From Eledone cirrhosa (Eukaryota), in the NCBI GenBank assembly GCA_964016885.1, contig OZ024744.1, forward strand, positions 9,548,001 to 9,612,000: a DNA stretch of 64,000 nt. The letters are read 5' to 3'. Under the pieces are notes generated by a model. That model was not told the DNA's origin and did not search any database. It saw nothing but the letters and a program-made list of their open reading frames with translations. Shown here piece after piece: positions 1 through 64,000 of the stretch. A program made the translations under genes and the position numbers. Position 1 is the stretch's first letter; the number at the start of each line of letters is the position of its first letter.

Positions 1-3000
1 CCACCACCCTTCCTCCTACACTACACCACACCACCACCCTTCCTCCTACACTACACCACACCACCACCCTTCCTCCTACACTACACCACACCACCACCCT
101 TCCTCCTATACTACACCACACCACCACCCTTCCTCCTACACCACACCACACCACCACCCTTCCTCCTACACTACACCACACCACCACCCTTCCTCCTACA
201 CTACACCACACCACCACCCTTCCTCCTACACTACACCACACCACCACCCTTCCTCCTACACTACACCACACCACCACCCTTCCTCCTACACTACACCACC
301 ACCCTTCCTCCTACACTACACCACCACCCTTCCTCCTACACTACACCACACCACCACCCTTCCTCCTACACTACACCACACCACCACCCTTCCTCCTACA
401 CTACACCACACCACCACCCTTCCTCCTATACTACACCACACCACCACCCTTCCTCCTACACCACACCACCACCCTTCCTCCTACACTACACCACACCACC
501 ACCCTTCCTCCTATACTACACCACACCACCAACCACGCTCCTGCACTACACCACACCACCACCCTTCCTCCTACACCACACCACACCACCACCCTTCCTC
601 CTACACTACACCACACCACCACCCTTCCTCCTACACCACACCACCACCCTTCCTCCTACACTACACCACACCACCACCCTTCCTCCTACACTACACCACA
701 CCACCACCCTTCCTCCTACACCACACCACCACCCTTCCTCCTACACTACACCACACCACCACCCTTCCTCCTACACTACACCACACCACCACCCTTCCTC
801 CTACACTACACCACACCACCACCCTTCCTCCTATACTACACCACACCACCACCCTTCCTCCTACACCACACCACACCACCACCCTTCCTCCTACACTACA
901 CCACACCACCACCCTTCCTCCTACACCACACCACCACCCTTCCTCCTACACTACACCACACCACCACCCTTCCTCCTACACTACACCACACCACCACCCT
1001 TCCTCCTACACTACACCACCACCCTTCCTCCTACACTACACCACACCACCACCCTTCCTCCTACACTACACCACACCACCACCCTTCCTCCTACACTACA
1101 CCACACCACCACCCTTCCTCCTACACTACACCACACCACCACCCTTCCTCCTACACTACACCACACCACCAACCACCCTCCTGCACTACACCACACCACC
1201 ACCCTTCCTCCTACACTACACCACACCACCACCCTTCCTCCTACACTACACCACCACCCTTCCTCCTACACTACACCACACCACCACCCTTCCTCCTACA
1301 CTACACCACACCACCACCCTTCCTCCTACACTACACCACACCACCACCCTTCCTCCTACACCACACCACACCACCACCCTTCCTCCTACACTACACCACA
1401 CCACCACCCTTCCTCCTACACCACACCACCACCCTTCCACCTACACTACACCACACCACCACCCTTCCTCCTACACCACACCACACCACCACCCTTCCTC
1501 CTACACCACACCACCACCCTTCCACCTACACTACACCACACCACCACCCTTCCTCCTACACCACACCACCACCCTTCCACCTACACTACACCACACCACC
1601 ACCCTTCCTCCTACACTACACCACACCACCACCCTTCCTCCTACACTACACCACACCACCACCCTTCCTCCTACACCACACCACCACCCTTCCACCTACA
1701 CTACACCACACCACCACCCTTCCTCCTACACCACACCACACCACCACCATCCTCCTACACTACACCACACCACCACCCTTCCTCCTACACTACACCACAC
1801 CACCAACCACGCTCCTGCACTACACCACACCACCACCCTTCCTCCTACACTACACCACACCACCAACCACCCTCCTGCACTACACCACACCACCACCCTT
1901 CCTCCTACACTACACCACACCACCACCCTTCCTCCTACACTACACCACACCACCACCCTTCCTCCTACACTACACCACACCACCACCCTTCCTCCTACAC
2001 TACACCACACCACCAGGCTTCCTCCTACACTACACCACACCACCACCCTTCCTCCTACACTACACCACACCACCACCCTTCCTCCTACACCACACCACAC
2101 CACCACCCTTCCTCCTACACTACACCACACCACCAGGCTTCCTCCTACACTACACCACACCACCACCCTTCCTCCTACACTACACCACACCACCACCCTT
2201 CCTCCTACACTACACCACACCACCACCCTTCCTCCTACACTACACCACACCACCACCAGGCTTCCTCCTACACTACACCACACCACCACCATCCTCCTAC
2301 ACTACACCACACCACCACCCTTCCTCCTATACTACACCACACCACCACCCTTCCTCCTACACCACACCACACCACCACCCTTCCTCCTACACTACACCAC
2401 ACCACCACCCTTCCTCCTACACCACACCACCACCCTTCCTCCTACACTACACCACACCACCACCCTTCCTCCTACACTACACCACACCACCACCCTTCCT
2501 CCTACACTACACCACACCACCACCCTTCCTCCTATACTACACCACACCACCACCCTTCCTCCTACACCACACCACACCACCACCCTTCCTCCTACACTAC
2601 ACCACACCACCACCCTTCCTCCTACACCACACCACCACCCTTCCTCCTACACTACACCACACCACCACCCTTCCTCCTACACTACACCACACCACCACCC
2701 TTCCTCCTACACCACACCACCACCCTTCCTCCTACACTACACCACACCACCACCCTTCCTCCTACACTACACCACACCACCACCCTTCCTCCTACACTAC
2801 ACCACACCACCACCCTTCCTCCTATACTACACCACACCACCACCCTTCCTCCTACACCACACCACACCACCACCCTTCCTCCTACACTACACCACACCAC
2901 CACCCTTCCTCCTACACCACACCACCACCCTTCCTCCTACACTACACCACACCACCACCCTTCCTCCTACACTACACCACACCACCACCCTTCCTCCTAC

Positions 3001-6000
3001 ACTACACCACCACCCTTCCTCCTACACTACACCACACCACCACCCTTCCTCCTACACTACACCACACCACCACCCTTCCTCCTACACTACACCACACCAC
3101 CACCCTTCCTCCTACACTACACCACACCACCACCCTTCCTCCTATACTACACCACACCACCACCCTTCCTCCTACACCACACCACCACCCTTCCTCCTAC
3201 ACTACACCACACCACCACCCTTCCTCCTATACTACACCACACCACCACCCTTCCTCCTACACTACACCACACCACCACCCTTCCTCCTACACTACACCAC
3301 ACTACCACCCTTCCTCCTGCACTACACCACTACCCTTCCTCCTACACTACACCACACCACCACTTTCCTCCTACACTACACCACACCACCACCCTTCCTC
3401 CTATACTACACCACACCACCACCCTTCCTCCTACACCACACCACCACCCTTCCTCCTACACTACACCACACCACCACCCTTCCTCCTACACTACACCACC
3501 ACCCTTCCTCCTACACTACACCACACCACCACCCTTCCTCCTACACTACACCACACCACCACCCTTCCTCCTACACCACACCACACCACCACCCTTCCTC
3601 CTATACTACACCACACCACCACCCTTCCTCCTACACCACACCACACCACCACCCTTCCTCCTACACTACACCACACCACCACCCTTCCTCCTACACTACA
3701 CCACACCACCACCCTTCCTCCTATACTACACCACACCACCACCCTTCCTCCTACACCACACCACCACCCTTCCTCCTACACTACACCACACCACCACCCT
3801 TCCTCCTACACTACACCACACCACCACCCTTCCTCCTACACTACACCACACCACCACCCTTCCTCCTACACTACACCACACCACCACCCTCCTACACTAC
3901 ACCACACCACCACCCTTCCTCCTACACCACACCACACCACCACCCTTCCTCCTACACCACACCACACCACCACCCTTCCTCCTACACTACACCACACCAC
4001 CACCCTTCCTCCTACACTACACCACACCACCACCCTTCCTCCTATACTACACCACACCACCACCCTTCCTCCTACACCACACCACCACCCTTCCTCCTAC
4101 ACTACACCACACCACCACCCTTCCTCCTACACTACACCACACCACCACCCTTCCTCCTACACTACACCACACCACCACCCTTCCTCCTACACTACACCAC
4201 ACCACCACCCTCCTACACTACACCACACCACCACCCTTCCTCCTACACTACACCACACCACCACCCTTCCTCCTACACCACACCACACCACCACCCTTCC
4301 TCCTACACTACACCACACCACCACCCTTCCTCCTACACTACACCACACCACCACCCTTCCTCCTATACTACACCACACCACCACCCTTCCTCCTACACCA
4401 CACCACCACCCTTCCTCCTACACTACACCACACCACCACCCTTCCTCCTACACTACACCACACCACCACCCTTCCTCCTATACTACACCACACCACCACC
4501 CTTCCTCCTATACTACACCACACCACCACCCTTCCTCCTACACTACACCACACCACCACCCTCCTACACTACACCACACCACCACCCTTCCTCCTACACC
4601 ACACCACCACCCTTCCTCCTATACTACACCACACCACCACCCTTCCTCCTACACCACACCACACCACCACCCTTCCTCCTACACTACACCACACCACCAC
4701 CCTCCTACACTACACCACACCACCACCCTTCCTCCTACACCACACCACCACCCTTCCTCCTACACTACACCACACCACCACCCTTCCTCCTACACTACAC
4801 CACACCACCACCCTCCTACACTACACCACACCACCACCCTTCCTCCTACACCACACCACCACCCTTCCTCCTGCACTACACCACACCACCACCCTTCCTC
4901 CTACACTACACCACACCACCACCCTTCCTCCTACACTACACCACACCACCACCCTTCCTCCTACACTACACCACACCACCACCCTTCCACCTACACTACA
5001 CCACACCACCACCCTTCCTCCTACACTACACCACACCACCACCCTTCCTCCTGCACTACACCACACCACCACCCTTCCTCCTACACTACACCACACCACC
5101 ACCCTTCCTCCTACACCACACCACCACCCTTCCTCCTACACTACACCACACCACCACCCTTCCTCCTACACTACACCACACCACCACCCTTCCTCCTGCA
5201 CTACACCACACCACCACCCTTCCTCCTACACTACACCACACCACCACCCTTCCTCCTACACCACACCACCACCCTTCCTCCTACACTACACCACACCACC
5301 ACCCTTCCTCCTGCACTACACCACACCACCACCCTTCCTCCTACACTACACCACCACCCTTCCTCCTGCACTACACCACACCACCACCCTTCCTCCTACA
5401 CTACACCACACCACCACCCTTCCTCCTACACTACACCACACCACCACCCTTCCTCCTATACTACACCACACCACCACCCTTCCTCCTGCACTACACCACA
5501 CCACCACCCTCCTGCACTACACCACACCACCACCCTTCCTCCTACACTACACCACCACCCTTCCTCCTGCACTACACCACACCACCACCTTCCTCCTACA
5601 CTACACCACACCACCACCCTTCCTCCTACACTACACCACACCACCACCTTCCTCCTACACTACACCACACCACCACCTTCCTCCTACACTACACCACACC
5701 ACCACCCTTCCTCCTACACTACACCACACCACCACCCTTCCTCCTACACTACACCACACCACCACCCTTCCTCCTATACTACACCACACCACTACCCTTC
5801 CTCCTACACTACACCACACCACCACCTTCCTCCTACACTACACCACACCACCACCCTTCCTCCTACACTACACCACACCACCACCCTTCCTCCTATACTA
5901 CACCACACCACTACCCTTCCTCCTACACTACACCACACCACCACCCTTCCTCCTACACTACACCACCACCCTCCTGCACTACACCACACCACTACCACCC

Positions 6001-9000
6001 TCCTGCACTACACCACACCACCACTCTTCCTCCTACACTACACCACACCACCACCCTTCCTCCTACACTACACCACACCACCACCCTTCCTCCTATACTA
6101 CACCACACCACTACCCTTCCTCCTACACTACACCACACCACCACCCTTCCTCCTACACTACACCACACCACCACCCTTCCTCCTACACCACATCACACCA
6201 CCACCCTTCCTCCTACACTACACCACACCACCACCCTTCCTCCTACACTACACCACACCACCACCTTCCTCCTACACCACACCACCACCCTTCCTCCTGC
6301 ACTACACCACACCACCACCCTTCCTCCTACACCACACCACCACCCTTCCTCCTACACCACACCACACCACCACCCTTCCTCCTATACTACACCACACCAC
6401 TACCCTTCCTCCTACACTACACCACACCACCACCCTTCCTCCTACACCACACCACACCACTACCCTTCCTCCTACACTACACCACACCACTACCCTTCCT
6501 CCTACACTACACCACACCACCACCCTTCCTCCTACACTACACCACACCACCACCCTTCCTCCTACACCACACCACCAGGCTTCCTCCTACACTACACCAC
6601 ACCACCACCCTTCCTCCTACACCACACCACACCACCACCACCCTCCTACACTACACCACACCACTACCCTTCCTCCTACACTACACCACACCACCACCCT
6701 TCCTCCTACACTACACCACACCACCACCCTTCCACCTACACTACACCACACCACCACCACCCTCCTGCACTACACCACACCACCACCCTTCCTCCTACAC
6801 TACACCACACCACCACCCTTCCTCCTACACTACACCACACCACCACCCTCCTACACTACACCACACCACCACACTTCCTCCTACACTACACCACACCACC
6901 ACCCTTCCTCCTACACTACACCACACCACCACCCTTCCTCCTACACTACACCACACCACCACCCTTCCTCCTACACCACACCACACCACCACCCTTCCTC
7001 CTACACTACACCACACCACCACCCTTCCTCCTACACTACACCACACCACCACCCTTCCTCCTACACTACACCACACCACCACCCTTCCTCCTACACTACA
7101 CCACACCACCACCCTTCCTCCTACACTACACCACACCACCACCCTTCCTCCTACACTACACCACACCACCACCCTTCCTCCTACACTACACCACACCACC
7201 ACCACCCTCCTGCACTACACCACACCACCACCCTTCCTCCTACACTACACCACACCACCACCCTTCCTCCTACACTACACCACACCACCACCCTCCTACA
7301 CTACACCACACCACCACCCTTCCTCCTACACTACACCACACCACCACCCTCCTACACTACACCACACCACCACCCTTCCTCCTACACTACACCACACCAC
7401 CACCCTTCCTCCTACACTACACCACACCACCACCCTTCCACCTACACTACACCACACCACCACCCTTCCTCCTACACTACACCACACCACCACCCTTCCT
7501 CCTACACTACACCACACCACCACCCTTCCTCCTGCACTACACCACACCACCACCCTTCCTCCTACACTACACCACACCACCACCCTTCCTCCTACACTAC
7601 ACCACACCACCACCCTTCCTCCTGCACTACACCACACCACCACCCTTCCTCCTACACTACACCACACCACCACCCTTCCTCCTACACTACACCACACCAC
7701 CACCCTTCCTCCTGCACTACACCACACCACCACCCTTCCTCCTACACTACACCACACCACCACCCTCCTACACTACACCACACCACCACCCTTCCTCCTA
7801 CACTACACCACACCACCACCCTTCCTCCTACACTACACCACACCACCACCCTTCCACCTACACTACACCACACCACCACCCTTCCTCCTACACTACACCA
7901 CACCACCACCCTTCCTCCTACACTACACCACACCACCACCCTCCTACACTAAACCACACCACCACCCTTCCTCCTACACTACACCACACCACCACCCTCC
8001 TACACTACACCACACCACCACCCTTCCTCCTACACTACACCACACCACCCTTCCTCCTACACTACACCACACCACCACCCTCCTACACTACACCACACCA
8101 CCACCCTTCCTCCTACACTACACCACACCACCACCTTCCTACTACACTACACCACACCACCACCCTTCCTCCTACACTACACCACACCACCACCCTTCCT
8201 CCTACACTACACCACACCACCACCCTTCCTCCTACACTACACCACACCACCACCACCCTCCTGCACTACACCACACCACCACCCTTCCTCCTACACTACA
8301 CCACACCACCACCTTCCTCCTACACTACACCACACCACCACCCTTCCTCCTACACTACACCACCCACCACACCACCACCCTTCCTCCTACACTACACCAC
8401 ACCACCACCCTTCCTCCTACACTACACCACACCACCACCCTCCTACACTACACCACACCACCACCCTTCCTCCTACACTACACCACACCACTACCACCCT
8501 CCTACACTACACCACCACCCTTCCTCCTACACTACACCACACCACTACCACCCTCCTACACCACACCACCACCCTTCCTCCTACACTACACCACACCACT
8601 ACCACCCTCCTACACTACACCACACCACCACCTTCCTCCTACACTACACCACACCACCACCCTTCCTCCTACACTACACCACACCACCACCCTTCCTCCT
8701 ACACTACACCACACCACCACCCTTCCTCCTACACTACACCACACCACCACCCTCCTACACTACACCACACCACCACCCTTCCTCCTACACTACACCACAC
8801 CACTACCACCCTCCTACACTACACCACACCACCACCCTTCCTCCTACACTACACCACACCACCACCCTTCCTCCTACACTACACCACACCACTACCACCC
8901 TCCTACACTACACCACACCACCACCATCCTCCTACACTACACCACACCACCACCCTTCCTCCTACACTACACCACACCACCACCCTTCCTCCTACACTAC

Positions 9001-12000
9001 ACCACACCACCACCCTTCCTCCTACACTACACCACACCACCACCCTCATACACTACACCACACCACCACACCACCACCCTTCCTCCTACACTACACCACA
9101 CCACCACCCTTCCTCCTACACCACACCACACCACCACTCTTCCTCCTACACTACACCACACCACCACCTTCCTCCTACACTACACCACACCACCACCCTT
9201 CCTCCTACACCACACCACACCACCACTCTTCCTCCTACACTACACCACACCACCACCCTTCCTCCTACACCACACCACCACCCTTCCTCCTACACTACAC
9301 CACACCACCACCCTTCCTCCTACACCACACCACACCACCACCCTTCCTCCTACACTACACCACACCACCACCCTTCCTCCTACACTACACCACACCACCA
9401 CCCTTCCTCCTACACTACACCACACCACCACCCTTCCTCCTACACTACACCACACCACCACCCTTCCTCCTATACTACACCACACCACCACCCTTCCTCC
9501 TACACTACACCACACCACCACCCTTCCTCCTACACTACACCACACCACCACCCTTCCTCCTACACCACACCACACCACCACTCTTCCTCCTACACTACAC
9601 CACACCACCACCCTTCCTCCTACACTACACCACACCACCACCCTTCCTCCTACACCACACCACACCACCACCCTTCCTCCTACACTACACCACACCACCA
9701 CCCTTCCTCCTACACCACACCACACCACCACCCTTCCTCCTACACTACACCACACCACCACCCTTCCTCCTACACTACACCACACCACCACCCTTCCTCC
9801 TACACCACACCACACCACCACTCTTCCTCCTACACTACACCACACCACCACCCTTCCTCCTACACTACACCACACCACCACCCTTCCTCCTATACTACAC
9901 CACACCACCACCCTTCCTCCTACACTACACCACACCACCACCCTTCCTCCTATACTACACCACACCACCACCCTTCCTCCTACACTACACCACACCACCA
10001 CCCTTCCTCCTACACTACACCACACCACCACCCTTCCTCCTACACCACACCACACCACCACCCTTCCTCCTACACTACACCACACCACCACCCTTCCTCC
10101 TACACCACACCACACCACCACTCTTCCTCCTACACTACACCACACAACCACCTTCTTCCTACACTACACCACACCACCACCCTTCCACCTACACTACACC
10201 ACACCACCACCCTTCCTCCTACACTACACCACACCACCACCCTTCCAACTACACCACACCACCACCCTTCCTCCTACACTACACCACACCACCACCCTTC
10301 CTCCTACACTACACCACACCACCAGGCTTCCTCCTGCACTACACCACACCACCTTTCCTCCTACACTACACCACACCACCACGCTTCCTCCTACACTACA
10401 CCACACCACCACCCTTCCTCCTACACTACACCACACCACCACCTTCCTCCTACACTACACCACACCACCAGGCTTCCTCCTGCACTACACCACACCACCA
10501 CCCTTCCTCCTACACTACACCACACCACCACCTTCCTCCTACACCACACCACACCACCAGGCTTCCTCCTACACTACACCACACCACCTTTCCTCCTACA
10601 CTACACCACACCACCTTTCCTCCTACACTACACCACACCACCACCCTTCCTCCTACACTACACCACACCACCACCCTTCCTCCTACACCACACCACACCA
10701 CCACCTTCCTCCTATACTACACCACACCACCACCCTTCCTCCTACACTACACCACACCACCACCCTTCCTCCTACACTACACCACACCACCACCTTCCTC
10801 CTACACCACACCACACCACCAGGCTACCTCCTACACTACACCACACCACCTTTCCTCCTACACTACACCACACCACCTTTCCTCCTACACTACACCACAC
10901 CACCTTTCCTCCTACACTACACCACACCACCACCCTTCCTCCTACACTACACCACACCACCACCCTTCCTCCTACACCACACCACACCACCACCTTCCTC
11001 CTATACTACACCACACCACCACCCTTCCTCCTACACTACACCACACCACCACCCTTCCTCCTACACTACACCACACCACCACCTTCCTCCTACACCACAC
11101 CACACCACCAGGCTTCCTCCTACACTACACCACACCACCTTTCCTCCTACACTACACCACACCACCTTTCCTCCTACACTACACCACACCACCACCCTTC
11201 CTCCTACACTACACCACACCACCACCCTTCCTCCTACACCACACCACACCACCACCTTCCTCCTATACTACACCACACCACCACCCTTCCTCCTACACTA
11301 CACCACACCACCACCCTTCCTCCTACACTACACCACACCACCACCTTCCTCCTACACCACACCACACCACCAGGCTTCCTCCTACACTACACCACACCAC
11401 CTTTCCTCCTACACTACACCACACCACCTTTCCTCCTACACTACACCACACCACCACCCTTCCTCCTACACTACACCACACCACCACCCTTCCTCCTACA
11501 CTACACCACACCACCTTTCCTCCTACACTACACCACCACCCTTCCTCCTACACTACACCACACCACCACCCTTCCTCCTACACTACACCACACCACCACC
11601 TTCCTCCTACACTACACCACACCACCAGGCTTCCTCCTGCACTACACCACACCACCACCTTCCTCCTACACTACACCACACCACTACCCTCCTACACTAC
11701 ACCACACCACCACCCTTCCTCCTACACCACACCACACCACCAGGCTTCCTCCTACACCACACCACACCACCACCTTCCTCCTACACTACACCACACCACC
11801 ACCTTCCTCCTACACCACACCACACCACCAGGCTTCCTCCTGCACTACACCACACCACCACCTTCCTCCTACACTACACCACACCACCACCCTTCCTCCT
11901 ACACTACACCACACCACCACCCTTCCTCCTACACCACACCACACCACCACCCTTCCTCCTACACTACACCACCACCCTTCCTCCTACACTACACCACACC

Positions 12001-15000
12001 ACCACCCTTCCTCCTACACTACACCACACTACCACCCTTCCTCCTACACTACACCACACCACCACCCTTCCTCCTACACCACACCACACCACCACCCTTC
12101 CTCCTACACTACACCACCACCCTTCCTCCTACACTACACCACACCACCACCCTTCCACCTACACTACACCACACCACCACCCTTCCTCCTACACTACACC
12201 ACACCACCACCCTTCCAACTACACCACACCACCACCACCCTCCTACACTACACCACACCACCACCCTTCCTCCTACACCACACCACCACCCTTCCTCCTG
12301 CACTACACCACACCACCACCCTTCCACCTACACTACACCACACCACCACCCTTCCTCCTACACTACACCACACCACCACCACCCTCCTACACTACACCAC
12401 ACCACCACCACCCTCCTACACTACACCACACCACCACCCTTCCTCCTACACTACACCACACCACCACCCTTCCACCTACACTACACCACACCACCACCCT
12501 TCCTCCTACACTACACCACACCACCACCCTTCTAACTACACCACACCACCACCACCCTCCTACACTACACCACACCACCACCACCCTCCTACACTACACC
12601 ACACCACCACCCTTCCTCCTGCACTACACCACACCACCACCCTTCCTCCTACACTACACCACACCACCACCCTTCCACCTACACTACACCACACCACCAC
12701 CCTTCCACCTACACTACACCACACCACCACCCTTCCTCCTACACCACACCACACCACCACCCTTCCACCTACACTACACCACACCACCACCCTTCCTCCT
12801 ACACCACACCACACCACCACCCTTCCTCCTACACTACACCACACCACCATCCTCCTACACTACACCACACCACCAACCACGCTCCTGCACTACACCACAC
12901 CACCACCCTTCCTCCTACACTACACCACACCACCACCCTTCCTCCTACACTACACCACACCACCACCCTTCCTCCTACACTACACCACACCACCAACCAC
13001 CCTCCTGCACTACACCACACCACCACCCTTCCTCCTACACTACACCACACCACCACCCTTCCTCCTACACTACACCACACCACCACCCTTCCTCCTACAC
13101 TACACCACACCACCACCCTTCCTCCTACACTACACCACACCACCACCCTTCCTCCTACACCACACCACACCACCACCCTTCCTCCTACACTACACCACAC
13201 CACCACCCTTCCTCCTACACCACACCACCACCCTTCCACCTACACTACACCACACCACCACCCTTCCTCCTACACCACACCACACCACCACCCTTCCTCC
13301 TACACCACACCACCACCCTTCCACCTACACTACACCACACCACCACCCTTCCTCCTACACCACACCACCACCCTTCCACCTACACTACACCACACCACCA
13401 CCCTTCCTCCTACACTACACCACACCACCACCCTTCCTCCTACACTACACCACACCACCACCCTTCCTCCTACACCACACCACCACCCTTCCACCTACAC
13501 TACACCACACCACCACCCTTCCTCCTACACCACACCACACCACCACCATCCTCCTACACTACACCACACCACCAACCACGCTCCTGCACTACACCACACC
13601 ACCACCACCAACCACCCTCCTGCACTACACCACACCACCACCCTTCCTCCTACACTACACCACACCACCACCCTTCCTCCTACACTACACCACACCACCA
13701 CCCTTCCTCCTACACTACACCACACCACCACCCTTCCTCCTACACTACACCACACCACCAGGCTTCCTCCTACACTACACCACACCACCCTTCCTCCTAC
13801 ACTACACCACACCACCACCCTTCCTCCTACACCACACCACCACCCTTCCTCCTACACTACACCACACCACCAGGCTTCCTCCTACACTACACCACACCAC
13901 CACCCTTCCTCCTACACTACACCACACCACCACCCTTCCTCCTACACTACACCACACCACCACCCTTCCTCCTACACTACACCACACCACCACCAGGCTT
14001 CCTCCTACACTACACCACACCACCACCATCCTCCTACACTACACCACACCACCACCCTTCCTCCTACACTACACCACACCACCAGGCTTCCTCCTACACT
14101 ACACCACACCACCACCCTTCCTCCTACACTACACCACACCACCACCCTTCCTCCTACACTACACCACACCACCACCCTTCCTCCTATACTACACCACACC
14201 ACCACCCTTCCTCCTACACCACACCACACCACCACCCTTCCTCCTACACTACACCACACCACCACCCTTCCTCCTACACCACACCACCACCCTTCCTCCT
14301 ACACTACACCACACCACCACCCTTCCTCCTACACTACACCACACCACCACCCTTCCTCCTACACCACACCACCACCCTTCCTCCTACACTACACCACACC
14401 ACCACCCTTCCTCCTACACTACACCACACCACCACCCTTCCTCCTACACTACACCACACCACCACCCTTCCTCCTATACTACACCACACCACCACCCTTC
14501 CTCCTACACCACACCACACCACCACCCTTCCTCCTACACTACACCACACCACCACCCTTCCTCCTACACCACACCACCACCCTTCCTCCTACACTACACC
14601 ACACCACCACCCTTCCTCCTACACTACACCACACCACCACCCTTCCTCCTACACTACACCACCACCCTTCCTCCTACACTACACCACACCACCACCCTTC
14701 CTCCTACACTACACCACACCACCACCCTTCCTCCTACACTACACCACACCACCACCCTTCCTCCTACACTACACCACACCACCACCCTTCCTCCTACACC
14801 ACACCACCACCCTTCCTCCTACACTACACCACACCACCACCTTCCTCCTACACTACACCACACCACCACCCTTCCTCCTACACTACACCACACCACCACC
14901 CTTCCTCCTACACTACACCACACCACCACCCTTCCTCCTATACTACACCACACCACCACCCTTCCTCCTACACCACACCACCACCCTTCCTCCTACACTA

Positions 15001-18000
15001 CACCACACCACCACCCTTCCTCCTATACTACACCACACCACCACCCTTCCTCCTACACTACACCACACCACCACCCTTCCTCCTACACTACACCACACTA
15101 CCACCCTTCCTCCTGCACTACACCACACCACCACCACCCTCCTGCACTACACCACACCACCACCCTTCCTCCTGCACTACACCACTACCCTTCCTCCTAC
15201 ACTACACCACACCACCACTTTCCTCCTACACTACACCACACCACCACCCTTCCTCCTATACTACACCACACCACCACCCTTCCTCCTACACCACACCACC
15301 ACCCTTCCTCCTACACTACACCACACCACCACCCTTCCTCCTACACTACACCACCACCCTTCCTCCTACACTACACCACACCACCACCCTTCCTCCTACA
15401 CTACACCACACCACCACCCTTCCTCCTATACTACACCACACCACCACCCTTCCTCCTACACCACACCACCACCCTTCCTCCTACACTACACCACACCACC
15501 ACCATCCTCCTACACTACACCACACCACCAGGCTTCCTCCTGCACTACACCACACCACCACTTTCCTCCTACACTACACCACACCACCACCCTTCCTCCT
15601 ATACTACACCACACCACCACCCTTCCTCCTACACTACACCACACCACCACCCTTCCTCCTACACTACACCACCACCCTTCCTCCTACACTACACCACACC
15701 ACCACCCTTCCTCCTACACTACACCACACCACCACCCTTCCTCCTATACTACACCACACCACCACCCTTCCTCCTACACCACACCACACCACCACCCTTC
15801 CTCCTACACTACACCACACCACCACCCTTCCTCCTACACTACACCACACCACCACCCTTCCTCCTATACTACACCACACCACCACCCTTCCTCCTACACT
15901 ACACCACACCACCACCCTTCCTCCTACACTACACCACACCACCACCCTTCCTCCTACACCACACCACCACCCTTCCTCCTACACTACACCACACCACCAC
16001 CCTTCCTCCTACACTACACCACCACCCTTCCTCCTACACTACACCACACCACCACCCTTCCTCCTACACTACACCACACCACCACCCTTCCTCCTACACT
16101 ACACCACACCACCACCCTTCCTCCTATACTACACCACACCACCACCCTTCCTCCTATACTACACCACACCACCACCCTTCCTCCTACACTACACCACACC
16201 ACCACCCTCCTACACTACACCACACCACCACCCTTCCTCCTACACCACACCACCACCCTTCCTCCTATACTACACCACACCACCACCCTTCCTCCTACAC
16301 CACACCACACCACCACCCTTCCTCCTGCACTACACCACACCACCACCCTTCCTCCTACACTACACCACACCACCACCCTTCCTCCTACACTACACCACAC
16401 CACCACCCTTCCTCCTACACTACACCACACCACCACCCTTCCACCTACACTACACCACACCACCACCCTTCCTCCTACACTACACCACACCACCACCCTT
16501 CCTCCTACACTACACCACACCACCACCCTTCCAACTACACCACACCACCACCACCCTCCTACACTACACCACACCACCACCACCCTCCTACACTACACCA
16601 CACCACCACCCTCCTACACTACACCACACCACCACCCTTCCTACACTACACCACACCACCACCCTTCCACCTACACTACACCACACCACCACCCTTCCAC
16701 CTACACTACACCACACCACCACCCTTCCTCCTACACCACACCACACCACCACCATCCTCCTACACTACACCACACCACCAACCACCCTCCTGCACTACAC
16801 CACACCACCACCCTTCCTCCTACACTACACCACACCACCACCCTTCCTCCTACACTACACCACACCACCAGGCTTCCTCCTACACTACACCACCACCCTT
16901 CCTCCTACACTACACCACACCACCACCCTTCCTCCTATACTACACCACACCACCACCCTTCCTCCTACACTACACCACCACCCTTCCTCCTACACTACAC
17001 CACACCACCACCCTTCCTCCTACACTACACCACACCACCACCTTCCTCCTACACTACACCACACCACCAGGCTTCCTCCTGCACTACACCACACCACCAC
17101 CTTCCTCCTACACTACACCACACCACTACCCTCCTACACTACACCACACCACCACCCTTCCTCCTACACCACACCACACCACCAGGCTTCCTCCTACACC
17201 ACACCACACCACCACCTTCCTCCTACACTACACCACACCACCACCTTCCTCCTACACCACACCACACCACCAGGCTTCCTCCTGCACTACACCACACCAC
17301 CACCTTCCTCCTACACTACACCACACTACCACCCTTCCTCCTACACTACACCACACCACCACCTTCTTCCTACACTACACCACACCACCACCCTTCCACC
17401 TACACTACACCACACCACCACCCTTCCTCCTACACTACACCACACCACCACCCTTCCTCCTACACCACACCACACCACCACCCTTCCTCCTACACTACAC
17501 CACACCACCACCCTTCCTCCTACACCACACCACACCACCACCCTTCCTCCTACACCACACCACCACCCTTCCTCCTACACTACACCACACCACCACCCTT
17601 CCACCTACACTACACCACACCACCACCCTTCCTCCTACACTACACCACACCACCACCCTTCCAACTACACCACACCACCACCACCCTCCTACACTACACC
17701 ACACCACCACCCTTCCTCCTACACCACACCACCACCCTTCCTCCTACACTACACCACACCACCACCCTTCCTCCTACACCACACCACACCACCACCCTTC
17801 CTCCTACACTACACCACACCACCACCACCCTCCTACACTACACCACACCACCACCCTCCTACACTACACCACACCACCACCCTTCCTCCTACACTACACC
17901 ACACCACCACCCTTCCACCTACACTACACCACACCACCACCCTTCCTCCTACACTACACCACACCACCACCCTTCCAACTACACCACACCACCACCACCC

Positions 18001-21000
18001 TCCTACACTACACCACACCACCACCACCCTCCTACACTACACCACACCACCACCCTCCTACACTACACCACACCACCACCCTTCCTCCTGCACTACACCA
18101 CACCACCCTTCCACCTACACTACACCACACCACCACCCTTCCTCCTACACTACACCACACCACCACCACCCTCCTACACTACACCACACCACCACCCTCC
18201 TACACTACACCACACCACCACCCTTCCTCCTACACTACACCACACCACCACCCTTCCACCTACACTACACCACACCACCACCCTTCCTCCTACACTACAC
18301 CACACCACCACCCTTCCAACTACACCACACCACCACCACCCTCCTACACTACACCACACCACCACCACCCTCCTACACTACACCACACCACCACCCTCCT
18401 ACACTACACCACACCACCACCCTTCCTCCTGCACTACACCACACCACCACCCTTCCTCCTACACTACACCACACCACCACCCTTCCACCTACACTACACC
18501 ACACCACCACCCTTCCACCTACACTACACCACACCACCACCCTTCCTCCTACACCACACCACCACCCTTCCACCTACACTACACCACACCACCACCCTTC
18601 CTCCTACACCACACCACACCACCACCCTTCCTCCTACACCACACCACCACCCTTCCACCTACACTACACCACACCACCACCCTTCCTCCTACACCACACC
18701 ACCACCCTTCCACCTACACTACACCACACCACCACCCTTCCTCCTACACTACACCACACCACCACCCTTCCTCCTACACTACACCACACCACCACCCTTC
18801 CTCCTACACCACACCACCACCCTTCCACCTACACTACACCACACCACCACCCTTCCTCCTACACCACACCACACCACCACCATCCTCCTACACTACACCA
18901 CACCACCAACCACGCTCCTGCACTACACCACACCACCACCCTTCCTCCTACACTACACCACACCACCAACCACCCTCCTGCACTACACCACACCACCACC
19001 CTTCCTCCTACACTACACCACACCACCACCCTTCCTCCTACACTACACCACACCACCACCCTTCCTCCTACACTACACCACACCACCACCCTTCCTCCTA
19101 CACTACACCACACCACCACCCTTCCTCCTACACTACACCACACCACCACCCTTCCTCCTACACTACACCACACCACCACCCTTCCTCCTACACTACACCA
19201 CACCACCAGGCTTCCTCCTACACTACACCACACCACCACCCTTCCTCCTACACTACACCACACCACCACCCTTCCTCCTACACTACACCACACCACCACC
19301 CTTCCTCCTACACTACACCACACCACCAGGCTTCCTCCTACACTACACCACACCACCACCCTTCCTCCTACACTACACCACACCACCACCCTTCCTCCTA
19401 CACTACACCACACCACCACCCTTCCTCCTACACTACACCACACCACCAGGCTTCCTCCTACACTACACCACACCACCACCCTTCCTCCTACACTACACCA
19501 CACCACCACCCTTCCTCCTACACTACACCACACCACCACCCTTCCTCCTACACTACACCACACCACCACCAGGCTTCCTCCTACACTACACCACACCACC
19601 ACCATCCTCCTACACTACACCACACCACCACCCTTCCTCCTACACTACACCACACCACCAGGCTTCCTCCTACACTACACCACACCACCACCCTTCCTCC
19701 TACACTACACCACACCACCACCCTTCCTCCTACACTACACCACACCACCACCATCCTCCTACACTACACCACACCACCACCCTTCCTCCTACACTACACC
19801 ACACCACCAGGCTTCCTCCTACACTACACCACACCACCACCCTTCCTCCTACACCACACCACCACCCTTCCTCCTACACTACACCACACCACCACCCTTC
19901 CTCCTACACTACACCACACCACCACCCTTCCTCCTACACTACACCACACCACCACCCTTCCTCCTATACTACACCACACCACCACCCTTCCTCCTACACC
20001 ACACCACACCACCACCCTTCCTCCTACACTACACCACACCACCACCCTTCCTCCTACACCACACCACCACCCTTCCTCCTACACTACACCACACCACCAC
20101 CCTTCCTCCTACACTACACCACACCACCACCCTTCCTCCTACACCACACCACCACCCTTCCTCCTACACTACACCACACCACCACCCTTCCTCCTACACT
20201 ACACCACACCACCACCCTTCCTCCTACACTACACCACACCACCACCCTTCCTCCTATACTACACCACACCACCACCCTTCCTCCTACACCACACCACCAC
20301 CCTTCCTCCTACACTACACCACACCACCACCCTTCCTCCTACACCACACCACCACCCTTCCTCCTACACTACACCACACCACCACCCTTCCTCCTACACT
20401 ACACCACCACCCTTCCTCCTACACTACACCACACCACCACCCTTCCTCCTACACTACACCACACCACCACCCTTCCTCCTACACTACACCACACCACCAC
20501 CCTTCCTCCTATACTACACCACACCACCACCCTTCCTCCTACACCACACCACCACCCTTCCTCCTACACTACACCACACCACCACCCTTCCTCCTATACT
20601 ACACCACACCACCACCCTTCCTCCTACACTACACCACACCACCACCCTTCCTCCTACACTACACCACACCACCACCCTTCCTCCTGCACTACACCACACC
20701 ACCACCCTTCCTCCTACACCACACCACCACCCTTCCTCCTGCACTACACCACACCACCACCCTTCCTCCTACACCACACCACCACCCTTCCTCCTGCACT
20801 ACACCACTACCCTTCCTCCTACACTACACCACACCACCACTTTCCTCCTACACTACACCACACCACCACCCTTCCTCCTATACTACACCACACCACCACC
20901 CTTCCTCCTACACCACACCACACCACCACCCTTCCTCCTACACTACACCACACCACCACCCTTCCTCCTACACTACACCACCACCCTTCCTCCTACACTA

Positions 21001-24000
21001 CACCACACCACCACCCTTCCTCCTACACTACACCACACCACCACCCTTCCTCCTATACTACACCACACCACCACCCTTCCTCCTACACCACACCACACCA
21101 CCACCCTTCCTCCTACACTACACCACACCACCACCCTTCCTCCTACACCACACCACCACCCTTCCTCCTACACTACACCACACCACCACCCTTCCTCCTA
21201 CACTACACCACACCACCACCCTTCCTCCTACACTACACCACACCACCACCCTTCCTCCTATACTACACCACACCACCACCCTTCCTCCTATACTACACCA
21301 CACCACCACCCTTCCTCCTACACTACACCACACCACCACCCTCCTACACTACACCACACCACCACCCTTCCTCCTACACCACACCACCACCCTTCCTCCT
21401 ATACTACACCACACCACCACCCTTCCTCCTACACCACACCACACCACCACCCTTCCTCCTGCACTACACCACACCACCACCCTTCCTCCTACACTACACC
21501 ACACCACCACCCTTCCTCCTACACTACACCACACCACCACCCTTCCTCCTACACTACACCACACCACCACCCTTCCACCTACACTACACCACACCACCAC
21601 CCTTCCTCCTACACTACACCACACCACCACCCTTCCTCCTACACTACACCACACCACCACCCTTCCAACTACACCACACCACCACCACCCTCCTACACTA
21701 CACCACACCACCACCACCCTCCTACACTACACCACACCACCACCCTCCTACACTACACCACACCACCACCCTTCCTACACTACACCACACCACCACCCTT
21801 CCACCTACACTACACCACACCACCACCCTTCCACCTACACTACACCACACCACCACCCTTCCTCCTACACCACACCACCACCATCCTCCTACACTACACC
21901 ACACCACCAACCACCCTCCTGCACTACACCACACCACCACCCTTCCTCCTACACTACACCACACCACCAGGCTTCCTCCTACACTACACCACCACCCTTC
22001 CTCCTACACTACACCACACCACCACCCTTCCTCCTATACTACACCACACCACCACCCTTCCTCCTACACTACACCACCACCCTTCCTCCTACACTACACC
22101 ACACCACCACCCTTCCTCCTACACTACACCACACCACCACCTTCCTCCTACACTACACCACACCACCAGGCTTCCTCCTGCACTACACCACACCACCACC
22201 TTCCTCCTACACTACACCACACCACTACCCTCCTACACTACACCACACCACCACCCTTCCTCCTACACCACACCACACCACCAGGCTTCCTCCTACACCA
22301 CACCACACCACCACCTTCCTCCTACACTACACCACACCACCACCTTCCTCCTACACCACACCACCAGGCTTCCTCCTGCACTACACCACACCACCACCTT
22401 CCTCCTACACTACACCACACTACCACCCTTCCTCCTACACTACACCACACCACCACCCTTCCTCCTACACCACACCACACCACCACCCTTCCTCCTACAC
22501 CACACCACCACCCTTCCTCCTACACTACACCACACCACCACCCTTCCACCTACACTACACCACACCACCACCCTTCCTCCTACACTACACCACACCACCA
22601 CCCTTCCAACTACACCACACCACCACCACCCTCCTACACTACACCACACCACCACCCTTCCTCCTACACCACACCACCACCCTTCCTCCTACACTACACC
22701 ACACCACCACCCTTCCTCCTACACCACACCACACCACCACCCTTCCTCCTACACTACACCACACCACCACCACCCTCCTACACTACACCACACCACCACC
22801 CTCCTACACTACACCACACCACCCCCCTTCCTCCTACACTACACCACACCACCACCCTTCCACCTACACTACACCACACCACCACCCTCCTCCTACACTA
22901 CACCACACCACCACCCTTCCAACTACACCACACCACCACCACCCTCCTACACTACACCACACCACCACCACCCTCCTACACTACACCACACCACCACCCT
23001 CCTACACTACACCACACCACCACCCTTCCTCCTGCACTACACCACACCACCACCCTTCCACCTACACTACACCACACCACCACCCTTCCTCCTACACTAC
23101 ACCACACCACCACCACCCTCCTACACTACACCACACCACCACCCTCCTACACTACACCACACCACCACCCTTCCTCCTACACTACACCACACCACCACCC
23201 TTCCACCTACACTACACCACACCACCACCCTACCTCCTACACTACACCACACCACCACCCTTCCAACTACACCACACCACCACCACCCTCCTACACTACA
23301 CCACACCACCACCACCCTCCTACACTACACTACACCACACCACCACCCTTCCTCCTGCACTACACCACACCACCACCCTTCCTCCTACACTACACCACAC
23401 CACCACCCTTCCACCTACACTACACCACACCACCACCCTTCCACCTACACTACACCACACCACCACCCTTCCTCCTACACCACACCACCACCCTTCCACC
23501 TACACTACACCACACCACCACCCTTCCTCCTACACCACACCACACCACCACCCTTCCTCCTACACCACACCACCACCCTTCCACCTACACTACACCACAC
23601 CACCACCCTTCCTCCTACACCACACCACCACCCTTCCACCTACACTACACCACACCACCACCCTTCCTCCTACACTACACCACACCACCACCCTTCCTCC
23701 TACACTACACCACACCACCACCCTTCCTCCTACACCACACCACCACCCTTCCACCTACACTACACCACACCACCACCCTTCCTCCTACACCACACCACAC
23801 CACCACCATCCTCCTACACTACACCACACCACCAACCACGCTCCTGCACTACACCACACCACCACCCTTCCTCCTACACTACACCACACCACCAACCACC
23901 CTCCTGCACTACACCACACCACCACCCTTCCTCCTACACTACACCACACCACCACCCTTCCTCCTACACTACACCACACCACCACCCTTCCTCCTACACT

Positions 24001-27000
24001 ACACCACACCACCACCCTTCCTCCTACACTACACCACACCACCAGGCTTCCTCCTACACTACACCACACCACCACCCTTCCTCCTACACTACACCACACC
24101 ACCACCCTTCCTCCTACACTACACCACACCACCAGGCTTCCTCCTACACTACACCACACCACCACCCTTCCTCCTACACTACACCACACCACCACCCTTC
24201 CTCCTACACTACACCACACCACCACCCTTCCTCCTACACTACACCACACCACCAGGCTTCCTCCTACACTACACCACACCACCACCCTTCCTCCTACACT
24301 ACACCACACCACCACCCTTCCTCCTACACTACACCACACCACCACCCTTCCTCCTACACTACACCACACCACCAGGCTTCCTCCTACACTACACCACACC
24401 ACCACCCTTCCTCCTACACTACACCACACCACCACCCTTCCTCCTACACTACACCACACCACCACCCTTCCTCCTACACTACACCACACCACCACCAGGC
24501 TTCCTCCTACACTACACCACACCACCACCATCCTCCTACACTACACCACACCACCACCCTTCCTCCTACACTACACCACACCACCAGGCTTCCTCCTACA
24601 CTACACCACACCACCACCCTTCCTCCTACACTACACCACACCACCACCCTTCCTCCTACACTACACCACACCACCACCCTTCCTCCTATACTACACCACA
24701 CCACCACCCTTCCTCCTACACCACACCACACCACCACCCTTCCTCCTACACTACACCACACCACCACCCTTCCTCCTACACCACACCACCACCCTTCCTC
24801 CTACACTACACCACACCACCACCCTTCCTCCTACACTACACCACACCACCACCCTTCCTCCTACACCACACCACCACCCTTCCTCCTACACTACACCACA
24901 CCACCACCCTTCCTCCTACACTACACCACACCACCACCCTTCCTCCTACACTACACCACACCACCACCCTTCCTCCTATACTACACCACACCACCACCCT
25001 TCCTCCTACACCACACCACACCACCACCCTTCCTCCTACACTACACCACACCACCACCCTTCCTCCTACACCACACCACCACCCTTCCTCCTACACTACA
25101 CCACACCACCACCCTTCCTCCTACACTACACCACACCACCACCCTTCCTCCTACACTACACCACCACCCTTCCTCCTACACTACACCACACCACCACCCT
25201 TCCTCCTACACTACACCACACCACCACCCTTCCTCCTACACTACACCACACCACCACCCTTCCTCCTATACTACACCACACCACCACCCTTCCTCCTACA
25301 CCACACCACCACCCTTCCTCCTACACTACACCACACCACCACCCTCCTATACTACACCACACCACCACCCTTCCTCCTACACCACACCACCACCCTTCCT
25401 CCTACACTACACCACACCACCACCCTTCCTCCTACACTACACCACACTACCACCCTTCCTCCTGCACTACACCACTACCCTTCCTCCTACACTACACCAC
25501 ACCACCACTTTCCTCCTACACTACACCACACCACCACCCTTCCTCCTATACTACACCACACCACCACCCTTCCTCCTACACCACACCACACCACCACCCT
25601 TCCTCCTACACTACACCACACCACCACCCTTCCTCCTACACTACACCACCACCCTTCCTCCTACACTACACCACACCACCACCCTTCCTCCTACACTACA
25701 CCACACCACCACCCTTCCTCCTATACTACACCACACCACCACCCTTCCTCCTACACCACACCACACCACCACCCTTCCTCCTACACTACACCACACCACC
25801 ACCCTTCCTCCTACACTACACCACCACCCTTCCTCCTACACTACACCACACCACCACCCTTCCTCCTACACTACACCACACCACCACCCTTCCTCCTATA
25901 CTACACCACACCACCACCCTTCCTCCTACACCACACCACACCACCACCCTTCCTCCTACACTACACCACACCACCACCCTTCCTCCTACACTACACCACA
26001 CCACCACCCTTCCTCCTATACTACACCACACCACCACCCTTCCTCCTACACCACACCACCACCCTTCCTCCTACACTACACCACACCACCACCCTTCCTC
26101 CTACACTACACCACACCACCACCCTTCCTCCTACACTACACCACACCACCACCCTTCCTCCTATACTACACCACACCACCACCCTTCCTCCTATACTACA
26201 CCACACCACCACCCTTCCTCCTACACTACACCACACCACCACCCTCCTACACTACACCACACCACCACCCTTCCTCCTACACCACACCACCACCCTTCCT
26301 CCTATACTACACCACACCACCACCCTTCCTCCTACACCACACCACACCACCACCCTTCCTCCTGCACTACACCACACCACCACCCTTCCTCCTACACTAC
26401 ACCACACCACCACCCTTCCTCCTACACTACACCACACCACCACCCTTCCTCCTACACTACACCACACCACCACCCTTCCACCTACACTACACCACACCAC
26501 CACCCTTCCTCCTACACTACACCACACCACCACCCTTCCTCCTACACTACACCACACCACCACCCTTCCAACTACACCACACCACCACCACCCTCCTACA
26601 CTACACCACACCACCACCACCCTCCTACACTACACCACACCACCACCCTCCTACACTACACCACACCACCACCCTTCCTACACTACACCACACCACCACC
26701 CTTCCACCTACACTACACCACACCACCACCCTTCCACCTACACTACACCACACCACCACCCTTCCTCCTACACCACACCACACCACCACCATCCTCCTAC
26801 ACTACACCACACCACCAACCACCCTCCTGCACTACACCACACCACCACCCTTCCTCCTACACTACACCACACCACCACCCTTCCTCCTACACTACACCAC
26901 ACCACCAGGCTTCCTCCTACACTACACCACCACCCTTCCTCCTACACTACACCACACCACCACCCTTCCTCCTATACTACACCACACCACCACCCTTCCT

Positions 27001-28310
27001 CCTACACCACACCACACCACCACCCTTCCTCCTACACTACACCACACCACCACCCTTCCTCCTACACTACACCACACCACCACCCTTCCTCCTACACTAC
27101 ACCACACCACCACCTTCCTCCTACACTACACCACACCACCACCCTTCCTCCTATACTACACCACACCACCACCCTTCCTCCTACACCACACCACCAGCCT
27201 TCCTCCTACACCACACCACACCACCACCACCCTCCTACACTACACCACACCACCACCCTTCCTCCTACACTACACCACACCACCACCACCCTCCTACACT
27301 ACACCACACCGCCACCCTTCCTCCTACACTACACCACACCACCACCACCCTCCTACACTACACCACACCACCACCCTTCCTCCTATACTACACCACACCA
27401 CCACCCTTCCTCCTACACTACACCACACCACCACCCTTCCTCCTACACCACACCACACCACCACCCTTCCTCCTACACTACACCACACCACCAGGCTTCC
27501 TCCTGCACTACACCACACCACCACCCTTCTATACTACACCACACCACCACCCTTCCTCCTACACCACACCACACCACCACCACCCTCCTACACTACACCA
27601 CACCACCACCCTTCCTCCTACACTACACCACACCACCACCACCCTCCTACACTACACCACACCGCCACCCTTCCTCCTACACTACACCACACCACCACCA
27701 CCCTCCTACACTACACCACACCACCACCCTTCCTCCTATACTACACCACACCACCACCCTTCCTCCTACACTACACCACACCACCACCCTTCCTCCTACA
27801 CCACACCACACCACCACCCTTCCTCCTACACTACACCACACCACCAGGCTTCCTCCTGCACTACACCACACCACTACCCTCCTACACAACACCACACCAC
27901 CACCCTTCCTACTACACTACACCACACCACCACCCTTCCTCCTACACTACACCACACCACCACCCTTCTTCCTACACTACACCACACCACCAGGCTTCCT
28001 CCTGCACTACACCACACCACCACCCTTCCTCCTACACTACACCACACCACCTTCCTCCTGCACTACACCACACCACCACCCTTCCTCCTACACTACACCA
28101 CACCACCACCCTTCCTCCTACACTACACCACACCACCACCCTTCCTCCTACACTACACCACCACCCTTCCTCCTACACTACACCACACCACCACCCTTCC
28201 TCCTACACTACACCACACCACCACCCTCCTACACTACACCACACCACCACCCTTCCTCCTGCACTACACCACACCACCACCCTTCCTCCTGCACTACACC
28301 ACACCACCAA
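1..28310. repeat. Giant 30-bp satellite, consensus CCACCACCCTTCCTCCTACACTACACCACA, continuing past the left edge
   Basis: Continuous 30-bp period with shorter deletion variants (about 25-29 bp); roughly 950-1000 units; ends abruptly at ~28310. Confidence 0.99.
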
Positions 28311-28625
28311 CCTTGTGCCATCAAGGTGCTTTTATTGTTTGGACATATAATGATGATGATGTTTCTTAGGCCCTATAGTCTATATGTTTTACTTCTTCTT
28401 TTCCTATCTTCGAGCCATGTGGTTGTATGACAGTTTCCCATTACCTTACACAGTCCTTTACATTATTATTAAATTCTGCGAGATCTTTTAAGCTGCACTG
28501 GTTGGGTAGTAGAGGGCAAACAAGGCAGTGCTGCATTGTATGGTCCTCCTCTCTGCATTCGCAGATGGTTGGGCCGGTCTTGTAGCCCCATCTGGCCATA
28601 GCAGCTTTTGATCGCCCCATTCCTA

Positions 28626-28970
28626 TTCTCGGGTGGTTGAGTGTCTTCCACTGGACCTATGGTACTTCTGAGCCAGAAGGGGGGGGGGCGTCCCATGTCA
28701 ATAGGAGGGGAGTCATTCTCTGGCTTTCTATCCATAGCTGTAGTCTGGTTTCTTCCTAAGATGTTGTTAGGGGCTGGACATGGCTGAGGAAGCTTCATGT
28801 TCTCAGGCGGTTGAGTGTCTTCCGCTGGATCCATAGTGCTTCTGAGCCAGGAGGAAGGGCTTCAGAAGGGGAGATTCCCATGTTACTAGCAGGGGAGTCA
28901 TTCTCTAGCTCTGTATTCTGGTTCCTTCCTGAGATGTTGTTAGGGGCTGAACATGGCTGAGGAAACTTCT
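28626..28970 (-). repeat. Degenerate ~175-bp tandem duplication inside a Pro-rich ORF-like segment of unknown origin
   Basis: Blocks TTGAGTGTCTTCC, GGGAGTCATTCTCT and GATGTTGTTAGGGGCTG each occur twice ~175 bp apart; ORF 28469-28834 repeats EDTQPPEN. Confidence 0.7.
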
Positions 28971-29073
28971 TGAATTTAGTCGTTGGGCCGGAGGTTCAGG
29001 TCCGTGAAGGAGGTGGCGTTCATCACTGATAGCCTTTGTGATCTCTACTCGGCTGACAGCTTCCCGTCTCACA

Positions 29074-29907
29074 TCTATATATTAATACGTTAATACTTAC
29101 TTACGTACGTACGTCCGACCGTGTGTGTCACGCTTTCAGTAAAACAATGGAAGTGGGGTGGTAAACAATCTACGACAATCTACGGCGAAAGAAAATCAAA
29201 GAGCATTGCAACGTTCGGAAAGGAGAGAGAGAGGTGCTTATAATATAGAGAAGGCACATGGCTTAGATGTGGAGTCACATGAAGGCTTAGTGGTTAGAGC
29301 ATTGGGCTTGCAATCGAAAGGTTGTGAGTTCAATTCTCAGACCGGGTGATGTGTTGTTTCCTTGAGCAAGACACTTTATTTCACATTGCTCCAGTTTATC
29401 CAGCTGTAGAAATGAGATGATAGGGACTGGGGTCCCTATCATTCCACTGCACAGTGGTCGTGGAGGTGCCACGGCAAAAAAGCATCCAGCCCACACTGTA
29501 AAGTGGATGTGTAGATGCCACGGAAAAAAAGCATCCAGCTGTAGAAATCAAGCCAGAATCAGTTCCCGTATGAGCTAGACAAGGTCAGCTGACCGGACAT
29601 GCTGTTGATGATGAAAGGGATGGGTAATTATATATAGAGAGAGAGGGGTTTATACTATATTTAAAGAGAGGGGGTTATAATATATATAGAGAGTGGGGGG
29701 TTAAATATATATATATAGAGGGAGAGGAGTGTTATAATTTATAGAGAGGATGGTTTTAATATATAGAGAAAGGGATGGGTTGTAATATATAGAGAGAGGG
29801 GGTTATAATATAGAGAAAGGAGGGTTAAAATATTTAGAGAGAGATGGGGTTAAATATATATATAGAGAGAGGGGGTTATCCGTGAATCTTTTCACGGGTC
29901 CAGCTAG
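29074..29907 (+). mobile_element. Non-autonomous Helitron-like element carrying a SINE insertion
   Basis: A|TCTATATAT 5' end, subterminal hairpin CCGTGAA-tctt-TTCACGG, CTAG|T 3' end, AT target without TSD. Confidence 0.7.
29283..29612 (+). mobile_element. tRNA-derived SINE with CORE/Meta-like central domain, followed by RTE 3'UTR-like sequence
   Basis: A box GGCTTAGTGG, B box GAGTTCAATTC, central CCTTGAGCAAGACACTTT; downstream part matches RTE tails at 44970-45110 and 51270-51400. Confidence 0.7.
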
Positions 29908-29936
29908 TATATATAAGTGTCCTATTTCTGTTGTAG

Positions 29937-30110
29937 CTGCAACACTTGCCAGAACATGTCATTATGGACAGCAGTGAATATAAGTGTTTACAGTCACAGT
30001 TCTCTGTGTTGTATAACGAAAGTATGCAGCTGAAAACTCAACACGAAGAGACCCGCAACTTGTTGCAGACCAGTAAGATTGGACATTTGCGACATATAGA
30101 ACAGATGGAG
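29937..30110 (+). CDS. BRE1: E3 ubiquitin ligase Bre1 (RNF20/RNF40), internal exon A, 174 nt, phase 0-0
   Basis: ttgtag|CTG...GAG|gtaag; encodes LPEHVIMDSSEYKCLQSQFSVLYNESMQLKTQ, a conserved Bre1 motif. Confidence 0.95.
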
Positions 30111-30295
30111 GTAAGAAAATATAACTAAAAACATATATATAGCGTCTCACATTTTTTTTGTGTTAATTAGTTGAACAAATGCAGACATAGCCATGTGGTT
30201 CCGAGTTTGGCCTCACCGTAGGCTACTTTAGGCAAGTATCCTCTTTTCTTTGTCCTATAACTCTGAAAAGAGTTGTAAAGGGTGCTGTATTGATA

Positions 30296-30873
30296 CAAGA
30301 TTATATCTCATAGGAGGTTTCTAGGGTGTTTTAATGATAAGGACCCCAGTCCTATCATGTTACATCTCACATCTATATAGGTTTAGTTGGTCTCCTACAA
30401 TGTTATATCTCATAGGAGGTTTCTTGGCTGCTTTAATGATAGGGATCCCAGCCCTATAATGTTGTTACATCTCACACCTATATAGGTTTAGTTGGTCTCC
30501 TACAAGGTTATTTCTCATAGGAGGTTTCTAGGGTGTTTTAATGATAGGGACCCCAGTCCTATCATGTTGTTACATCTCACACCTATGTAGGTTTAGCTGG
30601 TCTCGTACAAGGTTATTTCTCATAGGAGGTTTCTAGGGTGTTTTAATGATAGGGACCCCAGTCCTATCATGTTGTTACATCTCACACCTATGTAGGTTTA
30701 GCTGGTCTCGTACAAGGTTATTTCTCATAGGAGGTTTCTAGGGTGTTTTAATGATAGGGACCCCAGTCCTATCATGTTGTTACATCTCACACCTATGTAG
30801 GTTTAGCTGGTTATATGTAGGTTATTTCTCATAGGAGGTTTCTAGGGTGTTTTAATGATAGAGACGCCAGTCC
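30296..30873. repeat. ~105-bp tandem repeat, ~5.5 copies
   Basis: CTCATAGGAGG recurs at 30307, 30409, 30514, 30619, 30724 and 30828. Confidence 0.95.
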
Positions 30874-30943
30874 TCTACACAATCTGCTGTTGAAATAATT
30901 CCCTCTACTTCAGTCTGTTGACCTATGACCTCTTCTGTTGTAG

Positions 30944-31079
30944 AGTGATGAACTCACCTGCCAGAAGAAACTACGGACCGAGCTGATTCAGTTGGAAGAT
31001 ACTTTAGCACAGGTTCGAAAGGAATATGAAATGCTCCGCATCGAGTTTGAACAGACGCTAGCAGCTAACGAGCAAACAG
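30944..31079 (+). CDS. BRE1: Bre1 exon B, 136 nt, phase 0-1 (absent from the ORF track)
   Basis: ttgtag|AGT...ACAG|gtgag; [45 protein letters not shown]. Confidence 0.95.
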
Positions 31080-31167
31080 GTGAGTATTGTACTTACTGCC
31101 TTTTGGTTTGTTTAACCATTTTAATACAAATTACTTGAAACCACCCCTGGTTTCACAATACTAAACT

Positions 31168-31660
31168 GTCATCATCATCATCATCATATGTCCGCTTTTC
31201 CTTGCTTTCTCATCTTCTCTGTGAGTTTCAGTGATCTGAGGTCTGCTCTCACCAGCTCCACCCATGATTTTCGTGGTCTTCCTCTACTGCATCTTCCTTC
31301 CACTGCGATTACCTGGCACTTCTAATCATCATCATCATCATTTTACGTCTGCTTTTCCCTGCTTGCAAGGGTGGGACGGGTCCTATTCAGCACAGCATCT
31401 CTCCATTCGTCATCTCCTCTGTGAGCTTCATCGATCTGAGGTCAGCTCTCACCACCTCCGCCTAAAATATTCGTGGTCTTCCACTCAGATTACCTGGCAC
31501 TTTTAATCATTATCATCATCATCATCATTTTCTGTACACTTTTCCTTGCTTGCAAGGGTGGGATGGGCCCTTTTCAGCACAGCATCTCTCCATTCGTCAG
31601 GGTCCGTCGTCATCTCTTCCATGAGCTTGAGCGATCTGAGGCCAGCTCTCACAATCACCC
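31168..31660 (-). mobile_element. Three tandem RTE LINE 3'-tail fragments
   Basis: Three (CAT)n runs, each followed by CTTTTCC(C)TGCTT and GATCTGAGG; homologous to 32594-32770 and 48978-49180. Confidence 0.8.
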
Positions 31661-31933
31661 TATAGTCTTGAGTTAAATTTGTGCAATCGTTGGGTGTTCA
31701 AGTTTAGTGTTCAAAACGGCCGGTTTCGGGCCAAACCAGCTGAAAGCACCCACACTAAAATATCGTTCTAAAAATAAACAAACCATCATCAAAATCGCGT
31801 CAATTCGAGATTACTGCGAGATTAGGCTCTTATCATGAAAATTAATCAGTAATACAGAGTACCCGACCTCCCATGGGTACAAGCTGAAGCATATAGACAA
31901 TATGCCCCCACACCCTCCTACTGCAAAGCGATC

Positions 31934-32310
31934 ACTTTATAGTAGGAGAGGGTGGGGGCATATTGTCTGTATGCTTCAGCTTTGGCTTGTACCCATGGGA
32001 AGTTGGGTCTTCTGTATTACTGCGTAGCACCAGAGGTCTCAGTCCTATGTCATCACCTTTGAGAGGTGCAATTGGGCACGGTCAGTTTTTATCACCTCAT
32101 CCCAAGTCTCCCTGAGTCTCCCCACTACAAGGCTACCATCGACTTTTAGTGCTCTGCACCTTTTTATGTAACTGTCATCCTTTATACACATCACATGTCC
32201 ATACCAACGCAATCTCCTCTCCTGCACACAACATTTGATTCCTCTTATGCTTAGTCTCTCGCAATTTGTTTATGCTTTGCCGTTGGCATATATTACTATT
32301 ACACATCCAT
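31934..32310 (-). mobile_element. RTE LINE fragment (ORF C-terminus plus part of the 3'UTR)
   Basis: QERRLRWYGHVM...GRLRETWDEVIKTD; ends ~16 nt before the exon C start. Confidence 0.9.
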
Positions 32311-32326
32311 CTTTCCCCAATTCCAG

Positions 32327-32448
32327 GACCAATTAATAGAGAAATGCGTCACCTCATTCAGAGCCTACAGAACCACAACCAGCAACTAAAAGGAGAAGCT
32401 GGTAGGTACAAACGTCGGCTGAAAGAAGCAAATGCTGAACTGAGCAAG
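32327..32448 (+). CDS. BRE1: Bre1 exon C, 122 nt, phase 1-0
   Basis: ttccag|GA CCA...AAG|gtaag; [41 protein letters not shown]. Confidence 0.95.
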
Positions 32449-32593
32449 GTAAGAAAAAAATTGTTGTGACATTGTAAAAAAAATCTTTAACCTTTTAGCA
32501 TTTAAAGCGGCCGCATCCGACCAGAATTCTCTCGCTTCTTTCTGTTCAAATTGGCTGTAATTGGCCACTCATATTTATGTTATTACAGCAACA

Positions 32594-33130
32594 TCATCAT
32601 CATCACCATACGTCCGCTTTTCCCTGCTTGCAAGGGTGGGACGGGTCCTATTCAGCACAACATCTCTCCATTTGTCACGGTCCTTCGTCATCTCTGTGAG
32701 TTTCAGCAATCTGAGGTCTGCTCTCACCTCCACCCATTTTTTTTGTGGCCTTCCTCTACTGTGTATTCCTTCTACTGGGATTTCTTGGTACATCTTTACC
32801 CAGCGGTAATCCTCCATGCACATCACATGTCCATACTATCTCAGTCTTCTCTCCTGCACACCACAACTTATCCCTCTTATACCCAGTTTCTCTCTCAACT
32901 CATCTATGCTTGGTCGTTCACGTACATTGACATTGCACATCCAACGGAGCATACTTGCTTCATTTCTCTCCAGCCATCACATATCCTCTGCAGTTGCTGG
33001 CCATGTCTCACTACCATGCAGCATCGCGCATCTCACACAGGCATCATAACCATCCTTTCGTACGCAGGGAGAAACCCTTCTTTGTCAACAGAAGAAGCAG
33101 CTCCCTAAACTTCTTCCAACCCTTCTTTAT
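32594..33130 (-). mobile_element. 5'-truncated RTE LINE inside a piggyBac-type MITE whose left end is at 32491
   Basis: (CAT)n tail; GRPQKKWVEVRADL; TTAA|CCTTTTAGCATT terminus upstream. Confidence 0.85.
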
Positions 33131-33189
33131 TCTAAATACTATAATATTTTCTTAGTAAAGGCTTTAGCTTACATAGTTGTCTTACATAA

Positions 33190-35006
33190 TCTGTATATGT
33201 ATAAAGACAAAGTTTTCTGTATGTGTGTGTGTATGTGAGTGTGGAATGAGGGCTCATTCGTGGCTGTTCATTAAATAGATTCACTTCTTTAAAATTTCTG
33301 AAATGTCAACACTTCCGGTTGGCCATCGCTTAAATAAACATACTAGGGCTTCTCCTTGCACAAAACCTGTACATGATCTACAAAGGCTTTCAAAAATCGA
33401 TATTGGGGCCTTTGGAGACATTAAAAAAGTTTTGGTTATTTGTGTGAATTTTTGTGATTAAGTAAGACAAGAGTTATCTTTCGTAATTCGGCTCATTCGG
33501 ATTTTAATTTACTCTTTCTACTTGAAACAAAAAGTACACTTCCTTGAGACTAACAATATCATTTTGTATATTTCACAACCAGCAATTTCTAACAGATTAC
33601 TAAGTTAAGTTATAGATTTGACATTGTATAATTTATCGTTTCAAGCTTGATGTTCATACATTAAGTGATGTCACAACTTTTACAATATTATGCCTTGTAT
33701 ATAATAGTGTCTATTATTCACTTCACTTCTCTATTTCATGATGCGCTTTTACTGTTGTCAAAAAAGACACCAAGCTCACATATTAATTATTTCGCTGGAA
33801 TAGTGCCTAAGGTTTTCATGCTTACATAAAGTACGTTTTTCTTCTATGTATTCAAATTTACTTTGTTTAGTTTAACCCTTTAGCATTCGCATTAATTTTC
33901 AAATGTCTTGCTTATCTGTTCACATTATTTTGAGTTAATCATACTCAAGAGTGTTATCAATTTTATTTGTTTGTAATTTTCTTAATTTTCTATGTGCAGG
34001 CTTGAAATTTTGTCAGTATATGTTTAAATATCAATAATTTACAATTATATAATTTTACCTGATTTTTTTTGGTTAAATTTGACTTTTATGGGCAGGTGAA
34101 ATTAATTAATAGAGGCATTTGAAGTATCAACCAGGTGCAAATACTGGTTTAATTTTAAATACGCTGTTTTCGGCATAATATTTGATATATAAGAATCACT
34201 AAACCTTATATCAGTGCTCCAGTAATTCAACAGTCTTGGAAATTGTTTTATACCGAACATAATATTTACGGTAAAAAATGCTTGCATTTCCACAGCATCT
34301 GTCGGTCGTCAAACAGATCGGGTTTTCCTCGATTTGAAATCTGTTGTTGGGCATATCGATTAATCTTTTCTGCCACAACTTCGAAGGAAGTTTGTGGTAA
34401 AAACAAAAAGAAATAATCCAGTGCTTTATCATCGGGAGCTAATGTGTTGTGGACCAGTATTTTGAATAAAATCGGGAACATATATTGGTGTGGTATTTTT
34501 CAACCACGTTGCTGTAATATTTTCAATGGCGCCCTGGAGATCTCCTTCGTTTTCACTTTCAAAACAATCATCGTCGGATGAAATTTCAGAAATACAAACA
34601 TCAGATTCATTTGAAGATAAATCACAAATATTATCTTTTGTTTCTTGTTCATTCTGAATGTTGTCGTGTGTAAAACCTTCAAAGTCGGTATCGCTTCATA
34701 AGCCATGTTGATACACAAAAAAAATCTGTTGTACTTTCAAAGTTAAAAAAACACATGTTGTTTTAAGTTGTTTCACTATATTAAGTGTTAATTTTCACGG
34801 TAAGGGTCTCGCAGTAGTCTCGTATTGACGAGATTTTGATGGTTTGCTTATTTTTAGAACGATATTTTAGTGTGGGTGTTATCGGGCGATTTCGGGCAGT
34901 TTGAACAAATGAAGGGGAAATAATTTCGGGCGGTTTGAACACTAAAGGGTTAATGAGCTACATTGAAAGCTACTTGAACCGTCCAAAGGACGGATAGTTT
35001 AACTAG
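33190..35006 (+). mobile_element. Helitron-like element hosting a piggyBac insertion
   Basis: A|TCTGTATATGTATAAAG start, (TG)n tract, hairpin CCGTCC-aaa-GGACGG, then CTAG|T. Confidence 0.55.
33876..34949 (-). mobile_element. Internally deleted piggyBac transposon with frameshifted PGBD-like transposase remnant
   Basis: TTAA on both sides; imperfect TIRs CCCTTTAGCATTC / GAACACTAAAGGG; remnants DYFFLFLP, INRYAQQ, EMQAFF, YWSTD, YLHLVD. Confidence 0.9.
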
Positions 35007-35370
35007 TATATCTATATATAATATAAAAGAAAGGTGTTTATTGGTTGAATCACATGAAAACTACACACACACAAATGCATATCACATCTAAAGAGAGAGA
35101 GACAGAAGGAGAGTGATAGGCCGTCCTTATTTTAGATACTATGGCCTCAGAGCACCCTCCTCCCATGCTAATCTGATCATCTAGGAGCCGGAAGCTATCA
35201 ACCACTTCTATAGAACCCACCTGCATTTGAAAAATATGTCTATCAATGCAACTTCTACTGTCAAATTTCATGGATAAGCATGATAAACATGACATTTGAC
35301 AAATTAATGTGAATGTTATAGGGTTAAAAGGAAATAATTGAATGTTATTGTACTGTATTATTTACTCCAG

Positions 35371-35609
35371 TTGAAGTCAGAAGGAGCTACACAGGAGGCC
35401 ACCAAAGATGAAGCATCAATGTCATCATCTTCCGGAACAACAACAGCGGGAAGTAGCAGTACTGGAACAGCAGCTGTGTATGTACCCCCGAAAACAGAGG
35501 CAGAACCTGTGGTTCTGAAGAGGTCTGAGGAGGAAGAAAAGGATTTTGAGTTGAAGGACAAAAGTCGTTCAGAGTCGGAGATTATCAAAGATTTACGAGC
35601 TCAGTTAAA
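35371..35609 (+). CDS. BRE1: Bre1 exon D, 239 nt, phase 0-2 (low-complexity linker)
   Basis: ctccag|TTG...TTAAA|gtaag; ends ESEIIKDLRAQLK; phases fit exons C and E. Confidence 0.92.
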
Positions 35610-35667
35610 GTAAGTTTATATGTATGTGTGTGTGTATATATCTTTTTCTCTTAATTTTGAGTACATT

Positions 35668-36495
35668 TTTGACCGACCACCTTCCTGGTGGCAAGGTTGT
35701 AAAAGAAAAGAAATTGTCATCCCTTGAATCACTCCTGTACAAAGCTTGCACTGTCCTCACAAGCCATTCTTCTACACCTAGTTTCCTTAGGGACCACCAG
35801 ATGACAGATCTGGGTACCTATCAAAGGCCTTCTCTAGGTCAACAAAAGCTAAGTATAGTGGCTTATTCTTCTCTAAGAACCTCTCTTGTAATTGTCTCAC
35901 TAAGAAGAGGGCATCTGTTGTACTCTTCCCAGGCACAAAACCAAACTGCATCTCATCTAGTTTGACTTTTTCTCTAATTAGTTGTGCTAATATCCTTTCT
36001 GCCACTTTCATAACCTGATCCATCAGTTTTATACCCCTATAATTGCTCCTCTCCAGAGCATCCTCTTTACCTTTGTAGCAATTTATAAGGATACTGTTGC
36101 ATCTATCTTTGAGTATGACTCCACCATATATAGCTTGATTGATGATGTGTGCAACCAGTTTAGTTCCTACTTCTCCTGATGCCTTCAGTATCTCAGCAAC
36201 TATGTCTGATGCTCCAGCAGCCTTACCATTTTTCATTTCCTAAATTGCCTCTTTGACACTATAGTCTTCAATCTCAATAGCTGGTCCCTCTGTTGGGGGT
36301 AGTTTCTCTCTCCCATTCATTCTCCACATTCATCAGTCTTTCATAATGACATTTCCAGGCCTCGTTTTTCTGTCATTAGTGACACTAAGTACACCGGCAT
36401 CATTCCAGACACATTTGTCTTCAACAACACCGCGATTTACACTGACACACTGCCTTGCAGTGTGGAACACCGCATGTCTCTGATCTTCTTGTCTT
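35668..36495 (-). mobile_element. RTE LINE internal fragment (RT domain)
   Basis: KGKEDALERSNYRGIKL, QFGFVPGKSTTDA, AFVDLEKAFDR. Confidence 0.92.
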
Positions 36496-36508
36496 ATATA
36501 TATATATA

Positions 36509-37188
36509 CTAGCTGAGGTACCCGGCTTCACCTGGGAGAACAGTTTAGAGAAGACGGATAAAAGGGAAAATGACTATTGGATGTGTTGTCTGGTATGAGG
36601 TGAGACCGTAATGTGTGTGTGAGAGAGACATAGAAAGAAAACAACCATAAAACTTCCTTATTAGGCTGGGGGACTAAACTGCCAATTAAATGGTAGCATT
36701 GCCTTGGATTTTAAATGTGAAATAATCATAGTCAGTATGATCTTTTTCAGTTCCAAAGGACATCATCTAAAACACAGCAATATACCACATAACATTGCTT
36801 CTGAAGTGTTTAGCTTTGTTAATAAGGACTGTAAGTAGTATATGGATAAAAGCTGGAGGGTAGATTAATTTCAAATAGTATCAATTTTTCTTTGTTCTGT
36901 AAAACCAAAGACTGTAAAACTACTTTATAAAAGGTAACGTGATATTGTTAAACCATCCAATACATCAAAGGATCTCTAGTTTAAGCCGTTTCTAGACTTT
37001 CGTGGGACGTCTCTCTCTCTCTTGCTGAATATCTAACACTTTAATTGTATCTCTCTCTGTATAACGGCCTATCTCTCTCTTTCTGACTCTCCCTTTGTGT
37101 CTCTCTCTCTTTAGATGTGTGTGTAGTTTTCATCAGATTCAATCAACCAACCAACCAATAAACACCTTTCTTTTATATTATATATAGA
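36509..37188 (-). mobile_element. Complete non-autonomous Helitron-like element, family 1 (~680 bp)
   Basis: Minus-strand TCTATATATAATATAAAAG start, GC hairpin, CTAG end, AT target; related 5' ends at 35011, ~37545 and ~39905. Confidence 0.75.
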
Positions 37189-37244
37189 TATTATGTAAGA
37201 TAACTATGTAAACTAAAGCCTTTACTAAGAAAATATTATAGTAT

Positions 37245-37480
37245 CTAGAATAAAGATGGGGTGGAAGAAGTTTAGGGAGCTGCTTCCTCTGCTGGCAAAG
37301 AAGAGTTTCTCCCTGCGTACGAAAGGCCGGTTATATGATGCCTGTGTGAGATGAGCAATGTTGCACAGTAGTGAGACTTGGGCAGCAACTGCAGAGGATA
37401 TGTTACGGCTGGAGAGAAATGAAGCAAGCATGCTCCGTTGGATGTGCAATGTCAATGTGCGTGAACGACCCAGCATGGAC
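37245..37480 (+). mobile_element. RTE LINE fragment
   Basis: GWKKFRELLPLL...LYDACVR...SETW...RNEASMLRWMC; inverted homologue of 32905-33130. Confidence 0.85.
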
Positions 37481-37547
37481 GTTCCTTAGATGTGTGTAGT
37501 TTTTGTGTCATTCAACCAACTAATAAACATCTTTCTTTTATATTATA

Positions 37548-38175
37548 CTAGCAGTGGTACCCGGCGTTGCACGGGATAAGGTATTTTGGAACGCGGGCCA
37601 CCAACAGACCTAATCGTGGAAAAACTGCATGCCTGGACAATATATAAAGAAAATAAATCGAATACTCTGATGGCTGGATAATCTTTAAGATTTTCCTCGA
37701 TGAAGCAGGAAAAATGCAGGTTTTCACCTAATGCGGGCCCTAGGGGATCAAGAAAATGAATTTTTTTTGTGCATAATATGCCTTGAAATTTCGGGAAAAT
37801 CGGCTAGACGTAACGCCTCAAAAAAGCCCTAAAAAGCTGAAAAAATGAAGTTTTTCACCTAATGCGGGCCCTAGGCCATAAAAAAGTTGGATTATCTTTG
37901 CTCACGGTATGGATCTTTGTTGGATTATCTTTGCTCACGGAAGAAGAGACTAACTAATACATAGTTACAATTTCAAAGACTTCGGTCTGACGTAACGCCT
38001 CAAAAAAACCCTAAAAAGCTGAAAAAACGCAATTTTTCACCTAATGCGGGCCCTAATAACACTCCCTGAAACATAAGTAATACACATGTAAAGTTTGAAA
38101 AAAATCGGGTGGGTACTTCTCGAGTTTTAGGGATTCAAACTCACAGACAGACATCCTCAGTTTTTTATATATAGA
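37548..38175 (-). mobile_element. Non-autonomous Helitron-like element, family 2 (~630 bp)
   Basis: CTAG end with hairpin CCCGGCGTTGCACGGG; TCTATATAT start; internal repeats TTTTCACCTAATGCGGGCCCTA x3; partial copies at 38960-39160 and 40575-40710. Confidence 0.7.
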
Positions 38176-38311
38176 TAACGTTACAAATGGGAGTGAAAAT
38201 ATAAACACATATGATATATACAAAGCATATAAATAAATTTACAGTAGAATAACATAAATGTGTTTTAAATATATACATAGCACTACAAATGCTTAAATAA
38301 CATTATAAATT

Positions 38312-38871
38312 GAAGGGGTGAACAACCGAGCCAACACTAATGATTTTTGAGGCAAGCCAGCACACTGGCAGTGTTACCTCAGGATATGGTGAGGCTGAGG
38401 TGCTGGAACACCCAAGCGCCCTCACAAGATTCGCCAGTTACCTCTATTAGGCGAGGCTGAGGTGCTGGAACAACCAAGCGCCCTCGCAAGATTCGCCAGT
38501 TACCTCTATTTGGCGAGGCTGAGGTGCTGGAACACCCAAGCGCCCTCGCAAGATTCGCCAGTTACCTCTATTAGGCGAGGCTGAGGTGCTGGAACAACCA
38601 AGCGCCCTCGCAAGATTCGCCAGTTACCTTTATTAGGTGAGGCTGAGGTGCTGGAACAACCAAGCGCCCTCGCGAGATTCGCCAGTTACCTTTATTAGGT
38701 GAGGCTGAGGTGCTGGAACAACCAAGCGCCCTTGCAAGATTCGCCTCTATTAAGCAAGCCGCCAGTGAAGAGAGGAACCTCGCAGTCAGCGGCCCAACTC
38801 CCCACAGGCTGAAAAATGTACCCCTCGCTGCTGTCTTTTGCTCTGGTGTTGGCTCAGTTGTTCACCCCTTC
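38312..38871. mobile_element. Unclassified element with 26-bp inverted repeats enclosing six 62-bp tandem units
   Basis: GAAGGGGTGAACAACCGAGCCAACAC at 38312-38337 and its reverse complement (1 mismatch) at 38846-38871; units start at 38391, 38453, 38515, 38577, 38639, 38701. Confidence 0.75.
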
Positions 38872-39161
38872 CTTTGTATTTTCATAAATAAATTGTGACA
38901 GTTTTTCAAAGCTAGAAATCAAATAGAGATATTTTTATACACGAACAGAGAACGGAATAAAGCTTGTTTTTCTCCTAATGTGGGCCCTAGGGGATAAAAA
39001 AGTTGAATTTTATGTGCATAACACTCCCTGAAACATAAGTAATACACGTGTAAAGTTTGAAGAAAATCGGTTAGGTACTTCTCGAGTTTTAGGGATTCAA
39101 ACTCACAGACACACACACACACAAGCACACACACACGGAGAGACATCCTCAGTTTTATATA

Positions 39162-39902
39162 CAGGGTGTGGACGATATTTATTCACAAGATTACTGTCTA
39201 TGAAAAAATAACACAGTAGTTTTATTTTTTAAGATATATTTATCAAACTTGGGTCAGTTTGTCTTCATGACTTGTTCTTTCGATCTCACTCGACAAACCC
39301 GCCATTGGCTTTGATGACAGCCTCAAGGCGGCCTCGGAACCGGCTACAGGCCTTCGTCACTGTACCCCGACTTAGGCCCCTAAAGGCACTTGTGATCTTG
39401 GCCTTCAAATCGTCTTTCGTATTGCAGCTAGATCTGTTGGTGTCTCGTTCCACTGCGCCCCACACAAAGAAGTCGAAGGGTTTGCAGTCAGGCGAGCTGG
39501 GAGGCCAGATGTCAGGTGAAGTGTGGTCGATGAAGTTCTCTGACAGCCAGGCTTGGGTCTTTCGGCTGGTATGGCAGGGCGCTGAGTCTTGCTGCCACAT
39601 GTACGACCTACCTGCAGCTACCTGGTCGATCCAGGGCTTTACTACCTCGCTCAGAACGCGGATGTAGCCATCGGTGTTCAGCTTGAGGCCCTCAGGGAAG
39701 AAGTGAGGTGGCATGACGTCACCTTGACTCCGTGTCTCTTCCACAAATTTGGAGGTTCAAAATTATTCATAATCAATTATTCTGAAAATAAATAATGGAA
39801 ATATAGTCACTGTTTTTATGAACACAAGAGTGACAACGGAAGTAAAAAAAATTGCATTAAATTAACAGTTGAAAATTGCGAACAAATATCGTCCACACCC
39901 TT
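39162..39902 (-). mobile_element. Tc1/mariner DD37D (maT) deletion derivative
   Basis: TA on both sides; TIR CAGGGTGTGGACGATATTT; WQQDSAPCH...WPPSSPDCKPFD with 37 residues between the last two catalytic Asp. Confidence 0.92.
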
Positions 39903-39904
39903 TA

Positions 39905-40518
39905 TATAGATAAAAGAAGGGTGTTTACTGGTTAATTGGCTTGTAGAATTACACTAAAACTACAGACACATCTAAGGAGAGGGAGAGGCAGAAAGAGAGA
40001 GATAGGCCATTATACAGAGAGAGATACAATTAAAGTGTTAGATATTCAGCAAGAGAGAGAGAGACGTCCCACGAAAGTCTAGAAACGGCTTAAACTAGAG
40101 ATCCTTTGATGTATTGGATGGTTTAACAATATCACGTTACCTTTTATAAAGTAGTTTTACAGTCTTTGGTTTTACAGAACAAACCAAAGAAAAATTGATA
40201 CTATTTGAAATTAATCTACCCTCCAGCTTTTATCCATATACTACTTACAGTCCTTATTAACAAAGCTAAACACTTCAGAAGCAATGTTATGTGGTATATT
40301 GCTGTGTTTTAGATGATGTCCTTTGGAACTGAAAAAGATCATACTGACTATGATTATTTCACATTTAAAATCCAAGGCAATGCTACCATTTAATCGGCAG
40401 TTTAGTCCCCCAGCCTAATAAGGAAGTTTTATGGTTGTTTTCTTTCTATGTCTCTCTCACACACACACATTACGGTCTCACCTCATACCAGACAACACAT
40501 CCAATAGTCATTTTCCCT
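39905..40518 (+). mobile_element. Helitron-like family 1 copy, inverted relative to 36509-37188
   Basis: 40000-40518 is the near-exact reverse complement of 36563-37080. Confidence 0.85.
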
Positions 40519-40972
40519 ACTTACAGTCCTTACTAACAAAGCAACATTTCAGGAGCAATGTTATGTGGTATATTTTTATGTGCATAACACTCCCTGAAAC
40601 ATAAGTAATACACATGTAAAGTTTGAAAAAATCTGTTGGGTACTTCTTGAGTTTTAGGGATTCAAACTCACAGACACACACAGACAGACATCCTCAGTTT
40701 TATATTTATAGTTATACATATTATTGTATCATTTGAAACAAACCATTAACCCATTAGTGTTAAAACCGGCCAGAATTCTCTACCTCTTTCTGTTGAAACT
40801 GGCTGTAACTGGTCGCTCAAACTGATGTTAAGATATTGTTTTCAAAATCTCATAGATTCGATATTACGTGAGATAAAGCCTTTACCATGAAAATATAATA
40901 GTATATATAGAGTAATGTAAATGTTATGAGATATTATTTGAGGTAAAACCTTTACTGTGAAAATACATTAGT

Positions 40973-40974
<2 letters not shown>

Positions 40975-41005
<31 letters not shown>

Positions 41006-44000
41006 GTTTAACGTCCTTCTTCCATGCTTGCATGGGTTTGGACGGGAATTTTCCCACTTGAGGCAAGATTGGTTGTCTTGCTCGCATAGGACTGTCTGGC
41101 GGGTTTTCTACGGCTGGATGCCCTTCCTAACACCAACCACGTTTACAGTGTGGACTGGGAGGTTTTTACCGTGTTGCCTACACGGCCACATTACAGCGTG
41201 GACTGTGTGTTTTTTTTGTCGTGACACCTACACAACCTCATTTATTTCGGACTGGATGTTGTGGAACCAACATAACTTTACATTTAAGGAGGTGGTGGGG
41301 GTGGGGTGGGGTGTATTTTTGTTAGAGGTGCCTACTGACTAGGTTTCGCTTTGTACTTAGGCAAGGCCTGTCTTCTGTATTACAGTGTAACGCCAAAGAT
41401 CTCGGTCCAGTGACATTGTCTTGGAGAGGTGTAAGTGTGTGAGGTCGGAATTTATCAAGTCGTCCCAGGTTTTTCTGGGTCTGCCTACTCCGTCTCTTTT
41501 TATTGCCCTGCACTTTTTTATACAGCTGTCGTCTTTCATGTGCATCACGTGACCATACCAACGTAGTCTTCTCTCGAGTAAACAACATCTGATTCCTCTT
41601 ATTCCTAATTTCTCCCTTAGTTCGTTTACGCTTTGCCGTTCACATATATTACTATTACACATCTAACGGAGCATGCAAGCTTTGTTCCTCTCCAGTCTAC
41701 GTATATCCTCTGCACACAATGCCCAAGTCTCACTGCCATGTAACATTGCTGTTCGTATGCAGGCATCATACAGCCTGCCTTTCATTTTTAGAGAGAACCC
41801 TTTAGCGGCCAATAGTGGTATAAACTCTCTGAACTTTTTCCATCCAGTTCTGACTCTAGCTACTGTACTTTCAGAGCACCCTCCCCTACTGCTGATTTTG
41901 TCACCCAAGTAACGGAAGATGTCCACTATTTCTATAGAACCATCTGTGCAATGGAATGAGTTAGTATTCTGTGGGCACTTGCTGCTACTTATTGCACCTG
42001 AGCATCGGCCACATATAAAATCTATATTCTTAGTTAGCTTACCTTTGATCCCACTACATCTTTTATGCACCCATACTTTGCATTTGGGACATAAATTGGA
42101 GTTTCTGCCTACTCCTTTCTTACACACTGAGCATGGCCATTTCTCAGATGGGACCGGTGCCCTGTTTTCCTTCCTACAAACTAGAACTTTAGTCTTAGAC
42201 AGGTTTTAAGGCCTTTTGATTCTAGGCCATGCTTCCATGTTTCGAATTTCTTCTCTAGTTCAGCCATTGATTCAGCTATGAGCGTTAGATCATCTGCGTA
42301 TAGGAGTTCCCATGGGGAGCCGGTCTTGAACTCCTTTCTTATAGCCTGAAGGGCAATAATAAATAGTAGGGGGCTAAGGATGGAGCCCTGATGAACACCA
42401 ACTAAACTCTTCATTATATTCGTTGTTAATTCTAACCTTGCTGACTGTTTCTTTACACATGGCTTGTATAGCTCTCACAAGCCATTCATCAACACCTATT
42501 TTTCTAAGGGCCCACCAGATAATCGAGCGGGGTACTCTGTCAAAGGCTTTGTCCAAGTCAACAAAAGCTAAGTATAGGGGTTTACTTTTAGCTAGGTACT
42601 TCTCCTGTAGTTGTCGTACAATGAAGAGAGCGTCTGTGGTACTTTTGCCTGACACAAACCCGAACTGCATTTCATCTAGATCAATTCGCTCTCTGATTAG
42701 TTGCGCTATTACTTTTTCTGTGACCTTCATGACCTGGTCAATTAATTTAATGCCTCTATAGTTTCCACTATCTAAGGCATCTCCTTTACCCTTGTAGTAG
42801 TTAATTATGATGCTGCTACGCCAGTCCTTCGGAACGACCTCAATCTGTATGACTGGTTTACTATCCAGGTGACCATAGTGTGTCCCACCCTTCCAGAAGC
42901 TTTCAGCATCTCAGCAACTATTTCCGAAGGCCCAGCCGCCTTGCCTGTCTTCATGTCTTTGATCGCCTTACTTATTACACTACCTTCAACTTGCACTGCT
43001 GGTCTCTCTATTGGATCGATGTGGGGGAGATTGTCTTTCTCCCAATTATTCTCCTCATAGTGGCACTTCCAAGCTACCTTCTTATCAGTGTCAGTGATGG
43101 CAAGTACGCCATCATCATTTAGTACACACTTCTCCCCGACAATATTACGGTTTTCCTTGACACATTGCCTAGCAATCCTGAACACCTCACGTTTTTGGTC
43201 CTCACGTTTTAGAACATGCTTGAACTTTCTTTCCTCTGCTTCCCTTCTTGCGAAGTACACTTGTCTCCTAGCTTCCCTCCTGGCCACTTGATAGTCTTCT
43301 CTACTTCCCCCATCCCGCCATGCTTTCCAAGCCTGCTTTTTGGCCATGATTGACTCCTCCACCTTACTGTTCCACCACCATGTTACTCTCCTCCTGCCTA
43401 CAGGCCTGCTCCAGCCACAGACTTCGTCTGCCGCCATCAGCAGGTTAGCTTTCAGGAATACCCACTGTTCCTCTATATTGTACGACTCTAATTGCTCTTC
43501 CTTACTGTCAAAAGCATCAAGTAATATGCTTTTAAATTTATTTCTGGCTGTGGGGTCCTTTAGCTTCCATATTTTTCTCCTGAGGATAGTCCTCTTCTGC
43601 TGTCGAGTATGTCTCGTCCTGACTATGAGGTCGCTAATTATCAGTCTATGTTGAGACGTGCATTCTTTATGGGGGGAGGGATTTAGTGTTTACAACAGAC
43701 ACTCTGTCACGTCTTCTGGTAAGGATATAATCTACCTGACTGGCATGTTCCCCTGATCTATAGGTGATCAAGCAAGTGATTGTCTCGTTTTTAGAAGTTA
43801 GTGTTACAGATAGTTAGGTTATTTGCGTCACAGAATTCCAGGATTCTGGAGCCTTCCTCATTTCTAGTACCAAACCCATAGCTTCCATGGATTCCGTCAT
43901 AGCCGTCACAATGTTGTCCAACGTGACCATTTAGGTCGCCAGCGATAACTATGTAGTCACTGTCGGTTATTTGGGAGGTCGTGAGCACGAACGTCCCATA

Positions 44001-44825
44001 GAATCTGTCTTTTATAACGCCAGGCAGTCCGGATTGTGGTGCATACGCAGATATTATTGTCACCGTAGTTCTATTGAGGACAAGTCTTATTTTAATTATT
44101 CTGTCGTTCACTCTATTTACGTCTATTATCTTATCTGCCCACTTTTCTGCTACCATGATTCCTACCCCACCCAGCCCATTGTCATTTCCCACCCAGAAAA
44201 GCTTATAGCATCGTTCTTTACCCACAATGAATTTAGCAGACCCACCCCTCCACCTGGTCTCTTGAATACAGCAAACATCAACCTCCTTACGTTCAAGCAT
44301 TTCTACAACCTCATTAGAGCGACCCTTTAAGGTGCCTACATTCATGGTACCAACTCTGAAGTTTTGGATTGCGTTTGGAGGGTGGGAACGGTGGGGCGCA
44401 GGGGGGGAGATGGCGTTATGTTAGCCATCCGCGGCCGAAATAAAGAGGAGGAGGCCTTGCATTCTCATCCAGCAGCATGAGGTGAATTTGTCTTTATCTT
44501 TGGCATTGTCACTGAGTGTCCAGATATTTTCTTTTTAAACTCTCCAGAATTCCGTAGTCCATCCATCATATCGAAAGGCAACCAGGTAAGTGATAACATA
44601 GCCCGCTGACTTATGATTGGCCCACGTAATAATGGTGGTGCGTGGGGGCGGGTGGGAGGGATATTGGGTAGTTAGCGAGAAGGTTAAGGTTTAAATAAGA
44701 TCCCCGTATTTTGGGCATAATTTAACAAGCATAAAAAATACAAGATTTGTTTTGAAAAATACGCTAGAATTATCGAATAGAAAAGCAACAAAGATTGGAT
44801 TCTGGGAGAAATGATAGAGATTGAT
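40975..44825 (-). mobile_element. Near full-length RTE-clade LINE (APE endonuclease + RT + Cys-rich insert), inactivated by stops and frameshifts
   Basis: NVGTL, CCIQETRW, SAYAPQ, GDLNGHVG; QFGF, VHQGSILSP, YADD; CPKC..WVHKRC; (CAT)n tail at 40975; 5' edge approximate. Confidence 0.95.
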
Positions 44826-44867
44826 GTATATATAGAGTAATGTAAATGTTATGTGAGGTATTATGTG

Positions 44868-45178
44868 ACCGTGACCTCTGGCGTCACGCAGTAATACAGA
44901 GTACCCGACCTCCCATGGGTACAAGCTGAAGCATATAGACAATATGCCTCCACACCCTCCCACTGCAAGGTGGTCGTGGAGGTGCCACGGCAAAAAAGCA
45001 CCCAGCACTCACTGTAAATGAGGTTGGTGTTAGGAAGGGCATCCAGCTGTAGAAACCAAACCAAAATCAGTTCCTGTATGAGTAAGGCATGGTCAGCCGA
45101 CCAGACACTGCCCACAACAGGACAACCCGTCTAACCCATGCTAGCATGGAAGAACGGACGTAAAACGGTGATGATGAT
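44868..45178 (+). mobile_element. RTE 3'UTR fragment with (GAT)n tail
   Basis: Homologous to 51160-51470. Confidence 0.85.
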
Positions 45179-45760
45179 AAAGCCTTTACTGTGAAAATAT
45201 AATAGTATATATAGAGTAATGTAAATGTTATGTGAGGTAAAGCCTTTACTGTGAAAATACAATAGTATATATAGAGTAATGTAAATGTTATGTGAGATAT
45301 TATGTGAGGTAAAGCCTTTACTGTGAAAATACAATAGTATATATAGAGTAATGTAAATGTTATGTGAGATATTATGTGAGGTAAAGCCTTTACTGTGAAA
45401 ATACAATAGTATATATAGAGTAATGTAAATGTTATGTGAGATATTATGTGAGGTAAAGCCTTTACTGTGAAAATATAATAGTATATATAGAGTAATGTAG
45501 ATGTTATGTGAGGTAAAGCCTTTACTGTGAAAATACAATAGTATATATAGAGTAATGTAAATGGTATGTGAGGTAAAGCCTTTACTGTGAAAATATAATA
45601 GTATATATAGAGTAATGTAAATGTTATGTGAGATATTATGTGAGGTAAAGCCTTTACTGTGAAAATACAATAGTATATATAGAGTAATGTAAATGGTATG
45701 TGAGATATTATGTGAGGTAAAGCCTTTACCATGAAAATATAATAGTATATATAAAATAAT
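45178..45760. repeat. 60/74-bp AT-rich minisatellite of MITE internal sequence, ~8.5 copies
   Basis: Unit TAAAGCCTTTACTGTGAAAATAYAATAGTATATATAGAGTAATGTAAATGTTATGTGAG with or without a 14-bp extra block. Confidence 0.95.
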
Positions 45761-45846
45761 GTGAATGCTAAAGGGTTAATTTAATACTCCTTTTTTGCGA
45801 TTGGGTTTATTGGTTATTGATTAATCATTTGATTTCCATTGCATAG

Positions 45847-45934
45847 GAAGAACCAAGACAGTCAGAAGGAGATGAAGTTGCTTCTAGATATGTACAAAAG
45901 TTCATCATCAAAGGAGAATCGGGACAAAGTTCAG
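45847..45934 (+). CDS. BRE1: Bre1 exon E, 88 nt, phase 2-0
   Basis: gcatag|G AAG...CAG|gtaaat; KNQDSQKEMKLLLDMYKSSSSKENRDKVQ, with the conserved EMKLLLDMY motif. Confidence 0.95.
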
Positions 45935-45977
45935 GTAAATATTACAAGTTCATCATGACCGTTTTACGTCCGTTTGC

Positions 45978-46661
45978 CCCGCTGGATGTATAATAGTAAT
46001 ATATGTGAACAGCAAAGCATAAATGAACTAAGTGAGAAATTAGGTATAAGAGGGATCAGATGCTGTTTACTCGAGAGAAGACTACGTTGGTATGGTCACG
46101 TGATGCGCATGAAAGACGACAGCTGTATAAAAAAGTGCAGGGCGATCAAAATTGATGGCAGTTATGGAGTAGGTAGACCCAGAAAAACCTGGGACGATTT
46201 GATAAATTCCGACCTTCCACACTTACACCTCTTTAAGACAATGTCACTGGACCGAGATCTTTGGTGCTACACAGTAATACAGAAGACCCGCCTTGCCTAT
46301 GTACAAAGCGAAACCTACAGTCAGTAGGCACCTCTTAACCAAAATACACCCCATCAACACCATTCTTTCTCTAAAGTTATGTTGGTACCACAACATCCAG
46401 TCCTAAACAAATGAGGTTGTGTAGGTGTCACGACAAAAAAACACACAGTCACGCTATAATGTAGCCGTGTAGGTAACACGGTAAAAACCTCCCAGTTCCA
46501 CACTGTAAATGCGGTTGGTGTTAGAAAGGGCATCCAGCTGTAGAAAACACGCCAGACAGTCCTATAAGAGCGTCACAACCAATCTTGCCTCAAGTGGGAC
46601 AATTCCCATCTAAACCCATGCTAGTGTGGAAGATAGACGTTAAATGACGATGATGATGATG
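45978..46661 (+). mobile_element. 5'-truncated RTE LINE with (GAT)n tail
   Basis: ERRLRWYGHVMRM...GRPRKTW, then 3'UTR and tail. Confidence 0.92.
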
Positions 46662-46992
46662 TCCCAGTGCAACTGCTACATGTAAAGACTACATTCTTAA
46701 CAAAACTTCGTGAGATCCCCCTATATCTCTTGTGTACCCATAGTTTGCATTTAGGGCAGAGGGTGCAATTTCTGCCCACATCTTTCCTACATACTGAGCA
46801 AGGCCATTTCCCTGAGGGGATCTGGGTTCTGTTTTCCTGTCTACTTAAGAGGACCTTACTCTTTGTCAGGTTGACTCAGACCCTTTCTTCCTAGTCCCTG
46901 CTTCCATGTTTGGAATTTCTTCTCCAGGTACACCATAGATTCAGCCATAAGTGTAAGATCATCTGTGTACAGAAGTTCCTTTCGGCAGCCTG
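46662..46992 (-). mobile_element. Diverged RTE internal fragment
   Basis: Homologous to 42010-42325 (YADD region to Cys-rich insert). Confidence 0.8.
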
Positions 46993-47112
46993 CATTCGCA
47001 TTAATTTTCAAATATTATGTTTATCTGTTCATATTATTTTGAGTTAATCATGCTCAAGAGGGTTATCAATTTTATTTGTTTGTAATTTTCTTAATTTTCT
47101 ATGTGCAGGCTT

Positions 47113-47890
47113 TTACCTAGTTTCTCAGTTCATCCATACACGTCACATGTCTATACCAACACTGTCTCCTCTCCTACACACTACATCTGATTCCTCTTAT
47201 ACCTAGTTTCTCTTCCAGTTCATCCATACACATCACATGTCTATACCAACACAGTCTCCTCTCCTACACACTACATCTGATTCCTCTTATACCTAGTTTC
47301 TCTCTCCATCCATACACATCACATGTCTATACCAACACAGTCTCCTCTCTTACACACTACACCTGATTCCTCTTATACCTAGTTTCTCTCTCCATCCATA
47401 CACATCACATGTCTATACCAACACAGTCTCCTCTCCTACACACTACATCTGATTCCTCTTATACCTAGTTTCTCTCTCAGTCCATCCAGACACATCACAT
47501 ATCTATACCAACACAGTCTCCTCTCCTATACACTACATCTGATTCCTCTTATACCTAGTTTCTCTCTCCATCCATACACATCACATGGCTATACCAATAC
47601 AGTCTCCTCTCCTACACACTACATCTGATTCCTCTTATACCTAGTTTCTCTCTCCATCCATACACATCACATGTCTATACCAACACAGTCTCCTCTCCTA
47701 CACACTACATCTGATTCCTCTTATACCTAGTTTCTCTTCCAGTCCATCCATACACATCACATGTCTATACCAACACAGTCTCCTCTCCTACACACTACAT
47801 CTGATTCCTCTTATACATAGTTTCTCTCTTAATTCGTTTATGCTTTGTCGTTCTTGTATATTACTATTACACATCCTTTTGAGCATCCAT
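47113..47890 (-). repeat. 86/90-bp minisatellite made from RTE coding sequence, 8 units, running into unamplified RTE
   Basis: ACCTAGTTTC at 47115, 47201, 47291, 47377, 47463, 47553, 47639, 47725 and (variant) 47815; minus strand reads EKLGIRGIRCSV.ERRL.WY.HVM. Confidence 0.93.
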
Positions 47891-47912
47891 CTATTGATTT
47901 GATCTGTTGCAG

Positions 47913-48095
47913 TTAATGAAAGCAGAAAAGAAAGCTCGTCAAGAAGTTGAAGATCTCCACAATCATATTCGTAAGATGCAGGAGGCTGAACGCAAAGAAC
48001 GTCGAAAGTTAGCTGATGATGATGCTTTACGTAAGATAAAAAAGCTCGAAGACACAATCAGTGATCTGCAGAAGAGTCTGGCAGCTCAGAAACAG
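47913..48095 (+). CDS. BRE1: Bre1 exon F, 183 nt, phase 0-0
   Basis: ttgcag|TTA...CAG|gtaat; LMKAEKKARQEVEDL...ERRKLADDDALRKIKKLEDTI...AAQKQ. Confidence 0.95.
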
Positions 48096-48254
48096 GTAAT
48101 GTTCTCTCTTAGCACAGCAAACTTATTTACTAAGTAATGTGGGTTGTAACACAGGTGTGGCACAATCTCTGTGAAGTGAAAGTCAAATAGTGCCTGTGTT
48201 TTTATTGGCAAAATGACTATCCCCAAATATAACAATATCTCCATATCAGAAAAA

Positions 48255-48858
48255 GGGGATAGGTGTAAAAGCCAAACTCGCTGTCTTCCTGGTATTCCTG
48301 CCAACTCTTACTAATCTTGAGTAATGACCAAAAGAATACAATTGCAAATAAAAGTGGCAGAAATGGGATTCCTCCGAAGGGTCTTTGGAGCAACGTTACT
48401 CGATAAAGTGTGTAGCTCAGAGACCAGAAAGTCACTCCAGGTAGAGCCACTACTTCTCTGAATTGAGAGATCATAGCTCTGATACTATGGACATGTGGTT
48501 AGAATGTCTCAGGAAAGAATCTCTGGACAGATTTGTAGCTCAGACCAGAGAGTCACTCCTGGTAGAGCCGCTACTTCTCCGAATTGAGAGATCACAGATC
48601 TGATATTATGAGCATGTGGTTAAAATGTCTCAATAACGAATCGCTGGACACATTTTACAGGCAAAACCAACCGTCAAGAGACCCAGAGGTAGACCCTAAG
48701 CATGGTAGCTGGATAACATCCATGAGCTTGGCTTGTCACGTTTTGGGATCCAGCTGGATCAGTTAGAGATGTTTGCTTCTGACAGACTCACTGGAAGGAA
48801 TGTTTGAGAAGGACTCTGCCTCCACGACCCTCTCAGAAATAAGTGGGTGAAGAAGGAG
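48255..48858 (+). mobile_element. Decayed RTE-clade LINE 3' fragment of a different (Expander/Rex3-like) lineage, with a ~120-bp internal duplication
   Basis: Translates as AEMGFLRRVFGATLLDKV.SSE.RKSLQVEPLLL*IERS*L*YYGHVVRM; the block from TGTAGCTCAG occurs twice. Confidence 0.7.
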
Positions 48859-48977
48859 ATATTGTCAATTTACTTTTCAATTTACATATATATATTTGCG
48901 TATAATACCAATATGCACACTACATATGCTAGCAGAAAACCGGCCGAAGGGTAGTTTTTCTGCTAGTATAGAGTAAT

Positions 48978-49448
48978 CATCATCATCATCATCATTTTAC
49001 GTCCGCTTTTCCCTGCTTGCAAGGGTGGGGTGGGTCTTATTCAGCACAGCATCTCTCCACTCGTCATGGTCCTTCGTCATCTCCACCGTGAGCTTCAGTG
49101 ATCTGAGGTCTGTTCTCACCACCTCCGCCCATGTTTTTCGTAGTCTACCTCTACCACGTCTTCCTTCAACTGGCATTTCCTGGCACTTCTTCACCCATCG
49201 GTCATCCTCCATGCGCATCACATGTCCATACCACCTCAGTCTCCTCTCTCGCACACTGCATTCTATCCCTCTCAGACACAGTTTCTCTCTCAACACATTC
49301 ATGCTGGGTCGTTCACGCACATTGACATTGAACATCCAACGGAGCATGCTTGCCTCATTTCTCTCCAACCGTCGCATATCCTCTGCAGTTGCTGCCCATG
49401 TCTCACTACAATGCAGCATCACGTTCCTCACACAGGCATCATATAATC
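48978..49448 (-). mobile_element. 5'-truncated RTE LINE with probable 6-bp TSD AGTAAT, inserted in a MITE right end
   Basis: (CAT)n tail; ERRLRWYGHVMRM; AGTAAT at 48972-48977 and 49449-49454; followed by GCTAAAGGG|TTAA. Confidence 0.9.
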
Positions 49449-49557
49449 AGTAATGTAAATGCTAAAGGGTTAATTTCTTTCAAGAATGCCTTGTTAATGT
49501 AGTTTCAGGATTTAAGATTTAACGATAATATTCCAATATAATTCTTTCTTTGTTCAG

Positions 49558-49686
49558 CGTGAAGAAGCATTGCTCAGTGAAATGGATGTAACTGGCCAGG
49601 CTTTTGAAGATATGCAAGAACAAAATATGCGCTTGATTCAGCAACTAAAGGAGAAAGATGACGCTAACTTCAAACTGATGTCAGAG
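49558..49686 (+). CDS. BRE1: Bre1 exon G, 129 nt, phase 0-0
   Basis: gttcag|CGT...GAG|gttagt; [42 protein letters not shown], the diagnostic Bre1 block. Confidence 0.97.
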
Positions 49687-49718
49687 GTTAGTACATTTAC
49701 ATTTATTTTGTACAATAA

Positions 49719-50710
49719 CCCTTTAACATTCACATTAATTTGTCATGTCATGCTTACCTGTTCGCATTATTTCATCCTTACGGGGTCGATAAGATAAAGA
49801 CCAGTAATGCACTGGGTAATTGCTGGCCTTGTGCCAAACATAGAAACAATTATTTTGGTGGTAGATTGGCAGTAACGGTAGAGGGTCGGACGCCATGCTT
49901 TGACGCATAGAGTTACGGCCCTTGCCATTCTGAGTTCAAATCCCGCCGAGGTTAACTTTGCCTTTCATCCTTACGGGGTCGATAAAATAAAGTACCAGTA
50001 ATACACTGGGTTATTACTGGCCTTGTGCCAAAAGTAGAAACAATTATTTTCAGTTAATCATACTCAAGAGGGTTATCAATTTTATTTGTTTGTAATTTTC
50101 TTAATTTTCTATGTGCAGGCTTGAAATTTTGTCAGTAGATGTTTAAATATCAATAATTTACAATTATATAATTTTACCTGATTTTTTTTTGTTAAATTTG
50201 ACTTTTATGGGCAGGTGAAATTAATTAATAGGGGCATTTGAAGTATCAACCAGGTGCAAATACTGGTTTAATTTTAAATATGTTGTTTTCGGCATAATAC
50301 TTGATATATAAGAATCACTAAACCTTATATCAGTGTTCCAGTATTTCCACAGTCTTGGAAATTGTTTTATACCGAACATAATATTTACGGTAAAAAATGC
50401 TTGCATTTCCGCAGGATCTGTCGGTTGTCAAACAGATCGGGTTTACCTTGATTTGAAATCTGTTGTTGGGCATATCGATTAATCTTTTCTGCCACAACTT
50501 CGAAGGAAGTTTGTGGTAAAAACAAAAAGAAATAATCTAGTGCTTTATCATCGGGAGCTAATGTGTTGTGGACCAGTATTTTGAATAAAATCAGGAACAT
50601 ATATTAGTGTGGTATTTTTCAACCACGTTGCTGTAATATTTTCAATGGCGGCCTGGAGATCTCCTTTGTTTTCACTTTCAAAACAATCATCGTCGGACGA
50701 AATTTCAGAA
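49719..50710 (-). mobile_element. Second copy of the piggyBac derivative, interrupted by SINEs and truncated by an RTE
   Basis: CCCTTTAACATTC terminus; 50050-50710 closely matches 33930-34590. Confidence 0.88.
49770..50048 (+). mobile_element. Tandem SINEs: a 3' half followed by a full tRNA-derived SINE with a Nin/Deu-like domain
   Basis: B box GAGTTCAAATCC; TTTCATCCTTACGGGGTCGATAA core twice; tail CTGGCCTTGTGCCAAA twice. Confidence 0.8.
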
Positions 50711-50713
50711 ATA

Positions 50714-51471
50714 TAAAAAGTTCAGGGAGCTACTGCCACTGCTAGCTGCAAAAGGCTTTTCCCTCAAAATGAAAAGCAGACTGTATGATGTGTGCATACG
50801 AATAGCAATGTTACATGGTAGTGAGACCTGGGCGCTGAAGGTGGAAGACTTGCGTAGATTAGAAAGAAACAAAGCTTGCATGCTCCGATGGATGTGTAAT
50901 AGTAATATATGCAAATGGCAAAGCATAAACGAATTGAAAGAGAGACTGAGCATAAGAGGAATCAAATGCTGTGTGCAGGAGAGGAGGTTTCGTTGGTATG
51001 GGCATGTGATGCATATGAAGGATGACAGCTGCATAAAAAGGTGCAGAGCACTAGAAGTCAATGGAAACCTTGGATTGGGGAGACCCAAGATTACCTGGGA
51101 TGAGGTGATAAAAGCTGACCGTACCCAATTACACCACTCAAAGGTGATGACACCTGACTGTGACATGTGGCGTCACGCAGGAATACAGAATACCCGACCC
51201 CCCCACGGGTACAAGCTGAAGCTGAAGCATATAGACAATATGCCCCACACCCTCCCACTGTAAAGGGGTCGTGGAGGTGCCACGGAAAAAAAGCACCCAG
51301 CCCACACTGGTTGGTGTTAGGAAAGGCATCCAGCTGTAGAAATCAAGCCAGAATCAGTTCCCATATGAGCAAGGCATGGTCAGCCGACCGGACACTGCCC
51401 ACAGCAGGACAACCCGTCTAACCCATGCTAGCGTGGAAGAACGGACGTAAAACAGTGATGATGATGATGAT
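50714..51471 (+). mobile_element. 5'-truncated RTE LINE with (GAT)n tail
   Basis: ORF 50769-51263: LYDVCIR, HGSETW, RWYGHVM, GRPKITW. Confidence 0.92.
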
Positions 51472-51717
51472 ATTTTTGTATACACAATAACAAAATATAA
51501 ACAAACGTATTTACTTCACGAGGCTCGAGAAGGATAAGTATATATCAAATATATAAGAACCCTAGAGCAAATCCCGACCAATGCCGAGTCATTCTGCTAG
51601 TACTTATCTAAAAACCTTCCATCATAATTTTATGTAAGAACCTTTGTTAAGTTATGTTCCAAACACTACAGACAGTGTATTTCATTATTCCTTCCTTCTC
51701 TGTATGTCCCTGTGCAG

Positions 51718-51890
51718 CGCATCAAGTCGAACCAGATCCACAAATTACTCCGCGAAGAGAAGGACAGTTCGGCAGAGCAGGTAGCTACCCTCCATGGTCA
51801 GGTGCAGGCTCAGAATCAGGTGGTACGCAAACTTGAAGAGAAGGAGCGCATCCTGCAGAATAACCTCGCTACTGTTGAGAAAGAACTCAG
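51718..51890 (+). CDS. BRE1: Bre1 exon H, 173 nt, phase 0-2
   Basis: gtgcag|CGC...CTCAG|gtgtgt; [15 protein letters not shown]...[13 protein letters not shown]. Confidence 0.96.
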
Positions 51891-51941
51891 GTGTGTATGT
51901 CTTGAGTGGAGGTGTGTTGGAGTGTGGTATGGCTAGATGGT

Positions 51942-52960
51942 TACATGACCACTTTACAGAGTGTACTGGGTGCTTTTTGTTGTGACACCTACATGACCAC
52001 TTTACAGAGTCTACTAGGTGCTTTTTGTTGTGACACCTACATGAACACTTTACAGTGTGTACTGGGTGTTTTTTGTCATGAAACCTACATGACCACTTTA
52101 CAGTGGACTGGCTTTTGTTGTAACACCTACATGACCACTTTACACTGTGGACTAGGTACTTTTTGTTGTGACACCTACATGACCACTTTACAGTGTGGAA
52201 TAGGTACTTTTTGTTGTGACACCTACATGACCACTTTACAGTGTGTACTGGGTACTTTTTGTTGTGACACATGAGCACTTTACAGTGTACTGGGTACTTT
52301 TTGTTGTGACACCTACATGACCACTTTACAGTGTGTACTGGGTACTTTTTGTTGTGACACCTACATGACCACTTTACAGTGTGTACTGGGTACTTTTTGT
52401 TGTGACACCTACATGACCACTTTACAGTGTGTACTGGGTACTTTTTGTTGTGACACCTACATGACCACTTTACAGTGTGTACTGGGTACTTTTTGTTGTG
52501 ACACCTACATGACCACTTTACAGTGTGTACTGGGTACTTTTTGTTGTGACATCTACATGACCAATTTACAGTGTGTACTGGGTAATTTTGTTGTGACACC
52601 TACATGACCACTTTACAGTGTGTACTGGGTGCTTTTTGTTGTGACACCTACATGAGCACTTTACAGTGTACTGGGTACTTTTTGTTGTGACACCTACATG
52701 ACCACTTTACAGTGTGTACTGGGTACTTTTTGTTGTGACACCTACATGAGCACTTTACAGTGTACTGGGTACTTTTTGTTGTGACACCTACATGACCACT
52801 TTACAGTGTGGACTGGGTACTTGTGACACCTACAAGACCACTTTACAGTGTGGACTGGGTACTTGTGACACCTACACGACCACTTTACAGTGTGGACTGG
52901 GTACTTTTTGTTGTGTCACCTACATGATTACTTTATAGTGTGGACTGGGTACTTTTTGTA
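51942..52960. repeat. 48-bp minisatellite, ~21 copies, derived from the RTE 3'UTR
   Basis: Unit ACATGACCACTTTACAGTGTGTACTGGGTACTTTTTGTTGTGACACCT; matches 41137-41233 and 55808-55902. Confidence 0.95.
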
Positions 52961-53017
52961 ATGCGAACATAACTTTACAGAATATGATGATCGTTTCTTT
53001 CCTTTTCTGCTTATCAG

Positions 53018-53195
53018 CCTCCGTCAACAAGCTATGGAAATGCACAAACGAAAGGCAGTTGAGAGTGCCCAGGCAGCAGCTGATCTGAAGTTACGCCTTG
53101 ATAAATACCAGTCACAATTGAAAGAGGCCCAGGTTGCTGTTGCTGAAAAGACTGCTCACCTAGAAAAGGAGTCATTCAAGTTTAAAAGGATGCAG
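53018..53195 (+). CDS. BRE1: Bre1 exon I, 178 nt, phase 2-0
   Basis: tatcag|C CTC...CAG|gtagg; LRQQAMEMHKRKAVESAQAAADLK...EKESFKFKRMQ. Confidence 0.95.
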
Positions 53196-53239
53196 GTAGG
53201 CCTTATTTCTTCAACTGCTCACATGTCTTGAAGCTGATT

Positions 53240-55426
53240 CAGATCCACAAACATATAATATATACAAAGCAGGTAATACACACATCTAGGACCACATACA
53301 ACACACAGGCAGGTAATACATACATCTAGGACCACATACAACACATAACCAGGTAATACATACATCTAGGACTACATACAACACATAACCAGGTAATACA
53401 TACATCTAGGACCACATACAACACACAAGCAGGTAATACATACATCTAGGACCACATACAACACACAAGCAGGTAATACATACATCTAGGACTACATACA
53501 ACACATAACCAGGTAATACATACATCTAGGACCACATACAACACACAAGCAGGTAATACATACATCTAGGACCACATACAACACATAACCAGGTAATACA
53601 TACATCTAGGACCACATACAACACATAACCAGGTAATACATACATCCAGGACTACATACAACACACAATCAGGTAATACATACATCCAGGACTACATACA
53701 ACACACAAGCAGGTTATACACACATCTAGGACCACATACAATACACAAGCAGGTAATACATACATCTAGGACTACATACAACACACAAGCAGGTAATACA
53801 TACATCTAGGACCACATACAACACATAACCAGGTAATACATACATCTAGGACTACATACAACACATAACCAGGTAATACATACATCTAGGACTACATACA
53901 ACACATAACCAGGTAATACATACATCTAGGACCACATACAACACACAAGCAGGTAATACATACATCTAGGACCACATACAACACACAGGCAGGTAATACA
54001 CACATCTAGGACCACATACAATACACAAGCAGGTAATACATACATCTAGGACTACATACAACACACAAGCAGGTAATACATACATCTAGGACCACATACA
54101 ACACATAACCAGGTAATACATACAACACATAACCAGGTAATACATACATCTAGGGCCACATACAACACATAACCAGGTAATACATACATCTAGAACTACA
54201 TACAACACACAAGCAGGTAATACATACATATAGGGCCACATACAACACACAAGCAGGTAATACATACATCTAGGACCACATACAACACATAACCAGGTAA
54301 TACATACATCTAGGACTACATACAACACATAACCAGGTAATACACACATCTAGGACCACATACAACACACAGGCAGGTAATACATACATCCAGGACTACA
54401 TACAACACACAGGCAGGTAATACATACATCTAGGACTACATACAACACATAACCAGGTAATACATACATCTAGAACCACATACAACACACAGGCAGGTAA
54501 TACATACATCCAGGACTACATACAACACACAGGCAGGTAATACATACATCTAGGACTACATACAACACATAACCAGGTAATACATACATCTAGGACTACA
54601 TACAACACATAACCAGGTAATACATACATCTAGGACCACATACAACACATAACCAGGTAATACATACATCTAGAACCACATACAACACACAGGCAGGTAA
54701 TACATACATCCAGGACTACATACAATACACAGGCAGGTAATACATACATCTAGGACTACATACAACACACAGGCAGGTAATACATAGATCTCGGACCACA
54801 TACAACACACAAGCAGGTAATACACACATCTAGGACCACATACAACACACAAGCAGGTAATACATACATCTAGGGCCACATACAACACACAGGCAGGAAA
54901 TACACACATCTAGGACCAGATAAAACACACAAGCAGGTAATACATACATCTAGGACCACATACAACACACAGGCAGGAAATACACACATCTAGGACCAGA
55001 TAAAACACACAGGCAGGTAATAACACATCTAGGACCACATACAACACACAGGCAGGTAATACATACATCTAGGACCACATACAACACACAGGCAGGTAAT
55101 ACATACATCTAGGACCACATACAACACACAGGCAGGTAATACATACATCTAGGACCACATACAACACATACAACACACAGGCAGGTAATACATACATCTA
55201 GGACTACATACAACACACAGGCAGGTAATACATACATCTAGGACCACATACAACACATACAACACACAGGCAGGTAATACATACATCTAGGACTACATAC
55301 AACACACAAGCAGGTAATACATACATCTAGGACTACATACAACACACAAGCAGGTAATACATACATCTAGGACGATATACAACACACAGGCAGGTAATAC
55401 ATACATCTTTGACCACATACAACACA
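53240..55426. repeat. 40-bp minisatellite, ~54 copies
   Basis: Unit AGGTAATACATACATCTAGGACYACATACAACACAYARSC. Confidence 0.97.
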
Positions 55427-55537
55427 CCAGGTTGCTGTTGCTGAAAAGACTGCTCACCTAGAAAAGGAGTCATTCAAGTTTAAAAGGATGCAGGTAGGCC
55501 TTATTTCATCAACTGCTCACACGTCTTGAAGCTGATT
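55427..55537 (+). other. 111-bp duplicate of the 3' end of Bre1 exon I with its donor; candidate 63-nt exon at 55431-55493
   Basis: Matches 53129-53239 with two mismatches, both in the intronic part. Confidence 0.9.
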
Positions 55538-55659
55538 GGGGAAGAGGTATTGGTTTCTGATTTAGGCACAAAACCAGCAATTTGGGGAGATGGGGTAAGT
55601 TGATTAACCCTTTAGTGTTCAAAACGGCCAGAGCCGGCCAAAATTATTTCCCCTTTCAT

Positions 55660-58600
55660 CATTTCATCATCATCTTCGTTTAACGTCCATCTTCCACGCT
55701 AGCATGGGTTAGACGGGAGTTGTCCCACTTGAGGCAAGGTTGGTCGTCTCGCTCGTATAGGACTATCTGACAGGTTTTCTACGGCTGGATGCCCTTCCTA
55801 ACACCAACCACGTTTACAGTGTGGACTGGGAACTTATTACTGTGTTACCTACACGGCCACATTACAGCGTGGACTGTGTGTTTTTTGTCATGACACCTAC
55901 ACGATCTCGATCTCATTATCTCATTTATTTGGGCTGGATGTTGTAGTACCAACTTTACAGAGAGAGGGTGGTGTTGGTGGGAGGATAGGGTAGGGGTAGT
56001 GGATTGGGGTGTATATTTGGTTAATTAGGTGCCTACTGACTGTATGTTTCGCTTTGGACATAGGCAAGGCGGGTCTTCTGTATTACTGTGTAGCGCCAAA
56101 ACTCCCGGTCCAGTGACATTGTCTTAGAGAGGTGCAAGTGTGGAAGGTCGGAATTTATCAAGTCGTCCCAGGTTTTTCTGGGTCTACCTACTCCGTAACT
56201 ACCATCAATTTTGATCTCCCTGCATTTTTTTATACAGCTGTCGTCTTTCATGCGCATCACGTGACCATACCAACGTAGTCTTCTCTCGAGTAAACAGCAT
56301 CTGATCCCTCTTATTCCTAATTTCTCACTTAGTTAATTTTTGCTTTGCCATTCACGTATATTACTATTACACATCCAGCGGAGCATGCAAGCTTCGTTCC
56401 TTTCCAGTCTACGCAGGTCCTCTGCACACAATGCCCAAGTTTCACTGCCATTTAGCATTGCTGTTCATATACAGGCATCATACAATCTGCCTTTCATTTT
56501 TAGAGAGAAACCTTTTGTGGCCAACAGCGGCTTCAGCTCTCTCAACTTTTTCCATCCCGTTCTGACTCTGGCTATTGTATTTCAGAACACCCTCCACCAC
56601 TGCTGATTTTGTCACCCAGGTAACGGAAAGTGTCTCCTATTTCTGAGGAACCAAAAACGTGAGGTGTTCAGGATTGCTAGGCAATGTGTCAGGGAAAACC
56701 GTGATATTGTCGGGGAGAAGTGTGTACTTAACGATGACGGCGTACTTGCCATCACCGACGCCGATAAGAAGGTAGCTTGGAAGTGTCACTATGAAAGGCT
56801 ACTAAATGAGGAGAATAAATGGGAGAAAGACAGTCTCCCCCACATCAACCCAATAGAGGGACCAGCAGTGTTAGTCGAGGGTAGTATAATAAGTAAGGCA
56901 ATCAAAGATATGAAGACAGGCAAGGCGGCTGGGCCTTCGGAAATAGTTGCCGAGATGCTGAAGGCATCTGGTATGGTGGGACACACCATGGTCACCCGGA
57001 TACTCAACCAAGTCATACAGAATGGGGTTGTTCCGAAGGACTGGCGTAGCAGCATCATCGTTAACTGTTATAAGGGTAAAGGAGATGCCCTAGATAGGAG
57101 TAACTATAGAGGCATTAAATTAATCGACCAGGTCATGAAGGTCACGGAAAAAGTAATAGCGCAACTAATCAGAGAGCGAATTGATCTAGATGAAATGCAG
57201 TTCGGGTTTGTGTCAGGAAAAAGTACCACAGACGCTCTTTTCATTGTACGACAACTACAGGAGAAGTACCTAGCTAAAAGTAAACCCCTATACTTAGCTT
57301 TTGTCGACTTGGAGAAGGCCTTCGACAGAGTCCCCCGTTCCATTATCGGGTGGGCTCTTAGAAAACTAGGTGTTGATGAATGGCTTGTGAGAGCTATACA
57401 AGCCATGTATAAAGAAACAGTCAGCAAGGTTAGAATTAACAACGAATATAGTGAAGAGTTTAGTGTAAAAGTTGGTGTTCATCAGGGCTCTGTTCTTAGC
57501 CCCCTACTATTTATTATCGCCCTCCAGGCTATAACAGTGGAGTTCAAGACCGGCTGCCTATGGGAACTCCTATACGCAGATGATCTAACGCTCATAGCTG
57601 AATCAATGGCCGAGCTAGAGAAGAAATTCCAAACATGGAAGCACGGCCTACTATTTATTATCGCCCTCCAGGCTATAACAGTGGAGTTCAAGACCGGCTG
57701 CCCATGGGAACTCCTATACGCAGATGATCTAACGCTCATAGCTGAATCAATGGCCGAGCTAGAGAAGAAATTCCAAACATGGAAGCACGGCCTAGAATCA
57801 AAAGGCCTTAAAATTAACCTGGCTAAGACTAAAGTTCTAGTTTGTAAGAAAGAAAATAAGGCGGCGGTCCCCTCCGGGAAGTGGCCATGCGCAGAGTGTA
57901 GGAAAGGCGTAGGTAGAAATTCCATTTTGTGTCCCAAATGCAAAGTTTGGGTGCATAAAAGATGTAGTGGGATCACAGGTAAGTTAACTAAGAACATAGA
58001 TTTTACATGTGGCCGGTGTTCTGGGGCAATAAGTAGCAGCAAGTGCCCACAAAATACTAGCTCTTTCAACTGCGCAGAGGGTTCTATAGAAATAGTGGAC
58101 AGCTTCCGTTACCTGGGTGACAAAATCAGCAGTGGGGGAGCGTGCTCTGAAAGTACAGTAGCTAGAGTCAGAACTGGGTGGAAAAAGTTCAGAGAGCTTA
58201 TACCACTATTAGCCGCTAAAGGGTTCTCCCTAAAAATGAAAGGCAGGTTGTACGATGCCTGCATACGAACAGCAATGTTGCATGGCAGTGAGACCTGGGC
58301 ATTGTGTGCAGAGGATATACGCAGACTAGAGAGAAATGAAGCTTGCATGCTCCGCTGGATGTGTAATAGTAATATACGTGAACAACAAAGCATAAACGAA
58401 CTAAGGAAAAAATTAGAAATAAGAGGGATCAGATGTTGTTTACTAGAGAGAAGGCTACGTTGGTATGGTCACGTGATGCGCATGAAGGACGATAGCTGTA
58501 TAACAAAGTGCAGGGCAATAAAGATAGACGGTAGCCACGGAATAGGCAGACCCAGAAAAACCTGGGACGAGCTGATAAACTCCGACCTCACACACTTACA

Positions 58601-59213
58601 CCTCTCCAAGACAATGTCACTGGACCGAGACCTTTGGCGGTACTCAGTAATAGAGAAGACCCGCCTTACCTAAATACAAAGTAAAACCTACTACAGTCAG
58701 TAGGCATCTCTAACAAAATACACCCCCGTCCCCCCACCCCATCCACACCGCCCCCTGCTATGTAAAGTTATGTTGGTGCCACACAATCCAGGCCGAAACA
58801 AATGAGATCGTGTAGGTGTCACGACAAAAAAACACACAGTCCACGCTGTAATGTGGCCATGTAGGCAACATGGTAAAAACCTCCCAGCCCCACACTGTAA
58901 ATGTGGTTGGTGTTAGGAAGGGCATCCAACTGTAGAAAACCTGCCAGACAGTCCTATGCGAGCAAGACAATCACTCTTGCCTCAAGTGGGAAAACCCCCG
59001 TCCAAACCCATGCAAGCGTGGAACACGGACGTTAAACGTTGATGATGATGATTTCTATAGAATCATCTTGGCAATAGAACGAGCTAGTATCTTGTGGGCA
59101 CTTGCTACTTATTGCACCTGAGCATCGGCTACATATAAAGTCTACATTCTTAGATAGTTTACCTGTGATCCCACTACATCTTTTATGTACCCATAATTTG
59201 CATTTGGGACATA
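55660..59213 (-). mobile_element. Older 5'-truncated RTE LINE in two pieces (55660-56644 and 59057-59213)
   Basis: (CAT)n tail at the left; the two pieces are colinear with 40975-42092 across the insertion. Confidence 0.9.
56645..59050 (+). mobile_element. Young 5'-truncated RTE LINE; open 669-aa RT ORF (56664-58673) with a 144-bp in-frame duplication
   Basis: TSD ATTTCT at 56639-56644 and 59051-59056; (GAT)n tail; RT motifs with YADD twice; no endonuclease domain. Confidence 0.96.
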
Positions 59214-59415
59214 TTTGTTCAAATCAGTCAAAACTGGCCAACATGACTCACACTAAAATATTGTTCTAAAAATAAACCATACCGTCATCAATTCGAGATT
59301 ACTGAGGTGTTAAGCCTTTAGCGTGAAAATTAACACTTAATATAGTGAAACTACTTCAAAACAACGCATGTTTTGTAATGTTGAAAGTACAACAGATTTT
59401 ATCTGTGTATGATCA

Positions 59416-60108
59416 TTTAAAATAGATGGTCTTATTTGATAGAACCAAAGCTGGTTTTGGCTGGGTTGGTAACTAAAGGGTTAAATAGGAACTCTTTAAA
59501 ATGAGTGGTTTTATTTGATAGAACCAGAGCTGGTTTTGGCTGGGTTGGTAACTAAAGGGTTTAATAGGAACTCTTTAAAATGCGAAATGGGTGGTTTTAT
59601 TTGATAGAACCAGAGCTGGTTTTAGCTGGGTTGGTAACTAAAGGGTTAAATAGGAACTCTTTAAAAAGGGTGGTCTTATTTGATAGAACCATAGCTGGGT
59701 TGGTAACTAAAGGGGTAAATAGGAACTCTTTAAAATGGGTAGTTTTATTTGATAGAAACAGAGCTGGTTTTGGCTGGGTTGGTGACTAAAGGGTTAAATA
59801 GGAACTCTTTAAAATGGGTGGCCTTATTTGATAGAACCAGAGCTGGTTTTGGCTGGGTTGGTAACTAAAGGGTTAAATAGAAACTCTTTAAAATGGGTGG
59901 TCTTGTTTGATAGATCCAGAGCTGGTTTTGGCTGGGTTGGTAACTAAATGGTTTAATAGGAACTCTTTAAAATGGGTGGTCTTATTTGATAGAACCAGAG
60001 CTGGGCTGGTAACTAAAGGGTTAAATAGGAACTCTTTAAAAAGGGAAATGGGTGGTCTTATTTGATAGAACCAGAGCTGGTTTTGGCTGGGTTGGTAACT
60101 AAAGGGTT
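59416..60108. repeat. ~79-bp tandem repeat, 9 copies, containing a piggyBac-type terminus plus TTAA and flank
   Basis: GATAGA at 59438, 59517, 59603, 59682, 59751, 59830, 59909, 59988, 60064; units carry GGTAACTAAAGGGTTAA or close variants. Confidence 0.93.
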
Positions 60109-60568
60109 TTTAGCAGTATTAGTTATAGATGTTATCGAGATACGAGTGACATAATAATTATTTCAACAGCAGAAATTAGAGATGAAATGTACGTTTATTT
60201 TTTGATGTAGCACAAACAATGGTGTTGTACAGAGGCTGGTTTCTGGCGTGTGATCAGTCGGCTTTCCAGTGGCTGTCTGGCTTTTCTTTCTGGCGTTCTC
60301 AACCGGCGTTGTTCTATCAAGGAGCGTGAGGCGTCTTACTACAGTACCTTGAGCCAGATTTTCAAATTATCGAAAATCGATGTCATTACTCATATGTGGA
60401 GTAAGATGGCGAACAATGCAACAAGGGGGAGCTATCCGCTCTAGCAAAAATTGAATCCAGAATAAGGATTTGAAAAATGTTAAAAAAAAAACGACATGCA
60501 TGCATAAAAAAACAAGGCAAAGAAAAAGCAGAAACACAGAGGCAAAAAAAAGGTGCAGCTAACATAGT

Positions 60569-63500
60569 CTAAATATAGACGGTGCTGCAAAATCTTTTGG
60601 GCCAGTGGACCCTACGACCTGAACGGGTCGTGGTCTTGTAATGTGGCGATGGTGGTGGTGTAGGGACAGGCGATGATGGTGGTTCAGGAACAGTCGTTCG
60701 CTCAACAGGCAAATACGAAGGGGTTCGTGGATCAGGAACCACAGCGTCCGTGTCAAGGTGCGCCTGCTTAAGCCTGTCTATTGTAACTGTCTCCCTGGAC
60801 CCCTTAATATCTAACGTGAAATGCTTAGCCGAGCGCGCTAAGACACGGTAAGGTCCAGTGTAAGGCTGTGTGAGCGGGGGCTTCACCGTATCATTCCTTA
60901 CAAAGGCAATATCCCTCGGGACAGCAGTCTTGACAGTTTGTTTCCTAGTGTCCATTGGCGGCAAATCCTGGAAATAGGAGCGCAAACGGGACACGTAGGA
61001 AGCGTGATCTTGGGCATCAAGATCGATAGGGGCAAGCATTTGCCTGGGCAACGTCAGAGGGGCACCGTACAGTACTTCGGCCGGTGAAAATCCAAAGTCG
61101 ACCTTCACCGTTGACCGAATCCCTAGTAGCACAATAGGGAGGTACTCGCTCCAATGCGCCGAGTCCATTGAGGCCATTAAGGAGGCCTTCAGTTGGCGGT
61201 GAAAACGCCCCACCATACCATTCGAAGCAGGATGGTATGCCGTAGTTCGAATGCGTTTAGCACCAATTAATTTTGACAGCTCGAGGAAAAGGCTCGACTC
61301 GAACTGTCGTCCACGGTCGGTAGTTATTGTGGATGGAAATCCATAACGAGAGATCCATCCAGACACAAGAGCACGTGCTGTTGTCTCCGCGGTGATGTTT
61401 TTCAAGGGGATGGCCTCAGGCCATCTCGAAAAACGGTCAATGACGGTAAGTAGATAAGAAAAACCATCGCTGACAGGCCAAGGTCCCACTATGTCAATAT
61501 GAATATGTGAAAAACGCGCATCTGGGTTAGCAAAGGTACCCAGGGGAGCCTTGACGTGTCGATGGACCTTTGATCTCTGGCAAGCGACGCAGGAACGGCA
61601 CCAAGCAGCAATTTCACGCCTCATATTTGGCCAGAAAAATCTAGCTGATATGAGCTTTGCTGTGGCAGAAGATCCTGGATGCGAGATACAATGTAATCCC
61701 AGAAACACGGTCCGACGATGATTCTCTGGAACGAAGGGCCTAGGCACGTCCAAAGAGACGTCGCAGAGAATTTGGCCAACTGCAGTCGACAGAGGCAAGT
61801 ATTTCATCTCGCAATTCGCAAACTCGGGCGATGTAACATCCAATGACTCAAGGGGAGGCTGATCCGCAGCCAAACGAGTCAGATCTATGTCAGAGGATGA
61901 CGAGATCGCTGTCACGGGTAAGCGGGACAAAGCATCGGCCGCTGTATTTAGTGAACCCGGAATGTGCTGGATATCACTCGTATATTGCGAGATGAAATCA
62001 AGGTGTTTCGTCTCTCTGGGCGAGTATTTATCAGCCTTCACTCTCAAAGCAAAAGTCAATGGTTTATGGTCAGTGAGGATAGTAAATTGTCTACCCTCTA
62101 GCACATGTGAAAAATGTTTCACGGCCAAATAGATGGCTAAAAGCTCTCTTCCAAAGGTGCTGTAGCGCGTCTCAGCAGGATTTAGCTTTTTGGAAAAAAA
62201 CTCCAGCGTTTGCTGGTAACCATTGATGTTTTGCTGTAGTACTGCACCCACAGCGATACCCGATGCATCAACACAAAGTGTTAGCTTTGCACCGGGTACC
62301 GGGTGAGTCAGTAACGAAGCATTAGCCAAAACAGTTTTGGCGTGCTGAAAATCAGCAAGTTGAGTGTCTGTCAAAGAAATATCTTTGTTCTTCCTCCGAC
62401 AATTTTTCAAAATTTCTGTCAGGGAGAAAAGCAATTTTGCACAATTTGGCACGAAACGCCTATAAAAGTTAACCAGACCTAAGAACTGGCGTAACTGACG
62501 TAGTGAGGTCGGTGGAGGCAAATCCTCTATGACCTTAACTCGCTCAGGCCGGGGTCGAATACCGTCAGCATCGATGACGTGACCCAAGAAAGTCAGTGAC
62601 TCAGCACCAAAAACACATTTGGGTGCATTAAGCTGCACGTTATACGCCTTCAATCGGCGGAAAAGAAGATTCAAATGGTGCGTATGCTGCTCTGGAGAAC
62701 AACTAGCAATGAGCAGGTCGTCAATATAGGTATAGACGAAATCGAGGCCGCGAGTAACCTCATCCATAAACCGCTGAAAAGTACTAGCGGCATTCCTTAA
62801 TCCGAACGGCATGGTCAAAAACTCGAAAGACCCAAATGGCGTAACTATAGCCGTTTTTGGAATGTCATTTTTATGGACAGGAATTTGATGGTACGCACGA
62901 ATTAAATCCAGTTTGGAGAATATCTTGCATCCCTGCAACGAAGACGCAAAGTCTTGCAGATGAGGGATAGGATAACGGTCCGGTACCGTTATCGAATTTA
63001 GGCGTCGATAATCTCCAGTAGGTCTCCAATCGCCATTCGCTTTCGCTACCATGTGTAATGGGGACGCCCACGGGCTCGTGGACGGACGAATAATCCCCAT
63101 TTGCAGCATGTGATCAAACTCTGATCGTGCTGCTTTGAGTTTGTCTGGAGGCAAGCGACGAGGACGAGAGAAAACGGGAGCACCAGTTGTAGATATGAAG
63201 TGCTCCGTGGTATGAGTTGGTTCATCAAATCGAAAATTTCCCTAAGTCAGTTGCGGGAACGAGTTCAACAACGCATGGAAAGGATCACCGGTGTTAGCAA
63301 GAAAAAATGTCGGGCTAACCGTTGGAACTCCTGCTGCCTTGCCAACAACAGTTAATCCCGTGATGCCATCAATTAAGCGTTTACCACGAAGGTCCACCGT
63401 CAATGAAAAATGGTGGAGAAAATCCGCGCCTAGAATCGGATACGGCAAGGCAGCGACAGTAAATATCCATTTAAACTCACGCCGCAGATTACGAAACTGC

Positions 63501-63736
63501 AAAGGTAACGAGATTTGTCCGAAAGTTCGAATCGGCGAACAATTTACTGCCTGCAACTCAATAGGCGTCTCAGGGGGAGTCTCCTTCATACAACACACAG
63601 GCCATACGGAACAAGCTGCACTTGTGTCAACCAGAAAAGCTCTACCTGACAGCAGGTCCTCAATGAAAAAGTGGCGGTTAGATGTTGTTTCGCAGAGCGC
63701 ACTATCCGCCGTTAGTGACTCTGGTCGTCTTTTCCC
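60569..63736 (-). pseudogene. pol: Gypsy pol (PR-RT-RNaseH-IN) with one in-frame TAG at 63242-63244
   Basis: FLVDTSA; [24 protein letters not shown]; VDASG, ELLA, TDH, ADALSR; HHCC finger, HIDIVGP, TDRG, GPY. The PR and RT ORFs share one frame and are open on both sides of the TAG. Confidence 0.92.
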
Positions 63737-64000
63737 TCGTAAGCACAAGGAGGCCTACAACGGGCGGCTTTTTTACCATATTTTTCATGGTAATAACAAT
63801 ATGGTGTTCCTGGTGTGTTGGAAGGGCTACGGTGGCGAGAAGTTGAATAACGTCGTGAGCGGCTCCTCTGCCGTCCAAAGGACGTGAATTCCTTGCACAA
63901 CTCCGCCATTTGACGAGTCATGGCTTCCATAGCGGTGATTAATATGTCATCAGACGCTGATGAGCGTGATTTAGGAAGAGAAGAGGAAGCAACGTACTGT
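63712..64000 (-). CDS. gag: Gypsy gag C-terminus (partial)
   Basis: RS-rich tract RQRSRSRR followed by CYYHEKYGKKAARCRPPC (CHCC-type knuckle). Confidence 0.85.
   Translation of the reverse strand, partial: QYVASSSLPKSRSSASDDILITAMEAMTRQMAELCKEFTSFGRQRSRSRRYSTSRHRSPSNTPGTPYCYYHEKYGKKAARCRPPCAYEGKDDQSH

What the first reader, a model, noticed from the sequence alone, without database searches (positions are those of the whole stretch)
53129..55537. Exon-end duplication around a 40-bp array: in-frame 21-aa cassette exon or an intron being born
Seen: 53129-53239 and 55427-55537 are 111-bp direct repeats that exactly bracket the array. The copy begins at CCAG|GTTGCT, so 55431-55493 is 63 nt with AG before and the GTAGG donor after, phase 0-0, encoding VAVAEKTAHLEKESFKFKRMQ. 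The exonic part is identical; both mismatches are in the 44 intronic nt (too few to be significant). Known: duplication of an AG|GT proto-splice site is a proposed route to intron gain, and this part of Bre1 is coiled coil before the RING. Inference, three outcomes: the copy is ignored; it is included, adding 21 aa (three heptads) and keeping register; or 53132 splices to 55431, making a new 2298-nt intron with unchanged protein. Caveat: the new acceptor lacks a good pyrimidine tract and GTTGCT is a weak donor.
Basis: partly seen in the sequence, partly recalled or inferred. Interest (0 to 1): 0.75.

Follow-up and report, generated by a model that had tools for sequence, protein, structure and literature searches.

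The report
Retrotransposon scar copying an exon end
A piece of a jumping gene sits in an intron of an octopus Bre1 gene between two copies of the same 111 bases, likely a long insertion scar; the one spliced message seen has the normal protein-coding sequence, so the extra exon-like copy is likely ignored and the feature is ordinary.

Summary
The 111-bp repeat is in the assembly as described and recurs in a second Bre1 copy on another scaffold, with 45 instead of 54 array units. Read-level proof of copy 2's junctions was not obtained. One of 27 other family copies has a unique ~110-bp repeat abutting both of its ends, and RLE LINEs with 126-bp or longer target duplications are published (PMC9977147). 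So the repeat is likely a long target-site duplication; break repair is the rival. One spliced 3,214-nt contig joins the exon straight to the next exon, and no inclusion contig was laid. The new acceptor scores below 17 of 17 real acceptors; the proposed new donor is weaker than the native donor and 51 array decoys. Intron gain is not excluded, because the contig cannot tell the copies apart; SNP 53165 in the second copy can. Three look-ups in earlier scan notes showed no matching finding.

The parts
51718..51890 (+). Bre1 exon 15 of 18 (upstream exon)
   Evidence: tblastn and frame rebuild; its 3' end is the loose end before the exon in the spliced contig
53018..53195 (+). Bre1 exon 16 of 18, about aa 852-911; native donor at 53196; next exon lies 2.4 kb beyond the window end (window-relative 66418-66519)
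   Evidence: spliced contig X3 covers it with 0 differences and continues into the next exon
53129..53239 (+). Copy 1 of the 111-bp repeat: last 67 nt of the exon, donor and 44 nt of intron; the original target
   Evidence: single copy at the array-free C15 paralog fragment
53240..53266 (-). Leader: 3'-UTR piece of an RLE-type LINE, antisense to Bre1, lacking the element's last 50-60 nt
   Evidence: same leader at 13 other places besides the two Bre1 copies; match starts at position 63 of a 122-nt reference 3' tail
53267..55426 (-). 54 units of the 40-bp LINE 3'-UTR motif (45 in the second gene copy); on the + strand it carries 51 donor-like sites
   Evidence: 7202 exact pattern matches genome-wide, 0 for the reversed control
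55427..55537 (+). Copy 2 of the 111-bp repeat; starts at a 5-6 nt microhomology with the array unit
55431..55493 (+). 63-nt in-frame pseudo-exon with intact donor and a poor acceptor; likely not spliced in
55538..55547 (+). Third junction: 10 G-rich bases where the C15 paralog has 14 AT-rich bases; likely a derived local templated filler
   Evidence: 0 of 20 other copies of the following repeat have G just before it; one of the 20 (L063) carries the same 10-mer about 35 nt further on

Best explanation
The 111-bp repeat brackets an antisense 3'-end fragment of an RLE-type LINE and is likely the long target-site duplication made when that fragment inserted 44 nt into a Bre1 intron; the duplicated exon end is likely a silent pseudo-exon that the spliceosome skips. 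Shown: the repeat, the LINE origin of leader and array, a single-copy array-free state at a paralog fragment, one other family copy with a ~110-bp flanking repeat, a canonical spliced contig, and weak new splice sites. Inferred: a nick at about 53240 primed reverse transcription on LINE RNA, the cDNA rejoined the target 111 bp back through a 5-6 nt microhomology, and fill-in copied the exon end (about 0.55 for this route against break repair); the few inserted units then grew in place to 45-54; splicing still runs from 53195 to the next exon, because copy 2 has a donor but no usable acceptor (about 0.88).
For: LINE origin: downstream of the array at other loci lies an ORF end with Cys/His, RH, PDG, D and E-x-x-K motifs (RLE label recalled, definition checked in PMC3636483, passages); its homologs include many 900-1100 aa proteins with PF00078; a long copy in this genome has RVT_1 at E 1.6e-10; 16,270 candidate places, 150 scored. 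The motif is single (28-37 bp) in 6 copies and up to 4 kb in others. Long flank precedent: L048 has a 110-column, 84% repeat that ends at the element's 3' end and restarts 4 nt after its 5' truncation, with only 2 matches in the genome. Literature: R9 126-bp and Dualen median 900-bp duplications (PMC9977147, passages); a 1228-bp one in 1 of 25 ZfL2-2 insertions and 5' microhomology (PMC2666801, passages). Empty state: C15 fragment. Splicing: X3 gave 1 contig, 3214 nt, depth 108, joined to both neighbouring exons, no joints. Acceptor 55431: 5 T in -25..-4 against 7-15 in 17 of 17 real acceptors, score -5.5 against -3.9 to 10.4, and 53% of 909 AGs in this intron score as well. Donor 53132: 1 of 4 consensus matches at +3..+6 against 2-4 in 17 of 17 (consensus recalled), score 5.0 against 7.0 native and 8.9 for array sites; at least 12 of 149 unused exonic GTs score higher. 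0 of 67 homologs holding the 21-aa motif have it in tandem.
Against: 26 of 27 family copies examined lack a long abutting repeat, so long duplications are not the family's rule; ends of the 8 long copies were not securely placed. The insert lacks the LINE's 3' end, and a third junction follows copy 2; both fit break repair better than clean reverse transcription. The RNA evidence is one run, its kind not on record, kept as contigs that drop rare forms, and it cannot tell copy 1 from copy 2. The splice scores come from 17 introns only; one real donor scores lower (4.3) than the candidate, and the candidate acceptor's total pyrimidine count (13) is inside the real range 11-20. The copy-2 exon has 0 differences in 67 nt between the two gene copies, though this is expected 16% of the time at the flanking rate. 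No sister-species locus was available.
Confidence: 0.75

Rival explanations
1. Same silent outcome, different origin: a double-strand break at about 53240 was repaired by template switching, which copied an array-bearing LINE copy from elsewhere, returned 111 bp upstream by microhomology and rejoined with a 10-nt local filler.
For: Both ends of the insert are truncated, no tail, microhomology at the right junction, and a filler-plus-deletion exactly at the end of copy 2. These are the listed signatures of repair-mediated duplication (PMC2671141, passages). 26 of 27 family copies lack long flanking repeats.
Against: Target duplications in that paper's repair cases are 4-21 nt. L048, with an intact 3' end, shows that the family itself can carry a ~110-bp repeat. 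Other family copies also start 19-39 nt into the 3' tail. The filler may be a later change.
Confidence: 0.35
2. Copy 2 is a minor cassette exon that adds 21 aa to a fraction of Bre1 molecules.
For: In frame, phase 0-0, intact donor; no disabling change in either gene copy; contigs hide rare isoforms.
Against: No go-back joint or extra contig in X3; worst-scoring acceptor of 18; no tandem motif in 67 homologs. The effect on the coiled coil was not modelled.
Confidence: 0.08
3. A new 2298-nt intron is spliced from 53132 to 55431, leaving the protein unchanged.
For: The repeat starts at an AGGT site, the geometry of the published route (PMC3443670, section 8 and passages); the X3 contig is compatible because both copies read A at 53165 here.
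Against: It needs the weakest sites to beat the native donor 63 nt downstream and 51 stronger array donors, and to use an acceptor no better than half of the intron's AGs. The AGGT is also simply the microhomology with the array unit, which explains its position. Copy 1 stays intact in both gene copies.
Confidence: 0.04
4. Copy 2 is an assembly artefact.
For: No read-level confirmation of its junctions is in hand.
Against: Assembled twice with different array lengths and flanking SNPs, with a copy-2-specific base shared by both and a private one in C28. Weak hint: in X1 the contig with A at 53165 has depth 17.4 against 5.0 and 6.9 for single-copy forms, as three A-bearing copies predict (the tool warns that contig depth is no copy number, and X2 and X4 do not show this clearly).
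Confidence: 0.04

Closest known systems
RLE-bearing LINEs with long target-site duplications: R9 of Adineta (126 bp) and Dualen-4b_cRei of Chlamydomonas (median 900 bp), as given in PMC9977147 (passages)
   Same: RLE-type donor; a long direct repeat of host sequence on both sides of the insert; 111 bp here and ~110 bp at L048.
   Different: Long repeats seen in only 1 of 27 other copies; the insert is non-coding and truncated at both ends; R9 is rDNA-specific and Dualen has two endonucleases.
Repair-mediated duplication (PMC2671141, passages)
   Same: Local duplication of exon sequence into an adjacent intron, microhomology, filler, deletion, second donor from another chromosome; duplicated exons there showed no constraint.
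   Different: Here the duplicate brackets the insert as a direct repeat of 111 bp, longer than the 4-21 nt duplications listed there.
Intron gain by tandem duplication or transposon insertion at AGGT (PMC3443670, section 8 and passages)
   Same: A duplicated exonic AGGT with an insert between the copies.
   Different: The duplication also keeps the old donor upstream; the new acceptor has no T-rich tract; no use of the new sites is seen.
CRE-clade non-LTR retrotransposons
   Same: Single RT plus C-terminal RLE-like ORF end; CRE elements make target duplications (PMC3636483, passage). The clade label is recalled from the ORF-end motif.
   Different: No tree was built; no site specificity was seen among the copies examined.

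Membership tests
RLE-type non-LTR retrotransposon (donor family) | Reverse transcriptase domain | tested here: met
   RVT_1 E 1.6e-10, above cut-off, in L111; E 1.3e-5, below cut-off, in L110; none in L112's piece; homologs with PF00078
RLE-type non-LTR retrotransposon (donor family) | C-terminal Cys/His motif plus PD-(D/E)xK endonuclease | tested here: met
   Motifs read by eye in translations; definition in PMC3636483; no profile hit was obtained for this domain
CRE clade | RT phylogeny groups with CRE | not tested
   No named reference set in hand; label recalled
Target-primed insertion with long target-site duplication | Direct repeat abutting both ends of the insert, single at the empty site | tested here: met
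   (empty site is a paralog fragment, not an ortholog)
Target-primed insertion with long target-site duplication | Insert ends at the element's natural 3' end or tail | tested here: not met
   Match begins at position 63 of the 122-nt tail
Target-primed insertion with long target-site duplication | Family makes such duplications elsewhere | tested here: inconclusive
   1 of 27 copies
Intron gain by AGGT duplication | Duplicated exonic AGGT flanking the new segment | tested here: met
Intron gain by AGGT duplication | Usable donor and acceptor | tested here: not met
   Acceptor below 17 of 17; donor below 16 of 17 and below native and array donors; small training set
Intron gain by AGGT duplication | Transcripts spliced at the new sites | tested here: inconclusive
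   The one contig cannot tell the copies apart
Cassette exon | Open frame, symmetric phase, AG/GT ends | tested here: met
Cassette exon | Inclusion junction in RNA | tested here: inconclusive
   Not seen in 1 of 1 spliced runs, contigs only
Cassette exon | Purifying selection on the copy | tested here: inconclusive
   0 of 67 exonic and 1 of 44 intronic differences between the two copy-2s; P about 0.16

The most novel reading that the evidence does not exclude
A LINE's long target-site duplication created a new 2.3-kb intron in Bre1: splicing runs from 53132 to 55431 and the LINE fragment is now an intron, caught while a marker SNP can still prove it.
Probability: 0.04. Interest if true: 0.75.

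Novelty: new member of a known kind. Interest (0 to 1): 0.2.

Why it matters
As it most likely stands, little: a tolerated retroelement insertion that duplicated a donor site. Two smaller points have value. An octopod RLE LINE family seeds 40-bp minisatellites from its 3' UTR and may sometimes leave ~110-bp duplications (2 cases), which would be one route to partial exon copies in these introns. And the locus carries a ready marker (53165 G in copy 1, A in copy 2 of the second gene copy) that makes the intron-gain question a one-step test in raw RNA reads. A positive result would be a rare intron gain with donor element and mechanism still visible.

Tried and rejected
Read-level check of copy 2: 0 of 3 DNA runs (one sample, contigs only) listed a contig with copy 2's own base at 55508 or across either of its junctions; depth over 55500-55535 equalled the copy-1 contig alone. 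The junctions touch repeats at 1,000-10,000-fold depth, 723 pieces and 29 loose ends were not shown, and the tool states that holes prove nothing, so this is left open. No listed holder was on record as RNA; X3 is read as RNA only because its contig is spliced. No relatives of this genome are held, so no orthologous locus was seen; sister species were checked as proteins only. First exact-seed scan of 20 array loci was noted as 0 of 20 long flanks; the later end-aware scan overturned this for L048. L097 has a 233-column repeat ending at the element's 3' end, but its partner lies 4.7 kb past the 5' end, so it was not counted; repeats at L038, L040 and L105 were dispersed-repeat or non-abutting matches (one search's output was cut). 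The array donor was mis-indexed and rescored. The idea that the array is a local invention was rejected. The idea that the window copy is a pseudogene was rejected: full frame, expressed haplotype. Whether the second gene copy is an allele or a paralog is not settled: 12 of 13 coding differences are synonymous (P 1e-7) and it breaks at satellites, which suggests a mis-scaffolded allele, but 2 of its 5 missing middle exons were searched for and found once only. Pfam gave no Bre1 hit for the 58-aa exon. No structure was predicted. Six paper searches listed no paper on this locus or on long target duplications in octopus by title or abstract start; most listed papers were not opened, and no supplements were read.

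Full report
Observation. The repeat is exactly as described: 53129-53239 and 55427-55537, offset 2298, mismatches at 53210 and 53224, with a 63-nt in-frame segment at 55431-55493. Between the copies are a 27-bp leader and 54.0 units of a 40-mer. The exon is 100% identical in protein to Octopus sinensis Bre1. The whole gene lies on C28 at 9.497-9.620 Mb, and 18 exons rebuild a frame of 1002 codons without an internal stop. The species was not determined beyond 'octopus-like'.

Other copies in the genome. A second set of Bre1 exons is split: aa 1-439 at the far end of C28 and aa 686-1003 on C18, each ending in the satellite that fills the matching intron. It differs at 13 of 2242 coding bases, 12 of them synonymous, with introns about 95-98% identical. 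It has therefore been under selection and is most simply a mis-scaffolded allele; this is inferred, and the middle exons tested were found once only. An earlier scan note calls this scaffold a sex chromosome (not tested), which would complicate the allele reading. The C18 copy carries the same duplication with 45 units and identical junctions. In it copy 1 has G at 53165 and copy 2 has A; both copy-2s share A at the 53210 position. A broken fragment on C15 (86% identical) has one copy of the 111 bp and no array. I take it as the empty state; no ortholog was available to confirm this.

What the insert is. A 30-nt pattern from the unit has 7202 exact matches in the genome and 0 for the reversed control. 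Leader and unit recur on many scaffolds. At several loci the array runs into a conserved body whose opposite strand encodes an ORF end with Cys/His, RH, PDG, D and E-x-x-K motifs. Its homologs include many 900-1100 aa proteins with a reverse transcriptase domain, and a long copy in this genome scores RVT_1 above cut-off. This is an RLE-type LINE; the CRE label is recalled and untested. The 40-mer is in its 3' UTR, single in 6 copies and expanded in others. The Bre1 insert is thus an antisense 3'-UTR fragment, cut within the array at its 5' side and lacking the last 50-60 nt at its 3' side.

How the duplication arose. The right junction has 5-6 nt shared between unit and exon, which also explains why the copy starts at an AGGT. 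Of 27 other family copies, one (L048, C20) has a 110-column repeat that ends at the element's 3' end and restarts at its 5' truncation; it has only 2 matches in the genome. The other 26 have none abutting; ends of the 8 long copies were less securely placed. Long duplications by RLE-bearing LINEs are published: 126 bp for R9 and a median of 900 bp for Dualen (PMC9977147, passages). I put target-primed insertion at about 0.55. Against it are the missing 3' end and a third junction: 10 G-rich bases after copy 2 stand where C15 has 14 AT-rich bases, and 0 of 20 other copies of the following repeat have G before it. Microhomology, filler and deletion are the signatures of repair-mediated duplication (PMC2671141, passages), which I put at about 0.35. 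The arrays of the two gene copies share only 5 of 25 and 22 distinct units, so they have kept changing in place.

What splicing does. Of four runs laid, X3 gave one spliced contig (3214 nt, depth 108) covering 53014-53196 with no differences, its loose ends being the previous and the next exon; no joint was listed. So the main message is canonical. Contigs drop rare forms, and this is one run whose kind is not on record, so minor inclusion is not excluded. The contig has this window's SNPs, where both copies read A at 53165, so it cannot test intron gain. Sequence argues against both. The new acceptor has 5 T in -25..-4 against 7-15 in 17 of 17 real acceptors and scores -5.5 against -3.9 to 10.4; 53% of 909 AGs in the intron score as well, although its total pyrimidine count is within range. 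The proposed donor scores 5.0, above one real donor (4.3) but below the other 16, the native donor (7.0) and the array's 51 donor-like sites (8.9); at least 12 of 149 unused exonic GTs score higher. These scores rest on 17 introns. None of 67 homologous proteins with the 21-aa motif has it in tandem; one Mya model has two copies 737 aa apart. Copy 2's exon shows 0 changes in 67 nt between gene copies, which is not significant (P about 0.16).

Is copy 2 real? Two assemblies of it with different flanks and a shared private base make an artefact unlikely. Depth in X1 fits three A-bearing copies (17.4 against 5.0 and 6.9), a weak hint only. Direct read support for its junctions was not obtained (see Tried and rejected).

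Comparison and verdict. It works like a LINE insertion with a long target-site duplication, but fails one defining feature (intact 3' end), so it is filed as a LINE-fragment insertion with a long flanking duplication, route unresolved. It has the geometry of intron gain at AGGT (PMC3443670, section 8) but not the splice signals, and no use of the new sites is seen. Verdict: real, explained by known processes, likely silent. New member of a known kind; interest 0.2. Intron gain stays open at about 0.04 and can be settled by phasing three SNPs in raw RNA reads.

Noticed in passing
G000:C28 about 9,519,112-9,519,262 and 9,521,002-9,521,087 (L080, L093; upstream of the window): Two partial copies of another Bre1 exon (acceptor plus the first 75-90 nt of the aa 395-438 exon, 92-97% identical) lie 14-16 kb before the real exon; not found in the fetched parts of the second gene copy. 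Partial exon copies recur in this gene.
   Followed up: partly
L048:4552-6206 (G000:C20 about 9.3555-9.3572 Mb): A 5'-truncated copy of the same LINE with a unique ~110-bp flanking repeat and a later short repeat inserted in its 3' tail.
   Followed up: yes
window 56644-59052: An RTE-like LINE (label recalled) present here and absent from the C18 copy, with an apparent 6-bp target duplication by eye and an internal 144-bp tandem duplication at 57503-57794.
   Followed up: partly
window 1-28314, 47110-47829, 59416-60108: Intron satellites differ hugely between the two gene copies: the 83-86-bp array is 0.7 kb here and at least 68.8 kb on C18; the second copy's scaffold ends inside the 30-bp satellite that fills the first 28 kb of the window.
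   Followed up: partly
L041, L046, L049-L052, L055-L057: In 9 of 20 array loci the 40-mer array sits between a different AT-rich left flank and a hAT-like transposase fragment (label recalled from a motif), suggesting a DNA transposon that captured the LINE's 3' end.
   Followed up: no
G000:C1 14.447-14.51 Mb; L053-L054; L044: The same 40-mer reaches about 9.5 kb on C6, over 7.6 kb on C22 and is spread over more than 60 kb on C1.
   Followed up: no
L003 (G000:C15 about 31.066-31.068 Mb): A broken Bre1 fragment with in-frame deletions in two exons and a third exon piece inverted downstream.
   Followed up: partly
window about 38000-38800: A decayed piece of the same RLE LINE's ORF end; the 62-bp tandem repeat at 38391-38745 derives from it.
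   Followed up: no
window about 60700-63900: What looks by eye like an LTR-retrotransposon pol region on the minus strand inside the same intron; not tested.
   Followed up: no
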